Virus record (IMG/VR): IMGVR_UViG_2825252539_000001
Coordinates: 88,749-152,748 of that record
Direction: 5' to 3' (one strand)
Origin: a virus
Taxonomy: Duplodnaviria; Caudoviricetes
DNA length: 64,000 nt
The notes under the pieces are model-generated. The model was not told the DNA's origin and did no database searches. It saw only the letters and a program-made list of their open reading frames with translations. Positions 1 to 64,000 of this stretch are shown in pieces (position 1 is the stretch's first letter; each line of letters opens with the position of its first letter). The position numbers and the translations under genes were made by a program.

Positions 1-53
1 TCGGCTTCGGCCGGCATCATGTCGTAAAAGTCGCGGTTGATTGTTGCGCTCAT
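1..53 (-). CDS. 5' part of a small leftward gene (MSATINRDFYDMMPAEA...), truncated by the window edge
   Basis: ATG at 53 sits 6 nt downstream of a -10 box, i.e. leaderless geometry. Confidence 0.6.
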   Translation of the reverse strand, partial: MSATINRDFYDMMPAEA

Positions 54-98
54 AGACTCATCGTAACCGCTAGGTGTACCCGACGCAAGGGGTACAGC
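54..98 (-). promoter_or_regulatory. Leaderless SigA-type promoter with an operator-like inverted repeat
   Basis: Minus strand TTGCGT-N17-TACGAT-N6-ATG; GTACCC-N8-GGGTAC brackets the -35. Confidence 0.75.
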
Positions 99-109
99 GA
101 GAAAAGTTC

Positions 110-580
110 TCATCGGTTGGCCTGCCAGTCGCTTAGCGGGTAGGCGCCAACCGCGTTCGGTCGCATGCGCATAGCATCGAGACCGTCATACGCTGCGACC
201 GTCGCGATACCGTCACGCGCGAAGACGACAACGTAAGCGCTGAGGTACAGACCAGGCCTACCGCGGCCGTTCGGGTAGTACCGCGCGACAAATGCCTCAT
301 ACCGCGCGGTCAAGTCGTCACGTGGCGCGCTAGCCGGTTCTAGGTCCCTGTCGCTTACGCAATGTTGGTCAAACGGGTATGCCGGCTTGCCTACACCTAG
401 AACGTGGTATCCCATTCCGCCCGTATTGATCGGGAACGGTCCGGACGTGATTACGGCCGGATAGCGGAACGGCTTGCCGGTCTCGCTGCTTACGACGTTG
501 GGACCGCTGTAGATGGTCACCTGATCACCGCGCGCGTAGCTCACGATTCCCAACCGCTTTCCTGTGTGTAGCCGTTCCAC
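110..580 (-). CDS. Hypothetical protein
   Basis: 156-aa ORF in a tiled leftward run. Confidence 0.6.
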   Translation of the reverse strand: MERLHTGKRLGIVSYARGDQVTIYSGPNVVSSETGKPFRYPAVITSGPFPINTGGMGYHVLGVGKPAYPFDQHCVSDRDLEPASAPRDDLTARYEAFVARYYPNGRGRPGLYLSAYVVVFARDGIATVAAYDGLDAMRMRPNAVGAYPLSDWQANR

Positions 581-915
581 GTGCTGCCGCCAATCGAGAC
601 CAGCTCACTAGCGCGATACTCGCGCGTAAACCATGACGTGGTACTAGACCAAATCTCGACCTTGACGGTTGGCGCCTGGTGGTATTCATCCCAACCGGTA
701 CCGCGCGCAATGCCGGTCACGGTGCACTCATTGCGACGGACCGTCACCACGGCGCCGTTCGGGATAGCCGGCAAGTAAATGGCACTGCCTACGAAGTGCC
801 CACACGGACCGTTGCCTAGGCTGTAGTCGTCCGCGGTACCCTCCCGAAAACAGCAATGCTCTGGAGTCGAGTGCAGCGTTACCGGTCCCGACCAGCAAGG
901 GCACGGCGCGCTCAT
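541..915 (-). CDS. Hypothetical Cys/His-rich protein
   Basis: Start chosen at MSAPCPCW, which overlaps the stop of the upstream ORF. Confidence 0.55.
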   Translation of the reverse strand: MSAPCPCWSGPVTLHSTPEHCCFREGTADDYSLGNGPCGHFVGSAIYLPAIPNGAVVTVRRNECTVTGIARGTGWDEYHQAPTVKVEIWSSTTSWFTREYRASELVSIGGSTWNGYTQESGWES

Positions 916-1202
916 CGGATACCGAACGGTGCGAAGATGGCGCCGGAATTGGCCTGTACCCATTCGGCCGTGAGCGTCACGGGACCGTCTGAGACGTACT
1001 CCCAACCGCGGCAGTCAAACGTTGCGATGGCCCGACCATCGGCCGTGAGCTGTACCCAACCGGCATGGGTAAGCGTCTGAGAGTGCAGACCGTCTACCGC
1101 GTTGCGGAACTGCCGAACTTCGGTAGCCGTGACCTGATACCCCTGTGACCCGTCGGGCGCATAGCTCGGCGCTTGGATGCGGGTAAACGTTGCGTCTGAC
1201 AT
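912..1202 (-). CDS. Hypothetical protein
   Basis: 96 aa; AGGA SD upstream. Confidence 0.65.
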   Translation of the reverse strand: MSDATFTRIQAPSYAPDGSQGYQVTATEVRQFRNAVDGLHSQTLTHAGWVQLTADGRAIATFDCRGWEYVSDGPVTLTAEWVQANSGAIFAPFGIR

Positions 1203-1238
1203 GGTTGCGTTTCCTATCTGTTCTCAGGTGGTCGGTTT

Positions 1239-1264
1239 GGTCGATTCCCATTTATGGGAACTAG
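1239..1264. promoter_or_regulatory. Palindromic putative operator TTCCCAT-TT-ATGGGAA
   Basis: Intergenic; near copy at 53548-53572. Confidence 0.5.
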
Positions 1265-1322
1265 AGTGCGTACCGGTAGGCAGTAGCTAGACCGATGGCC
1301 GTAGCCGCGACAATGAGCAAGA

Positions 1323-1454
1323 TCATTGGCCGGCGCCGATCAAAGCGTTGATCCGCGCGGTAAACCAGCCGTAGAGCCACGGGTTACCCGCGTTCTGGTA
1401 TTGCGCACGTAGCGCGCGCTGTAGTGGCGTCATGTCCGACGCGTAGACCTTCAT
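1323..1454 (-). CDS. Small hypothetical protein (MKVYASDMTP...)
   Basis: Start overlaps the stop of the upstream ORF. Confidence 0.5.
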   Translation of the reverse strand: MKVYASDMTPLQRALRAQYQNAGNPWLYGWFTARINALIGAGQ

Positions 1455-1729
1455 TTGTAGACGTCCGCTGTACCGTCGGGATTGACCACTACCGTGCACG
1501 GCCACGGAGCGACCAGCTTGCCGGTATCGGAGTAGCAACCGGGCGCATGGCCGTAGTCATCGCTTGCCGGTCCGCAGATACGCAACGCGGTCTCAGTGCA
1601 GCTCCAACCGGGCTCGTCTTCTGCCGGTTGCGCTTGCGCGTGACCCGATAGACCGATGAGGCCAGCCGTTGCGAATGAAGCCGCTAGGACTACCTCAGCG
1701 CCGATAACGACTAGAGCAGTGCGGTTCAT
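1451..1729 (-). CDS. Small secreted or membrane Cys-containing protein
   Basis: MNRTALVVIGAEVVLAASFATAG signal-like N-terminus; 4 Cys. Confidence 0.6.
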   Translation of the reverse strand: MNRTALVVIGAEVVLAASFATAGLIGLSGHAQAQPAEDEPGWSCTETALRICGPASDDYGHAPGCYSDTGKLVAPWPCTVVVNPDGTADVYK

Positions 1730-1887
1730 TACCAGACCCGCCCATCTGCCGTTGCAACCCACGTGCCGTTGCCGTCTTTCACGCTGGCCCACGTAAAGGT
1801 GCGCAGCTCCGACCATTTGGCAATGGCGTCCACGCGGGTATGCGCGGCGAACGTACCGACTCCGCTGTGAATCGTGAATATGTTCAT
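1729..1887 (-). CDS. Small hypothetical protein (MNIFTIHSGVG..., 52 aa)
   Basis: Below the ORF-track cutoff; fills the gap with overlapping start and stop codons. Confidence 0.5.
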   Translation of the reverse strand: MNIFTIHSGVGTFAAHTRVDAIAKWSELRTFTWASVKDGNGTWVATADGRVW

Positions 1888-2084
1888 CGGTTCTCAATCC
1901 CTTCAATCGCTCGGAGCGTGGCAGCTGCGCCCAACCGAGCGCGCTGTTCAAACGTGGTGCCCTTGCGTGATGCCGCCATACGTGCACGGGTCACAGCAGG
2001 GGAGTGATACAGCGGGTGAGCGTGCAACTCGGCACGGTATGCCGGATCACAGACCCGTACGTCCCAGCTGCCGTGTGTCCTCAT
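1884..2084 (-). CDS. Hypothetical protein (MRTHGSWDVR...)
   Basis: ATGA coupling on both sides. Confidence 0.5.
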   Translation of the reverse strand: MRTHGSWDVRVCDPAYRAELHAHPLYHSPAVTRARMAASRKGTTFEQRARLGAAATLRAIEGIENR

Positions 2085-2278
2085 CGGACCGCTACCAAGT
2101 AAGCGGGAACCGTCGCGTGGCACGGTGCACCGTTCCAATCAACCGTCACGGTCTCGACAGTGCGAGCGGTGACGATTCCCAAGTGATACGACGCGAAGCC
2201 GTACCGGTCTAGGAGAACGACGCGCGCGCCGACCGTGGCGCGGGGATTGACCGAAGCGGTGATTTCCGAATTGCTCAT
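2081..2278 (-). CDS. Hypothetical protein, first gene of a leaderless transcript
   Basis: ATG 6 nt after the -10 box. Confidence 0.65.
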   Translation of the reverse strand: MSNSEITASVNPRATVGARVVLLDRYGFASYHLGIVTARTVETVTVDWNGAPCHATVPAYLVAVR

Positions 2279-2323
2279 GACTCCAGACTACCCGTCAGAC
2301 GTACCCCTTGCAAGGGGTACAGC
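2279..2323 (-). promoter_or_regulatory. Leaderless SigA-type promoter with a perfect 20-bp palindrome
   Basis: Minus strand TTGCAA-N17-TAGTCT-N6-ATG; GTACCCCTTGCAAGGGGTAC at 2301-2320. Confidence 0.8.
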
Positions 2324-2373
2324 CGTCGGGTATGTACCACCTTCGCAGTGAACGCGTAGAGCGTCTAACAACA

Positions 2374-2570
2374 GTTTGCTAGCAAACACACATAGTTAGC
2401 TGTGCATGTGTTTGCTGCCCACACTCGAACGGGTTTGTCAAGGGCTCTGACCTGCGGTAACGGGGGGGAGGGTCGAAACTTCGGTTTGCTACCGGGCGGG
2501 TGACATCCGTCAGGGATTTTTCTCCCCGACAAGAAATTCTAGCAAAAAGTGACCGTTGACCAGGGGTTTT
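2374..2570. other. Putative cos/packaging region; candidate 4-nt overhang ATCC at 2505-2508
   Basis: Non-coding strand switch; G-run 2462-2468; TGAC-ATCC-GTCA dyad; TTTTTCTCCCC; repeated GTTTGCT/AGCAAA; lies directly before the packaging genes. Confidence 0.6.
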
Positions 2571-2598
2571 CGGCACATGACAAGCAAGGGAACCCGGA

Positions 2599-3210
2599 TT
2601 GCGGCTACTTGCACACCAAATCGAGATCGTCGAGGCGATCAACAACAATTTCGTGACGTCGATATCCGCGCCACGACAGAACGGCAAATCATATGCCGCC
2701 CTCGCAGCAGCGATAGAGATAGGCGGCAGAACGCTTTTCGTTTCGCAGGGCTTCGCTGCAGCAAAGTGCCGATTCACAGAGGCTGAACGCTATGAATCCG
2801 ACCGCGTCATCAAAGCATGCCGGACCAATGGCGAGCTATCCGTCATCCGCGAAAGCGGAACCATCAACTTCCTCGCGTACTCGAAGTACATCGGCCGCGG
2901 AATGTCCGCTGACACGCTGATCCTCGACGACGCCGACTTCGTCGATAACCCCGAGCTGATCGCGAACCTTTACCCGGTCATCGCCACATCGAAGAACCCG
3001 CGCATCGTCGCCCTCGGCATCCTGCCCGACCGCGGCCTCGCTGCCCACTTCTACGAGTGTGCCGACAAAGTCCTGCACTGGTACGGCGACACCGAGGCGA
3101 AGGCCAACCCCGCTCTTGGCACGCTCATCTCCGAGAAAGCCATCGAGCGTGAGAAGCAGGTCATGCCGCCCGACATCTACCGGCGCGACCGGCTGGGCCT
3201 CTATGACTAA
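2599..3210 (+). CDS. Truncated terminase large-subunit-like ATPase
   Basis: SAPRQNGKS Walker A, LILDDAD Walker B, ANPALG motif; no nuclease domain. Confidence 0.75.
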   Translation: MRLLAHQIEIVEAINNNFVTSISAPRQNGKSYAALAAAIEIGGRTLFVSQGFAAAKCRFTEAERYESDRVIKACRTNGELSVIRESGTINFLAYSKYIGRGMSADTLILDDADFVDNPELIANLYPVIATSKNPRIVALGILPDRGLAAHFYECADKVLHWYGDTEAKANPALGTLISEKAIEREKQVMPPDIYRRDRLGLYD

Positions 3211-3598
3211 GAAGACCACCGACAAAGGTCTCGGCCGGCGCCATCAAGCCGCCGTCGATTACCTCAAGCAGAAGCACCGAGACGGCTCTCCGTGCGACTG
3301 GTGCGGCAAGCCGATGTACCTCGATCCGACCAAGAACCCTGACTACGACTGGAGCGCCCCTGGCCGGCGCGGCAACGGGGTCCTGCAGGGCGATCACAGT
3401 GTGGTCAGCCGTTCAGAGTCTCTGCGCCGCGGTGAGCCTGTCTTGCCGCCGGATCGACTGCTTCATGCCGAGTGCAACCGCCAGCGCGGTGCCGGCCTCA
3501 ACGACCATCTAGCCGCGGTCAACCGTAGCTCAGTAAAGCCACTCCTACCCGTATCCGAGTCGCCCGCGCGCGCAATGCCGTGGCCCTGGGCTGACTGA
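3203..3598 (+). CDS. HNH endonuclease (packaging-associated)
   Basis: CDWCG...GDH...LLHAECNRQRG; adjacent to terminase. Confidence 0.8.
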   Translation: MTKKTTDKGLGRRHQAAVDYLKQKHRDGSPCDWCGKPMYLDPTKNPDYDWSAPGRRGNGVLQGDHSVVSRSESLRRGEPVLPPDRLLHAECNRQRGAGLNDHLAAVNRSSVKPLLPVSESPARAMPWPWAD

Positions 3599-3606
3599 AT
3601 AAGGCC

Positions 3607-3681
3607 TCTCGGCTCGCGCCATAGGAGGCGCGGCAACAGGCAACATCCCAACAACATTGCCGCGGGCGTTGCGAGCCGAGA
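3607..3681 (+). other. Long intergenic stem-loop
   Basis: TCTCGGCTCGC/GCGAGCCGAGA (11 bp) and CGCGGCAA/TTGCCGCG (8 bp) with an AC-rich loop. Confidence 0.6.
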
Positions 3682-3700
3682 TCACTTTTAGGGGAAATTC

Positions 3701-3775
3701 ATGAAGAAGTTCTTCACCAATGCATTGATCAATCTCGCCGTCTGCGTCGACCTGATCGCGGCATGGCGGAGCTAG
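3701..3775 (+). CDS. 24-aa micro-ORF MKKFFTNALINLAVCVDLIAAWRS
   Basis: AGGGGA SD; overlaps the TerS start. Confidence 0.4.
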   Translation: MKKFFTNALINLAVCVDLIAAWRS

Positions 3776-4152
3776 GCGAACGCGGTCAAGAGGTCTACGA
3801 CGCCCTGACGAAGGGCCGCGAAGTCAGCGGGGCTCATAAAGCCATGGCGCTCAACGCAGCCCGCCTCGCCGACACCCTCGACCGCATCGACACCGAATTC
3901 GCGTTGAGTCCTCACCTGACCGTCGAAAACGGCCAGGGCACGATCACCATCAACCCACTGATCGCCGAGTCGCGACAGATTACCGGGTCGCTCATGCAAA
4001 TCCTCGCCAAGTTGGGCGTCGCAGCTCTCCCGGAACCAAAGTCCGGAGAGAAGTCTGCACGTGACCAGCTTGCTGAAAAACGAGCTAAGCGACAAGCCGA
4101 TATTCGGGGATCAGCGTCCCCGGATTCTGTACAGCCCGCCAGCTCCAACTAG
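3763..4152 (+). CDS. Terminase small subunit
   Basis: AARLADTLDRI...INPLIAESRQ...LAKLG...DQLAEKRAKR pattern; precedes TerL. Confidence 0.75.
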   Translation: MAELGERGQEVYDALTKGREVSGAHKAMALNAARLADTLDRIDTEFALSPHLTVENGQGTITINPLIAESRQITGSLMQILAKLGVAALPEPKSGEKSARDQLAEKRAKRQADIRGSASPDSVQPASSN

Positions 4153-5626
4153 CGCCGGCCAGGAGGCTATTGACCTAGCCGAAGCCTCCGGCCTCATCCT
4201 CGACCCCTGGCAGTGCACATTCCTCATGGAAGCGCTCAAAGAGCGCGAGGACGGCCGCTGGGCCGCGTTCGAGATCGGCCTCATGGTGAGCCGCCAGAAC
4301 GGCAAGGGCTCCGCCCTGGAGGCGTTGGCGCTCTTCGGAATTCTCCTTGGCGGTGAACGCCTGATCATCTGGAGCGCCCACGAGTTCAAGACCGCGAAGA
4401 ACGCCATGGAACGCATGGTCACGCTTCTGCGGAACTCTGGCGAGCGCTTCAAGGCCACCAACTCCCATGGCGCCGAGGGCATCGAACTCTTGGACGGCCC
4501 GAATGCCGGCGCCAAGATCCTCTTCCAGACGCGTACCAAGGGCAGCGGCCTGGGCTTGACGGCCGATCGCATCATCCTCGACGAGGCAATGATGATCTCG
4601 CCGGAATCCCTGCAGGCCCTGATGTTCACGGTGGCCGCAACGCCGAATCCGCAGATCGTCTACACCGGCTCCGCGGTGGATCAGCGTATCCACGCCAACT
4701 GCGAGGTGTTCGGCGGCGTCCGTGCCCGGGCTCTCGAAGCCTTGGCCAGTGGAATCGACACGTCTGTCTGCTACCTGGAATGGTCCTGCCCGGACGATCT
4801 CGATCAATCCGAGTTCGCCAAGCCGAAGTACTGGGCAATGGCCAACCCCGGCATGGGCTACCGCCTCAGCGTCGAGAAGATCTCCAACGAATACCAAGCC
4901 CTGCGAACCAATCCGCGTGCCTTCGGCGTCCAGCGGCTGGGAGTAGGGGACTGGCCAGTCTTCGGTGACGCCCGCTCCGAGATCCCCACCGAACGCTGGC
5001 AGGCGATGATCGATCCCAAGCCGCAATTCATCGGCTCACCCGTCGTAACGCTCTACCGCACGCGCGAAGGTGGCCGTTGGGCTATTGCTGGGGCACAGCG
5101 CACGCTCACCGTGCGCGACGACAACACCGAAGACGCTCGCATCCACGTCGACATCGGCTATGCCGGCGAAGAAACCGTCGACCAAGTAATCACTCGCATG
5201 ATCGACGTCATTACCGCGTGGGCGCCGGCCGCGGTCGTCGTTGGCCACGGTGGCGCTGCAGAGGTTCTGCCTCAGCTTGAAGCCGCCGGCATCGAACCGA
5301 TCGTTCCGACTACCACCGAAGAAGCGCAGGCCTGTGGCGGGTTCTTGAATGACTGCTTCGTCACTCCGCCGCCGCTATCCCATTTCGACCAACCCAATCT
5401 GAACAACGCTGTCGCGCACGCCATCCGGAAAGACCTTCCGAGCGGCGGTTTCGTGTGGGCGGTCGACAACGAAGACACGTACGCCGACTTGATGGCGGCA
5501 ACCCTATCCCGCTGGGCAGTAATGAAATTCGGCTTGGACGACCAATCCGAAGCGATGGTCTATGACTGGCCGACTCAGGAAGAGATCGACGCCTGGCTGG
5601 AAGAGGAAGACGAGGACGACTTTTGA
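4061..5626 (+). CDS. Terminase large subunit
   Basis: VSRQNGKG Walker A, IILDEA Walker B, ANPGMG. Confidence 0.92.
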   Translation: MTSLLKNELSDKPIFGDQRPRILYSPPAPTSAGQEAIDLAEASGLILDPWQCTFLMEALKEREDGRWAAFEIGLMVSRQNGKGSALEALALFGILLGGERLIIWSAHEFKTAKNAMERMVTLLRNSGERFKATNSHGAEGIELLDGPNAGAKILFQTRTKGSGLGLTADRIILDEAMMISPESLQALMFTVAATPNPQIVYTGSAVDQRIHANCEVFGGVRARALEALASGIDTSVCYLEWSCPDDLDQSEFAKPKYWAMANPGMGYRLSVEKISNEYQALRTNPRAFGVQRLGVGDWPVFGDARSEIPTERWQAMIDPKPQFIGSPVVTLYRTREGGRWAIAGAQRTLTVRDDNTEDARIHVDIGYAGEETVDQVITRMIDVITAWAPAAVVVGHGGAAEVLPQLEAAGIEPIVPTTTEEAQACGGFLNDCFVTPPPLSHFDQPNLNNAVAHAIRKDLPSGGFVWAVDNEDTYADLMAATLSRWAVMKFGLDDQSEAMVYDWPTQEEIDAWLEEEDEDDF

Positions 5627-5880
5627 CAGAGCGACTGAAAACGATTCGCTCTTGGTTGATCGGATTAACCCCTTCGATCGACCTGCGCAGTGTGCAGGGT
5701 GTTCTAGCAACGATCGTTGAACTGCTCGGGTTCGCGGCGATCGTCTACGGCTGCTTCCTGATTGCCCCGTTTGTCGGCGCCATCGTGGCTGGCATCGCTC
5801 TACTCATCCTGGCTCGCGCCATCGATCCTCCATCAGCACCGCCAACCCCGTATGCCAATAAGGAGGACGGATGGCCTTAA
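5623..5880 (+). CDS. Small membrane protein
   Basis: Two hydrophobic segments; between TerL and portal. Confidence 0.7.
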   Translation: MTERLKTIRSWLIGLTPSIDLRSVQGVLATIVELLGFAAIVYGCFLIAPFVGAIVAGIALLILARAIDPPSAPPTPYANKEDGWP

Positions 5881-7091
5881 TATCCCGTGCCTTCCCCGGC
5901 GTCGAGAAGCGTCTTGCGGACTTTGGGCCGGCCACTGAGATCCCAAGCTGGGCTGAAGTATCCGCGCTGGAATCCGGACCGCGACAGGGCGGGAGGGCAG
6001 CGAGCCTGTCAGCGTTCGTTGCGTGCCGGCGCATCCTTTGCGACGGTGTGGCAACCCTGCCGCTGCGGGCGTTCCGCGAAAAGGGCGAAATCCGCATCCT
6101 GAGTAAGCCTCAGCCCCCGTTACTGCAGAAGACCCCATACCCGGGAATCGTCTGGCGCGACTGGCTGTGGATGGTCATGAATTCCCTTGTCGTGACCGGC
6201 AACGCGTTTCTGCGAGTGACCGCCCGCGGCCCTGACAATCGGCCGACGTCACTGCTTCCGCTTCACCCCGACGCCGTCAAGGTCGAGCCCGACAAAGAGT
6301 TGGGCTGGACGGTACCGATCTACAAGATCAACGGCAAGATCACGCCGGCCGAAGACATCGTCCACATCAAGCGGTACCCCATTGCGGGTTCCGTGGTCAG
6401 TCTCTCGGTTATCGAGGATTGCGCCGTAACGTTCGATCTGAGCGACGCGGCGAACAAGTACGGCCTCAGGTGGTTTCGCGACTCCGCGAATCCCAGCGGG
6501 ATTCTGTCGAGCGATCAAGACCTAACTCCGACCCAGATCAAACAATCCCAGAAGAACTGGATTCTCAGTCACCGCGGCAGCCGCTATCCGGCAATGCTGG
6601 GCGGTGGCCTGAAGTGGCAATCACTCTCCATCACCCCCGAGGAGAGCCAGTTCCTAGAGACTCGGAAGTTTCAGCGCTCCGAGATTGCGATGCTCTTCGG
6701 CGTCCCGCCTCACATGATCGGCGACATCGAGAAGCAAACAAGTTACGGCACAGGGGTTGAGCAGCAATCCATCGGGTTCGCTGTGTACACACTTCGCCCC
6801 TGGCTCGAATGCATCGAACAAATTCTGAACACGCTTCTCCCTGGCGGTCAGTACGTGAAGTTTGGCATCGATGCGCTGCTGCGCGGCGACTACAAGGCTC
6901 GCCAAGAGGGTTACCAAATGGCAATCCAGAGCGGCTATCTGTCCGTCAATGAGGTTCGGGCACTGGAGGATCGCGAACCGATCCCGGGTGGCGATATCCA
7001 CCTGCAGCCCATGAACTTCGTCCCCCTTGGCTATGTGCCACCGGAGCCCAAGGCTCCAACTACACCTCCCGCCCACGGCGAGAAAGGTTAA
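5871..7091 (+). CDS. Portal protein (HK97 type)
   Basis: ESQFLETRKFQRSEIAMLFGVPPHMIG; NEVRALEDREPIPGGD. Confidence 0.93.
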   Translation: MALISRAFPGVEKRLADFGPATEIPSWAEVSALESGPRQGGRAASLSAFVACRRILCDGVATLPLRAFREKGEIRILSKPQPPLLQKTPYPGIVWRDWLWMVMNSLVVTGNAFLRVTARGPDNRPTSLLPLHPDAVKVEPDKELGWTVPIYKINGKITPAEDIVHIKRYPIAGSVVSLSVIEDCAVTFDLSDAANKYGLRWFRDSANPSGILSSDQDLTPTQIKQSQKNWILSHRGSRYPAMLGGGLKWQSLSITPEESQFLETRKFQRSEIAMLFGVPPHMIGDIEKQTSYGTGVEQQSIGFAVYTLRPWLECIEQILNTLLPGGQYVKFGIDALLRGDYKARQEGYQMAIQSGYLSVNEVRALEDREPIPGGDIHLQPMNFVPLGYVPPEPKAPTTPPAHGEKG

Positions 7092-7094
7092 CCA

Positions 7095-8231
7095 TTGAAA
7101 ACTCGTCGTAATAGGCCAGAACTTAACGATGCCCCCGAACGGCGCAGTATCGCGTCCGACCAGTTGGAGATTCGCGACAACAGCGAGAATCCGGACACCC
7201 TGACGCTCACCGGTTACGCCAGCACCTTCGAGCCGTACGAGATGTACGGCGGGCCGGCGGCCGGCGGCTGGATCGAGCAGATCGATCCGCACGCGTTCGA
7301 CAAGACCCTGCGCGAGAAGCCGGATCTTCACCTGTTGGTGAACCATGAAGGCTGGTCCCTGGGTCGGACCAAGTCAGGCACGTTGAAGCTGGGTGTCGAC
7401 GGCCATGGACTGCGTGTCGAATCTGATTTGGACCGCAGCGATCCCGACGTTCAGCGTCTGGAGCCCAAGATGCGTCGCAAGGACATGGACGAGATGTCGT
7501 TCGCCTTCCGGGTCAAGGGCCAGGAATGGCGCGCCGCACCGGGATTCGAAGATATCGACGAAGAGTCCTATCGGCTCATCACTGAGATCTCCCTGCACAA
7601 GGGCGATGTGTCCGTCGTGAACTTCGGCGCCAACCCGACAACCCAAGCTGCAGTACGAGCACTGCGTCTCCTAGAGGACTGCGACCCTGAGCAGCTCGCC
7701 GAGCTGCGTTCCGGCAGCGACCTCGGTCCGCGAGGTTCAGCCATTCTGGAACTGCTCAGTGCGTCTGACGAGGTTGAGACCCCCGAGGAAGAGCGTCAGG
7801 ACGAGGTCGACGAGACCGACGAAGTGACCGAACCCGAAGAGCGGGAGGAGACCTCGGACGAGGTCACCGAGACCGAGGAAGAGACCGGTGAGGTCGAAGA
7901 CGTCGCGGAAGTTGCCGAAGAGATCGACGAGCGTGAAATCACTCTCGAATCTGTTCTGGCTGACATCGAGTCGGCCGGCCTGGTTGACGCTGTCCGCGAA
8001 GCGATTTCGGCTGTCGAGTCTTTCGTTGGCGTCGCCACAGGTATCACCGTCGACCAGATTCGCGAGGTTGTCGAAGGCATCATCGCCGAGCGCGAAGCCA
8101 CTCACGAAACCGAAGAAACGTCTACCGACGAAGAGCGGGCTGACGAGGTCGAAGAGGACTCCACCGAGTCCGATGAGACCGAGCCCCGGGGCATGAGCCT
8201 GCTGCTCGCCCTTTCTCTCGACGAGGACTAA
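7095..8231 (+). CDS. Capsid maturation protease with an acidic C-terminal extension
   Basis: GYASTF, LLVNH, EMSFAF, VSVVNFGANP; Glu-rich tail. Confidence 0.88.
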   Translation: MKTRRNRPELNDAPERRSIASDQLEIRDNSENPDTLTLTGYASTFEPYEMYGGPAAGGWIEQIDPHAFDKTLREKPDLHLLVNHEGWSLGRTKSGTLKLGVDGHGLRVESDLDRSDPDVQRLEPKMRRKDMDEMSFAFRVKGQEWRAAPGFEDIDEESYRLITEISLHKGDVSVVNFGANPTTQAAVRALRLLEDCDPEQLAELRSGSDLGPRGSAILELLSASDEVETPEEERQDEVDETDEVTEPEEREETSDEVTETEEETGEVEDVAEVAEEIDEREITLESVLADIESAGLVDAVREAISAVESFVGVATGITVDQIREVVEGIIAEREATHETEETSTDEERADEVEEDSTESDETEPRGMSLLLALSLDED

Positions 8232-8267
8232 GAACCACACCCGAATCTCATTCGGGGTCAAAGCCAT

Positions 8268-8328
8268 TGCCTGGCACAGGCATGTCAAAAATCGTCCGAT
8301 CTGTGGGCGTCCGCGCTGGCACTGCGCG
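8268..8328 (+). promoter_or_regulatory. Two CTGGCAC-loop hairpins in the capsid leader
   Basis: TGCCTGGCACAGGCA and CGCGC-TGGCACT-GCGCG; motif recurs at 16548 and 16644. Confidence 0.55.
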
Positions 8329-8380
8329 TGAAAAGTCAAGTGTCCGTTGAGGACTGACGCACGAAAGGTGCAAATCACTT

Positions 8381-9796
8381 ATGGATAAAATCAAGCAGTT
8401 GCAGGAGGCTCGGGCTGCGGCTCTGGCTGCTCTGGATGCAGCGCTGGACGCGCGCAAGGCCATCACCGACAAGGTCGAGGCCGAGGGTCGCCAGCACCTG
8501 ACCGAGGACGAGACCGCCGATCTGGCGACCAAGCGTTCCGAGGTTCAGGCCGCGAAGGATCTGGTCAAGGATCTGGATGCCCAGATCTCTGACGCGCAGG
8601 ACGACGCGGAACGGTCCGGTCGCAACGACGCCGAGACCCGGCGTGCCACCACGGCAGTGACCGAGGTCAAGGAACCCCCGACGTACGAGAAGTACAACGG
8701 CAATTCGTACTTCCAGGACTTCGCGCTGACCCAGCTGAATCGGGCGGACGAAGGCGCGAAGGAACGTCTGCGCCGGCACGTGATCGACGTCGACACCTCG
8801 AAGGAACTGCGCAAGTGGGCCAAGGTCGGCGACGAGTTCCGCAACCTGGACCGCAATGACGGTACCGGTGGCGAGTTCGTGCCCCCGCTGTGGGTCATGG
8901 AAGAGTTCGCCGAGGTCGCCCGCTCGGGTCGCCCCTACGCGAACCTGGTCCCGAATCGTCCGCTTCCCCCGAAGACCGACTCGATCAGCATTCCGAAGGT
9001 TCTGACCGGCACTGCGACCGAGATCCAGACCGCGGATAACGCGAACATCTCCGAGGTCGACCTGACGACCACGAGCTACAGCGCTGGTGTCAAGACCATC
9101 GCCGGTATGCAGGGGCTCTCTCTGCAGGCTCTGGAGCAGTCGCCGCTGTCGTTCGACGACATCATCTTCTCGGACCTGGCTGCGGACTACGCGGTCAAGC
9201 TGAACCGCCAGGTGATCTCGGGCTCCGGCTCGGGCAACCAGGTTGTTGGCGTCCGGGCTACGCCGTCGATCGTCACGATCACCGCTACCGACGCCGGCAC
9301 CGAGCTGTCGAAGTCGCAGACCGTCTACAAGAAGATCGGCGACGCGATTCAGCGCGTGCATACCTCGCGGTACCTGTCTCCTCAGGTCATCGTCATGCAC
9401 CCGCGGCGTTGGCAGGCCTTCTGCACGCTGTTCACCTCTGACGGCCGCCTGGCGATCGTTCCGGACGGTGCTGGCGTGAACCAGATCGGTGTCTTCGAGA
9501 ACGTCGCACCGGAGAACGTGGTTGGTCGTCTGCAGGGTCTGCCTGTGGTCGTCGACCCGAACATGCCCACCACGCTGGGCGCCGGCACCAACCAGGACGT
9601 CGTGCACGTTCTGCGCGCGTCGGACCTGCACCTGTACGAGTCGAGCGTTCGTACCGGCGTCTTCACGGAGACCCGGGCCGAGGGCCTGACCGTCCTGCTG
9701 CGCCTGCACGGCTACCTGGCCTTCTCGGCTGCTCGGTACCCGCAGAGCGTTGTGGAGATCGGCGGCACCGCGCTGACCGCTCCGACCTTCGCCTAA
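8381..9796 (+). CDS. Major capsid protein (HK97 fold, N-terminal delta domain)
   Basis: Coiled-coil N-terminus, GGEFVPP, VMHPRRW, LQGLPVVVDPNMP; strong codon bias; GAAAGG SD. Confidence 0.92.
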   Translation: MDKIKQLQEARAAALAALDAALDARKAITDKVEAEGRQHLTEDETADLATKRSEVQAAKDLVKDLDAQISDAQDDAERSGRNDAETRRATTAVTEVKEPPTYEKYNGNSYFQDFALTQLNRADEGAKERLRRHVIDVDTSKELRKWAKVGDEFRNLDRNDGTGGEFVPPLWVMEEFAEVARSGRPYANLVPNRPLPPKTDSISIPKVLTGTATEIQTADNANISEVDLTTTSYSAGVKTIAGMQGLSLQALEQSPLSFDDIIFSDLAADYAVKLNRQVISGSGSGNQVVGVRATPSIVTITATDAGTELSKSQTVYKKIGDAIQRVHTSRYLSPQVIVMHPRRWQAFCTLFTSDGRLAIVPDGAGVNQIGVFENVAPENVVGRLQGLPVVVDPNMPTTLGAGTNQDVVHVLRASDLHLYESSVRTGVFTETRAEGLTVLLRLHGYLAFSAARYPQSVVEIGGTALTAPTFA

Positions 9797-9836
9797 CGAG
9801 GGTCAAAACCTCTAGTTGATTGGAGTTGACCAAGCG

Positions 9837-10523
9837 TTGATAAGCCTTCTTCTGCCCACGAGGCAGCGCCCAAAGGAACTGTCACGCTTGGTTGACTCTG
9901 TCAACGCAACTGCTGCGCATCCCTGGGACATCGAGCTGGTTACCCATATCGATGACGATGACTATTCGTACGACGATCTCGACCTTGATATTCAATGGCT
10001 CAAGATCGGCGGTCCTAGGGAGCGCGCGGGGTTGGTCAATCTCTCGGCGATGTGGAACGACTGCTACGCAGCGTCTTCCGGCGACATCATCATGCACTGC
10101 GGTGATGACATCGTCTTTAGGACAGAGGGTTGGGACGTAACCGTCCGCGAGACCTTCGGCACCGTCGCAGACAAAATCCTCTTCGCCTTCGGCCGAGACG
10201 GAATCCAAACCAACTTCGGCACACACGGATTCGTTCATCGCCGCTGGATCGAGACAGTGGGGTACTGGTTTCCACCACTGTTCGTCAGCGACTACAACGA
10301 CACGTTCTTAAACGATGTCGCGAAGCTCATCGGCCGGCACGCGGAGATCGACATCGAAACCGAGCACCTGCACTACATCGTAGGTAAGGCGCCGATCGAC
10401 CAGAACACCCGTGAGCGGTTGGACCGCCACGAGAAACATCGACCGCAGGATCTCTACGAGAGCGCCGCGGTCCAAGACATGATCAAAGAAGCCGCTGAGC
10501 GGCTTAGGGGAGCAATGCAATGA
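9837..10523 (+). CDS. Glycosyltransferase (GT-A fold)
   Basis: ISLLLPTRQRP start, HCGDDIVF; TTG at 9837 follows a GGAG SD. Confidence 0.8.
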   Translation: MISLLLPTRQRPKELSRLVDSVNATAAHPWDIELVTHIDDDDYSYDDLDLDIQWLKIGGPRERAGLVNLSAMWNDCYAASSGDIIMHCGDDIVFRTEGWDVTVRETFGTVADKILFAFGRDGIQTNFGTHGFVHRRWIETVGYWFPPLFVSDYNDTFLNDVAKLIGRHAEIDIETEHLHYIVGKAPIDQNTRERLDRHEKHRPQDLYESAAVQDMIKEAAERLRGAMQ

Positions 10524-10672
10524 GCCGGCGTAAACACTGCCCGCACGTCAGACTGCGGGGTATCTACGGCGACGAAATCAATCACACTCCGGGATACCGG
10601 CGAAACCAGTGCCTCGACTGCGGCCGGTTGTTGGACGGGCCAGTATCGATCGCTGTGTCGAGGCCGGCGTGA
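10520..10672 (+). CDS. Small Cys/His protein (CPH..RGIYGDEIN...CLDCG)
   Basis: 50 aa; ATGA and GTGA coupling on both sides. Confidence 0.6.
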   Translation: MSRRKHCPHVRLRGIYGDEINHTPGYRRNQCLDCGRLLDGPVSIAVSRPA

Positions 10673-11223
10673 CTGTTTGGACTATTGCGATCTGCACCGT
10701 GGAGCAGCGCAAGGGGATGTTGCGTCGACTGTTGAACCGGTTGGAGCCCCAGGTCGGCGAACGCGACATCGAACTGCTCATCAATGGCGACGACATACCG
10801 CTGAGCGAGAAACGCCAGTGGTGTTTGGACAACGCTCGGGGAGAGTACTTCTGCTTCATCGACGATGACGACCTGGTCGCCGAGAACTACGTAGACGCGA
10901 TCTACCCGCTGCTGGACGGAATCGACTATGTCGGGTTCCAGCTGCAGTACTACCACAACGGAGAACCGTGGAAGCCGACCTTCCACTCGCTTCGTTACGG
11001 TGTGCACACCATCGAGGCTGATGAGCAGGGTTTCTACCGCGGCGTGAGTCACCTCAACCCAATCCGGACGGAAATCGCCCGACAGGGGCGGTATTTCGGT
11101 GGATACGGCGAGGATAACCGCTGGTCTGAACAGGTCAACCCGGGGACAGAATACTACGTCGACCAGGTGATGTACCACTACTACTTCAACGAAGCTACAT
11201 CGCTGACCTATGGTCGCGAATAG
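10669..11223 (+). CDS. Glycosyltransferase family 2-like
   Basis: WTIAICT, KRQWCLDNARGEYFCFIDDDD, GEDNRW. Confidence 0.85.
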   Translation: MTVWTIAICTVEQRKGMLRRLLNRLEPQVGERDIELLINGDDIPLSEKRQWCLDNARGEYFCFIDDDDLVAENYVDAIYPLLDGIDYVGFQLQYYHNGEPWKPTFHSLRYGVHTIEADEQGFYRGVSHLNPIRTEIARQGRYFGGYGEDNRWSEQVNPGTEYYVDQVMYHYYFNEATSLTYGRE

Positions 11224-11331
11224 GCCATATTTGGCGCCTTATGCCTGAAATATGGCGTTTAAGAGCCATATTCGGCACTTTATCTCTCAAATGCGCTGTT
11301 ATGCGCGAAATTTCGAGCTTAAGGGCGTAAT
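11221..11331. repeat. 10-bp phased AT/GC tract
   Basis: Eleven consecutive decamers with A/T at both ends and a G/C-rich core; GCCATATT twice direct and once inverted. Confidence 0.75.
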
Positions 11332-11374
11332 CGGCCGATGCTCGACTTTTGTATCATCTCAAAGGGGAACTGAG

Positions 11375-12598
11375 ATCAAAGTAGGCATGATCGGGCTGGG
11401 CGCCCTCGGCACGCCCGTTGCCCTGGCCATCGACGCCGTCGGGTACGAGGTATTCGGCTACGACGTCGACACAACCAAGCGGGACAACCTCGCGAATCGG
11501 TGGCATCCACACCGCGAGGAGAATATCGAACCGCTGCTGGAGAATCACAAGATTCAGTGGTGTGACTCTATTTTCGACGTCGTCGAGTCTGCCGACCTCG
11601 TGTTCGTCGCCATCCAGACGCCGCATGCACCTCAATTTGAGGGCACCATGCCGCTTCAAGATCCGTCCGAAGACTTCGACTACTCGTATCTGGTCGACGC
11701 GATCGAGGAGATCGCAGACGCCTGCGCCGAGCTGCAGAAGCGCAAGATCATCGCGGTGATCTCGACCTGCCTCCCGGGCACGTTCGAGCGCGAGATTGAA
11801 CCACTCCTCAACGAATACATCGACTACGCCCACACGCCGCAGTTCATCGCGATGGGCCGAGTGATCGAGGACTACCTCCTACCGGAGTTCAACCTCATCG
11901 GCGTCCAGGACAAAGCGGTCGGCATGCGACTCGAAGAGTTCTTCGCGGTCATCAACGATGCGCCCTGCGTTGTCACTGACGTAACCACGGCCGAAGGTGC
12001 CAAGCTGGCCTACAACTGCCTCTTGGGAACCAAGATCGCTGTCGCCAACGCGTGGGGTGAGCTGAGCGAACGGCTCGGCATGAACTTCGACGACATCTAC
12101 AAGACGTGGACGCTCTCGACCCGCCGGCTGCTCTCGCCGCTGTACCTGCGTGCCGGCATGTCCGACGGTGGTGGCTGTCATCCTCGCGACAACATCGCGA
12201 TGTCCTGGCTCGCCAACAAGGCGGAGATGTCTTGCGACATCTGGGGCAACCTCATGGAGGCCCGCGAGGAGACCGAGGCGTGGCATGCAGAAGTCGCCGC
12301 AGCCGCTTCCGAGGAACTGGGTCTGCCACTCATTCTCCTGGGTCGAGCATTCAAGCCCGAGACCGACATCGAGACAGGCAGTCCCGCAATCCTCATGGCG
12401 AACATCCTTCGCGGGATGGGCGAGAAGTTCATCCATGTGAACGACCTCGACGACCTTCCCCAAGCCGTGTACTTCATCGCCACGGACAACGAGCGCTATC
12501 GCGAATACCCCTTCCCTGAAGGGTCATTGATCATCGATCCATTCGGGTCGATGCCGGCAAGAGAGGGTGTTGAGATCTACCGATTGGGTCGCCATTGA
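11375..12598 (+). CDS. UDP-glucose/GDP-mannose dehydrogenase family protein
   Basis: GMIGLGALG Rossmann motif, AEGAKLAYN, GGGCHPRD catalytic Cys, AFKPETD; start uncertain (ATC 11375, ATG 11387 or ATG 11252). Confidence 0.88.
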   Translation: MKVGMIGLGALGTPVALAIDAVGYEVFGYDVDTTKRDNLANRWHPHREENIEPLLENHKIQWCDSIFDVVESADLVFVAIQTPHAPQFEGTMPLQDPSEDFDYSYLVDAIEEIADACAELQKRKIIAVISTCLPGTFEREIEPLLNEYIDYAHTPQFIAMGRVIEDYLLPEFNLIGVQDKAVGMRLEEFFAVINDAPCVVTDVTTAEGAKLAYNCLLGTKIAVANAWGELSERLGMNFDDIYKTWTLSTRRLLSPLYLRAGMSDGGGCHPRDNIAMSWLANKAEMSCDIWGNLMEAREETEAWHAEVAAAASEELGLPLILLGRAFKPETDIETGSPAILMANILRGMGEKFIHVNDLDDLPQAVYFIATDNERYREYPFPEGSLIIDPFGSMPAREGVEIYRLGRH

Positions 12599-12801
12599 AC
12601 GAGTTCCGTAAGGGTGACGACGTCATCGTTGAATACGAGGACGAGGATCACCTCGCGCATATCGATCGCATCGAAAGTGGCGGCTGGTGTTTCGTCACGA
12701 TGGCTATCGACCCTGAACTGGATTACGGTCCGGGGACTTCCCTCCTAGCGCCATATCAGACGGTCTGTGTCCCACTGAGCCGGGTGAGACCCCGTGATTA
12801 G
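12595..12801 (+). CDS. Hypothetical protein
   Basis: 68 aa; coupled to neighbours. Confidence 0.6.
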   Translation: MNEFRKGDDVIVEYEDEDHLAHIDRIESGGWCFVTMAIDPELDYGPGTSLLAPYQTVCVPLSRVRPRD

Positions 12802-12994
12802 TGTGACGTGGGACCAGGTCGACGAGCTTATCGACATTCGCGAGGAGATCTGCCGGCATTCTCCAGGTTGGTACATCGCCGAGTGCGCCTGCGGCTGGGA
12901 AACAACCGGCGGTGAGCCCAACGTCGAAGACTGGGCCTTTGAGCACGTCGCTGAACACCTCGCCGACGAGCGTGATTGCGGGTTCCCCGGATGA
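12794..12994 (+). CDS. Hypothetical protein with CxCGW...H..H
   Basis: 66 aa; coupled to neighbours. Confidence 0.55.
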   Translation: MISVTWDQVDELIDIREEICRHSPGWYIAECACGWETTGGEPNVEDWAFEHVAEHLADERDCGFPG

Positions 12995-13641
12995 AGGTCG
13001 TTGGACTCCTCAACTGGTATGAGGAATCACCCGCTTGGCTGATTGAGACGGTCGCCAGCGTATCGAAATTGTGCGACCACATCATCGCAGTCGACGGCCC
13101 GTATGCGGCCTTCCCTGGCGCGCGGAAAACACCGTACAGCGGCTCTGAGCAAGCTGACGCGATCTTCCACACCGCGGCCGGCCTCGGGATGGGCTGCACC
13201 ATCCACACACCCCGCCAACCATGGTTGGGCGGTGAAGTAGAGAAGCGGGACTTCATGTTCCGCATCGGGGAAACCTTCACCACCGAGAACGATTGGTACT
13301 TCCGGATCGATGCCGACGAGATCCTGACTGATGTACCCGTCGGAACACGCTCCCAACTGGAGAACTCCGCCTGGGACGTCGGTGAGGTCACATTGTGGGA
13401 ACGCGAGTTCAACGGAGAGAGCGACTTTCGCTGCCTCTTCCGCGCTCGTCGTGGCCTAGAGATCCGTGGAAACCACTACACCGTCGCCGATGGCGACAGG
13501 GTACTTAACGGCAGCCTTCAGGTGCCGGCGCTACCCCTTCCATATATGCGTTTGGAACATCGCTCTCACATGAGACCCGCCGAGCGCCAGCGACTTAAGA
13601 AGTCGTACTACGAACTGATACCGAAACTAGAGGTTGATTGA
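12991..13641 (+). CDS. Glycosyltransferase (GT-A fold)
   Basis: MKVVGLLNWYEE, IIAVDG, FRIDADE DxD motif. Confidence 0.78.
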   Translation: MKVVGLLNWYEESPAWLIETVASVSKLCDHIIAVDGPYAAFPGARKTPYSGSEQADAIFHTAAGLGMGCTIHTPRQPWLGGEVEKRDFMFRIGETFTTENDWYFRIDADEILTDVPVGTRSQLENSAWDVGEVTLWEREFNGESDFRCLFRARRGLEIRGNHYTVADGDRVLNGSLQVPALPLPYMRLEHRSHMRPAERQRLKKSYYELIPKLEVD

Positions 13642-13931
13642 TGAGCATTGGCAGAGTCGAAAAGACTGCCGACGAAGTCCGGGATGTGAATGGCGCGTAC
13701 ATCGACGCCTACCTCGCGGAATACAAGAGCTTCATAGAGCACGACGATCCCCGCGCCGATGAGGTAGCGGATACCCTCCGTCAGCTCGGCCACGAAGTCG
13801 AAAGACAACCGCGCCCAACCGAGGGCACGAAGGAACGGGCAGTCAGTCCCGAACCCCTCGAAACAGCCGTCGAATCCGACACCCCACCGAAGCGTCGGGG
13901 TCGTCCGCGGAGCACTGCTGACGCAGAGTAA
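13638..13931 (+). CDS. Hypothetical head-associated protein with a KRRGRPR AT-hook-like tail
   Basis: Position before the adaptor; C-terminal RGRPR. Confidence 0.6.
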   Translation: MMSIGRVEKTADEVRDVNGAYIDAYLAEYKSFIEHDDPRADEVADTLRQLGHEVERQPRPTEGTKERAVSPEPLETAVESDTPPKRRGRPRSTADAE

Positions 13932-13941
13932 GGAGTGCTAG

Positions 13942-14508
13942 GTGGCTGAGGATCTCACCCCGGCCGACGTCGAGGAATACACCGACGGACGCCTTCCACA
14001 GGGCGCGAACGGGACACAGCGCGCCCTGAATGCCGCCCTTGCACGAGTCCGCAACTACTGCGGATGGCATGTCTCGCCCGTGCGGTCAGAAACCATCGTC
14101 AAGAACGGCACTAACGACAGGTGGCTCAGCCTGCCGACGCTGAAGATCGTTGAGGTTACAGAGGTCACCGAGTGTGGCGTTGTCTTGGATCTCAGCACCA
14201 TCAAGCAGTCGGCCGACGAACCAGGCTTCCTAGTCAAGCAGTGCGGTCACTGGCGGTACGGACTGAGCAACATCGAGGTCGAGCTATCGCACGGTTTCAC
14301 CGCAGACGAGGCCGCAGACTTCCGTGAAGCGGTTCTAGGCCTGATCGACACAGCATCGTTGAGCATCGGCTCCAGTAATGGCGGCCCGGTGATCTTCGAG
14401 CGAGTCGACGACGTTGAAACCCACTGGTCTGCACTGCCATCTGCCATCGAGAACACACCCATGGACAAGTCGACGCTTGCGCGTTACCGAATCTTGCCCT
14501 TTGCCTAA
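13942..14508 (+). CDS. Head-to-tail adaptor
   Basis: VRNYCGWHVSPV...LSLPT...SHGF; synteny. Confidence 0.8.
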   Translation: MAEDLTPADVEEYTDGRLPQGANGTQRALNAALARVRNYCGWHVSPVRSETIVKNGTNDRWLSLPTLKIVEVTEVTECGVVLDLSTIKQSADEPGFLVKQCGHWRYGLSNIEVELSHGFTADEAADFREAVLGLIDTASLSIGSSNGGPVIFERVDDVETHWSALPSAIENTPMDKSTLARYRILPFA

Positions 14509-14559
14509 GGATTAGCCCTGTCCATCGTAGACGTCATAGCGGAGGGGTTTCGAAGCGGA

Positions 14560-14838
14560 TTGCCACACCCCGGGAATCCTCTCCTGAACCAAAAGCCCAG
14601 CACGATTGTGCTGCCTGGCATGAATCTTCGCGGCCTCCATCCAGATCTCATGGCGAAGTTCGCCGAGGATGCCGGCCTACCGTCCTCAGATTTCCCCAGA
14701 CTTCTCGCTGAAGCGGTTGTCAACCTCATTCAGACGACCGGTAAGAGCGACATCGTCGAGAGAGTGGTTCCCGAGCAGGAGGTCCAGGAAGAACGCACCT
14801 GGAAGACCACCTACAAATTCCGAAAGACTGAGGAGTAG
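14560..14838 (+). CDS. Hypothetical protein
   Basis: ORF tiling. Confidence 0.55.
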   Translation: MPHPGNPLLNQKPSTIVLPGMNLRGLHPDLMAKFAEDAGLPSSDFPRLLAEAVVNLIQTTGKSDIVERVVPEQEVQEERTWKTTYKFRKTEE

Positions 14839-14841
14839 CCG

Positions 14842-15093
14842 ATGTCCTCACGCTTGAAGGTCACCATTGACGGCAAGGTCGTCATGGACGGTGACACCGG
14901 CTCGTGGCAGCAGCGCCCACCGGAATTCATTGCCACGCAACTGAATAACATGTCTTCCAGCGCGCCGGCTCCGTATATCCGAGCCCTGATGCTGGTCATT
15001 GCCGAGTCCGCTATGACGCAGACTTCCGCCGAGGCCGATATCACAACCTCGGGTAAAGACTGGTCCCTGAGTGTCAAGTACGCCATCGAGTGA
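14842..15093 (+). CDS. Hypothetical protein
   Basis: GAGGAG SD; ORF tiling. Confidence 0.6.
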   Translation: MSSRLKVTIDGKVVMDGDTGSWQQRPPEFIATQLNNMSSSAPAPYIRALMLVIAESAMTQTSAEADITTSGKDWSLSVKYAIE

Positions 15094-15434
15094 CCCGGCT
15101 CGGTAACCAGGTAGTCACGTTTGTGTCGTACGAGGATTCCGGGTCGGCCGGTGCATTGGGTACGTACACCCCGTCTGAAACAACCGTGGACGTACCCGGT
15201 TGCCATCACCGACCGATGGCGTTTCGCGAAACGGCAGAGTTCGACGTCGACATCGCGACACAAGTCTGGAAAACGACAGCCCCTCCGAAACCTGCAGTTC
15301 TCGCAGCACAGGCGGAGGGCGAAATCCGTGTCAACGGAGTGGCTTACAAGATCATCGGTGGCCCCAGATGCCACGTCGACAGAGTGGGCCGACCCTTCAA
15401 AGTAACGATCATTTCACAGCAACTGAGCGGTTAA
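15090..15434 (+). CDS. Head-to-tail stopper
   Basis: VPGCHHRP...WKTTAPP; synteny. Confidence 0.75.
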   Translation: MTRLGNQVVTFVSYEDSGSAGALGTYTPSETTVDVPGCHHRPMAFRETAEFDVDIATQVWKTTAPPKPAVLAAQAEGEIRVNGVAYKIIGGPRCHVDRVGRPFKVTIISQQLSG

Positions 15435-15441
15435 GGAAACC

Positions 15442-15708
15442 ATGGCCAGATACTGGATTGAAAAGCCCTGCAGCTATTTGCAGGATGGAAAGGCCGTGGT
15501 GCACACCCGTGTTCCCGCCTTGCCCGTAGAACTCACCGACGACATCGCGGCGGGACTCGGCGACATCGTCCGAGCCGTCAACGAAAATCCGGACGTCCCG
15601 GATGCGCCTGTAGAGGCCGACCCTCCCAAGCGGGGCCGCGGCAGGACTGCAAGCGATATCGCGCCGGCTCCCGAAGTAGACCCCGCACCGGAGGGCGATG
15701 GGAGTTGA
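15442..15708 (+). CDS. Hypothetical neck-region protein
   Basis: AAGGA SD; synteny. Confidence 0.6.
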   Translation: MARYWIEKPCSYLQDGKAVVHTRVPALPVELTDDIAAGLGDIVRAVNENPDVPDAPVEADPPKRGRGRTASDIAPAPEVDPAPEGDGS

Positions 15709-16111
15709 TCGCACTCGACTCCGAGTAGAGATCGAGAATGAGATTCGCGAAAAGGCACCCGAAGATCCTGACGTCAAGCGACAGACGCGAGAGTTCGCGC
15801 TAGAAGTTCGCGACTACGCCCGGATGCGCGCGCTCCAGGACATGGATCGCGGCTACGCCACTGGTCATTTTGTCGAATCCATTCAAATACAACGTCTTCG
15901 GCGATGGTGGCGCAAGACGATGCCGAACTGGCGCATCTTCAGCGATGATCCCAAATCCCACATGCTCGAAGACGGCACGGGTGACGACGCGCCAGGCACT
16001 CACTCACCCTGGGGTCGATTCACGCCAACCCCTGCGTATCACACATTCGCCAAGACCGCCTTTCACTTTGGCGGCACACCAGATGGCGGAGTCGACGAAA
16101 TCGAGGTGTAG
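15698..16111 (+). CDS. Neck/tail-completion protein (HK97 gp10-like)
   Basis: DPKSHMLEDGT...TPAYHTFAKTAFHFGGT; synteny. Confidence 0.65.
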   Translation: MGVDRTRLRVEIENEIREKAPEDPDVKRQTREFALEVRDYARMRALQDMDRGYATGHFVESIQIQRLRRWWRKTMPNWRIFSDDPKSHMLEDGTGDDAPGTHSPWGRFTPTPAYHTFAKTAFHFGGTPDGGVDEIEV

Positions 16112-16113
16112 CG

Positions 16114-16527
16114 ATGTACGACGAAGCTCCCGAGGACGTCGAAGAGGTGCTGGTTGTCTGGCTCGGCCAGATCCATCGCGCCGCGGTCACGCGTCGCAAT
16201 AAGGACCCGCTGCCATTCATCCTCGTCAGGCATATAGACGGCAAAGAGGACACCATCACCGGAACGGCGGATTTCCTTGTCTCCGTGCGCGTTCTGTCTG
16301 ATAAGAATCTCGGCGAAGATGCCGCGGCCGAGGCCGCAAAAGACGTTCACCGTCAGATGTTGGAACTAGCCCAGTATCTCCCTGACGTCCCGCTGTCGAG
16401 CGGTAGAAACGCTTCGCTCGACTACGTCACAGTCACTCAGTCGCCTCGTTGGGTTCCCTACGACAACGACCAAGTGCTCTGCAAACAGGCCCAATACCAA
16501 ATCGGCCTTTCTTACGCACCCGCGTAA
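16114..16527 (+). CDS. Tail terminator
   Basis: APEDVEEVLVVWL...DPLPF; precedes the tail tube gene. Confidence 0.75.
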   Translation: MYDEAPEDVEEVLVVWLGQIHRAAVTRRNKDPLPFILVRHIDGKEDTITGTADFLVSVRVLSDKNLGEDAAAEAAKDVHRQMLELAQYLPDVPLSSGRNASLDYVTVTQSPRWVPYDNDQVLCKQAQYQIGLSYAPA

Positions 16528-16547
16528 TCACCTAACAACCCGCGAAT

Positions 16548-16654
16548 GCCCCTGGCACTGGGGCTATTTGAAGTCGCCTGTCGGCGGCGCGCGCTGAACC
16601 GAGGCGCGTACACGATCAAGCAAATCAATCTTTTGGGCGCTGACCTGGCACTGG
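16548..16654 (+). promoter_or_regulatory. Two C-TGGCACT-G motifs in the tail-tube leader
   Basis: GCCCC-TGGCACT-GGGGC at 16548-16564; CC-TGGCACT-GG at 16644-16654. Confidence 0.55.
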
Positions 16655-16688
16655 CGAAGTCCGAGTTTCCCTATGAAAGGAGATGCCT

Positions 16689-17804
16689 GTGGCGATTCCG
16701 TCAACAGGTACGAGCTGGAAAGATTCCGGCCTCTCGGACCACGACAACCGGTTCGGCATTCGTGGCACTCTTGCCGCGGTTATCATCCGCGACAACCGTG
16801 GTCCCGCTACCAATATCAGCCCTTGGGTCGAGGACGGTCTCGGCGGCATCGAGGAGAACTGGTCACCGTTCGCAGCGGACGGCAGCATTCGCGATGACCT
16901 GTTCCACACCATCCGTGTTAACGGTGAATGGATCACCAACCCGAACCCGAACGAGGGTTTCTGGTTGATCGGCGCCGTGTCCGAAGACGGTGGCATCGAG
17001 CGTGAGCCGAAGATCACCCAGGACAACGTCAAGATCCTGCAGTCCACCGCGCCGTGGGACACCGACATCACCGAAGAGGACGTGACGGTCACCTTCACCG
17101 GTTACGAGACGCTCAAGCCTCTGCTGAACCGGCTGGAGATGAACCTGCCCCTGTCGGACTCGTCCGGTAACCCGATCGTCGAAGATCCGGGTACCAAGGG
17201 CTTCACGATCTCCAAGCCGGTGGATTACGATCCGCCGGACCGCCAGATCATCCTGATCTTTGGTAAGCGTCGCGCCGGCAAGCATATCTACACCGCAGAA
17301 GGCTACAGCCTCTGCAAGCTGTCGGATATCGGCAAGCGCACGCACTCGAAGACCGACGAAGATGCTGCGTCGCTGAGCTTTACGGTTCTGCCCGACCCGT
17401 ATCTGATGGATAAGGACGCTGCGAACCCTGGCTCCGACGAGCTGGTTCCGGCCCTGTGGACCAAGTGGACCGCGGGCGATGGCTGGACCGCAATCGGCGG
17501 TGTACCGGTATTCCCGGGTGCGGCCCCGACCGCGACCCAGACCGGCGCTACGACCGCGACTGTCGCGTTTACCGCGGCAATCGGTGGCGGCGATCCGTTC
17601 GACTACACCGTGGAAAAGGCTGCCGGCCCGTCGTACTCGTCTTGGACGAACGCGACTGTTGGTTCGACCAGCGGCACGTCCACGGTCACGCTTGGCATCA
17701 CCGGCCTGACCACCGCGACGTCGTACAAGTTCCGCGTCAAGGCGACTGGAACCAACGGCAACAGCTCGACGTCCGCGAATTCCAACTCGGTCACCACTTC
17801 CTAA
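16689..17804 (+). CDS. Major tail (tube) protein with a C-terminal Fn3-like domain
   Basis: Mycobacteriophage-type IRDNRG...NWSPFAADG; GLTTATSYKFRVKA Fn3 signature; GTG is best spaced from AAGGAG (ATG 16683 is the alternative). Confidence 0.88.
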   Translation: MAIPSTGTSWKDSGLSDHDNRFGIRGTLAAVIIRDNRGPATNISPWVEDGLGGIEENWSPFAADGSIRDDLFHTIRVNGEWITNPNPNEGFWLIGAVSEDGGIEREPKITQDNVKILQSTAPWDTDITEEDVTVTFTGYETLKPLLNRLEMNLPLSDSSGNPIVEDPGTKGFTISKPVDYDPPDRQIILIFGKRRAGKHIYTAEGYSLCKLSDIGKRTHSKTDEDAASLSFTVLPDPYLMDKDAANPGSDELVPALWTKWTAGDGWTAIGGVPVFPGAAPTATQTGATTATVAFTAAIGGGDPFDYTVEKAAGPSYSSWTNATVGSTSGTSTVTLGITGLTTATSYKFRVKATGTNGNSSTSANSNSVTTS

Positions 17805-17811
17805 GCAGTAC

Positions 17812-17864
17812 CCCCGGCAGGCGTTCATCGGCTGGCGCCTGCCGGGGTGCTCCACCTTCAGCCG
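17812..17864 (+). other. Hairpin or H-type pseudoknot after the tail-tube gene
   Basis: 12-bp stem CCCCGGCAGGCG/CGCCTGCCGGGG; loop CGGCTG complementary to CAGCCG at 17859-17864. Confidence 0.6.
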
Positions 17865-17889
17865 TCTCAAACCATTAGGGGAATAACCA

Positions 17890-18411
17890 ATGAAGCAGCC
17901 GAAATTCGAGAGCGCCGGTCCCGCAGAGGACGCGCGCCTTCAGGCTGAGATGTACGACAGCATTTTCTCTTCGACGCCACTGAAGCTCGACAACGGCGAG
18001 ACTTTGATGATCCCGCCGCACCCGGACTTCGGCATGTTGGACGACGACCGCATGGAGGACTACGAAGACCTCCTGATGGAGGTCGAGGACTATGACCGCG
18101 AGCCGGATGTCTTCATCCCGGAGCAGACGTTGTCCGATGGCGCCGTTGTTCCGTCGGAGACCATCAAGGGCCAGCTGAAGCGCCCCTTCCGCAAGGACGG
18201 CGTGCGCGTCAAGCCCGCGCATTCGGTGCGCCTGGTTCAGGCCGCTATCGGTCCGGATGACTACGCGAAGCTTCGTGCCGGCGGCAAGTCCGCGGCCGAT
18301 GTCTGGAAGATCTGGGGCAAGCAGGGATTGGAGATCCAAGCACGCCGCGACCCCAAAAGTGAAGGAAGCGTTGTGGCTCTGGGTGCAGTTCCCGAGGCCG
18401 ATAGCGAGTGA
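17890..18411 (+). CDS. Tail assembly chaperone (G)
   Basis: Between tail tube and tape measure; CCCAAAA near its 3' end. Confidence 0.82.
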   Translation: MKQPKFESAGPAEDARLQAEMYDSIFSSTPLKLDNGETLMIPPHPDFGMLDDDRMEDYEDLLMEVEDYDREPDVFIPEQTLSDGAVVPSETIKGQLKRPFRKDGVRVKPAHSVRLVQAAIGPDDYAKLRAGGKSAADVWKIWGKQGLEIQARRDPKSEGSVVALGAVPEADSE

Positions 18412-18820
18412 CCTTTCGCGGTTTCACAACCGCCGAATAGCTGACTGGCACAGAGGTACTCGTGATGAGAACGGGTACCTCGTGCTCAGTAGCTATGAGC
18501 TTTTGGAGCTGTGCAATCAGCTCCCCGCCCAATCGGCCCTCAAGACCGCAATCCGCGGCGGAGAGTGGTCGGAAGAAGAGGCGATGCGGGCCTTGACGGC
18601 AAATGAAACGTCAAGCCTACGAGCGATTCTGCAAGTCGTACACGGCGGCAAGTCCGGAGCGAAGCCTCCGTTGGTATTCCGTTCCGTCTCCGAGCGCGAG
18701 GAGCGCGAAGAGATCGACGAAGCAATCGAGGAAGCGCGCGAGAGCGTCTTCGACTTCGCGGACTTCACATCCAAGGTCGTACCTCAACAAGTCGAAAGTG
18801 ACGACGACGAAGACGAATAG
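18352..18820 (+). CDS. Frameshifted extension of the tail assembly chaperone (T)
   Basis: Overlapping +1 frame ORF (PRPIASDLSRFH..IADWHRG) entered near CCC AAA A at 18352-18358. Confidence 0.72.
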
Positions 18821-18837
18821 CAACCAAGGGGGCGACT

Positions 18838-21800
18838 GTGGCAATCCATCTTGACATCATTGCCAGGCTGCAAGAACGCCGCCTCCGGCGCGATGCGGAC
18901 CGAATGGCTCGCGATCTCGAACGAATGGGTGACGAGCACAACCGCGCCTATTCCCGCGGCATGGGCCAGAATCCGGATCGCATCAACGACGCACTCCGTC
19001 CCGACGCCGCACAGCTTCGGCGCGACTTTGAGCGCTTGGGCATGTCGATCTCGGACTCGGTTGCTGACGGTATCGCCCGTCACCGCCCGCGCGTGCGGCA
19101 AGAGATGGAACGCACGATTCGCGCGTCGGACAATCTCAACGATCGCGAGCGGAATCTCCGCAGCGCCATGCAGTCTCGCCAGCGGTTGGCCGAACAGATT
19201 GCTCGTGACGAACGCTTCGTCACCGAGGAGCTGCAGCGTCGTGCACGCGTCGTCGATCAGCTGACATCCCTGCAGGACCGCTTGAACGCGGCCCGGGATG
19301 CTGAAGCTCGGATTGCCGAGGATGTTGCACGTCGCAAGCGTGACGTCGAGTCGCGGATGCAGCGAAGCAGGTCTTCGGACAGCCTTATGGCTAGCAACTC
19401 CGACCGCGAGCGCGAGCTTCGGGAACTTGAGGATGCGACGCGAGAGCTGGGTGACGCACAACGGGACCTGGCCGAACGCTCACGTGAGGTCGAAGACATC
19501 GAGAATCGAGTCAACGACACTCGGCGCGAGTCGAGCAATAGCGCACACGATCTCGCTGACGCGAACGAGCGACTGCTTAATAGCCAGGATCGCCTAGAGC
19601 GTTCTGACCGCGACATCATCCGACGTAGCGAGTCGATTCGCCGAGCACACCGCGACCGTGCAAACGCACTGATGAATTTGCGCGATGCAATGACGAATCA
19701 GGGCCGCTCTGGTGGCGGTGGTGGAGGCGGCGGGGGAGGCGGAGGCCGATTTAGCCAACGGGCTAGTTCGTTCTTCTCGTCGTTCCCTGGCATCCCCGCA
19801 TCGTTGCCTCCGATTATCGGCGGCACCCTGCTCGTCACCATGATCGGTGAGATCGGCGTCCTTGCAAAGGCTGTCGTCACCGCGTCACAGTCCCTGTGGC
19901 TTCTGCCAGCTGCCGCAACGGCCGCGGGCGCCGGCTTCGGCACCCTGACGCTAGCTACGCACGGCTTCGACCAGGCCCTCAAAGACATGGGCGACCCGGA
20001 GAAGTTCGCACAGTCACTACAGAGCCTCTCTCCGAATGCGCAGCAGGCGGCCCTTTCGATCCAGGCCTTGGCGAAGGGTCCTCTGCACGACCTGCAGCAG
20101 AGTGCTCAAAACAACCTGTTCGACGGTGTTGGTGAGCAACTGTTCCGCGTGTCCGAGAGGTTCACCGCGCCCATCAAGGGCTTGACGGACAGCATTGCAT
20201 CGTCGTTCAACGGCATGTTCAAGGGCATCGTCGATCAGTTGATGACGCCCGAGACGACGTCGGCGATTCAGAACATCATCAACAACGTTCGCGAGTTCTT
20301 CAAAGAGCTGCAGCCCGTGGGTGCTTCGCTCACGCGGGCATTCGCCGATATCGCGTCGACCGGATCGGACTTCCTTCCGGGCCTGGCGCGCGGCATCGCT
20401 GACGCGGCAAAGAACTTCGCAGATTTCATCCACAACGCACAACAGAGCGGCAAGCTCCGCGAGTGGATTGACGACGGTATCAAGGCTCTGAGTGAGCTGG
20501 CCAAGGCCGTCTGGGACGTCGGCAAGTACTTGTACGACGCATTCTCGGTCGACGATATCAACGAATTCAAGACCGGCCTAATGGATCTCGTCGATCTGAT
20601 CGGCTTTGTCGCTGACGTTGTCAGCGCGCTGGGCACGGCGACGAACACCACCATCGGGTTCATCAACGATATCCCTGAAGCGACCCAAACCGCGATCAAC
20701 GTCTTGATCAGCATGATGAACAAGGCCAAGGACGCGATCCTGGGCGGACTGGCGTGGCCGTTCAAGAAGGTCATAGACCTACTGAACAACATCCCTGGCG
20801 TCAACATCCCCAACAACAGCCCGTGGGAGAACTGGAACATCCCCCAGATCCCCGACGGGGCATGGGGTGACTGGAGTTCGCCGGGTAGTCGTGGCGGAGG
20901 TCGTCCCGGAGGTCCGTTCGGCACGCAGGGCACCCCCGATAGGCGTGTCCGTGGTAGCGACGGCGGGTTCTACAACCCCGTACAGCCAGGAACCGTTGGC
21001 TCCGTGCCGATTCCAGGCACCAATCAGTGGGGTATTCGCGACGACTCCGGCAGTGTCTCCTCGAACAGTCTGGGGCGCCTGCATGAGCAGGTTCCGAGCG
21101 ACGGCCCCAGTAACTACCCGGGGCCGTTCCCCGTCCCCGGCGCTCCGGACAAGCGAAGCGACAAAGATCGGCGCGACGCCTTCTGGAACACGCACGATCC
21201 GAATCAATTCCTCCCTCCGGAACTTCAGGGCATCAATCCGGGAGATCTGCCGAACATCGGACCGTCCAGCGCAGCGATGCCTGCCGGTGGTGGTGGCACG
21301 GCCGGCGGCAACCTCGCCGCGATGTACGCCCTCGCACAGGGCGCCTCGGGCCGGACGGCTTATGCCGCGGCATCGGATCTCGCTAACGGGCTTGCCGACT
21401 GCTCGGGTTCTGTTTCTGACCTGTATGAGGTACTGACTCGGGGCGCAGCATCACCTGAGCGGATGTTCACTACGACGAACTTCGCTAGCGATGCAGAAGC
21501 GGCGAAACTCGGCTTCCTTCCGGGCTTCATGCCTGGCGCGTTCAACATCGGCGTCAATCCGTACCCGGGACAGAGCGGCCACATGGCTGCGACTCTCCCG
21601 AACGGTGTCAACTTCGAAGGTGGCGGTGGAACCGGTGGCGGTGCACAGTACGGCGGTAACGCTGCCGGCGCGCTCAGCTCCCAGTTTCAAAAGCACTACT
21701 ACCTTCCCGTAGGCGCTAACGGCAATCAGCCGCCCGTCTACTTCGGTACCGACGGAAAGCCCTACTCCCAGCCGAGGTACGGCTACTACGACGTCGACCA

Positions 21801-23685
21801 GAGCAAGATCGCCGACGCTGCTCACGATGTGTGGCAGCAGGGCATTGATCTGCGCGACGCTCGCATGAACGAGGCGTTCGTCAATCAAGATCCGGGCGCT
21901 TCGGTCAAGGAGCGGTCCGACGCTCACGAGAAGGTCATCGAAGAGGGCTGGCAGTACAACAAGGCGCTGCAGAAACTCAACGAGGCTCAACAGGGCACCT
22001 GGCGAAAGCTCAGCGATTCGGCCACCAGCATGGCCGACGGTATGCAGCAGATCGGCGCCAAGCTCGACGAGGACTTCGGTATCTCCAAGGGTTTGCCTGG
22101 CATCTTCGAGAATCTGACGAAGCTGCTAGCCAACCTGGCTATGGCGCCCGTTATTGGCGCGCTGTCTGGCGTGACGAAGTCCTTCGGTACGGCCGGCCCT
22201 GGTACCGGTCTCTTGGGGTCGTTGGCCCCGCGCGAGAACATGTACGGCCAGTTGATGCCAAACGCCCTCGGGCAGACCCTGCCGCTGAATAACCAGAGCC
22301 TTCCACCGGGTGCTCCGTACGGAGGTACGCCCACCACAGGAACGCCTTATGGTGGGACGCCCACTTCCGGTTCTCCCTATGGCGGGACACCCACTGCGGG
22401 TAGTCCGAGCGGACCGGGCATTGGAATGCAGCCTCAATCCCCGGGTATCGGCATGCAGCCTGGTTCCACGCCGAGCTATGCGCCGCTCACGCCCGATCAG
22501 TTGACTAATCCGGGCTTGACGAATCCGACGCCCATGACACCTCACGGGTTTATGGGCAACGGTGGCGACACGGGCGGGTTCTTCTCCGCGTACAGGTCGG
22601 CCGCCGCAGCCGGAAACCTTCTCGGTGCTGCTCGACGCAGCCTCGGTGGAGGGGATGCGAGTGCCGGAAACTTCAACCCGGGCATGCGAATTGACACCAG
22701 CAACGCGTCAGTTGCTCCGCCCTTTAATCCGAACGGGCTAGATCCCAACACCCTTTCATGGGGATTGAACGACGGTGAAGCAACGCCTGGCGAGGGAACT
22801 CCCGGGTGGAACCCGATCACAGGTCCAGTCACGGCCCGCGGGCTCGGAACTGGAGCTACCCCGATGGGTGGCGGTGCGATGGGGCCTTTGGGCTTCGGCG
22901 GATTCGATCCGACGCAGCCTGGCAACGGGAATCTTCCGGGTCAGATTGGGCCGTTCCCTGTCCCGGGCTCGATCTCGTCTGCGTCGGCTGCCGGCATGGC
23001 CGGAGCTGGGATTCTCGGTGGCGCGAGAGCGTCTTATAACCCTGGCTCACCTTTACAGCTGCCAAACCAAACCGGAACCTGGAACACCCCTTCGAGGGGT
23101 ATTCCGCTCGGGGAGGGTATGCCGCAATCTCCCGGTATCGGGCTTAGCGGCGGCGGGTTGCTCGGCATGGTTGGCTCGTCGATTTCCTCGGGAATCGCTA
23201 TGGCCGGCATGGCTGGGTCTATGGGCATGGACGGTGGCGCGGGTGGGGCTTTGGCCTCCGCCGCGGCGCAGATCGGTATCGATGAGATCAACCGAGCGAT
23301 CAGCTTCGGTGCTCAAGCGGCCGGCATCGGCGTCCAGGGTCTCATGGAGACCTTCCTGCCTGTCGAGAGCAAGCTAGCCGACCCGACACGCGGTTGGTTC
23401 GGCCGAATCCTCGGCGGCGTCGCAGGAATTCGTCCCGTTGCAGACAACCTGGCCGGCGTCCTGAAGGGCGGCGGAAAGGGTGACCGCCCGGGCGAGGGCG
23501 ACATGCCTCTCACACCTGAGCAGGTCGCAGCGCAGAAGGCGCAGGACGCTGCAGCGAATCCCAACAACAGCAATGTCACCAACAACATCGACGTCAACGC
23601 CGAGCTTCACGGGGCTCCGGATGCCAACGCCGAAGCGCTACAGAACCTTACGTGGCGCGCGGCAGCTCCGCCAGGCGGTCGATAA
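18838..23685 (+). CDS. Tape measure protein with an embedded NlpC/P60-like motif
   Basis: 1615 aa; helical charged N-terminus; DCSGSVS...GHMAATL. Confidence 0.92.
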   Translation: MAIHLDIIARLQERRLRRDADRMARDLERMGDEHNRAYSRGMGQNPDRINDALRPDAAQLRRDFERLGMSISDSVADGIARHRPRVRQEMERTIRASDNLNDRERNLRSAMQSRQRLAEQIARDERFVTEELQRRARVVDQLTSLQDRLNAARDAEARIAEDVARRKRDVESRMQRSRSSDSLMASNSDRERELRELEDATRELGDAQRDLAERSREVEDIENRVNDTRRESSNSAHDLADANERLLNSQDRLERSDRDIIRRSESIRRAHRDRANALMNLRDAMTNQGRSGGGGGGGGGGGGRFSQRASSFFSSFPGIPASLPPIIGGTLLVTMIGEIGVLAKAVVTASQSLWLLPAAATAAGAGFGTLTLATHGFDQALKDMGDPEKFAQSLQSLSPNAQQAALSIQALAKGPLHDLQQSAQNNLFDGVGEQLFRVSERFTAPIKGLTDSIASSFNGMFKGIVDQLMTPETTSAIQNIINNVREFFKELQPVGASLTRAFADIASTGSDFLPGLARGIADAAKNFADFIHNAQQSGKLREWIDDGIKALSELAKAVWDVGKYLYDAFSVDDINEFKTGLMDLVDLIGFVADVVSALGTATNTTIGFINDIPEATQTAINVLISMMNKAKDAILGGLAWPFKKVIDLLNNIPGVNIPNNSPWENWNIPQIPDGAWGDWSSPGSRGGGRPGGPFGTQGTPDRRVRGSDGGFYNPVQPGTVGSVPIPGTNQWGIRDDSGSVSSNSLGRLHEQVPSDGPSNYPGPFPVPGAPDKRSDKDRRDAFWNTHDPNQFLPPELQGINPGDLPNIGPSSAAMPAGGGGTAGGNLAAMYALAQGASGRTAYAAASDLANGLADCSGSVSDLYEVLTRGAASPERMFTTTNFASDAEAAKLGFLPGFMPGAFNIGVNPYPGQSGHMAATLPNGVNFEGGGGTGGGAQYGGNAAGALSSQFQKHYYLPVGANGNQPPVYFGTDGKPYSQPRYGYYDVDQSKIADAAHDVWQQGIDLRDARMNEAFVNQDPGASVKERSDAHEKVIEEGWQYNKALQKLNEAQQGTWRKLSDSATSMADGMQQIGAKLDEDFGISKGLPGIFENLTKLLANLAMAPVIGALSGVTKSFGTAGPGTGLLGSLAPRENMYGQLMPNALGQTLPLNNQSLPPGAPYGGTPTTGTPYGGTPTSGSPYGGTPTAGSPSGPGIGMQPQSPGIGMQPGSTPSYAPLTPDQLTNPGLTNPTPMTPHGFMGNGGDTGGFFSAYRSAAAAGNLLGAARRSLGGGDASAGNFNPGMRIDTSNASVAPPFNPNGLDPNTLSWGLNDGEATPGEGTPGWNPITGPVTARGLGTGATPMGGGAMGPLGFGGFDPTQPGNGNLPGQIGPFPVPGSISSASAAGMAGAGILGGARASYNPGSPLQLPNQTGTWNTPSRGIPLGEGMPQSPGIGLSGGGLLGMVGSSISSGIAMAGMAGSMGMDGGAGGALASAAAQIGIDEINRAISFGAQAAGIGVQGLMETFLPVESKLADPTRGWFGRILGGVAGIRPVADNLAGVLKGGGKGDRPGEGDMPLTPEQVAAQKAQDAAANPNNSNVTNNIDVNAELHGAPDANAEALQNLTWRAAAPPGGR

Positions 23686-23771
23686 GAGGCCGGAACCGGG
23701 TGAAGAAGTCTTTCACCCGGTCCGCCTCGCACTACAAAAATGAATGGGGGACACCTTGCCATATCCGGTGA
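23686..23771 (+). other. Hairpin plus a 23-codon micro-ORF (23700-23771) coupled to the next gene
   Basis: ACCGGGTGAA/TTCACCCGGT stem; its TGA overlaps the in-frame GTG 23768 of the minor tail gene. Confidence 0.45.
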
Positions 23772-26083
23772 AGCAATACCCCGACTATGTCACGCCGCAC
23801 GGCGAGTACCACATCTTCAAGGGCCGCATCCCGCAGGTTGTTCTTACGGCGCATGACGAATCGGTGGAATTTCACCTGATGGGCGGTCGATCCATAGTCG
23901 ACCATGTCAACCCGGAATCGGTACGGCTCAAAGATATCAAGGGCCTTGTCGCGCCGTGGAAGACGATCGATCAGAAGGGCGCCACCCAGGACGGCATCAC
24001 TTTCGTTACCTCCCTTGGTGATCCAATCAAGATTGAAGCGGTCGTCGAGGCTCGCGGCCGAGATCCGCAGCGCTGCCGCGAGGTGTACAACGACCTTGTC
24101 GCCTCGCTTGATAGTGAGAAGACAGGGACTCTTTCGTTCTACACCCATGAGCAGGGCCGCTGGTGGGGTGATGTCCGCTGGCTAGAAGCGCCCGACGAGA
24201 ACCTGGAGAAGATCCAGGTCCCTCGCCAGCAGGTAACACTGAAACTACGTGTCGACGACGGCTTTTGGCGCTCGGACACCGACACCGACTCCTTCGGATT
24301 CTCGTATGACGATATGAAGGACACCTTCGACGTCAGCTACAAGAACCGGCAGACCCTCGGTCCCAAGTGGCCACAGTATTACGACCCCGTGGGTATCGGA
24401 TTCTGCTACGCCGACAACGGTCGAGCGATTTGGAATGACGATCCCGAACAGATCTTCTTCACTGGTACCAAGTCCGTCATATGTGGTCCATTCAAGGACT
24501 ACTCAGCGGCAGCTGACGACGTCGATGTCTCCATCAAGTTCAACAATACCCCGGAGTATACGACGGGATCTGGTGCGGCCAACGATATTTGGGCGCGCAT
24601 GGGTCGCAACCTCGACGGGACGTGGAACGGATACGGCGTTCGGGCGCGTATCGGTTGGGGCTATATCCGGATCTCGTACTTCATCAATTTCGAAGAACAC
24701 GTCATGCAGGACACGTTCGCGCTCATCCCGCCCCTTGCTGGCGAGATCTGGACCCTGCGCTGCACTGGACGAAACTTTCAAGTGCGTCGCAGTGGCACTA
24801 CGGTTCGCGAACACACCGAGGTTGGCACTAACTCATACCTTGGCGTTAACTACCGGGGGGTCGGCTTCGGTATGCAGGCCGGCGCCGCAGTCGTCACTCA
24901 AGCAACGCCGGGTGCCATCCATAGCATCTCGGTCGACTCCAGCTTGTTAGATCCCTTCGACGACGACTACAGCCCCGGATTGGGTCCTGATTGGCCGCTG
25001 TACTACATCGGCCGTGGAAAGTCGTTCATTCGCGCTCATGGCAGCCACGCGGAGTGGATCGACAACGGCGACACAGACACTCAGGTGGTTGTCAACGGTC
25101 CGTACGAGGATTTCAATACCGCAACCAACAACCAAGTCATCAACATGGTCCTTGGTTCGTTCCAGGAGTTGTCGTATCCCGATTCCGGTGCCAACGACCT
25201 CTGGGGGCGCATGGGCCGCAACGTCGATGGCAGTTGGAACGGCGACGGCATCCGGATGCGGATCGAGAACGTCACCGTATCGCTCACACGATTCAACAAC
25301 TTCGTCCCGACACTGATGCGGTCACGCGTGATCCTCCCGCCGGCCCCCGGTGACAAGTTCACGTTGATCTGCGGTGACGAGGGTAACGAACGCCAATTCC
25401 GCGTACGACGCAATGGTTCAGATGTTCTCGTTCACAAAGAGACCGACGAGGGCTCCATGGTGGGGTCTGATTACCGCGGTGTCGGCTTCGGCATGAAGGC
25501 CGGCGGAGCTGCAATCACGCAGGCAACCCCCGCGAACGTCAAAGAGATTACGGCTGGCGACAACTCAACCGTGAGTCAGACGGGGTTCCTGTATCGCAAA
25601 AACTGTGGCGATCAGCCCATGTACGACGACTACATCGTCTTCGGGCCGGGAACCTTCCGAATCTGGAACGGTCCCAACGCAGGTCCCAACGACTACGTCG
25701 AGTTCGGTCCGCTGCTTCCTAACCAGATCATGTATCTGCGAACGCATCCCGGCAAGAGGTCTGTAGAGGATCTCACCGTCAAGCCGGCAACCCCGCAAGA
25801 GCAAGCGCTCGTCGATGCCGCACTCAAGCAGTACTTGTCATTCGCGTTCGGCAATAACGTGCCGGCGCTTGTGAAAGCGTCGATATCAAAGTTCGGAACC
25901 GCTACTGCGCAGGGCAATCCGTACACCCTGCTTACCGGTAGGTGGTCCGACGACTGTGCCATTCCGGCGAAATCACCTGGCAATCCGCAAAAGACGTACT
26001 CCGTCAAGGTCCAGATCGACAACGGGTCAGTGGACTCGCACATCATCGCGTCCGGAGTTCCGTTGCGGCGCTATCCAATGTAG
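23744..26083 (+). CDS. Minor tail protein (distal-tail-like) with a tandemly duplicated internal domain
   Basis: Follows the tape measure; two copies of GAND(I/L)W.RMGRN.DG.WNG and YRGVGFGM.AG; alternative start GTG 23768. Confidence 0.85.
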   Translation: MGDTLPYPVKQYPDYVTPHGEYHIFKGRIPQVVLTAHDESVEFHLMGGRSIVDHVNPESVRLKDIKGLVAPWKTIDQKGATQDGITFVTSLGDPIKIEAVVEARGRDPQRCREVYNDLVASLDSEKTGTLSFYTHEQGRWWGDVRWLEAPDENLEKIQVPRQQVTLKLRVDDGFWRSDTDTDSFGFSYDDMKDTFDVSYKNRQTLGPKWPQYYDPVGIGFCYADNGRAIWNDDPEQIFFTGTKSVICGPFKDYSAAADDVDVSIKFNNTPEYTTGSGAANDIWARMGRNLDGTWNGYGVRARIGWGYIRISYFINFEEHVMQDTFALIPPLAGEIWTLRCTGRNFQVRRSGTTVREHTEVGTNSYLGVNYRGVGFGMQAGAAVVTQATPGAIHSISVDSSLLDPFDDDYSPGLGPDWPLYYIGRGKSFIRAHGSHAEWIDNGDTDTQVVVNGPYEDFNTATNNQVINMVLGSFQELSYPDSGANDLWGRMGRNVDGSWNGDGIRMRIENVTVSLTRFNNFVPTLMRSRVILPPAPGDKFTLICGDEGNERQFRVRRNGSDVLVHKETDEGSMVGSDYRGVGFGMKAGGAAITQATPANVKEITAGDNSTVSQTGFLYRKNCGDQPMYDDYIVFGPGTFRIWNGPNAGPNDYVEFGPLLPNQIMYLRTHPGKRSVEDLTVKPATPQEQALVDAALKQYLSFAFGNNVPALVKASISKFGTATAQGNPYTLLTGRWSDDCAIPAKSPGNPQKTYSVKVQIDNGSVDSHIIASGVPLRRYPM

Positions 26084-26096
26084 AAGGGGGGTGTAG

Positions 26097-27293
26097 GTGG
26101 ACGAGAGTCCAGACGCCGTCCTGCAACGTTGGCTCGCTGATCTGAGGTCTGGCGATGCAACCCGAATCGCCGATTCTGCCCGAACCTTTGCCGACTCAAA
26201 GAGCGATCCGCTCAAGGACTTCCGATTTACCGTCTGCGACAAGTTCTGGCAGCCAATCGCCGAGATAGGCGACGACATTATGGAGGCCGCGGGGACTGAT
26301 CCCCGCAATAACCTGGGATCGGCCCACCTGAAGATCAAGGGCACCTCGAAATACATCGCGACCTTCCAGAACTGCAAGAACACGATGGTCGGCGTCATCG
26401 TCGAAACAAAGGGCGCCCGATGGGCGTTCTATGTCGATTCGTTCGACTACGAATTCGCCGACGGGGCCTGGACGGGAACGGTCAACCTCACCTCGATCTG
26501 GGACATCCTGAACTATCTGGTCATCTGGCCAGAGTGGTATCTACCGATTCAGGCTCAACCGGTCTCGCACGCAATCTATTTCGGCGGCATGGTGACCTGC
26601 ATTCAGGCAATGGTCGCCGAGCAGGCGCTTCGAATCCAATCCGGTCTCAACGAGTTCATCAACAACCTGCTGTCCGGCAACCTGGACATGCGGTCATGGG
26701 TGGACACGCTACTGCAGAACAACGGCAATCTCAGCTCGATCCTGAAGACGCCTATCTACGTATGTCGAGACAACCCGTTGGCAGACGGTTCGCCCCTACT
26801 GGTGCGTACCGTTCGAATGGAAACGGTCGGCGCTGTCGTCAAGGACATCACCAAACCGTACGGTGTGGACGTTCGCGTTGACCTTTGGATTCCTGGTGAC
26901 CCACAACCGGATCACTGGACCAACACGATCGACTTCTTGAAACTGAATCAGCCCACATACGTTGTGTCGGTCAAGGACCGGTCGCAGATCAAGGGTCCGT
27001 TCGGGAACGTTCTGGACTCGGTCCTGCGCGAGGTCGTGGACCTCGGCGGTTCAATTATCGGCGACATCATCAAGCCGTTGATCAGCAAGGTCCCTGGCAT
27101 GGACGGTGTATTCCGTTCGCCGGCACTGGGTGTGGATTACGTCCCGCCCTGGGCAACGATTGTCGCCCCCGAACCGGGCGAGAAAAGCCCGCTGGTTACG
27201 TGCAAGATTTCAGATCACACGCCCCGCGGTTGGCAACACGTGGTCGGAGGACGATCGCCTGCGTGGGTCGGTGCCCCTTGGCTTAATCGCTAA
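26097..27293 (+). CDS. Minor tail protein, 5' segment
   Basis: FRFTVCDKFWQPI, WPEWYLPIQAQP; ends at a TAA inside a hairpin. Confidence 0.8.
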   Translation: MDESPDAVLQRWLADLRSGDATRIADSARTFADSKSDPLKDFRFTVCDKFWQPIAEIGDDIMEAAGTDPRNNLGSAHLKIKGTSKYIATFQNCKNTMVGVIVETKGARWAFYVDSFDYEFADGAWTGTVNLTSIWDILNYLVIWPEWYLPIQAQPVSHAIYFGGMVTCIQAMVAEQALRIQSGLNEFINNLLSGNLDMRSWVDTLLQNNGNLSSILKTPIYVCRDNPLADGSPLLVRTVRMETVGAVVKDITKPYGVDVRVDLWIPGDPQPDHWTNTIDFLKLNQPTYVVSVKDRSQIKGPFGNVLDSVLREVVDLGGSIIGDIIKPLISKVPGMDGVFRSPALGVDYVPPWATIVAPEPGEKSPLVTCKISDHTPRGWQHVVGGRSPAWVGAPWLNR

Positions 27294-27322
27294 GGGGCAC
27301 CGACCCACAGGGCAATCCATGG
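27263..27322 (+). other. Hairpin insertion (56-nt coding gap) interrupting the minor tail gene
   Basis: 17-bp perfect stem 27263-27279/27292-27308; matched TGG codons at 27264 and 27320. Confidence 0.75.
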
Positions 27323-27865
27323 CTTAACAATCTGATCAATGCCTACTTGAGCTGGCTGATCGACTCGATCTCGATTCTTATCGGAATCACCGGCCTGCCA
27401 AGCAATATGCTCGAAGGCTTCTTGAACAACGCGTTCTTCGCGTTCCAGTTGATCGAGCTATACCAACGTCGAGACGACATGGGTCCATACCACCCATGTA
27501 TCGAGACCTTCACCGCCTCGCCATCCGCGCCATACAACATCGAGACACTGTTCCAGTTCATCAACCTGTTCTGGGATACGCGCGGATACACAAGCGCCAC
27601 CTTCACTTTCCGTAACGGCGAGCCGTACTGGCTCGGCAAGGACTTGTTCCGCGGAGCGTTGGTCGTCCTCGTGTTCATGGGGCGCACCAGGATCTACACC
27701 GACTACATCGAAAACGTCATGTGGCGCGTCTCGCCAAAAGACCGTGACGTCCTCATCCAAGTTGGCGACGGCCGCGCTGAAGAGGCGCCACTCGCTAAGC
27801 ATCAGCGCAACATCACCGGGGCCTTCGAGGCGATCAACGTCATCACATTGGCGCCCCAGAATTAG
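27320..27865 (+). CDS. Minor tail protein, 3' segment
   Basis: Frame is open from WLNNLINAYLSWLIDS; no SD before TTG 27347. Confidence 0.75.
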   Translation, partial: WLNNLINAYLSWLIDSISILIGITGLPSNMLEGFLNNAFFAFQLIELYQRRDDMGPYHPCIETFTASPSAPYNIETLFQFINLFWDTRGYTSATFTFRNGEPYWLGKDLFRGALVVLVFMGRTRIYTDYIENVMWRVSPKDRDVLIQVGDGRAEEAPLAKHQRNITGAFEAINVITLAPQN

Positions 27866-27874
27866 GAGCCGCCC

Positions 27875-28696
27875 ATGAGTTGGCCAAAAACCCCTGATGG
27901 GAAGTACTACCTCTTCGAGGGGATCGTCCGCGTGCCGGTCGACCCCTCGACGGGGGTAGCGCAACTGCTTCTGCGCCCACGAGGGGGCATGTTAATCGGC
28001 GTCCCGCCTGTCGAAAACGGCGAAGACGGCGCCACTCCCACGATCATGGACGAAATCGTTCTGAACGTACTCGATTGGGACGACGAGAACCCCGACGAGG
28101 CGACGTGGACCGAGATCTCGCCGAACACGTATCAGCTGTCGCTCACCCTCCACAAGGGACAGCCCGGGGATTCCGTTGCCGCTCCGATCCTGAGCGCAAC
28201 GGATCTCACTGGCACGCCGACCGCCAAGTATGTTCTGGCGATCAATAATGCCGGCAACGGCGTGGAGATCGTTCCCAACAAGGTGGGGGACCGGTACTTC
28301 CCTGCGACGATCAACTCGATTTCGGCGGGGAACGCGAATGCAACCCTGTGCTCGATCTCGATCGGTCCATTGCCGTTCGACTGGCGGCCGGTGGCATCTG
28401 GGTATTGCGTCATCACCGGCACTGGAGCGGACGTGCAGGTCGACGTCCTTGCACGTCTTGGGAACGAGAGCACGGGGAACATTGTCGGCCGCGGCACCCA
28501 ACGAGCCGGCCAATACCCGGCGACACACATCCTGCAGCCTGGCATTCCGGCCGGTTCAGCGACTGACTATGACAAGGTCAACGCTGGCCAAACCAAGACG
28601 ATCTACTTCCGCGCTGAACGTCAATCCGGTGGCGACACCTTCACGACGTCTAGCACGACCACCCAGTTCCGGGTGGAGGTGCAGCCGATCCCATGA
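27875..28696 (+). CDS. Minor tail protein
   Basis: MSWPKTPDGKYYLFEG; AGGAG SD; synteny. Confidence 0.8.
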   Translation: MSWPKTPDGKYYLFEGIVRVPVDPSTGVAQLLLRPRGGMLIGVPPVENGEDGATPTIMDEIVLNVLDWDDENPDEATWTEISPNTYQLSLTLHKGQPGDSVAAPILSATDLTGTPTAKYVLAINNAGNGVEIVPNKVGDRYFPATINSISAGNANATLCSISIGPLPFDWRPVASGYCVITGTGADVQVDVLARLGNESTGNIVGRGTQRAGQYPATHILQPGIPAGSATDYDKVNAGQTKTIYFRAERQSGGDTFTTSSTTTQFRVEVQPIP

Positions 28697-30582
28697 CCGA
28701 TCTGCCGAACTGGGTAACTGATGTATCCGCCGGCAAGGTCGACCGTCTTCCTCACATCTCAGTCCCGGGACTGAATGATCGGCCACTAGCCCCGGAAATC
28801 ATCAGGCTCGCGACCGAATTCTTAGAGCAGTTCTTACGCAACGTCGTCAGGGCCGTAATGGGCTTCTTCCCGGGTGGGGACACTGCGTTCAACATCCTGT
28901 CCCAGTGGGGCGAGGATCTGCACGACAACATCCAGGGTTTCATTACTCAGCTTAATCAGATCGGCGACATCTTCAACGGTCTGGTCGTGGTTCCGTTCAA
29001 TGCGGCGGTTGCACATGTTGCTGACTGGTTCCAGGAGAACGTCTTTCGAAAGATCAACATCGAGACCCTGTTCTCTGGTGCTGATCTCAGTATCACGCCG
29101 GATGATTTTGAGCCTGGCCTAGCGATCCTTGCCGCGGGTATCGACGGTGCCGGCAAGACGATCTCACAGTTCCTGGACGGACTGCGTAACGCGCTAACTA
29201 TCGGTGCGCCGACATCTGGCGTCACTGTAGATGAGGTCACCTTTGCGGCTTCTGCGATCAAAACCAAAGTTGTCGATACCTCGGACTCGGTGGCCACTGT
29301 CCGCAATCGTGCCGACAAGGTCAAGAACCGGCCGTGGTGGGAGTCGCCTAGCCCTTTCGAAGAGGTTTCGGTTCCGCGGGTTCTGCTGCAGCCGCGGCTT
29401 AACCCGTCGACACTCGTCTACGACAAGCCGGACGTCACACTCGCTGACGGCACGCTGCACCTGATTCCTGTCCGCATGCGGGATAGCCAGGTAATCAATG
29501 AGGTTGGCCTCCTAGTACTGGGGGATGACCCGCCGCCGACTGCACTCTATCTGGGTCTATTCACCGTCGATCCCGTCACGGGCGCTCACGCATTGATCCA
29601 TGACTTCGGTGATGTGAAGGGTGATATCGACACCGGACCAGAGATGTTGTATGAGCAACGATTCCAAACTGGTGTAGACATCCTCGGCCCCGCTGGCGAT
29701 GTGTTCTCGGTTGGAATCCTGCCTATCGGCGACTCGTTCCGTGTCGCGGGCGTGATGCGTGATCAGATCATCACCGCATTCACGCTTTATCCGCAGTCGT
29801 CGACCGAAGTTGTCACCGGTCAGTCTTCAATGCCTACCGATGTGGATGACGCCGATATGGACCATACCTTTGGATACCGGGTTTACGTCTCGGTTGGTCA
29901 AACCTTCACGGACGCACCGGAAGACGAGACGCTTCTCACACTGAATGAGACGTTCAATGTCCCACCAACGAATAGTTGGTCATCCCCGTCATGGGTCCGA
30001 TTCCTCACAGCTAGCGCAAAGCTCTATGTGGACAGTAGTGGGGGAATCCGCGCCGGCACCACGGGTGTCGCTGGCGGTGACTCGACATTCTGGGGCGCAG
30101 GCCTCGCCACGACGAAGCTCAACACTGACGATCAATCAGTCGAACTGACGATTGGCGACAATACCTGGAGCACAGGCGCTTACAACCATGTAACTATGCG
30201 CGGCTACGTCCGATGCAAGTCGGATGGGTCGACCGGTGCGTGTATGCACATCGACAGCAACGGCACCGGAGCCGGACTTGGCCGCGTTCGCATCGCTAAT
30301 ACGACTGCTATGTCCGGGATCGGGACCGTCCGCGCGACGGTGACAGGGCTGACGATCGCGTCAGGTGACCGCTTCCGTCTTGAGGCGGTGGGTGATACCT
30401 ACACGGTCTACCAGAACGACGTTGCCATTCCGGGAGCGACGTGGACCGACACCGGAGGCGCAGTCGTCCCCGTCGGGAAGACTTGGCGCTACGTCGGCTG
30501 GGGCCATGGCGAGCGCACAACGGTCGGCTCCTTTTGGCGCATGGCCGCTCTTGATGAGTGGACCGCGAGGGACGTGGCGTAA
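28693..30582 (+). CDS. Minor tail protein (probable receptor-binding)
   Basis: EQFLRNVVRAV N-terminus; beta-rich C-terminus. Confidence 0.78.
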   Translation: MTDLPNWVTDVSAGKVDRLPHISVPGLNDRPLAPEIIRLATEFLEQFLRNVVRAVMGFFPGGDTAFNILSQWGEDLHDNIQGFITQLNQIGDIFNGLVVVPFNAAVAHVADWFQENVFRKINIETLFSGADLSITPDDFEPGLAILAAGIDGAGKTISQFLDGLRNALTIGAPTSGVTVDEVTFAASAIKTKVVDTSDSVATVRNRADKVKNRPWWESPSPFEEVSVPRVLLQPRLNPSTLVYDKPDVTLADGTLHLIPVRMRDSQVINEVGLLVLGDDPPPTALYLGLFTVDPVTGAHALIHDFGDVKGDIDTGPEMLYEQRFQTGVDILGPAGDVFSVGILPIGDSFRVAGVMRDQIITAFTLYPQSSTEVVTGQSSMPTDVDDADMDHTFGYRVYVSVGQTFTDAPEDETLLTLNETFNVPPTNSWSSPSWVRFLTASAKLYVDSSGGIRAGTTGVAGGDSTFWGAGLATTKLNTDDQSVELTIGDNTWSTGAYNHVTMRGYVRCKSDGSTGACMHIDSNGTGAGLGRVRIANTTAMSGIGTVRATVTGLTIASGDRFRLEAVGDTYTVYQNDVAIPGATWTDTGGAVVPVGKTWRYVGWGHGERTTVGSFWRMAALDEWTARDVA

Positions 30583-30669
30583 CAGCCCCTTCGCGGTCCC
30601 TTCGGGGTGAAAACCCCTCTTACTTAACCCAAATAGCCGGATCTTCCGGCAATGAAAGGTGGACTCTGA

Positions 30670-33177
30670 ATGCCTACCTTGCCTGAAGACCTAACATACT
30701 TCACGGTAACGCGCACCATCTACTCGGCCTCGCCGCTCGTGGCCGACGTCCGGTTCAATGCCCTAGTTTCACGCGATGTCATCATCGCAGAGCTTCCCGA
30801 AGGTCTTCGTGAGATCTTGCTGGAGCCGGTCTACGGCAAGATCGTTGACGGCGTACTCAAGTCTCAAGATGAGAGCGAAGTTGGCGTACAGCTGCTGTCA
30901 GCGGCGGAGATCTCCATATACGGCGAGCTTCGCTGGCAAGCAACGTTTTTCAACTCCAGCGACACCTATCTTTCGCCACTCATCTTTCCGGCATTACCCG
31001 GTGAAGGCACCTTCGATCTGAAGGACGCGGCGGTCGCCACTACCGGTATTCCAGGCGTGGTGACCGGCCCTCGCGGATACTCCTTTGGGGGACTGCAGGC
31101 TACCGAAGACGGCGAACACATCCAGGGGTTGATGTCCACCCCGGCCGGCCCCATTCCAGTAGGCGACCCGGTCCCGATGCTTCCAGGCAGTGAGGGACCG
31201 CCCAATGTTCTGGACATCGGAACGGTCGAGGCCGGCGACGACTTCAACGACGCCGACGCAAACATCACAGGGGAGTCACCCAGTCAACAGCTCAATCTGA
31301 AGCTTCCGCGCGGATTCGGCTTCGCGGGTCTCACACCCGCCGGGGATGGCACTTATGTGCAGGGCCTCGTCGAATCACCCACTGGCCCTGTGCCTGTCGG
31401 CGATCCGGTCGGCGTCTCGATCGCGTACAACTCGACCGTTACTCATGGGACCGATCCAGACGTTGACCGGCCGCCGGTATCCGTGGCGGTGATCTGGATC
31501 GGTAGCGTTGAGCCTAACCAAGCGCTAGCCGGCGATGTGTGGTGGGACACCTCGGGCGTCGCACCGACCATTACGACGACCTCATTGAACGGCATGAATA
31601 AGGACGCCGTCTTCAATCAGATGTTGTACGCGGATGGCACGATTCCGGTCCAGTGGACGAAACTGACCGGCGCCCTCCCGACTGGTGTGAGCCTGTCGAG
31701 CTTGGGTAATCTGTCCGGCACGCCCACGGCAACAGGATCTTTCACGTTTCAGCTTGAAGCGCGCAACCCGTTTGGCGCGGATACCCATAGCTATTCGGTG
31801 ACCGTTGGCTCGGCTATTGCGCCGACCGTCCTCACGGCCGACCTTGGTTCGTTTACGGCCGGCGTCGCCTACGCGCTACAGATGTCGTCCTCGGGCTCAA
31901 CCCCGATCACGTACGACACGACGAGCGGGGCGTTCCCGACCGGCATCACTATGAACAGCTCTGGCCTGATCAGCGGAACGCCAGCATCTACAGGTAGCGG
32001 CACGGTGACAATTCGGGCCACGAACGTTGTTGGCACGAACAGTCATACCTTCAGCTGGACGGTATCCGGCACTGCCCCGACGATCATCGATACCAGCCTT
32101 GGGGCGATGTGGCGCGGATTCGCGTTCTCGAAGACGTTGTCCGCAAGTGGCTCCACTCCGATCACGTACTCGAAGGTGTCCGGTTCGTACCCCTCCGGGG
32201 TCACAATGAACTCCAGTGGGGTGTTCTCTGGAACGCCAGATACGGTCCAGTCCTACAGCTTCGTCGTGAAGGCCACCAACGCCTACGGTGACAGCGCCAA
32301 CGTTACCTTCGCCGACAGCGTATTTGAGTCAACTCCTGTTGTGGCCGAATCAACGCTCGGATCAATGAGTGTTGGCGTTGCTTTCTCCAAGCAGCTCACG
32401 CTTACTTCGGGCGGGCCGACGATCACGTGGACTCAATCGGGCACGCTCCCGGCTGGAATCACCTGGGACGCCGCAACCCATACCCTTAGTGGCACGCCGA
32501 CAACTGCTGGTTCGGGCACGCTGACAATCCGCGCCAGCAATGGTACGGAATACGACGATCAGGTATTTTCCTGGACGGTCGTCGGGCTCCAGTACGAGAA
32601 CACGTGGTCTGCGACCGGAACCTCCAGTCCGCTGACCATCTCTACGAACGCCAGCGCCCATGCACAGGGCATCCTCTTTGTGGCGATCACCGGAAACGTG
32701 GCATCACCCTCCGCAACAGCCACTTACAACGGCGTGTCGATGGACACCCATGGCGCCGTTGTGGACTGCGGTACGTACAACACGTCTTACCGCACGCGTA
32801 TCGCCGTCTTCAAGATGGCCGACCTGGCGGGCGGGGCGAAGAACGTTGTTGTCACACCCGGTGCTGGTGTGACGGGCATTAGTGCATACTTCATCTCGGT
32901 AACGGGTGTCGGCACAGTCGGAGACCTGCAGCCGAAGACGTACACCACCGGAACCAGCCTGTCGCAGACTGTCACCAGTGCAACGGGCCGAATTGTGCTG
33001 CAGTGCTTCTATAACCCGCTGGCAGCGACGATCACCGCCTACAACAAGACCGAAATCGCGCAACTCGGAACTAACCGGTCGCTCGTTGGTCGAACCGATG
33101 GCGCTTCGTCGATCTCGTTTACGGCTACTGGTGGTGGAAGTGGTTACGGCGCAGCTGCGTTGGACCTCGCCGCATGA
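30670..33177 (+). CDS. Tail fibre-like protein with four putative Ig (He_PIG-like) repeats
   Basis: Repeats of PT/V..T.LG....G..F...L..SG..PIT(Y/W)...G..P.G......LSGTP; very Thr/Ser/Gly-rich. Confidence 0.75.
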   Translation: MPTLPEDLTYFTVTRTIYSASPLVADVRFNALVSRDVIIAELPEGLREILLEPVYGKIVDGVLKSQDESEVGVQLLSAAEISIYGELRWQATFFNSSDTYLSPLIFPALPGEGTFDLKDAAVATTGIPGVVTGPRGYSFGGLQATEDGEHIQGLMSTPAGPIPVGDPVPMLPGSEGPPNVLDIGTVEAGDDFNDADANITGESPSQQLNLKLPRGFGFAGLTPAGDGTYVQGLVESPTGPVPVGDPVGVSIAYNSTVTHGTDPDVDRPPVSVAVIWIGSVEPNQALAGDVWWDTSGVAPTITTTSLNGMNKDAVFNQMLYADGTIPVQWTKLTGALPTGVSLSSLGNLSGTPTATGSFTFQLEARNPFGADTHSYSVTVGSAIAPTVLTADLGSFTAGVAYALQMSSSGSTPITYDTTSGAFPTGITMNSSGLISGTPASTGSGTVTIRATNVVGTNSHTFSWTVSGTAPTIIDTSLGAMWRGFAFSKTLSASGSTPITYSKVSGSYPSGVTMNSSGVFSGTPDTVQSYSFVVKATNAYGDSANVTFADSVFESTPVVAESTLGSMSVGVAFSKQLTLTSGGPTITWTQSGTLPAGITWDAATHTLSGTPTTAGSGTLTIRASNGTEYDDQVFSWTVVGLQYENTWSATGTSSPLTISTNASAHAQGILFVAITGNVASPSATATYNGVSMDTHGAVVDCGTYNTSYRTRIAVFKMADLAGGAKNVVVTPGAGVTGISAYFISVTGVGTVGDLQPKTYTTGTSLSQTVTSATGRIVLQCFYNPLAATITAYNKTEIAQLGTNRSLVGRTDGASSISFTATGGGSGYGAAALDLAA

Positions 33178-34370
33178 CGCAGACCTATGCGCTTGATCCG
33201 CTCAAGGTCAAGTTGGCCGCCGGTATCGAGGATTGTGCAATCTTCGGTATCGGCGACTCAACACTGTACGGCTCCATTGATACCGGATGGGCAGACAACT
33301 ACGGGTGGTTTGGTCGATTCGGGAAACTGATCGGCGAGTACTATCGCTACAACGTTGACATCTATGGATATAACACGTCCACGAATGTCTGGGAGCAGCC
33401 GCAGTTTTGGAGCGTCGGCCAGGTAACTGGACCGAGCAAGATCCGAATCTACACCGCACCCGGCTCTGGCCGTCCGACCCTCAAGTTGTACCACGGCGGT
33501 TTCCCCGGCTACACCATAGCGGCGCTGAGTAACGTCATCTCTGGCTATGCGAACTTCAGGGCCAAAATGGCTGAGGCCGACGTGGTCCTCGTCGCAGACT
33601 GGTTGAACGACTACACGCAGAACATCAACAATCTCGCCTCCGCGTTTCAGTCGTTCGTGACGACAAGGGTTCGACCGTATGCGCCGAACGCAACCGTCAT
33701 CATCACGACTGAGAATCCGTCGAACCGAGGTTATGGGCCAACGGGTGTCGCGAACGCGATCCCGCGCGCGTTCTTGAGCGGTATCACGTCGTTGCCGTTG
33801 GTGCCGGGAGTAATCGCCGGCGCATCGTCGTGGCCAAACCTGTTTGTTGCAGACACTCAGCAGGGATATCTGGCGAACTACACCACGAGTGGTCAACTAA
33901 ATCCCGACCTTGTGCACCCCACAGCCGCCGGCTATGCGGCCCAGGCGACGTGGATGTTCCACAATCTTGTTGTCGACCCAAGCGCTGTGCCCAAGATTGT
34001 TACAGCCGACCTCGGGTCGATCATCCGGGGCGTCTACTACGAACTAACGCTAGAGGCCACGGGAGAGGTTGATAGCTGGTCTGTGGTGTCTGGAGCGGTG
34101 CCGCGCGGCATCACGTTCAGTACCAGTACCCACACCCTATCGGGCACGCCGACCGCGTTCGGTGCGGACTACGACCTGACGATTGGTGTCGTAGGGCCGT
34201 ACGGCTCCGACGAGAAGCGGTACACGGGCATCGTCGCATCCAACGGATTCCCGTTCGCCCCAGTTACGGTGTCACGGCATCGCTTCAAGGCGTTGGGCAC
34301 ATGGTATGCGGCGAGTTGCAAGCTCAAGCGTTCCAATGGTTCCTGGGTTCCGACTCGGTCGAGGAATTAG
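33174..34370 (+). CDS. SGNH/GDSL hydrolase with a C-terminal Ig-like domain
   Basis: IGDST block I, GFPG block II, LND block III, DLVHP block V. Confidence 0.75.
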   Translation: MTQTYALDPLKVKLAAGIEDCAIFGIGDSTLYGSIDTGWADNYGWFGRFGKLIGEYYRYNVDIYGYNTSTNVWEQPQFWSVGQVTGPSKIRIYTAPGSGRPTLKLYHGGFPGYTIAALSNVISGYANFRAKMAEADVVLVADWLNDYTQNINNLASAFQSFVTTRVRPYAPNATVIITTENPSNRGYGPTGVANAIPRAFLSGITSLPLVPGVIAGASSWPNLFVADTQQGYLANYTTSGQLNPDLVHPTAAGYAAQATWMFHNLVVDPSAVPKIVTADLGSIIRGVYYELTLEATGEVDSWSVVSGAVPRGITFSTSTHTLSGTPTAFGADYDLTIGVVGPYGSDEKRYTGIVASNGFPFAPVTVSRHRFKALGTWYAASCKLKRSNGSWVPTRSRN

Positions 34371-35440
34371 CGTCCGGTCAGCTGGTCCGCAATGATGGCC
34401 CTATCAGCCGCGGCCGTTGGGATGAACGGATACGCCATCCAACCGTGGATCTCGCCATAGCGGAGGATGAACGTAAAGTTCGTTAGCCCCAACGCTGTCG
34501 CATCGTCACGCAGGCGAAGCGTCTGGGGCGAGAGTCGGTCACTCGAACTCGACCAGACGTACGTCGTCGGCAATCCCTCAAGCGACCCGTTGATCGGGCT
34601 CACCAAAGGGTTGGACGGGTCGAGATTGCCAGCCCACTGCAGGCCGGCGCTTCTCAAGGACCCGACACTCAGCAATTCGTCGTGAGTCGTCAGGCTCGCG
34701 GGGTCGCTCACTGTCGCGTCCAACCATGGCGAGGCGAGAACCATACGAGCGGGGACGGCGGACCCGGCAAGCACAAGCTGTTGCACAGCAGCTAACGCCA
34801 GTCCGCCCCCCGCCGACTCCCCGAGGATGCTGACGTTGTCCGCTCCGCGGGCGACGATCGTCTCCGAGATCAGGTTCGCAACCTTGGGCACGACGGTAGC
34901 CGCAGTCTCCTTGGGCGCTAGCGGATACACCGGAACGATGACGGTGGCTCCGGTGTCCCGAGCGATATCCGAGTAAGTAATCCAGTTGATGTTGCCGATT
35001 TCGCCGATGTAGGCACCGCCATGGAGCGCGATGATCTCTTGATCTGAGGTCGAGTTTTTGGGCTCCAGGACGTACACCGGCATGCCGTCGGACTCGGTTT
35101 TCGTAACCGTTAGGCCCTTGGTCGCGAACGGCGGCGGAGTGGCGGAGTTCAGGCCGGGGATCGCGGTGGTGATCGTCCAGATCCGGAATAGCGCCACTTC
35201 CAGCGCATGATTAGGCGGGTTTCCGCTATACGGCGAAGTGTCGACCGGAGGTTTAGTCCTTGGTTGACGCTTGCTATGCCCGACGCCACCCGAGGGCTTG
35301 GCCGACGCGTGATGAGCCTGTGTAGTGCCGGCGCTGTCATCGGCGTGTGCAGCACCGATGCCGAAAATCGCTGCATAAACGCCCAGCGCGCCGATACCGA
35401 CACCCACCGAGACACGCACGCTCACGCAGGCAACCCCCAA
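34367..35440 (-). CDS. Secreted alpha/beta-hydrolase (HSL-family esterase/lipase)
   Basis: Signal-like N-terminus ending AAHAD; HGGAY, GESAGG, SPWLD, HGW; exact start uncertain. Confidence 0.85.
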   Translation of the reverse strand: MGVACVSVRVSVGVGIGALGVYAAIFGIGAAHADDSAGTTQAHHASAKPSGGVGHSKRQPRTKPPVDTSPYSGNPPNHALEVALFRIWTITTAIPGLNSATPPPFATKGLTVTKTESDGMPVYVLEPKNSTSDQEIIALHGGAYIGEIGNINWITYSDIARDTGATVIVPVYPLAPKETAATVVPKVANLISETIVARGADNVSILGESAGGGLALAAVQQLVLAGSAVPARMVLASPWLDATVSDPASLTTHDELLSVGSLRSAGLQWAGNLDPSNPLVSPINGSLEGLPTTYVWSSSSDRLSPQTLRLRDDATALGLTNFTFILRYGEIHGWMAYPFIPTAAADRAIIADQLTGR

Positions 35441-35566
35441 TCCGATTCGACCCGATTCTAGCGGGCTCTTCGGACCCTGGGGAGGGGTTTCAGCAAATTT
35501 TCATCGCGACCTCGACCCGTCCATTGACGCGCGGGTTTGTTCGCCATGCCTATAGGAGTCTTTTAC

Positions 35567-36247
35567 TTGTTCGCAACTGGCCGGCTCGTCGACCATGACC
35601 CTCGGTCTCGACAGTTCCGCCACACATTCACCGCGACTTCTCTGAAGCCTGTCGATTGGGACGACGACGCTCCAATCACTGACCAAGGACAGATCGGTGG
35701 CTGCACCGGCTGGACCATGCTCGACATTCTCAACAACCATCTGTTCCGCGGCAACCGTGTCCACGCTACTAAGTCTGACGCGCTCCTGCCGAACAACAAG
35801 GGTCTCGACCTCTACTCTCGCGCAACCCGTCTCGACGGGATTGCTAACAACACTTATCCACCGACTGACGAAGGCTCATCTGGCCTCGGCGCCGTAAAGG
35901 CCGGCAAGGCAGAGAAATTCGTCCTGACCTACACCCACGGGTTCTCGATGAATGACTTTCTCGTGGCCCTGCAGCACCAGCCGGTCATGGTCGGCACTGT
36001 GTGGACCCAGGGGATGTTCGATCCCGACAAGACCGGGCTCGTCCGCCCAACTGGCGTTCAACAGGGCGGACACGAGTATGGCGCCTTCGGCTACAACCCA
36101 GCCACCGGTTTGATCAAGTTCCGCAACCACTGGACAGACCAGTGGGGTGTGAAGGGTCGGTTCTACATCCGTGCAACAGATTTCGAGAAGTTACTCGCGG
36201 CACAGGGTGACGTCACTATTCCCGCTCCTATCCCGGTGACCGCATGA
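35567..36247 (+). CDS. Papain-like (C1A) cysteine peptidase
   Basis: DQGQIGGCTGW, GGHEY, FRNHW..WGVKGRFYI; TTG after AGGAG. Confidence 0.82.
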   Translation: MFATGRLVDHDPRSRQFRHTFTATSLKPVDWDDDAPITDQGQIGGCTGWTMLDILNNHLFRGNRVHATKSDALLPNNKGLDLYSRATRLDGIANNTYPPTDEGSSGLGAVKAGKAEKFVLTYTHGFSMNDFLVALQHQPVMVGTVWTQGMFDPDKTGLVRPTGVQQGGHEYGAFGYNPATGLIKFRNHWTDQWGVKGRFYIRATDFEKLLAAQGDVTIPAPIPVTA

Positions 36248-37452
36248 CGGAACTCGGACAACTCACCAACAATTCGTCGTATGACGATGTCGCACAGGCG
36301 ATCATCCTCGAAGCCAAGCGTCGCGGATACACCCTCGAAGAGGCCATCGCAGTTGTCTCGGCGCTCATCCAGGAATCGGGATTGAAGCCCACAATCTGGG
36401 GGCCGGCCGGCAAGAGGATTACCTACGGGATCGCCCAGCAGGACGGCAGCTATCCGAATCGGATGGACCCGAATGCTCAAGTCAGCGAATTCTTCAATCG
36501 ACTTGACATCAAACGCAATTCACCCGCGCATGGGGACATCTGGGCCAACATTTTCTGGCTCCAGCAAGGGCCAAATTGGCCCAGCGCACAGTACGGCCTT
36601 GACAACGGTCGCAAGGCGTACATGACCGAAATCAAATCACACATCACCGAAGCCAACCGGCTCGTGAATCTTTACTGGGACGGAGGTAAGCCGGTGGCGG
36701 ACAACCGACCAGACTTCAACGAGTTCCCCGTCTTCCTGACTGGAAACTCACACGCTCGTGACATCAACAAGATTGACCTCTGGCTGCTCCACACCCAAGA
36801 GCCGCCCGTGGGTAGCGATAACCGCAACGACGCAGCGTTAGAACTGCGCAACTTCCTGGAATCAACCAAGGGTGGCGCCAATCCCGTGAGCTATCACTAC
36901 ACGGGCAGCATGGCCAACGACGGCGGCACAACGGTAGTCGACTGTGTCGACACCGATGACGCATGTTGGGCGGTGGGCAACTCCAACGACCGGTCGATCA
37001 ACTTCTGTTTCGCCGGCACCCGGGCTGACTGGACCCGTGATCAGTGGATCAACAACGAGCTTGGCTCGATCCTCGCCGCGGCGTATCTCTTCGTTCAGGA
37101 CTGTAAGAAGTACCCGAAGCTGCAGCCCCGCGTCATCGCGCCGAACTACAGCGCGCCTCCGGGCGCGGCGGACCACAACTACTGCACGACCTATCTCAAG
37201 GACGGCAACGATCATCACGACGTCGGGCCGAACTTCCCGTGGGATCTGTTCACCGCGGCAGTCAACAAGTTCGCCAGCGATAAGCCGGCTGATCCTGTAA
37301 CTCCGGCTCGCCAGTTCCCGAAGGACTACACCGACCGCGAGCTGCTGGAGTGGATCGTTAACCAGCTCGGCGACGGAGACCCGTCTTGGCCGTCGAAGGG
37401 TATGACCGTCCGCGACAAGCTGTGGTCGGTCGCCACGAAGGTCGGCGCGTAG
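36244..37452 (+). CDS. lysA: Lysin A (amidase-type endolysin)
   Basis: LLHTQE, VSYHY, SINFCFAG, HHDVGPNFPWD; C-terminal DRELLE..QLG motif. Confidence 0.9.
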   Translation: MTELGQLTNNSSYDDVAQAIILEAKRRGYTLEEAIAVVSALIQESGLKPTIWGPAGKRITYGIAQQDGSYPNRMDPNAQVSEFFNRLDIKRNSPAHGDIWANIFWLQQGPNWPSAQYGLDNGRKAYMTEIKSHITEANRLVNLYWDGGKPVADNRPDFNEFPVFLTGNSHARDINKIDLWLLHTQEPPVGSDNRNDAALELRNFLESTKGGANPVSYHYTGSMANDGGTTVVDCVDTDDACWAVGNSNDRSINFCFAGTRADWTRDQWINNELGSILAAAYLFVQDCKKYPKLQPRVIAPNYSAPPGAADHNYCTTYLKDGNDHHDVGPNFPWDLFTAAVNKFASDKPADPVTPARQFPKDYTDRELLEWIVNQLGDGDPSWPSKGMTVRDKLWSVATKVGA

Positions 37453-38834
37453 TGAAAGACGCTAACGGCAAATGGGTCGGATACGGCTTGGGGGATGTTG
37501 GCCCCCAGGTCGTTAAGATCCAACACCGACTCCTCGCGGCTTACCCCAAGAACTCTCAGGCAAAGACGTTGGGCGTTGTTGAGTCTGGCCGCTACGACGA
37601 GGCAACGCAAACGGCCGTCAAGAACATTCAGCCGTTCCTCAACCTGCCGGCGACCGGCATCGCAAACGCCGCAACCCAGCGTGCACTGGGTGTCGTCGAC
37701 ACGCCTGCACCAGCCCCGGTGTTTCCGCACCGGAAAATCTGGTTCTTCTCGGCGCCGGGTTCGGGAGCTGACTGGAACGTCGGCCCGTCGTTCGAAGTGG
37801 GGGAGATGGTTACCGGCAACCGCCCGGGTGACCCGAATCGCGAATCGCTGCATATCAACCATCAGCCGCTGTCCTTCCTGAAGGGCGGCTATATGGGCCT
37901 GCTTGGCGGCAGCGCGACCGCTACGTACGTGGAGGTCACGTGGGACGAGTGCATGTCATTGCTGCACTGTCTCGACGTCAACCCCGACGTGCAGGAAGCG
38001 CTCAATCTCGCTCTGGAGTACTGCACGCAAAAGGGCTGGAAGCCAGCTGATCTCACCGACGCGCAGATCGAGGAGATCGGCGACCATCTCGAACTCGAAC
38101 TATGGATGTCGGGATACTCGCAGTCCGCCGACGGTCTAGAAGACGCACTGGAGCACTTGTTCGGAGACGGGGGATTCGTTCACCCCGGCAATCCGGCCAA
38201 GGTTCCAAGCGGCCCCGGCAAGTACCGCATCCTCCGCGGCTGCATCAACGGCGTTCCCCAGTTCGGCAATCCGTCCAAGCCGGTAACCGGCATCGCCCGC
38301 AAGGTGCGTCCGGACTGGCTCGCGCGCCGCGTCCACTGCATCACCAACACTGGCGACTTCTACGCCGAAGTTCCTGCCAGCGACCATATTCGGCCTGCGT
38401 TCTACGCCATCATCATTCAATCGGCGATCTCCCTGCCATTCATGGTGCATGTCCTGCGTATCGCAGTGCCGATCGTAATGAAGTGGGCGGCCACCCTGAT
38501 GCCCGTGTTCGGTCCACTGCTGGGCGGTTTCGGGCCGATGGTTCAGATGGCGCTCGGTGGGTTGCAAGGCCTACAGGGGCTTGGTAATACTCCCGCCTTC
38601 GCCGGCCTGATGGGACAAGCAGCCCAACCTGGTGACGAGAAAGTCGACCACGACCTAGAGCAAATACTAGAGCCGCAGGGGCTGCTGCAAAACATCCCTT
38701 CGCTCATTCAGTTGATCGCCGCCGTGGGTCCGGGTCTCGACGCTCACAACACCTATCACCTTCCGAAGCCTGAGCACGACGGCCGGTCAGGCATTCAAGT
38801 CGCGTACGACATCGTCGCCGCGTTCCGGCGCTGA
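37452..38834 (+). CDS. lysB: Lysin B (cutinase-like esterase with N-terminal PG-binding region)
   Basis: WVGYGLGD N-terminus, SGYSQSA, QFGNP..P..GI, GDFYA; follows lysA. Confidence 0.82.
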   Translation: MKDANGKWVGYGLGDVGPQVVKIQHRLLAAYPKNSQAKTLGVVESGRYDEATQTAVKNIQPFLNLPATGIANAATQRALGVVDTPAPAPVFPHRKIWFFSAPGSGADWNVGPSFEVGEMVTGNRPGDPNRESLHINHQPLSFLKGGYMGLLGGSATATYVEVTWDECMSLLHCLDVNPDVQEALNLALEYCTQKGWKPADLTDAQIEEIGDHLELELWMSGYSQSADGLEDALEHLFGDGGFVHPGNPAKVPSGPGKYRILRGCINGVPQFGNPSKPVTGIARKVRPDWLARRVHCITNTGDFYAEVPASDHIRPAFYAIIIQSAISLPFMVHVLRIAVPIVMKWAATLMPVFGPLLGGFGPMVQMALGGLQGLQGLGNTPAFAGLMGQAAQPGDEKVDHDLEQILEPQGLLQNIPSLIQLIAAVGPGLDAHNTYHLPKPEHDGRSGIQVAYDIVAAFRR

Positions 38835-38842
38835 GAGGACTC

Positions 38843-39076
38843 ATGCTTACATTCAAATTCTGGAAGGGCACGGCAATCCGTGCCGTCCGCACCTTCGCCC
38901 AAACCTTCGGGGCGGGCAGCCTGGGTAATGGCCTCGACCTGTGGCATCTGGACTGGAAGGCCTCGCTCGGAGTAGCTCTCGGCGCCGCCGTCGGTTCAGT
39001 TCTGATGTCGATCGACCGCGCCCCACAGGACCCTTCGGAACAGGACGTCTTACCGACCTCCCCCGAAGCGGCCTAA
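38843..39076 (+). CDS. Holin (r1t-like)
   Basis: FWKGTAIRAVRTFAQT...DW; two hydrophobic segments. Confidence 0.85.
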   Translation: MLTFKFWKGTAIRAVRTFAQTFGAGSLGNGLDLWHLDWKASLGVALGAAVGSVLMSIDRAPQDPSEQDVLPTSPEAA

Positions 39077-39303
39077 TGGATATCACGGTGTACACGAAAC
39101 CGGCTTGCGTGCAGTGCAATATGACGTACAAGGCACTTGACAAGCAGGGCTTGAGCTACAACGTCGTGGACATCACCGAGGACCATGCAGCCCGAGACCA
39201 TGTCATGAGTCTCGGGTACTTGCAGGCTCCCGTGGTAGTAGCCGGCGAGGACCACTGGTCCGGATTCCGGCCGGAACGTATTCGCGCACTGGGGGAGCCA
39301 TGA
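39076..39303 (+). CDS. nrdH: NrdH-like glutaredoxin
   Basis: ITVYTKPACVQC...LGYLQAPVV...HWSGFRPERI. Confidence 0.93.
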   Translation: MDITVYTKPACVQCNMTYKALDKQGLSYNVVDITEDHAARDHVMSLGYLQAPVVVAGEDHWSGFRPERIRALGEP

Positions 39304-39725
39304 GATTCCTGCCGGTGGCGACGACCGTGACATCGTTGTTCGCCATGGCCGAAGCCACCATCCGCGGGATCGACTACCTGAAGGTTCCCGACGAAGGTGT
39401 CATCGGAACGCTCGCCACCATAACGGATATGGGCGTCGCGCCTGACACGCTGGGACTCACATTCCTGCTGCTCGGGATGTTCGGCACTCTCGCGGTGGTT
39501 CTCCATCGCTGGGTGCCGGCGGCGCTCATCCATGCATTTCTCGGCGGGATCTTCCTCGTCATGGGGGCAGTCGCGCTCTCGCCCGCGGTTGCTGTTGGAT
39601 ACGGCTTCCGTGGACCGTTGTCGTACATATTGATCTTCGCCGTGGTCCACCTTTGTGCCGCCGGCTCTTTCTTAGACAGGTGGTGGGCACGACGTGGAAG
39701 GCGAGAAGTTCGATTGGATCTCTAG
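39300..39725 (+). CDS. Multi-pass membrane protein of the lysis cassette
   Basis: About four hydrophobic segments. Confidence 0.75.
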   Translation: MRFLPVATTVTSLFAMAEATIRGIDYLKVPDEGVIGTLATITDMGVAPDTLGLTFLLLGMFGTLAVVLHRWVPAALIHAFLGGIFLVMGAVALSPAVAVGYGFRGPLSYILIFAVVHLCAAGSFLDRWWARRGRREVRLDL

Positions 39726-40128
39726 TTTCCTAGAGCATTGGCCGAATCTAGCGTGGGTAGTCCCGGTGGCGTTCGTCTGCTACTACATCGTCAAGTTCGT
39801 CTCACTGTCCTCCGAGACCGTGACGAAAGCCCTTGGCGGACTGGGTAAGCACTGGCGAGAGTCAGCGGACCGCAAACGGCCGGCGCGACAGGCTGAAGTC
39901 GAGGATCTCCGGGCTGAGGTCAAGGCGCTGTCGAAGCGTCTCGACATCTTTCGCACCCGCGAGAGCATCTACCTCGAATACATCATCTACGACACCGACT
40001 ACCACTTCAACGAGAGGCTCCGCCTCACGGGTACGGCCTTCATGCCCACTGCGCACAAGTCATTCCCCGACTTTCAAAAGGAATGGCTCAACCGCAATCA
40101 CATGGACATGACGGACATCACCCTCTAA
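39694..40128 (+). CDS. Single-pass membrane protein with a coiled coil
   Basis: N-terminal hydrophobic segment, then EVEDLRAEVKAL; last gene of the cassette. Confidence 0.72.
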   Translation: MEGEKFDWISSFLEHWPNLAWVVPVAFVCYYIVKFVSLSSETVTKALGGLGKHWRESADRKRPARQAEVEDLRAEVKALSKRLDIFRTRESIYLEYIIYDTDYHFNERLRLTGTAFMPTAHKSFPDFQKEWLNRNHMDMTDITL

Positions 40129-40135
40129 CCAGACC

Positions 40136-40203
40136 AGCGCCCCGCTGTGCTCTCTCTACTGCTGTTCCCCCAGTGTGAGATTGAGCCGGCGGGGCGCTTT
40201 TCT
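40136..40203 (+). terminator. Intrinsic terminator at the convergence of the two arms
   Basis: AGCGCCCCGC/GCGGGGCGCT stem followed by TTTTCTT. Confidence 0.72.
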
Positions 40204-40209
40204 TGTGTC

Positions 40210-40347
40210 TTAGGGGTTAACCGCGACCTCTAGATTTGCGGCATGCTCGCGGATGAGTTGTGCCCGGGCGGGATCAACCTTCTCGATCGCCTGGGCGTAG
40301 TCCTCCCAATCCTGCTGGCTCATCGTCATGTCGATGATCCGCTTCAT
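40210..40347 (-). CDS. 45-aa protein MKRIIDMTMSQQDWEDY...
   Basis: Strong AAGGAG SD; below the ORF-track cutoff. Confidence 0.65.
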   Translation of the reverse strand: MKRIIDMTMSQQDWEDYAQAIEKVDPARAQLIREHAANLEVAVNP

Positions 40348-40373
40348 TGCGTTGTCTCCTTACATGTTTGAAT

Positions 40374-40444
40374 GCCCCGCTTGTGACCTACGGTGCGGGG
40401 CGACCGCGTAGGATTCCCACCAGCCCGTCTGCAAAGCTAGTGGG
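40374..40444 (-). other. Structured intergenic RNA: hairpin plus H-type pseudoknot
   Basis: CCCACUAGC/GCUGGUGGG; interleaved CCUACG/CGUAGG and GCCCCGC/GCGGGGC. Confidence 0.6.
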
Positions 40445-40454
40445 CCTGGTCAAG

Positions 40455-40619
40455 TCAAGGCCAGGTGACGTTCTCTAGAGTCACCTTCTGGTCGCCGTAG
40501 TTCGTCAACTTGAACAGGTAGTGAAAGGCGTTGCGGCGCGCGTTGTCTTCATTTGTGAAGAGACGCATCTTTCCGTCGACCGGATCGACCACGATGAACG
40601 CTTCACTGAGCGGTGCCAC
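40455..40619 (-). CDS. Small hypothetical protein (MAPLSEAFIVVDP...)
   Basis: GAGGG SD with a GTG start; fills the gap. Confidence 0.5.
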   Translation of the reverse strand: MAPLSEAFIVVDPVDGKMRLFTNEDNARRNAFHYLFKLTNYGDQKVTLENVTWP

Positions 40620-40628
40620 CACAAGCCC

Positions 40629-41309
40629 TCACCAACTCTTTGAACGCTGAACTTCTGGAGTGTCGACCACGCGGCCACACCCGATGCAAGCGACGATCTG
40701 ACGACTCACCTCGTAATCGTGAGCGCCTTCCGAGTCGTTCCAGATGCCCGTCTCGATCACCACATCCGACACGATGCGGTGATGCTCCGCGGGGTGCTCA
40801 CACCAATCGCCGACACGCGTCGAGTCGCCAATGAGGTGTACCGCGATGTCTTCACCGCTACTTGGTCTGGCGAACGGCCAAATAGATCCGGTCATTTGCC
40901 GAGAATCCCTTCATGTTTCAGGTGCCGCGATAGCCGAATGCGGGCGGACTTGGCTTTGGCTGAGCCACTGTGCGTGGCGGTCTGCATTCCTGATACCGCG
41001 TCGGACGCGGGCCGTGGGGATCATTATCGCCAGTAGCACCAATGTGCATCCACCGGCTAATACCGTCAGCGCAATCAGTCTTATACTCAATGCGCTCGTT
41101 ACAGTTCAGGCAACGATCACTCTCCATCATCGTTCGCCCCGTCGCACCTCTTGCGTGCACAGGGGGCAGCACGCGGTACCGTGATACAGCCATTCCCCGC
41201 AACCGGGACAACGGTGAATGTCCCTGTCACATAAGGGGCAATCCGGATCGCGCGGTGTCTCTGGACCATGAATCGTCAATGGCGTGACGAGCGTGACAAC
41301 CTCAGTCAT
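40629..41309 (-). other. Three small Cys-rich leftward ORFs (40629-40895, 40918-41130, 41127-41309)
   Basis: Tiled ORFs with CxxC motifs. Confidence 0.55.
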
Positions 41310-41459
41310 GGGGTCATGCTGTCGATCAACTCGTTGTACCGGTCGCATGCGAACCGGAACTGCTGGGTGACCGTGAAAAAGCAACCTTGTTGCCCCAGAA
41401 TTCGATGCGATCGAGAATGCCGAGGGATTCCGCTTCAGCATCCCAGAGTTGCTGCCACT

Positions 41460-42110
41460 TCATGCCAATCCGTTCGTTGGAAAGTTGTTACTGTGTCGCC
41501 AGCTCGCCGCGGTCCTGACGTGATCTGGCCGGACCCATTTACCGACTCGCTCGCCGAACTTGTCGTAAGGGATGTTGTGGATCGATCGCACAACGAACCC
41601 CTCGGAGGTCTCGGGGTCTCGCTTGTCGACCCAGATGCTCAATGCGGTCCGTTCATCAGTCCATCCCTGGCCCAGAACGGGAACCGTGGGTAAACCGAGC
41701 AGGGCGGCCCATTCCTCCGTCTGAGACCATGTGAGCAGGTTGTTCCAGTCGTCCCAAATCCCAATCACCATGAGGTACGCCGGCAAGTTGTCGTAGGGCA
41801 CGCTGCGTTGCGCCCACAGCGACTCGGCCGACACCCGCCATCCCTCGGGGATCTCATGCGCAACCTTGGCCCACTCCGACTTCGCGTGCTGCTCCCAACG
41901 GGGCGTGAGATCGCTCGTCGACCGCGCGTGGAAGTAGTCCCGCGCCAGCGTGACGTTACCGCCGTCCATCTTCTCGGTCATCACGACCTGCTCGCGGAAA
42001 AGGTTCTTCGCGGTCTGCGTCGACATCCGCTTGTCATCGTCGGTGGCACCGGGTGATGAGGGAAGATGAGGCGTACGTGGGTACTTGACTCGGGTCAAGG
42101 TATCGGTCAT
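41460..42110 (-). CDS. RNA ligase (ATP-dependent nucleotidyltransferase fold)
   Basis: KYPRTPHL, TEKMDG motif I, EGFVVR, KWVR. Confidence 0.85.
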   Translation of the reverse strand: MTDTLTRVKYPRTPHLPSSPGATDDDKRMSTQTAKNLFREQVVMTEKMDGGNVTLARDYFHARSTSDLTPRWEQHAKSEWAKVAHEIPEGWRVSAESLWAQRSVPYDNLPAYLMVIGIWDDWNNLLTWSQTEEWAALLGLPTVPVLGQGWTDERTALSIWVDKRDPETSEGFVVRSIHNIPYDKFGERVGKWVRPDHVRTAASWRHSNNFPTNGLA

Positions 42111-44612
42111 ACGATCACTGATGCCATGACAACGCGAGTGATCCGGAATACGGCATCACCCCGATCGAGCGATTCCCACATAAGTCGTTCCAATTCGACA
42201 GGATCATGCACGAGCTGCGGCCGTGACCATGCGCCGTCCGGGTTTGGCTCAGCCTTGCTTTCCACCGACCAGGTCACGTCAATTCCGCCAATCGCTGCTT
42301 GACGTCGTGCAGCACATACTCTGCGCACTCGATACCCCACCGCGTGGTGAATGGATTGGCGAGGGTGTCGAGCGCGTCCTCACGCATCTGGTGAAGCCGG
42401 TCGACGTCATCGATCTGCGCTATGTAGTCGTACATTTCGACTCACGCTCAGCGATCTCGGCCGCGGCGAGGAAGGTTGCAGCGAAAGCCCTTGCCTCATC
42501 GGGCAGGTAGTTGTTCCCGCCGTAGCTCACCTCATCACCCTCGACGACTATGTCCTGCCCGGGCCACCGCGCCTCTTTGTGGGGATCGTTGTCCGGGTAA
42601 TGACCCCACCAGGCTGTATACTCATCGACCTCTGGTCCGCCTCCCGTGTCATCAGGGTCGGGCAGTTTCACCAAGGCCCAACCATTCTCAGCGAACCACT
42701 TCGTTGCTGACTGGACGAAGCGGTCTGTGATGTCGGCGAGAAAAAGCCATAGATGGTCTCCGCTCGACTTCAACGCCGCCGTGAGCGCTTGTTCGACGGT
42801 CGTCTCTTTCGTTGTCATATAGCCTCCTTAGGTGTCTTTCGCGGCCTCTTGCGGCCATCCGCGAATCCGTCGCGGTACGCCTGGGCGATCTGCTCCCCGA
42901 TGGCAGCGGTGCTATTTCCGCACTGCCAACACACTTCGTTTACACACCGCTCACCGTCTTCGACATCACACAACGGGTCGACACAGTCCGCGTTATTGCA
43001 TTGGCCCACGGTCATTTAACTCGGTAGCAACCATGTGGTCCTGCCATTGGTTCACCGCACTTCGCGCACCTCATCCAGCCGGCGCCCGCCCGTGGCATGC
43101 GCTCTGCATCGGGGATTGTGTCGAGAATTTGTTGGGCGATGCGTCTGGCTTCGTGCGGCTTCGCCAGCTTGTCGACCTTGATGTGGACGTATCCGGGACT
43201 GGGTTGAATCGTATTCATCCCATTCGACCTATCCGCTTCCCGAGCTGCAGCATCTCCCACTGGCGTTTCCCCGGTGACTCTTTGCGGGCTACGGCTGCCG
43301 GCCCGCTTCGGTGAACCCTCTCCAGGCGGGCGGCGTGATTGGCCGCACGGGCTTTCTTGAAGTCTTCGTCCGCAGCGATGCGAGCGAGTTTCTGCGGAGA
43401 CGGGACGGCCATGGTTTCTAGCCGTCCCAGAAGTCCCGTTATCACGGCGTGGTCATCACTGGATGCGGGCACTTGGGCGATCCGGCCGTTGGACATTCCG
43501 ACGCAGTAGGTGCCATCGTCGGCAAGCTTGATGCGCGCCTGGCGTTTTCGACTCATTGGGCATCATTCCTCGCCCCAGTAGGGCACATAACCAAGGCCGC
43601 CAGGGAACAGCTGATTTATGACCGCCGCCTGAAGGTCAGTGATTTCAAAGAATCCGAAAGAGTCGATGAGGATTTCATCTTCCCATCCTTCGTTGGTCCC
43701 GAAGTATCGGGTTTGCTCTGTGCTGAAGCACTCTTTCAGCGCATCCACCTCTTCGGTGGTGGTGATAACAAACCCTGAGATATCGAACTCATCTGCCCAG
43801 TCACGGCTGAACTTGACCAGTACTGGCATTTTTAGCTCCTGTCACACGCCGGATGAGTACACACGCACAACGCTTCCAACCAATTCGGGCACGAATCTTG
43901 GGTATGGCCCAACTCGCACAACGTCTTTCCGCCGTGCTGGGTGCAGGGCTTCATCATCTGGGCCGACGCAATAGTGGTGCCGAAGTCGATCCCGCACCGT
44001 TCGAGCTGCTCCAGCTTGGCAGTGATCACACACCCGCAGTCCATCGTGGCGCCAGCGGTGGGTAGTGAAGCCGTCTTACTGCGCATGATCGCCTCGTAGA
44101 CCGGTACGAACTCCTCGGCTAGGGTGGGGCATTCACAGTGGAGTAGCTGTCCGCACCCTGGGCACCGCGGATCATCCAGCTCTGGTAGATCGCTGCTCAT
44201 GTTCGTTCTCCATCCTGATTGCAAGATCTCGTATGTCGTCGATGTCCGGATGCCACTCAACGCTCGGGTACGTGCCGATTTCTTCGGGCTCGATCACTAA
44301 GACGCCGTCGTCGGGGTTGCCGGTGTAGCGCACCATCGGGCGCTCCACCCAGTGCTTACCGACCCATAGCCGGCGAGGCGTGAGGACGGGCAGATAGCGC
44401 TTGTGCTGGGCGAGTCGTTCGGTGTGCTCGCGCAGGCAGTCGTCGCAGATGTTGAGGACGAGTTCCTCGCCGTCGAAGCTATCCCAGAAGGTCGATCCGT
44501 AGTGACCCTCGGTCCGGAACTCCGTCCCGTTATTGGGCTGATTGTCAGCCCCGGTGACGACGGATTGCAGTTTCTTGCCGCACTTGAAGCACGGCAGCAT
44601 GGCTTCACTCAT
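42107..44612 (-). other. Run of small leftward hypothetical genes (e.g. 42420-42818, 42815-43015, 43215-43556, 43563-43829, 44172-44612)
   Basis: Tightly tiled ORFs with coupled starts and stops. Confidence 0.6.
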
Positions 44613-44650
44613 GATTACTCCCTTCGCCTAGTACAAGGCGGCTTGATCGC

Positions 44651-44965
44651 TCAGGTGTAAAGGTTCGGACTTCGAAGATGGCATCCGCCGCCGCATTGTT
44701 CACAGCAGATGTCGGCTTCGGCCAGCCGCTCGATCTCGGCAATCAACTTCGGGATCAACGTTCGTGCCTGGGCGATGAACCGAGCGTTCGCCAAGGAACT
44801 TCCGTTGCCGTAGCCCTCCCAGTCGGAGTGGGCGTAAACCACAGTGGGAAAGTTGTATACGCCGTGCGATACACCATGGTGACCGCCCCGAAGCGTGACG
44901 ACGTTCCATGGTCCCTCGGTGACGCCTTCAAGCGCCGCCTTGGCGCGATCGGTCAACTCGCTCAT
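44651..44965 (-). CDS. Ead/Ea22-like protein
   Basis: AKAALEGVTEGPW...ANARFIAQARTLIPKLIAEIERL; paralog at 63093. Confidence 0.6.
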   Translation of the reverse strand: MSELTDRAKAALEGVTEGPWNVVTLRGGHHGVSHGVYNFPTVVYAHSDWEGYGNGSSLANARFIAQARTLIPKLIAEIERLAEADICCEQCGGGCHLRSPNLYT

Positions 44966-45744
44966 GTCAGCTTCTCCACCGTTATCCGGTAACCCTCGCC
45001 GCCCTCGATGTCGCGAAAGATCTCGTGAGGCTCACCGCCGGCCTCGATCCATTGCGCCACTGCCCAGATCGCTTGACCGGTGACATCGCACTTGTCCTTA
45101 AAGACGGTGCGCTGTCCCGCGGTTCCTAACCGGCCGGCGTCAATCCCGTGGCTAAGCGGCTGGAACTGGACTCCGAATTTCGGTGCTGTCATGTGGTCCC
45201 TCGTCATTCGGGCAGGCCTATTGCTTGTATGAGTTCGTCGCGAAGGTGAACGAGCTTGTCTTGGTCGAGATCAACCGCTTCGGATTCTTCGTGCTGGTCG
45301 ACGACTGCGAAAACGCCGCAGATGGTTCCGTCATTGGCGCGCAACAGTTCCAGAATCAACGTGTTGCCGCGGTCATCTGTGTACTCGTGGTTCATGTGCC
45401 GTACCCGCATGCGTTGCAGACAAGTTCGAGCTTGTCCTCCCACGGCGATAGCCATGTCCCGGTGTCACCGCACCGCGGACACGGATCGCCGGCCTTCTCG
45501 TCTTCGTCCTGTGTCACATCAGATCCTCTGCGCGTTTGCGTTCGAAGTCGTTCAGTTCTTGCCACTCGGGGATATCCCGGAAGGCGACGAAGATCTGCGG
45601 TTCATCTGGCGTCTGCTGAGCGCGGTAGGCCGCGGCTTCACGATCAGCGTGCTCCAGGATCACGGTCTCGCTGCCTAGCGGATGGATCAGGTACCCATAT
45701 GGCCCGATCTCTGTTCGGTAGGCGGGGCTGTACCAGCGCCTCAT
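44962..45744 (-). other. Small leftward hypothetical genes
   Basis: Tiled ORFs at 44962-45207, 45204-45455 and 45514-45744. Confidence 0.5.
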
Positions 45745-47180
45745 GCGACATCCTCCGATAGATAGTCGGCCAACAGTGTCCGAGCGTCGCCGTAGAACGA
45801 GGGAATCTCTGACAGGTCGTAGACAAGTCGGCCTTTCGCGTCGATCACCACTTCCACAGGTCCCGTCATGTGGTTGGCCAGCGAGCTAAGTGGACTGCAG
45901 CCCCCGGTATGACCGATGCCTCGCCACGCGGACCCGTCGCGCCTTAACAGCGATCCGCGTTGGTGCACAACCTGAGCCGACGTCCACGCCGCAGCCGTGC
46001 CAAACATCGCGACGTCGATCGCCTCGTTCCGCGTGAGCGGCCCGCGGTTGATGACCGCTTTCCAGAGTGCGTCGATACCCTGACCGACGATTGGTCCCGG
46101 CTTGAGCTTGCAGATCTCCATGATCTCGTCGCCCGTCAACGGAAGCGCCGGCTCACCCTGCGTCGCCAAGATGTGAGCTACCCGCTCATTCCAGTGATCA
46201 TCGTCCCAGTGAATCAGCGCCAACTCCCGCAGTTCTCCGGCGTCATGGAGGAACTGGCGCACATCGCGGTAACTGGCCATTCGCGAATCGCTGAACTTCC
46301 GCTTCAGCTCTACAAGGCGTTTCACCGTGCGAACTCGCTCCCGCGACGCCTTGAGGATCTCCAACCGTTGCGCTACGTGATCGGGCGTCAAGTTGCCCAG
46401 CAGGATGGCCCAGGCGACCTCGACGGGTGCTTCGCTGCCGATGAGCGGGTCTCGGTCGGCGCCCGTTGCAATGAGCTGCAGTAGCCCTGTGCTCGCAAGG
46501 AGCTGGACCGCCTTCCGGGGTTCCATACCCGTGAGCAGCTTGTCCATCTCGACGAGAACGCGCTCGCGACTGATGGTGTCGATCAATTGCTTTTTCGCAA
46601 CCATGGCGTTGAATACCGGGATGTAGAGCCTAAACCCGAGCTGGCTCACGAATCGTGCTGCTCGCAGCATCCGCAGGGGATCTTCGGAAAAGGTGATCTC
46701 GGGATCGAGTGGCGTGACGATCCTCCGCCGAGCCAGGGCGAGCAAGCCACCGAACGGGTCGATGATGTTGGAGCCGGTGTAGGTCAGCGGCGCACCCGTC
46801 ACGGGGATTGCCATGGCGTTGATCGTGAAGTCCCGCCGCGCCAGATCTTTGGTGATGTCGTCGGTGAATGTGACTTCGGGCTTGCGACCCGGACCGTCGA
46901 ACCGGAAGGTGGTGATCTCGACGGTGATGTCACCCTTGCGCGCGGCGATCGTGCCGAACTCGCGGCCGATGTCCCATAAGGCATCGCTCCACCCGGTGAT
47001 GATCGACTCGATCTGATCGGGTCGAGCGTCAGTGGTGAAGTCCCAGTCCTTCGGCTCCTTATCCAGGACTAGATCACGTACCGATCCGCCAACGAGATAC
47101 AGGCCGTGGCCGGCGTCATCGAACAGCGTGCCGAGTTCACGGAGGATAGTGTCGACGGCGCTACCAATCCGAATCATCAT
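45741..47180 (-). CDS. tRNA nucleotidyltransferase (CCA-adding enzyme/poly(A) polymerase family)
   Basis: LYLVGGSVRD..KDWDF, DLARRDFTINAMA, EDPLRMLRAARF. Confidence 0.92.
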   Translation of the reverse strand: MMIRIGSAVDTILRELGTLFDDAGHGLYLVGGSVRDLVLDKEPKDWDFTTDARPDQIESIITGWSDALWDIGREFGTIAARKGDITVEITTFRFDGPGRKPEVTFTDDITKDLARRDFTINAMAIPVTGAPLTYTGSNIIDPFGGLLALARRRIVTPLDPEITFSEDPLRMLRAARFVSQLGFRLYIPVFNAMVAKKQLIDTISRERVLVEMDKLLTGMEPRKAVQLLASTGLLQLIATGADRDPLIGSEAPVEVAWAILLGNLTPDHVAQRLEILKASRERVRTVKRLVELKRKFSDSRMASYRDVRQFLHDAGELRELALIHWDDDHWNERVAHILATQGEPALPLTGDEIMEICKLKPGPIVGQGIDALWKAVINRGPLTRNEAIDVAMFGTAAAWTSAQVVHQRGSLLRRDGSAWRGIGHTGGCSPLSSLANHMTGPVEVVIDAKGRLVYDLSEIPSFYGDARTLLADYLSEDVA

Positions 47181-49748
47181 GCGGCCGGCTCGAATCGGTG
47201 GAGTTGATGTGTGATGCAACCGCTGTCGCTATGGTCGCCGAAGGCACAGCCGCACGTGCACGGGTGGTCAACGTCCCAATCCGGCAGCACGTTCCAGAGC
47301 TGCTTGGTCGGCATCCATAAGGCTTGACCTATCCGCGGCCAGTAGACCTCGGTCATATCTCCGTCGGCGCAACCCTCGGTTTGGTAGACCGTCCCGCTTT
47401 CGATTTTGCCGCTGTGATCGCGGTAGTGGACGGTATCTCCGACCTTGAACAGACTCATGCGTCCCCCCGTACTAATTGCCCTAACGACTCCCTCAACTGA
47501 GCGCACGCCTCGCATACCGCCTTCTCGTGAAGGACTCCGTCAATCGGCGTAGCCCAGTAGCAGTTGGGCGCCAGCGGGTTGTGCCCCCGAAGCTTCCAGA
47601 AATCGATCTTGCGCAGCCGCTTCTCGAACGGCGTCAACGCCTTGACGCTAGGTGGCATCGCACTCACTGTCTCGGTAGTTGGATGTCAGACCGGTCGCAC
47701 GCTCGCACACGGTGATACTCCGGACGTACAGGCCGTCGATCTGCCACAGCGTGCAGGCGATGCCGGCCGGATTGCGGAATGCGTGATGGCTGACGTCGTC
47801 AACCGTGAGGTACATATCCATCTCAGTCTCCGAACATGTTGGGCCAGTCGTCGGTCCGTCGCGCTGACGAATCGTAGGCACATGGCGTGAAACCGAGCTT
47901 GGCGCAGACGCATTCGCCGTAGAAGCTTCGGGCGATGCCGTTACGTATGCCGGCCGGTGGTCCGTACTCCGACGGGCATACAACGGCTGACTCGTCACTC
48001 ATGGCCGTTCGCTTTCGATCACAGCTGCCGGCGGGAGGGGGCCTCGGCGCCGCGGAGGAAATCTCCGATTGATGGCGGCGTGTTCATAGTCCGCGGTAGT
48101 CCAATCGACAATCCCGCCGCGGAGCATGATCTCGACCCACGTCCCACACTTGCCACAGTTATCGTAGAAACGGATCTCCGCACCCGAATGCTTCTGCTCC
48201 CATAGTTCGTACGGGGTTAGCTTCTGGAGTCCGCAGCCGCCATCCTTGGATTGCCATCTCGTGAGGGGTGTTCCACAGAACGGGCACGGCGCTTCGTACT
48301 GGATATCGTCGAACATTCCCACTAGACGCTCACCTTGCCAACTCGTTCTCGTCATAGATGAGCCTCGCGGTGGAGCAGGGCCAATCCCGCCGACACGTCG
48401 TGCATTCAGCTTTAGCGCCGACCATCCATGAGGTGCTGAGCTGACTGACGGGGCCGGGGGTGTGCAACCGCCTTAAAGGCGCTAGCGCTTCGTGGACCGC
48501 CTCTTTCATCGCGTCGGTCATGCTTGAGTAGTAAGCCGGTCCGCCGTCATCGTCGGTCCACGCTCGTTCCACCGCTTCGTTCACGGGGTTTGTCATGTCT
48601 TGACCTCTCTCATGCACGCAATCCACTCGGCCGCCGTGCGGACCAGAGCTTTTCGCGCATCGGCCGGCACACGCTCCCAACGAGAACCGTTGCAGCCCGA
48701 CCACTCATAGGCGTCGTAGTGGACTCTGGCCACAGCTTCGGCTGTCTCCATGTCGTCAATCGGCGGCATCGCCATCAGAGCCTCTGTTCATGTGCGAATG
48801 TGATGCCGTACGTCGGAAGGTCGTCTTCAGCCGGTATCGGAATTCGGAATGTCTTTAACCCTCGTCCCGCCAGCCAGCCCTGGAACGAGTCCCAGAGGAA
48901 GTCGTGCGAGAACACCACTTGACAGTCTTCAAAGTCGCTCAACGAGACTCCTTGGCGGTTCATGTAAGACCGTGATGCCCTGTTCGGCGTAACGCCGGTC
49001 CATCGTCTTGGAGTAGCCGAAGAGCATTCCCTCGGTGGCGACTTGCTTCCACCGGGATGTGTGACAGGCGGCGTCGACCGGCAGCCCGCAGGTGCACCGG
49101 TCGTTGTCGCGCGCCTGCCGGAATGCGTGGGGGTGTATCCACGCACGCTCAGGGTGACCACAGGAGCACCTGTCATTTTGGCCGGCGTTGAAGTCGTGCA
49201 TCACCGTCCACCGTTCGGAAAGGCGATCGTGCCTTCCCATCTCACGTATTCCCGTTCCCGCTCCGGTTCGGGCTCCGGCGACGGCACGAGGACGAGACGT
49301 TCCTCATGGCCGAAGTCGCAGCCTGGCGCTGTGCACTTCGTCGATCGGGTCACGTCCATGATGTGACCGTTTGAGCAGTGCGCCTGACCGCGGCTGGAGT
49401 TCGCCTCGTGATAGTGGTAGTGGCCGTCTTCGTCGTAGAAGCCCCGTGATCCACCCATGAGGGTGCTGACCCACCCGTTCGGCGGGTAGAACCGTGACCG
49501 TTGTCCGGTTCGCACGCATTCGGGACATTTCATTCGCCACGCTCCGGTGGTAGGCCAAGGTGTTTGAGAGCTGCTGCTGCCAGCACTTCGTAGAGATGTT
49601 CATCCCACGTCGCCCGGGAGTAGCTGTTGTGTGCGTCCCTCAAGGCGTTCGCCAGCCCGCCGTCTGGAAGCCAGAACGGCCGGCTCACGATGTCAACACT
49701 TTCAACGGACCGCCCGTGTACAGAGACGGATTCGGGTTCCACGCCCAC
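47177..49748 (-). other. Run of small leftward hypothetical genes, many Cys/His-rich
   Basis: Tiled ORFs, e.g. 47999-48355, 48593-48775, 49201-49533. Confidence 0.55.
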
Positions 49749-50515
49749 TCGGGATGCTCCCCGGTAAAGTCGTGGCTAGCCTCGATCGCCGCGAAGATGC
49801 CGGCGGGGTCGCCGTCGTAAGTGCCTGATGACCACGCTGCGTTGGCCTCGATGACGAACGGAACATCTTCAGTCATACCAACGTCGAGAACATACCCCGG
49901 GGGGCCGGGAACTTCGCGTACGACCATGCGCGCGAATATGTCGAGTTCCTCCGCACTCCAGAGGCATTCGAATTGCGCCGCCTCCCAATTCGGGGCACCC
50001 CACACCGTGCCGTAGATCTGGTACAGCGATGCAGCGACGATCTCCCCGCGCGCGACCCAGTAGCGCGCCTCGACACTGAAGAACATCGGATCTTGGATCT
50101 GTATGAGAGTGTCGCCAGGAAGTCCGGACTGAGCCAATGTCTCCCGAAGGTCTTTGGTGCGATGCAATGCCGCGGGAAAGCTATCGAGTTTCGCTTCAGG
50201 CAGTTTCACGAATACGTCTTCGCCAAAGTTGCGAAGGTTGTCATGGATGCCGACGCGATCGAGTCGTCCCGTGACGATGCGCCGGCCGACGAGCGCTATC
50301 GGGAGATTCCCGAGCCAGTGTGGCCCACAGGACATCAACGGTAGGTGCACGCCGGACTTGAGCGCGCTAGCCACCCACGCCCCGGGCGCCCACCAGATCG
50401 TCTCGGGGGCGGTCACAGGGTCGATGTCGAACCCCCAGTCGTGAACGGCGCCCATCGGGACGAATTGTTCGGCGATCCAGTTCTTTTGGGTAACAACGCG
50501 GAACGGTCTAGTCAT
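49685..50515 (-). CDS. ATP-grasp domain protein (DUF4343/R2K-like)
   Basis: VFVKL...EARYWV..GEIV..SLY...YVLDVG...VIEANAAWSSG.Y. Confidence 0.75.
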   Translation of the reverse strand: MTRPFRVVTQKNWIAEQFVPMGAVHDWGFDIDPVTAPETIWWAPGAWVASALKSGVHLPLMSCGPHWLGNLPIALVGRRIVTGRLDRVGIHDNLRNFGEDVFVKLPEAKLDSFPAALHRTKDLRETLAQSGLPGDTLIQIQDPMFFSVEARYWVARGEIVAASLYQIYGTVWGAPNWEAAQFECLWSAEELDIFARMVVREVPGPPGYVLDVGMTEDVPFVIEANAAWSSGTYDGDPAGIFAAIEASHDFTGEHPEWAWNPNPSLYTGGPLKVLTS

Positions 50516-50650
50516 TGAGCATCGCCCATCCGATGCATGATTTCGTGTACCGCATCGCTCCGTCGCACAGTGAGGCCATGTCGACCTTGTCGAGGAAGTA
50601 CCCCATGCCGACTAGCATCGCGATCAGCAGCACGAGCACTAGCAGTTTCC

Positions 50651-50944
50651 TCACGATAAATACCTCTTCACCATTCCCTCAATCCATTCCCGCCCAACGG
50701 GATTGGCGGTGTGAATCAGTACCTCATCGATCCATGGACCGATACCGTTCTCAGCCATCCACAGCACGATCGGCCGCGTGGTGTCATCGCCGCCCAAGTC
50801 GTGATCGAGCGAGATTGTCAGGCCGTCTTCTCCGCTGTCGTCGTTGATCCACTCGTTCAAGAGGTACAGGGCGTCGGCACTCGTCTGCGACCACGTCCAC
50901 GTCGAATCCGGGGGAGTGCGCAGATCATCGACCCAGAGCTTCAC
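50651..50944 (-). CDS. Cyclic-phosphate-processing receiver-domain protein
   Basis: KLWVDDLRTPP, ISLDHDLG, IHTANPVG. Confidence 0.78.
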   Translation of the reverse strand: MKLWVDDLRTPPDSTWTWSQTSADALYLLNEWINDDSGEDGLTISLDHDLGGDDTTRPIVLWMAENGIGPWIDEVLIHTANPVGREWIEGMVKRYLS

Positions 50945-51387
50945 CCGAGCATCACCAGGGTTACGTCGATGTGGGACACCTCGGCAACCTCGCGGATAAC
51001 TCGCTCCGCTTCAGCTTGCTCCAGTCCGCCGATGCCGCCGCCAATGAGCGGGAGGGCGACCGAGGTGATGCTGTGCTGGCTGGCGAGGCTCAGGCCGGCG
51101 TCAAGCGATGACCGCAGCCACTCCACTTTGGCGTCAGGACCGGGCCGATCCTGGCTAGCGCAGTGAATGATCGGTCGGTCACCGGGGCCGCCCGGTGTGA
51201 TTAGCGCAGAACCGGGTAACAAGTCACCGCGCCGAGCCAAGATCTGATACTGCTGAATGGCATTCGGATATCTGCGTTTCATCAAGAGGGCCACGCCAGC
51301 GCCGGCTACACCACGGCAGTTCACGCCATGCGCGAGGGCCTGGGCGGGATGGGTGAACAGGTCGCCGACCTCTTTGGAAAAGCTCAC
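50941..51387 (-). CDS. Macro-domain protein (ADP-ribose binding/hydrolase)
   Basis: GDLF, AHGVNCRGVAGAGVA, VALPLIGGGIGGL. Confidence 0.88.
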   Translation of the reverse strand: MSFSKEVGDLFTHPAQALAHGVNCRGVAGAGVALLMKRRYPNAIQQYQILARRGDLLPGSALITPGGPGDRPIIHCASQDRPGPDAKVEWLRSSLDAGLSLASQHSITSVALPLIGGGIGGLEQAEAERVIREVAEVSHIDVTLVMLG

Positions 51388-52274
51388 AGATCCTCCAGCG
51401 ATCCACTCGGCTTCCGCCATGAGTCGGTATCGGCCCAGAATGCCGCCAAGAGGAGCGTGTCGTGACCGGGCTGGGTGAAGAAACCGACGAACGGGTCATC
51501 GAAGGTGTATGGCACCTCGATGGGGCCGCACGCCGCCCTCGCGAAGACCATTCCGGTCGCCACCTTGACTCGGGCGCCCTTCTCGTTGGCTCGTAGCTTG
51601 AACTTCTGGAAGATCTGCTCTAGGTAGTACTCGCCGTCGTTCATCCCGAGCAGCCATTCCACGTCGCCGTCAGTGTCGATCTCCAGCATGGGAACGACGA
51701 CGCCGGTCCATGACGGCTCCTTAGAGCGGTCCGCATGAAGCAGGGCTTGCGCAGAGATGTTGAGCGCCAGACCGGACGGCGGCTCGTCGGCCTTCATCAG
51801 CCACAGACTGTGGCCCGTCTTGGTCCGTAGGCGCACGAGTGGGTGCTCGTATCCGACCTCGTAGATATCGGCGTCGACCTGAAACGCCGGGTAGCTCACG
51901 TCTTTCGGGATCTTCTGACCGTAGAAGTTCTTGCCGGCGAGAGGCTCTGTGCGGATGATCTCGGTGACCCGCCCCTCGGACGCCCACTCCATGAGTATGT
52001 CCAGGATGGATGCCACGCCGATGCCGTCGAATTGGTCGAACATCTCGTCGAAGCCGTGGTCGGTCAGGAACCTGTTCAGCTCCACATGACTGGTCGACGC
52101 CAGCGCTTCAAGACTGTCGAGCTGCTTGATCTCCGCGTGGTTCAGGTCGTACCAATTGAGGAACTCTTGCTGCTGCTCGTTGATCCCCTCCCACTTGCCG
52201 TAGCTCAGGAAGGCGTCCCGCAGCTCGATGAGTGCGTGCGCGACAGTAGCCAGGTCCAATACCTTCGAAGTCAT
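51384..52274 (-). CDS. Serpin-like protein
   Basis: C-terminal QKFKLRANEKGARVKVATG...YTFDDPFVGFF matches the serpin s5A-hinge-RCL-signature pattern. Confidence 0.6.
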   Translation of the reverse strand: MTSKVLDLATVAHALIELRDAFLSYGKWEGINEQQQEFLNWYDLNHAEIKQLDSLEALASTSHVELNRFLTDHGFDEMFDQFDGIGVASILDILMEWASEGRVTEIIRTEPLAGKNFYGQKIPKDVSYPAFQVDADIYEVGYEHPLVRLRTKTGHSLWLMKADEPPSGLALNISAQALLHADRSKEPSWTGVVVPMLEIDTDGDVEWLLGMNDGEYYLEQIFQKFKLRANEKGARVKVATGMVFARAACGPIEVPYTFDDPFVGFFTQPGHDTLLLAAFWADTDSWRKPSGSLEDL

Positions 52275-52281
52275 GTCGTCC

Positions 52282-53222
52282 TCAATCCCTGATTAAACGG
52301 ATGTTGCCAATGAGCCAGCCGTGATGTCCGCCGTCGCACGTCAAGGCGGCTAGGGTGAACCAGTGGTTCCAGAGTGGGCCGTCTTTGCCCTTGAAATAAT
52401 GAGCGTCGGTTTCGTCGCCATCACTCACGGATCGCCGCCGGCCATGACATTGCCATAGCATCCATTGCAAATGACATCCGTTGTGCCGTCATCTTTCTGG
52501 CGGACGGCTTTGGCCTTGGCTTTCTTGTCCGTGTTGCACCGGCCGCAGTGAAACGGTTCGGCCTGTGCGGATCGTGTCATGGTCATGATCACAGGTTCAC
52601 CACCATGATCCCGTGGGTGAACTCCGGAGTGGTCTCGGGATCGGGGTAGGGTCCGATCTGATCGACCTCACCCGGCTGTCGGCTTTCCCACTGGCGCAGA
52701 ATGAGATTCAGGTCGGTGTCTGCGGCGATGGCGAACGGAACGCCGTTCCACTCAAAGAGCGCGACACGTTCCTGCACAATGGCGATTCGTTGGGCGTTAC
52801 GCAAGCCGACGTATATGGTGCCGTCGCGATGGTCGGGCTCCGCGTCGATGAAGTCGCGACCGATGCTGTTGATCTTCATGCAACCCTCAAAACATGCTCA
52901 TTGGCCACGGCCTCCGCCGTCGCGCGGTCTGGCAGATGGAGAATTCGTTCGACGTCCACATTCCCGGGGCTAGAGTTCGCATCGTTGTAGATATCGAGGA
53001 ACCACGGTCCCAGGTCTGCGGTGTTCGGCCGAATCTGATATCGATAGTCGCCGTACCTGGCCTGCAGCTGGCCGGCGCCGCTGTCGACGCTGACGAAGTG
53101 AAGAGTCACCAGACCATCATCTCTAGCTGCTCTTCCACGTAATGCTCGTCGCAGAGCCCGCCGGCAATTCCCGTTGCGACCGCCGGCTTAAGGCACCAGA
53201 AACAGATTCCGTCGTCGTCCAT
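52282..53222 (-). other. Small leftward hypothetical genes (e.g. 52589-52879, 52876-53109)
   Basis: Tiled ORFs. Confidence 0.5.
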
Positions 53223-53521
53223 CAAGCCTGCAACTCGTAGTGGTCACGCTTGAGGCATGGATCGTCGGCACAAAGCTCAGCTTCCCACTCTTCGGGATGG
53301 AAGTCGGACCAGTCGCCGTCCTCATCGAGATAGACGATCCCGCCCATGTTGCAGTAGTCGGGGATCATCTTGTTGTGAAACTGGTAGAGGGCGACGTCGT
53401 AGATGGTGTCCAGAATCTTCTGCCCAATGACCGGGTCGGAGACTTCTTGCTCAAACGAGGGGCCGGGTACTTGATGCTGATACCACAGCTTGAACTTGGT
53501 TGGCTTGAACGTCATAGTCAT
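53222..53521 (-). CDS. P22 gp17-like (exclusion-related) protein
   Basis: KLWYQHQVPG...LYQFHNKMIPDYCNMGG...DGDWSDF resembles that family as I recall it. Confidence 0.55.
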   Translation of the reverse strand: MTMTFKPTKFKLWYQHQVPGPSFEQEVSDPVIGQKILDTIYDVALYQFHNKMIPDYCNMGGIVYLDEDGDWSDFHPEEWEAELCADDPCLKRDHYELQA

Positions 53522-53547
53522 CTCAGTGTGCCGACCACTTACGCCCG

Positions 53548-53572
53548 CGTCTATTCCCATAAATGGAACTAG
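53548..53572. promoter_or_regulatory. Second copy of the palindromic putative operator
   Basis: GTCTATTCCCATAAATGGAACTAG versus GTCGATTCCCATTTATGGGAACTAG at 1240-1264. Confidence 0.5.
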
Positions 53573-53593
53573 GTTGATCTGCACCTTTGCAAC

Positions 53594-53628
53594 GAAAAGC
53601 CCCCCAGCATCGTGCTGGGGGGCTTTTC
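53594..53628. terminator. Bidirectional intrinsic terminator after lsr2
   Basis: GAAAAGCCCCCCAGCA-TCG-TGCTGGGGGGCTTTTC. Confidence 0.88.
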
Positions 53629-53635
53629 TTGTGGC

Positions 53636-54013
53636 CTAGGCGTGGGAGAACGTCGGACTCTTGCCCTTGTTCGCCTTGCGGAATGCCGCTTCCAGATCTT
53701 TCGGAATGCGCCCACGGTTCGATATGTCCGGCCAACCGTTATCACGGCCCCATTCCCGCATCTGCATCAGTAGAGCGGGCTCGCGGGCCGGCGGTCGACC
53801 GATTGCCGCGGCGCCCGGACGGATAACCGTCCGCTTCTTCTTGCGCGCCTTCTCGATGAACGGCGCCAAAGCTTTCTCAAGCTTCTTCTGGTTAGCCGCG
53901 CTGAGATCAATCTCGTAGTCCACACCCTTGTATCCGAACGGGATTGTCTCGACCGACGGTGTTTCGGCGCCGTCCATATCGTCGACCAGGGTTCGTGTAA
54001 CCTTCTCGGCCAT
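53636..54013 (-). CDS. lsr2: Lsr2-like nucleoid-associated protein
   Basis: MAEKVTRTLVDDMDG, YEIDLS, REWGRDNG..ISNRGRIP. Confidence 0.92.
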   Translation of the reverse strand: MAEKVTRTLVDDMDGAETPSVETIPFGYKGVDYEIDLSAANQKKLEKALAPFIEKARKKKRTVIRPGAAAIGRPPAREPALLMQMREWGRDNGWPDISNRGRIPKDLEAAFRKANKGKSPTFSHA

Positions 54014-54089
54014 TATAAGTCCTTCGCGGCTGGTTGATTCGTCCGTGCCAGGATGCCATAACAGTGAGAATATTGCCAGCGAGATAGAT

Positions 54090-54902
54090 CTAGACCAACT
54101 GCGCCTCTTCCCAGTACTCAAGGTGTGCATTAGCGAGGAAGTTATCGATCAACACTCGGTCTGGATGGTCTGGGAGATGTGACTGATCAATAGACCGCTT
54201 TAGTTCATCCTCCAACACGGCGAGATAGTCCAATACCCACCGCTGAGAATCTCGGCCGTACTCTCCGCGACGAAGGGCGATCAGCGGCTCACGATCGCAG
54301 TCGCGCATCGGCAAGGAAACATAACCCTCCCGCATGAGCTGAATTCCCTGGATACCGAGCCGGCACGCGTGATAGCCGGCCTTGAGATCCACGCCATACG
54401 TCTCGACCAGCTCCGGTCGATTCGTGTGTCCGCTACGGAGGCCCAGCATCAGCTGCACTTGGGACCTCAAGTAGCCGAGATACCGACTGCCAGATTCTTT
54501 CGAGATGAACAGATTCGCGGCTTCCCGCAGCATCCGGCCGTATCGATTCTGGTGATAAACCTTGTTCTCAGGCGAGAAGAGGATCAGCTGAACGGTGGGA
54601 TTGCCGTCGGCCGCGAGTCGCGCCCACTTTCGCAGACTGTACGACGTCAAATCCGTGTCGCCGGCCCCGCTGCGGGTGCCGTCGGGGATCGGAGTTCCGT
54701 CCTTGTGCCAGCGTCCCTCGAACTGCTCGAACTTCTCCAGACCGATCGCGGTCTGTGGTGGCTCGAAGCAGATACCCATCAGGTCGAGGTCGTCACCCGT
54801 CGATCCGTCGGAGACACCGTGAAGGGTTGAGCCGACCTCGGAGAGGAGGATGCCGTGTCGCCAGGCGATTTGCTTGCAGCGCTCGGTGCGATGCTTACTT
54901 AC
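54090..54902 (-). CDS. Pol-beta-superfamily nucleotidyltransferase (RlaP/Nuc-transf-like); start codon unclear
   Basis: EVGSTLHG....DDLDLMG lies upstream of the first ATG (54779); GNPT, YLGY, NRPEL...YGVDLK..YH. Confidence 0.75.
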   Translation of the reverse strand, partial: VSKHRTERCKQIAWRHGILLSEVGSTLHGVSDGSTGDDLDLMGICFEPPQTAIGLEKFEQFEGRWHKDGTPIPDGTRSGAGDTDLTSYSLRKWARLAADGNPTVQLILFSPENKVYHQNRYGRMLREAANLFISKESGSRYLGYLRSQVQLMLGLRSGHTNRPELVETYGVDLKAGYHACRLGIQGIQLMREGYVSLPMRDCDREPLIALRRGEYGRDSQRWVLDYLAVLEDELKRSIDQSHLPDHPDRVLIDNFLANAHLEYWEEAQLV

Positions 54903-54904
54903 TT

Positions 54905-57900
54905 CTAGGTACCGTCTTTCTGTCGCCCATCCCTGGGCATATTGTCGTACTCGTCTCGCCAGGCGGCGATCCGTTGTTGCGCGAGTAGCGCACGATCTTT
55001 TGATTGATCAAGGATGATCAATTCTTCAGCAATGAGCTTGAGCAGCTCGGCTTTTCGCGATCCATACCACTGCTCTCGGTCGCAGCAGGCAACCAGATGA
55101 GATACCTGCATCCCTGGGATATGGCAGGCGCATTGGCAACCGACTGGAGCGCAGCTAGTCATCATAGGATTGCCAGTCCTGCAGGTCGTCGTCGGTGATT
55201 AACGTGATGACGACCTGCGCCACTCGCTCGTCGGGTTCGTTGGCGTCGCCGTAGTCGACGATCCAGCCCCAGATCTCGTATCCACCGTCGCCAAAGCCGG
55301 CTGTGAATCGGATACCGGTTCCAAAGTCCTCGGCATGCTCAGACACGGCGTAGTGAGACTGCGTCTTCGGAATGCGTACCCGGGGCCAGTCTTTGGTGTC
55401 GATGAGTAGATCTGTGATGGCGATGGTCGCCGAATCGACACCGACCTCGCCCAGCTTCTCCCAGCGCCCATCACGGCCTATCGCCGGAGTCTTTGGCGCG
55501 CTCATTCTTCCGTCGGCCATGGGTCGGGTTGATAGTCGGGCCGGCGCAGGTATCGCGGGTTCACAACTCGCAGCCCGGGTGCGTAGTACCAATATCGTTC
55601 CTCTGGATTCTCGGCGAAATGCGCCTCAGCGTCTTTGTTCACAACTCACCTAGGCAGTACTCGTGGAATTCCCAGTAGACGTCGTCGAAGTCGGAGAAGC
55701 TCATCGCTACTTCTATGCAGTACTCTTCGGCGCGGACTATGCAGTCGAAGCACGTCTGTTGTCCGGCTCGCTTAACGGTTCCGTCCGAGTGGATCTGGTA
55801 AAACCCTTTCGACCGGCGGTTGGTGTTCCGCAATGTGATGCGGTGGCCGTGATCCGCCACGTCGAGCCTGCCGCGGAGCGTGGTAGTAAAGGGCAAGTGA
55901 TCACGTAGCGCTTCGACTGCTGCCACCGCTGGCTCCGGATCGGGGTAACCGGTCGGAAGCTTCAGGCGGACTTCGTGTTCAGCGAGTGTGACCCGCGGCT
56001 TCTTAACGTCGGTGTGGGTGACGACGACGGGTCGACTCATACTCACTCCTCCTATACGCCAGATCGAGAATTGGCTCCCAAGTAATCACCCTGCCCGGTC
56101 GACACCACACGCCACCGACGCGACGCACCTGCTGGTTATGCCGAGGCCGGTGGCGGCCATGCCAGTAAGTGAATTGAGCGCTGTCCAGCGTTCCGTCTGG
56201 ATAGCGATAGATCCACTGGCTCTCAAGACTCGCCATCAATCTCCCAACCGGGTGGCCCCGCATGATCGGCGTGCACCCACACATCGATCGGCTTCCCATC
56301 GACTCGGACCCTTACGATCCGCACCTCGCTAAACTCGGTGATCGGTTCATGACACTTGAAACATTCGGGACTACTCTTCGCTGCCTCGATGAGCTGTTCA
56401 ACACTCGTGCTTGACTCGTGCCACTCCTCGGCCAGTTCATCGAGTTTCCGATTCCACGCCGCGACGGTGACCGGAACCCCCTTGCATGAATGCGTAACTG
56501 GCCAGATCCATTTGCCGCACGTCTGACATTCACTTCGCCCGTCGCCAGGATTAGTGTACGGGTGGTCGGTCATGTTAAATCCCAGGGCGCCCGGGCGATC
56601 CACCGCTTGCCGCATGGGCATTCTACAAGGACACCGTAGCGACGACGCACCTTCCGCCCACCGTTCGGCTTGCCGATCTCCACCCATGAGAGACCATGTC
56701 GCAGCACCACTTCATGCCAAAGCCGGTTGAGTGTCGTCATCTAGGTTCCTTTCACGTCGTGCCGTAGCAAGAGCCGGCGTGACTTTCGTCCAGCGGGTGA
56801 CCGCAACCAGGGCATAGGTGATAGGTGACGCCCGAGTGAGCCCGGTTGATGTATTTCATGTCATCGAGCACGACGCCGATATCGGCTGCCACCACGGCAC
56901 ATTGAGCCCATCCGAGCCACCGCCCGAGCTTCGACTCGGAGAATTCACCCGACTCCGCAATATCAAGCATTGACCGAAGATGCGCGAAACCGACAGTGCT
57001 GCCTGGTTTCTCCGGCATGTCGTGGAACCGCGCAAGCGCAATCGTGTCGCGGAACGCTGCTAGTTGATCCATGCTTAACCCGGGTGGACGGGACAGTCGG
57101 GGTGATCACCATCATCACGACATACGCAGCCCTCGTCGGTTGAACCAATGACGGCTTCCAACACAGTGTGCACGGTATCGATGACCCACCCGTCTGGCAT
57201 GTCCTCCTGCGACACCATGTACTTGTCGAGAAGCTTTTCAAGGTCGTCTATCAACGACTGCTCGATTGCGCGTTCTCGATCGTCTAACGTTGTCTTGCCC
57301 ATTCGATCTCCTTACTAGCCGAATCCAGCCGGCGCGCCACCGTTGTCGCGATCTCGCCAGCGTCTTGCCCGCAGCGAGCACATGCGCTTCCACTTAACAG
57401 ACCAGTGCGGGAAGAACCACTCGTCGAGCATGGACAGCCGGTACACGCCTATCCACACCTCTTTGCACTCTGGACATATCCAGATGTCTCCGCGGCCCTG
57501 CAGGGGACGCACGTGGCTCTCGGTGGGTCTCCCGCTGCACCAGCGATGCCGGCGATTCCGCTTCCGGAGGTAGCCCTCGGCGATACCGTCGCTCACATTT
57601 CTCCTAATGCTTCGAGTCGCGGCTCTTCGTCGATATCGCTCCCGGGTTGCCATGTGTAGAACAGCGGCGATTGCCCACGCGTGCGGATCGTGACGTGCAC
57701 ATGCCGCTGGCACACCGAGTGTCCATTGACCACGAAGGCGGCCGGTCGATACGGCTCACCATCTCGCATGAAGCACTCCACACAGTTCACAGCGAGACGA
57801 GCCCCAGAACTATCAGGACGATCCCAACCGGTGCAGCGATGATGCCGAGGCCACACGCGACCGTCACGAGGGTGTCTCGCCAGTCGAACCCGGTGAATAC

Positions 57901-60859
57901 GAACACTGCGAAGATGATTGCGAGGAATCCGCTTAGGATCAGAATTGCTGAAGTCATGTGTTCCCCTTTAGCCGCAACGGCATTCGGCCGGAATTCGGAG
58001 GCAGCCAGTACACCGCACCGTCTTGCCGTGCCGGTCATAGGCACCGATGTACAGTTCCCAACGCCCGCAGGGGCATCGGCCAAGGCTCGGTTTGGCGTTG
58101 CAGTCGCATCCGGGGTGTGGGCACGCCATGTCAGACCTCCCGCAATGGCATGAGCCGGCCGCCGGAAACAAAGAGCCTGACGGGCCTATCCTCAAAGCCA
58201 GTCCAGCGGTCGTGGTCGATACCTTGGTCAAGCGCGAGGGAGAACGGACACTCGCGCAAATCGATTCCACTGTCCTTGCATTCGCGCGAGTGCAAGATGT
58301 AGAACATCTGGTCCGACGACACTGCGCGACCGTAATGTGCTGTGGCATGCCGTGATACGCCGACGAGACGTTCGATGTGCTCAGGAGCTACTAGATTGCT
58401 CACGTTCCATCAACTCCACATCCGCGGCAGAGCAGGATTCGCCCGTCCATGATCCAGATCGTCTCGCCGCGCTCGGCCTGACATTCCTCGGGCTCGTACG
58501 GCCACTGGTGGTAGAAGCTGAGCCGCCCAACACGTCGGCCCGGGTAGACGAACTGACCATTGTGATGCAGAGGCAGTCGCTCTTCCCAATACCCACCGAT
58601 TTCGGACAGGTCTGGTATTTCGTCGTTTTCGTACACTTGCCCTCGTTCGATTACTTCAAGAAGTCCCCGCACAATGTCAGCCCATTGGCACGCCTGGTCA
58701 TAGTCGTCGTACATGCCTGGCGCCCCATAGCCGTTTAGGACCGCCTCCGCCAGCGCAACGGCTCCCTCATCCCAGCTGCGCATGGCTCTCGAAGGCCGGA
58801 TTCGGCCAGACGGTGATGTGCTTGAGGTACTCGTCCCAGCGATGCGCTTCAACACTGCCGTCTGATTTGAGTTCCAGTCGACCAGACCAGCGTTGCCGCC
58901 AGTCTGGGCCGTACTCCATTACCAGGCCCAACCAATCGCTACCGCTGGCACGGAGGTAGTCCTCGGCGTCCTGCGGCCGTTGGCCGAACGGGCATTCCGT
59001 TTCGAACACCGCTTCGGACCAGTCCTGCGAATACAGTTTGATCTTTCGGATGGCATTCACTACGCCATCGCCTTAACTGACGGCAGGCTGTGGCGATTGA
59101 GGCGCTGAGTCTCCCTGAGCTGATCCTCGCGGAGTTTATGCTCATGGACTTCGGCGACAGTCCACCATTCGCCAGAGGGCAAGACCTCGACAGAGCATCC
59201 GACGACGGCGCCGCGGGCTTCGATCCAACCCACCATCTCTGACTCGCCCTGCGTTAGCCGGCATTGATAGAACCACTTCACTGTCTAACTCCTAAGCCTT
59301 GCTGTAGACCGCGAGACCGGGCTCGCCCTGCAGGGTGCCGCAGCGCTTACAGTCGTATTCACTGCGCGTGCCAACGCCGTAGTAGGCATTGGGATCGAAG
59401 TAGTCCTCTTCACGAATACTGCTCTGGGCAATGAAGCGCCCGCACTGGCGACACAGAAAGCGGACGTCAATCTCATGAAGCTCGCGCGATGCGATCAGGT
59501 GTCCGCGGCCGTAGCGCTCAGCACAGCCACGACACTCCGCCATCCGGACGGGATGACCGGCAGTATCGGCATAGCCCGAGTCTGCGCCCGGGAATATCGT
59601 ATGCTCGATGTACATATCTCCAGGCCGGATGAGATGGCAGTCTCGGCGCGTCTTGCGCGCCCGTCGAACCCTTGCGGTAGTAGTCACCTCAACCCTGCTT
59701 CCGAATGTAAGCGCCGGCATCCGTGCGGTTGCATAGATCGAGTGCGATCCGCGCCGCCTCTGCCTGAGGCAAGTCACGCTTCACAATGCGAGAGTCGTAG
59801 TTGCTAATGACCTCGTAGAGAGCTTGTTTCGTCACAACGCCCCTTCGTGATCCGTCATGCAGTCCTCCGGACAGTCATCGGTGCACAGAGTGACCCAGCA
59901 ATCCCACATCCGGCAGTGCTCATCATCCGCGCACCACTTGCAGGTGCAGTCGCACTCCACTTCGGGCGTTTGTCCTCGCCGCACTTCTCACACTTCACGT
60001 AGTAGTTCGGGCTAAAGTGCCCACACTTCCGACAGGGCCAACTGAAGCTCATCGGACCGGGTACGCCTTTGTGCCGCAGTCTGCTTCGCCGTTGTCGCTG
60101 TGCACGTACATCGCGCGGATGGTCGAAAAAATGATCCATCGATCGCAATATATGCACTTCCATGTCTCGGCTTTGCTCATCGAGACGTCCTTGGGGTGGT
60201 GTAAAACCATCTAAGGAATCTGGCGAGCGGCCACCCAATCAGGAACAGCGGCCAGAACACGACGATCAGTACAGCTTCGATGACTTCGTCATCACTTGGC
60301 CACCTCTGCCGGCGATACCAAACACGACTGATGTTCAAGCCGATGACGACATAGGCGAGCAGCGAGAGTAGGAAGGTCATAGGTGCCCCGCCGCGGCGAG
60401 TTGGCAGAGTCCACACTTGCACGAGAGGCGATCCCAGCTCGGCGTGTCGGTATAGGGCGCGAGGCGGGGGTCCTCTTCTCGGGGTTCACGTTCCCACGAC
60501 GGGGTGACGTCGTAGGAGCCGATGTCTTCAGCTTTCATGATCTCTCGTTAGTCGTCTATGTCGTCTGCGCTACATGCGCGACAGCTAGTGGAGTTCGGCG
60601 GGTCGAGCACCGCTTTGCAGGTCTGGCAGTATCCGGGCCACGGTTTCGGCGCCTGGTCGAGGATCTGGCGGAGTTCGTAGGAGACACAGTCGAGGACATA
60701 GCCCTCATGGTCTGGTCCATACCCCTCTTGCCATGGACCCCAACCGAACTCGCCCTTGTATCGCCATTTCTCAGCCAGCTCCCGAATAGACCGAAGGGCC
60801 TTCGCCTGCCCCTCAATGACCTCCCACAACTCTGGGGCTGAGGCCTGAAACAGATTCAC
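54905..60859 (-). other. Long run of small leftward hypothetical genes (e.g. 54905-55165, 55639-56046, 56752-57072, 57075-57302, 58131-58403, 58767-59060, 59060-59281, 60548-60859)
   Basis: Tiled ORFs with coupled starts and stops; no function recognised. Confidence 0.6.
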
Positions 60860-61872
60860 GAGAGCAGCAGCAGTTTTGTGTTCGGCACGAGCTTGCGGTT
60901 GTTACTCGTGCTTTGGACAAAGATGTCGTAGTCCGCGTTGTGATCGGGGGAGACCCGGACCTCATGGTCGGGCAGGTTGAGTAGCCGGCGCGCGTCCCGC
61001 CCGACGTACACACCCTTCTTTCCGAGGATGGCGATATCTTTCTGTGGCTGAACCTTTTCCGGCTTGGAGAGCTGGTAGTACGCCTCGCCACGGCGATATG
61101 CCCGCCCGGTCTTGCGTTCCACGAACTCGTCGATCCGACCCTCGGTCGTGATGTCCAGCAACCGGAACTGCCCGAAGTGCAAGGCGTCAAGGTTTCGGCT
61201 CACGGTGTCCAATGATGGGGTGTCCATCGCGAAAAGGTTCCGAGACCCACGGATACCCTGACTGCGGGACACCATGAAGTTCTCGGTGGTTTGACGGATC
61301 TTCTCGCCGGCTTCTGCCACGCCGGCCGCGGTGGTTGCATCCCACACGGCGATGTTCTGCGCCGGGAAGCCGAACCGCTTGGCCTCGTGCACCGCAAGCG
61401 GATTCGGCACGAACGTTGCCACTGTCCAGTGATCGGGGAGTCCCTGAATCTTCCGCAGGAGCACCTCTGGCTGATCACGTGACGAGTTCTCTTCACCGTC
61501 GGTCAGAACGTAGATGAGGAACGAGTGCTCGCCGTACTTCTCAGGAGTCAGCGCGAGGTCGTTCAGCGCCAGCAAGGACGCGTCAACCAGCGGTGTCATA
61601 CCGCCTGTCCGGTACAGGCCGGCGATCGACGGAACGCGGAGCACGTCCTTGTCGTAGATCAGGCATTGGATAACCGGTGTGCGGTCACCATTGGCCGGCG
61701 TGTTGAAGGTGTAGACCGTGATCCGGGTTTCCTGGTCGAGTTCCTTGGATCGTCGTGCCAGGTGCTCGATTTGGCTGTCTACGACCTTGATCAGCTGACC
61801 GGCGACGCCGTTCATAGACAAGGATGCGTCCAGAACGAACGCGACGTGGTTGATGATGTTGGCGGCTGCCAT
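60856..61872 (-). CDS. vWA-domain protein with an uncharacterised C-terminal domain
   Basis: FVLDASLSM MIDAS, GMTPLVDA, VLTDGEENSS. Confidence 0.85.
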   Translation of the reverse strand: MAAANIINHVAFVLDASLSMNGVAGQLIKVVDSQIEHLARRSKELDQETRITVYTFNTPANGDRTPVIQCLIYDKDVLRVPSIAGLYRTGGMTPLVDASLLALNDLALTPEKYGEHSFLIYVLTDGEENSSRDQPEVLLRKIQGLPDHWTVATFVPNPLAVHEAKRFGFPAQNIAVWDATTAAGVAEAGEKIRQTTENFMVSRSQGIRGSRNLFAMDTPSLDTVSRNLDALHFGQFRLLDITTEGRIDEFVERKTGRAYRRGEAYYQLSKPEKVQPQKDIAILGKKGVYVGRDARRLLNLPDHEVRVSPDHNADYDIFVQSTSNNRKLVPNTKLLLLS

Positions 61873-61884
61873 GTCAGTTTCCTT

Positions 61885-63138
61885 TAGAAGATGTTGATGA
61901 ATTCGAGGTCAGGGAACTCCAGGGCGAAGTTCAACCTGGCTTCCTGAGAGGTGTCACCCTCGATGATGTAGGCGAGCTGGCCGCCGTCCCGGTCGCGACC
62001 TACGACATACCAAGCCTTCACGGCGCGTTCTTCATCTTTCATCGCGCGTTCCTCATTCGGATGTTGACGTTGTCACCGGGTTGCATCGGCCAGGTGGCCC
62101 AGAGCACGGCCTCGGCGAAAGACCCCGTAGTGGTGCTGTCACCAGTCTCGGGACATTGGACGTGCCAGGTGTTTTCGGTCCACTTAGTGATGTCGACGTC
62201 CATCAGAGCTGTTCCCTCAGCCAGGACTGCAGCATGTCCGCCAGGGTCCGTTCACCGGGTCGGTTCCAGCTCTCGTCTTTGGGAGGATTTTCGCGAATCA
62301 ATTTGAGAGTTTTGGACACTGCATTCATCTGCTTAGGGGTCATGGTTGATTCCTTTTTCGCTGCGGCCATTCTCGGTACCGGTCGCCCTTGATGCCACGG
62401 GTCGGTGACAGAGCCCCAACACCGGAGACAATTACCGCCGATGACACCTTCAGGACCCTCGAACGGGTGAGGCTCATAGAGCATCGTCATCTCCCATGAA
62501 CAGTTGCAGCATTGGAGCGACGACTTTGGGGATCTTGTCGGGGTCGACGATGATGAAGGACTGCAGCAGCTTTGAGTACCGAAGTTCTTTGCCGCTAGGC
62601 AACTTGGTCGGCTCGTCTTCACTGATGAGTCGAACCGGGATACCCCAGCATGCTGAGGGTCGGTTGAATGACGACCATCGACCGTCGGCGTCGTCGGCCG
62701 GCGGGAAGGCCGCTTTGATCGCGTTCCACTGCTCTTGGGTGAGATACAAGGCGCCCTCGACGTACTGAGGATGCTTGGGCTCCCACTCCCACGGCTTTTC
62801 TAGGCAAGCCGCCTTGATCGCCTCCATGACGATGTCGGTCTTCATCCAACGTTCCTTGTCAGTAACGCGAACGGGTGCCCACAACGGCCGCCGTCGCGCG
62901 GGCAAAGCATCGCCCAGTGTTCGTATGCGGCGACTTGCACTCGCACTTCGCCGACTCCGACTTCTTTGCCCACCAGCTCGCGCGGGTGGGAGAGTTCGGC
63001 CGGCAGATCCTCGGGTAGGAATGAGTACGCCGTGCCGCGCCCGATGATGTTGAAGTGGCCGCGGTAAGGGAGTCGATGTAGAACGTCAGTCATCAGAACC
63101 CTCGCAAGGCCTGGAAGTCGCTCAGCACCGCGCGCCAC
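61885..63138 (-). other. Small leftward hypothetical genes
   Basis: Tiled ORFs. Confidence 0.5.
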
Positions 63139-63473
63139 ATAGCGTGGTAGCGGTTGCGGTCGGCTATCACGTATTCGAGAGCTTCGACGAGTTCCGGGAT
63201 CAGGGTTCTGGCCTCGGCGATGAAGGCCACGTTTGCTTCCGCGCTGCCGAGTTCTGGCGTGCGGTCACCTTCATCCCAGTGTGGTCGGGTCTGGTCGACA
63301 GTGACGACACGGCGGGTCCGGGTGTACGGATTGCTCGTCTCGATGGTGGCCTTGACGACAGTCCGCCGGCCGGCCCGCATCCCATCGATCTCCTCGGCGA
63401 CATCCCATGGTCCTGGGGTGGTACCAGCCAGGGAGTCTTTTGCTCGCTGCAGAAGCGTTTGAATGTCAGACAT
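63093..63473 (-). CDS. Ead/Ea22-like protein (second paralog)
   Basis: AKDSLAGTTPGPW...ANVAFIAEARTLIPELVEALE. Confidence 0.6.
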   Translation of the reverse strand: MSDIQTLLQRAKDSLAGTTPGPWDVAEEIDGMRAGRRTVVKATIETSNPYTRTRRVVTVDQTRPHWDEGDRTPELGSAEANVAFIAEARTLIPELVEALEYVIADRNRYHAMWRAVLSDFQALRGF

Positions 63474-63830
63474 CGCGCTCCACCAGGAAGTCGATGCCGT
63501 AGATCAAAGTTCCGCAGCCGTGGATCTCTTGCAGGCTGAAGCCGTTGGCGACCAGAGTTCGGAACTCAGCGGCCGTCTCTTCGTCGGCGGGGATAACGAC
63601 CGTGGCGGTGCCGTCGTCATTTGGCACCAGCACCCTAGGGAATGAATCGGGTTCGCTCACTACAGCTCCCAAATGGATTCGATGTCATCGAGCCCGATGA
63701 ATAGCGGGTCAGGCACTGCTGCACGCCATTCCACTTTGCGAAGATCGCTACCGACTCGCGTCGCCTTGAAGTCCTCGCATTTGATGACGATGGAACGCCC
63801 TGACTTGTAATTGATCTGGACCTTGCTCAT
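63466..63830 (-). other. Two small hypothetical genes (63466-63672 and 63660-63830)
   Basis: Tiled ORFs; the second reads [13 protein letters not shown]... Confidence 0.5.
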
Positions 63831-64000
63831 CGCTTCCCGATCGGCCGCATCAATGCATCGATCGAGTCTCGTTCCACGCGAATTAGCCGAGGGCCAAGGC
63901 GGACGGCCTTGAGTCGGCCGTCCGCGATGTAGCGGCGGACCGTCTTAGTGCTGACGTTGAGGTGGTCAGCAGCCTGCTGGATCGACACTCTGGGGGGCAT
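63827..64000 (-). CDS. Excisionase-like winged-HTH DNA-binding protein
   Basis: [42 protein letters not shown]. Confidence 0.85.

What the first reader, a model, noticed from the sequence alone, without database searches (positions are those of the whole stretch)
27263..27330. Minor tail gene split by a 56-nt stop-containing hairpin with matched TGG codons: candidate ribosomal bypass or micro-intron
Seen: ORF1 reads ...GGRSPA-TGG(27264), enters a 17-bp perfect stem (GTGGGTCGGTGCCCCTT/AAGGGGCACCGACCCAC, extendable by 3 bp) and stops at TAA 27291. ORF2 resumes in another frame at TGG(27320)-LNNLINAYLSWLIDS and has no SD or start of its own. Skipping 56 nt from TGG to TGG gives a seamless GGRSPAWLNNLIN, which fits my recollection of intact homologs (GGRSPxWLNxLxN; needs checking). 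A simple -1 shift is blocked by TAA 27284. An SD-like AGGG lies 7 nt before the landing codon, and PWLN (TGGCTTAA) occurs both in the hairpin and at the landing site, allowing an alternative 41-nt hop. Known: T4 gene 60 bypassing uses matched codons, a stop, a hairpin and a mini-SD, though there the stop directly follows the take-off codon. A cluster J phage has a larger intron in a tail gene, but 56 nt is too short for a group I ribozyme. Inference: a programmed hop, or protein-assisted excision (the phage encodes an RNA ligase), gating a probably essential tail protein.
Basis: partly seen in the sequence, partly recalled or inferred. Interest (0 to 1): 0.92.

Follow-up and report, generated by a model that had tools for sequence, protein, structure and literature searches.

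The report
Candidate ribosome-hop cassette in phage tail gene
A conserved, apparently mobile 49-58 base RNA hairpin interrupts an otherwise continuous tail-protein gene in many mycobacteriophages, and its sequence rules suggest that ribosomes jump over it, which would make it a new natural family of translational bypassing.

Summary
The window's Gp37-like minor tail gene is cut after TGG 27264-27266 by a 56-nt insert holding a 20-bp hairpin. The 180-codon C-terminal part resumes at 27323 in another frame with no start codon. It is not an artefact or a one-off. I found 24 distinct variants at this site in plaque-forming phages (Cornie, Kersh, Sbash, Che9c, MOOREtheMARYer), prophages and metagenomes, and one at a second site of a homologous gene. 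Most homologues, including the window's nearest relatives, are intact. Insert lengths fall in all three classes mod 3, so no single frameshift works. The stem covaries (393 of 396 cells paired, 43 G.U). The insert's tail pairs with the upstream exon and changes with it. The insert's last triplet always repeats the first two bases of the preceding codon, in codon register: TGG>TGA/TGG/TGC, TTG>TTA, GTT>GTC, AAG>AAG. That is the take-off/landing rule of translational bypassing (T4 gene 60). The insert is scattered on the gene tree and is better conserved than its coding flanks, so it moves. Five of five complete carrier phages lack an RNA ligase. Best reading: a new, mobile bypass cassette (about 0.7). 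It has no experimental test, and my searches found no report of it.

The parts
26097..27266 (+). N-terminal part of the Gp37-like minor tail protein gene, up to and including the take-off codon
   Evidence: ORF 26097-27293. It matches phrog_20512 at E 6.7e-176 and phrog_110 at profile positions 29-399. Its nearest relatives are intact 545-564 aa proteins, 77-82% identical.
27253..27260 (+). Upstream exon flank (GAU.GCCU within CGATCGCC) that pairs with the tail of the insert (lower helix, 5' strand)
   Evidence: MFE folds and the RNAalifold GCC:GGC pairs. CGA TCG codons occur in 22 of 23 insert-bearing alleles, whereas CGATCGCC occurs in 1 of 98 intact alleles.
27264..27266 (+). Proposed take-off codon TGG (Trp), base-paired at the foot of the main stem
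   Evidence: It is the last codon shared with intact homologues, which read GGRSPxW|LN. It pairs with CCA 27305-27307.
27267..27322 (+). 56-nt insert (coding gap): hairpin, tail and landing triplet
   Evidence: It is absent from intact homologues (Che8; 99 unique intact alleles). It is present with the same architecture in 24 further variants.
27263..27308 (+). Main hairpin P1: 20 bp, loop TTAATC at 27283-27288
   Evidence: Fold. Covariation: 393 of 396 cells paired, 6 pairs with changes on both sides, and 43 G.U cells in 22 variants.
27291..27293 (+). TAA stop met by ribosomes that stay in the incoming frame
   Evidence: In other variants this stop lies 8 to 206 codons after the take-off codon, so it is not a conserved part of the signal.
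27310..27317 (+). Tail segment GGGC.AUC, the 3' strand of the lower helix that pairs with 27253-27260.
   Evidence: The tail changes together with the flank in variants with other flanks: GUCCC/GGGAC in L082, UCUGC/GCAGA in L018, AGGC/GCCU in L022, and CCGAAG/CUUCGG in L273.
27320..27322 (+). Proposed landing triplet TGG, the last three bases of the insert, in frame with the C-terminal part
   Evidence: The equivalent triplet is TGA in 19, TGG in 2 and TGC in 1 of the 22 variants that take off from TGG. It is TTA, GTC or AAG where the preceding codon is TTG, GTT or AAG.
27323..27865 (+). C-terminal part of the tail protein gene (180 codons plus stop), with no start codon or SD of its own
   Evidence: It matches phrog_18875 and phrog_110 at positions 395-582. 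The frame is open for 178-190 codons in all 20 carrier loci long enough to judge. dN/dS is 0.11-0.75, like or below the N-part.

Best explanation
The insert is a programmed translational bypass ('hop') cassette. Ribosomes translate the N-terminal part up to the codon just before the insert (here UGG, Trp). The peptidyl-tRNA then lets go of that codon and the ribosome moves 49-58 nt along the mRNA without decoding. The same tRNA re-pairs with the last triplet of the insert, which shares its first two bases with the take-off codon (here UGG; UGA in most relatives). Decoding resumes at the next codon, giving one continuous tail protein of about 570 aa.

The signal is one long hairpin. An 18-20 bp GC-rich stem has the take-off codon at its foot. 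A lower helix forms between the last ~20 nt of the upstream exon and the tail of the insert. I infer that the ribosome opens this structure on its way to the take-off codon. Once the 3' arm has passed through, the main stem re-forms behind the ribosome. This drives and then stops the forward movement about 11-12 nt past the stem, where the landing triplet lies.

The cassette is mobile between alleles of this tail gene, by recombination with short flanking tracts or by an unknown insertion mechanism. It has also settled at neighbouring codons and at a second site.

Shown here: conservation, structure, codon matching, patchy distribution, and an intact, selected C-terminal frame. Inferred: the hop itself, its efficiency, and the role of each helix.
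For: (1) The cassette is real and recurrent. The same architecture sits at the same site in 24 distinct variants and at a second site in L018. These come from plaque-forming phages (Cornie, Kersh, Sbash, Che9c, MOOREtheMARYer), prophages and metagenomes. Of the 120 best protein relatives, 12 carry it and 106 are intact.

(2) Insert lengths are 49-58 nt, with classes mod 3 of 1:15, 2:6 and 0:4 among 25 variants. The incoming frame stops anywhere from 8 to 206 codons later. No single frameshift or read-through can serve all variants.

(3) In 25 of 25 variants the insert's last triplet shares bases 1-2 with the codon before the insert. It is in register with the upstream frame at the 5' copy and with the downstream frame at the 3' copy. 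The pairs are TGG>TGA 19, TGG>TGG 2, TGG>TGC 1, TTG>TTA 1, GTT>GTC 1 and AAG>AAG 1. The last three variants sit one codon to either side of the usual position. The PHROG profile runs continuously across them: 399|400 in L256.

(4) The C-half frame is open for 178-190 codons in 20 of 20 loci long enough to judge. Its dN/dS is like or below that of the N-part. The codons right after the junction keep L/V-N-D with synonymous variation. There is no conserved start codon or SD.

(5) The RNA structure is under selection on the sense strand. 393 of 396 cells pair, 0 of 500 shuffles reach the covariation score, and 43 cells are G.U. The flank and tail helices change together in variants with different flanks. 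The insert is more alike than both coding flanks in 95 of 105 pairs.

(6) The conserved fold leaves the two junctions about 20 bp apart along the helix. That fits a ribosome tracking along the mRNA better than a cut-and-join reaction.

(7) In T4 gene 60, matched codons, a stem-loop holding the take-off codon, and pairing of mRNA leaving the ribosome are the known signals. I read the abstracts and outlines of bioRxiv 10.1101/2022.08.31.505936 and 10.1101/2024.12.09.627546.
Against: There is no RNA or protein evidence. No RNA run was listed, and the papers I searched held no proteomics for a carrier phage.

The codon after the take-off codon (GUC, GCU, GCC or GUG) is an ordinary sense codon. It is not a stop or a rare codon as in gene 60 and, from recall, in the yeast mitochondrial byps.

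The stem (about -40 to -50 kcal/mol) is far stronger than the gene 60 take-off hairpin. How a ribosome would slide through it is unexplained.

Most landing triplets (UGA) mismatch tRNA-Trp at the third position.

The upstream peptide differs between site 1, L256 and site 2, so there is no shared nascent-peptide signal.

The SD-like AGGG is confounded by its pairing role, and it is absent or altered in L022, L082, L018 and L273.

The short direct repeats could in principle be footprints of DNA insertion.

The variants are related, so the 19 TGG>TGA cases are not independent. The independent support comes from about five classes.
Confidence: 0.7

Rival explanations
1. RNA-level excision. The insert is a tiny intron-like element that host or phage enzymes cut out of the mRNA and re-join, for example a structure-specific nuclease plus an RNA ligase.
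For: The structure is a conserved sense-strand RNA fold that includes the 5' exon end, reminiscent of guide pairing. The window's phage encodes an RNA ligase, PF09414. Excision would be indifferent to insert length, as observed.
Against: 0 of 5 complete carrier phages encode PF09414 or RtcB. At 49-58 nt the insert is too small for group I or II cores, and nothing in Rfam reached a gathering score. The fold puts the 5' junction about 20 bp up the helix from the 3' junction. The 3' junction lies at a variable distance (6-18 nt) from the main stem (and my reading of the sequences). An RNase III-type staggered cut across the stem would leave the tail with its stop in place. Splicing gives no reason for the last triplet to copy the preceding codon in codon register.
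Confidence: 0.12
2. True gene split. Carrier phages make the N- and C-terminal parts as two polypeptides that assemble, and the hairpin is an intercistronic element (terminator, processing or stability site).
For: GenBank annotates two genes in Cornie, Kersh and others. PHROGs holds a family made only of C-terminal pieces, phrog_18875. F-cluster variants have an in-frame ATG five codons after the junction. Similar GC hairpins act as terminator-like elements in these hosts.
Against: That ATG is the ancestral Met, also present in intact Che8. It is missing in the window, Sbash, Che9c, L011, L024 and others, where the first canonical start is far downstream. No SD precedes it. The four codons before it stay under amino-acid selection. 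In 15 of 25 variants the incoming frame runs on for tens to hundreds of codons across the C-half. The second-site insert would leave a 424-codon part without a start. This reading does not explain the codon-matching rule.
Confidence: 0.08
3. DNA-level element. A miniature hairpin transposon (IS200/IS605- or REP-like) or palindromic insertion is excised precisely from some replicating genomes, and those genomes supply the intact gene.
For: The insert is patchy on the gene tree, needing 16 changes among 108 rows. It occurs at neighbouring codons and at a second site. It has short direct repeats at its ends. G.T-tolerant, strand-specific hairpins also occur in single-strand transposition (recalled knowledge).
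Against: There is one copy per genome in the window's record and in 4 of 4 host genomes searched, with no associated transposase seen. The repeats are always in codon register, which DNA insertion does not predict. Consensus genomes of many independent phage isolates keep the insert. Selection for pairing between exon codons and the tail, and strong conservation of the insert, point to a function in the transcript.
Confidence: 0.06
4. Decay or artefact. The gene is broken (defective prophage) or the insert is an assembly error.
For: The window lies in a provirus record.
Against: The same cassette occurs in plaque-forming phages and in more than 25 independent assemblies. The C-half is intact and under purifying selection. 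The hairpin covaries.
Confidence: 0.02

Closest known systems
Phage T4 gene 60 translational bypass (50-nt coding gap) and its homologues in Myoviridae topoisomerase genes
   Same: The gap has a similar length (49-58 vs 50 nt). Take-off and landing triplets match. The take-off codon lies inside a stem-loop. mRNA pairing could re-form behind the ribosome. The element is a mobile insert in an essential phage gene and is polymorphic among close relatives.
   Different: It sits in an unrelated host gene (siphovirus Gp37-like minor tail protein of actinophages). I saw no sequence similarity or adjacent homing endonuclease gene, but I did not run a dedicated test. No stop or hungry codon follows the take-off codon. 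There is no shared nascent-peptide signal. The 18-20 bp stem is much longer, and an extra helix pairs with the upstream exon. The landing triplet usually differs at the third base (UGA). The gene 60 facts come from the abstracts and outlines read, and from recall.
'byp' elements of Magnusiomyces capitatus mitochondria (recalled: Lang et al. 2014, not read here)
   Same: Both are short GC-rich hairpin inserts of a few tens of nucleotides inside coding regions. Both have matching triplets at their two ends, and both are thought to be mobile and neutralised by ribosome hopping.
   Different: The byps are in a eukaryotic organelle with many copies per genome. This element has one copy per phage genome and is confined to one gene family in the data searched. 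The byps start with a stop or unassigned codon (recalled).
Candidate UUA-dependent bypass in Streptomyces phage terminase genes (PMC10732093; abstract and outline read)
   Same: It is an actinophage structural or packaging gene in two frames, proposed to be joined by bypassing. A UUA triplet appears as the landing triplet in one variant here (L082).
   Different: That system depends on a rare UUA at take-off as a sensor of the host's state. Here the take-off codons are ordinary, and the defining feature is a long covarying hairpin.
Group I introns in Cluster J mycobacteriophage capsid and tail genes (PMC3706429; search listing only)
   Same: An intervening sequence in a mycobacteriophage tail gene that must be removed for expression.
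   Different: Those are ribozymes several hundred nucleotides long with demonstrated RNA splicing. This element is 49-58 nt, a plain helix, with no Rfam match.

Membership tests
Programmed translational bypassing (gene 60 type) | Two ORFs encode one protein, separated by a non-coding gap absent from intact homologues | tested here: met
   phrog_110 positions run 29-399 then 395-582. 106 of the 120 best relatives are continuous. Che8 has no insert.
Programmed translational bypassing (gene 60 type) | Matched take-off and landing codons | tested here: met
   25 of 25 variants share bases 1-2 in codon register. Four take-off codon identities occur (TGG, TTG, GTT, AAG). The third base is identical in 3 of 25.
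Programmed translational bypassing (gene 60 type) | Stop or slow-to-decode codon immediately 3' of the take-off codon | tested here: not met
   The next codon is GUC, GCU, GCC or GUG. The first in-frame stop lies 8-206 codons later.
Programmed translational bypassing (gene 60 type) | Stem-loop that includes the take-off codon | tested here: met
   UGG pairs with CCA at the foot of an 18-20 bp covarying stem.
Programmed translational bypassing (gene 60 type) | Nascent-peptide signal upstream of take-off | tested here: inconclusive
   GGRSPxW is conserved at site 1, but it is equally conserved in intact genes. Site 2 (..WLDRILCW) and L256 (GGHSMPGV) differ.
Programmed translational bypassing (gene 60 type) | SD-like element a few nt 5' of the landing codon | tested here: inconclusive
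   AGGG lies 4-10 nt upstream in most variants. However, it pairs with the upstream GCC(N), and it is replaced by other flank-complementary sequences in L022, L082, L018 and L273.
Programmed translational bypassing (gene 60 type) | A single polypeptide is made from unspliced mRNA | not testable with these tools
   No RNA run was listed. No proteomics of a carrier phage turned up in the papers searched.
Self-splicing intron (group I / II) | Catalytic core of hundreds of nt, matching an RNA family model | tested here: not met
   The insert is 49-58 nt. Rfam gave only chance miRNA-like hits far below their gathering scores.
Miniature hairpin transposon (MITE / REP / IS200-605 derivative) | Multiple dispersed copies in a genome, with terminal signals independent of reading frame | tested here: not met
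   There is one site in the window's record and in each of 4 host genomes. The window holds a single match to the core pattern. The end repeats are always in codon register.
Naturally split two-gene form | The second gene has its own start codon and ribosome-binding site | tested here: not met
   The first canonical start in the window's C-frame is TTG 27347, eight codons into conserved sequence, without an SD. There is no conserved start across variants.
Sipho_Gp37 / phrog_110 minor tail protein (the host gene) | Profile match over both halves | tested here: met
   PHROG matches for both halves. The intact relative P0004 matches PF14594 at E 1.4e-10.

The most novel reading that the evidence does not exclude
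This is a bacterial-virus counterpart of the mitochondrial 'byps'. It would be a portable, self-contained bypass cassette that can land after different codons (Lys, Trp, Leu, Val) and at different places in a gene. It adapts its tail to pair with whatever exon sequence lies upstream. It makes mycobacterial ribosomes hop about 50 nt with no stop codon and no nascent-peptide signal. It spreads among phage tail genes like a selfish element, possibly also tuning the amount of full-length tail protein.
Probability: 0.5. Interest if true: 0.95.

Novelty: new variant of a known kind. Interest (0 to 1): 0.88.

Why it matters
Efficient long-range bypassing is known from very few natural systems. Its rules rest almost entirely on T4 gene 60.

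This family would supply a second, unrelated bacterial system with a ready-made natural mutant series. The series includes different take-off codons, loops, tail lengths, flanks and a second site. It also includes near-isogenic carrier and non-carrier phages, such as Kersh and Che8. All of these can be grown on M. smegmatis and are available from teaching collections.

The system would test three questions:
- whether a strong hairpin alone can launch and stop a hop
- whether two-base re-pairing is enough for landing
- how such cassettes move

There are practical consequences too. The gene is mis-annotated in public records, either as two genes or as one out-of-frame ORF (Sbash, Che9c, MOOREtheMARYer). 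Anyone recoding or synthesising such phage genomes would need to keep the cassette and its flanks intact.

Tried and rejected
**Frameshift or read-through:** Rejected. Lengths fall in all three classes mod 3. A stop (usually the terminal TGA) closes the downstream frame right up to the junction. An RF2-like +1 shift at ..CUC UGA C would lead out of the needed frame.

**RNase III cut plus ligation:** Rejected on geometry.

**AGGG as a Shine-Dalgarno for landing:** Downgraded to 'unproven' once the tail proved to pair with the upstream exon.

**Pairing of upstream CGAUCG with downstream CGAUC in exon 2:** Possible only where Asp is GAT (9 of 23 variants). Not pursued.

**RNA evidence:** The look-up of sequencing runs listed no RNA holder for window 26700-27900. 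The Sbash paper (PMC6426596, passages read) has RNA-seq of the lysogen only, not of late lytic growth.

**Structure:**
- The AlphaFold model of the intact relative P0004 was poor. Mean pLDDT was 59, and the junction sits in a stretch below 50 at the start of a predicted helix. It says nothing reliable about whether the junction is a domain boundary.
- The PDB sequence search gave no match.
- No fold search was run.

**Other searches:**
- Megablast of the gene against phages gave no match.
- The search for related loci with the single protein found nothing.
- The pattern for the 'WVVALSG' protein class found nothing in viral contigs. The DNA of that class, and of most 'WLVCAP' proteins (P0029, P0083, P0100, P0102, P0111, P0113, P0116), was therefore never seen.
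- The covariance-model scan of 151 Mycobacteriaceae genomes gave 15 genomes with hits. I inspected 11 loci. One (L256) is a new tail-gene variant. The other 10 are hairpins with the same GTGCCCC..GGGGCAC core outside this gene, mostly after stop codons by my reading. Three partial-model hits were not inspected.

**Literature:** Searches, with passages read, found no description of this element.

**Tree:** This is FastTree only, on the 330 residues before the junction.
- Loci with a shorter N-part were left out.
- The window duplicates L026 and L027 were left out.
- The chance motifs L065, L071 and L099 were left out.
- Identical rows were collapsed.
- L140 was first mislabelled 'insert' and was corrected.
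- The loci were fetched with patterns that favour intact genes. The share of carriers in the tree therefore means nothing.

**Scripts:**
- In one search the script placed the window's insert end wrongly, in the loop. Lengths in this report use the corrected 56 nt.
- In one search the script stopped with an error after 10 of 11 pairs.
- timed out and was redone with another aligner.
- In one search the 'helix end to landing' column is disturbed by small tail hairpins in 13 rows. The 6-18 nt range is partly my own reading of the printed sequences.
Full report
**1. The observation**

- ORF1 (26097-27293) reads ...GGRSPAW, with TGG at 27264-27266. It then enters a hairpin and stops at TAA 27291-27293.
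- A second frame opens after TAA 27284-27286. From 27323 it reads LNNLINAYLSWLIDS... for 180 codons, ending at 27865.
- The first canonical start in that frame is TTG 27347, inside conserved sequence and without a ribosome-binding site.
- The hairpin has 20 bp (27263-27282 with 27289-27308). A 106-nt stretch folds at -61.6 kcal/mol, z = -7.9 against shuffles.
- The two halves match one PHROG profile in order: phrog_110 positions 29-399, then 395-582.
- Of the 120 best protein relatives, 106 are continuous proteins of about 560-600 aa reading GGRSPxWLNDLxNA.
- The window's nearest relatives (77-82% identical) are intact.

**2. The insert recurs in other phages**

A 121-nt query found the same insert in 22 mycobacteriophage records. 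I read the junctions in several phages.
- Cornie, Kersh, Sbash, Che9c and MOOREtheMARYer carry a hairpin insert immediately after the same TGG.
- Che8 is intact.

Further scans added more variants:
- pattern scans of IMG/VR
- a scan of one genome per prokaryote species
- loci fetched by protein alignment
- a covariance-model scan of 151 Mycobacteriaceae genomes

In all I read 24 distinct variants at this site and one at a second site. Chance matches were set aside: 4 of 21 loci and 43 of 48.

Public annotation does not recognise a recoding event.
- Cornie and Kersh carry two genes.
- Sbash and Che9c carry one 553-aa ORF that runs out of frame across the C-half.
- MOOREtheMARYer carries an over-long gene 18 plus a 'hypothetical' gene 19.

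**3. What expression cannot be**

- Insert lengths are 49-58 nt, with classes mod 3 of 1:15, 2:6 and 0:4.
- The incoming frame ends anywhere from 8 to 206 codons after the take-off codon.
- In most variants the downstream frame is closed by a stop right up to the junction.
- A common frameshift or read-through is therefore excluded.

The C-terminal part is nevertheless maintained.
- It is open for 178-190 codons in all 20 loci long enough to judge.
- Its dN/dS (0.11-0.75) is like or below that of the N-part in the same pairs. This includes a pair from an all-carrier clade, L044/L080, with 0.15 against 0.25.
- The first codons after the junction keep L/V-N-D with synonymous variation.
- No start codon is conserved. 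The ATG five codons downstream in F-cluster phages is the ancestral Met, also present in intact Che8. It is absent in the window, Sbash and others.

**4. Structure**

The main stem of 18 pairs covaries.
- 393 of 396 cells pair.
- Six pairs change on both sides.
- 0 of 500 shuffles reach the covariation score.
- Sliding the partner by one column drops pairing to 52-57%.
- Forty-three cells are G.U, so the structure belongs to the sense strand (RNA, or sense-strand single-stranded DNA).
- Loops fall into a GAAA-tetraloop class and a YTTAAC-like class.

Below the stem, the last ~20 nt of the upstream exon pair with the tail of the insert, and often with the first downstream codon (17 of 22 MFE folds). 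Usually GCC(N) pairs with (N)GGC, and GAU with AUC.

This explains a striking codon bias.

| Codon | Carriers (23 unique alleles) | Intact (99 unique alleles) |
|---|---|---|
| Arg | CGA in 22 | CGT 42, CGC 20, AAG 12, CGA 12 |
| Ser | TCG in 22 | AGC 42, TCC 17, TCG 13 |
| Gly-Gly | mostly GGG/GGA then GGA | mostly GGC/GGT first; second codon mixed |
| First downstream codon | CTC in 16, TTG in 0 | TTG in 45, CTC in 29 |

CGATCGCC occurs in 1 of 98 intact alleles.

Where the flank differs, the tail differs in the complementary way:
- GUCCC/GGGAC in L082
- AGGC/GCCU in L022
- CCGAAG/CUUCGG in L273
- UCUGC/GCAGA at the second site in L018

It might also act as an SD once the helix is opened, but that is not shown.

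**5. The codon rule**

In all 25 variants the last triplet of the insert shares its first two bases with the codon just before the insert. It is in register with the upstream frame at one end and with the downstream frame at the other.

| Preceding codon > last triplet | Variants |
|---|---|
| TGG > TGA | 19 (18 at site 1, plus site 2) |
| TGG > TGG | 2 (window, L022) |
| TGG > TGC | 1 (L274) |
| AAG > AAG | 1 (L273) |
| TTG > TTA | 1 (L082) |
| GTT > GTC | 1 (L256) |

- In L273 the cassette sits one codon earlier.
- In L082 and L256 it sits one codon later.
- In L256, a distant homologue, the PHROG profile runs 399|400 across the junction.

This is what re-pairing of a P-site peptidyl-tRNA predicts. 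GUU/GUC can share one tRNA. UGG>UGA and UUG>UUA would each be a C34.A third-position mismatch (inference from general knowledge of tRNA sets, not tested). A DNA target duplication or a splice signal gives no reason for codon register in every class. The classes are few (about five independent ones), and the boundaries of any insert flanked by a repeat can be slid, so this is strong but not conclusive.

**6. Mobility**

- On a tree of the 330 residues before the junction (108 rows, 22 carriers), the carrier state needs 16 changes, and at least 12 are forced by well-supported branches.
- Kersh, L010 and Pollywog are nearly identical there to intact Che8.
- Kersh and Che8 differ by a cluster of synonymous changes within about 30 nt upstream and 45 nt downstream of the insert, several-fold above the gene's background.
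- Near-identical inserts sit in diverged genes. Sbash and L013 are 96% identical in the insert but 65-66% in the flanks. The insert is more alike than both flanks in 95 of 105 pairs.
- In L018 the cassette sits about 230 codons upstream, after another TGG and again ending in TGA. Site 1 of that gene is intact, and the 424-codon downstream part is open.
- Each genome searched holds one copy. The cassette moves among alleles and sites of this gene family, but it is not a proliferating repeat.

**7. Mechanism and rivals**

Bypassing fits the length-independence, the codon rule, the maintained C-half without a start, and a fold whose two junctions are not juxtaposed.

I infer the following sequence of events.
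- The ribosome opens the lower helix and most of the stem to reach the take-off codon.
- After release, the stem re-forms behind it as the 3' arm emerges.
- The landing triplet lies 6-18 nt past the stem, most often 11-12 nt. That is about the distance from the mRNA exit to the P site.
- This echoes the proposal that pairing of exiting mRNA drives forward bypassing in gene 60 (abstract of bioRxiv 10.1101/2024.12.09.627546).

Points against bypassing:
- No stop or rare codon follows the take-off codon.
- There is no shared nascent peptide.
- The stem is very strong.
- The third base is usually mismatched.
- There are no RNA or protein data.

RNA excision is weakened in three ways. RNA ligase and RtcB are absent from 5 of 5 complete carrier phages, although the window's phage has a ligase. 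The junction geometry does not fit. No ribozyme-like core is present. The two-protein, DNA-excision and artefact readings are weaker still, for the reasons given under rival explanations.

**8. Comparison and novelty**

The closest known systems are:
- T4 gene 60 and its topoisomerase-gene homologues
- the yeast mitochondrial byps (recalled)
- the candidate UUA bypass in Streptomyces phage terminase genes

This cassette shares the logic of these systems. It differs in host gene, sequence and launch signal. My literature searches found no description of it. An earlier first-stage note in this scan covers the same stretch, and none covers other DNA.

I rate it a new variant of a known kind, of high interest, pending RT-PCR and mass spectrometry on any of the readily available carrier phages.

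Noticed in passing
L055, L065, L066, L071-L073, L075 (Actinomycetes genomes); L257, L261, L263-L265 (Mycobacteriaceae genomes): Hairpins with the same GTGCCCC..GGGGCAC core as the cassette recur outside tail genes. Several lie directly after a tRNA gene or a stop codon, like U-less terminators. The cassette's stem may derive from, or mimic, a common host hairpin type.
   Followed up: partly
L004 (Sbash) 1366-3027; L005 (Che9c) 1366-3027; L006 (MOOREtheMARYer) 1356-2735 and 2837-3133: Public records annotate the interrupted gene as one ORF that runs 70-167 codons out of frame past the hairpin. In MOOREtheMARYer there is also a separate 'hypothetical protein' that is really the end of the tail protein.
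   Followed up: yes
window 41460-42110 (-): A 216-aa RNA ligase (PF09414, E 2e-21). An earlier first-stage note lists it with a CCA-adding enzyme and other RNA-repair genes. It is absent from five other carrier phages, so it is probably unrelated to the cassette.
   Followed up: partly
PHROGs family phrog_18875 (175 positions): This family consists of the C-terminal piece only, so it was probably built from the 'second genes' annotated in carrier phages.
   Followed up: no
window 27279-27286 and 27320-27327: TGGCTTAA occurs both in the hairpin's upper stem and loop and at the landing site. A 41-nt hop would add five residues (VGAPW). The repeat is specific to this variant.
   Followed up: yes
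Corndog tape measure gene (PMC4351075, passages read): The Cluster O paper reports peptides from an apparent non-coding gap after an HNH insertion. It considers ACG initiation or ribosome bypassing. This is another unresolved recoding case in a mycobacteriophage tail module.
   Followed up: no
P0041 (459 aa): This relative is intact at the cassette site but goes out of frame about 10 residues later (..NATFSWRPMDNRQ..). It is a different break, or a sequencing error.
   Followed up: no
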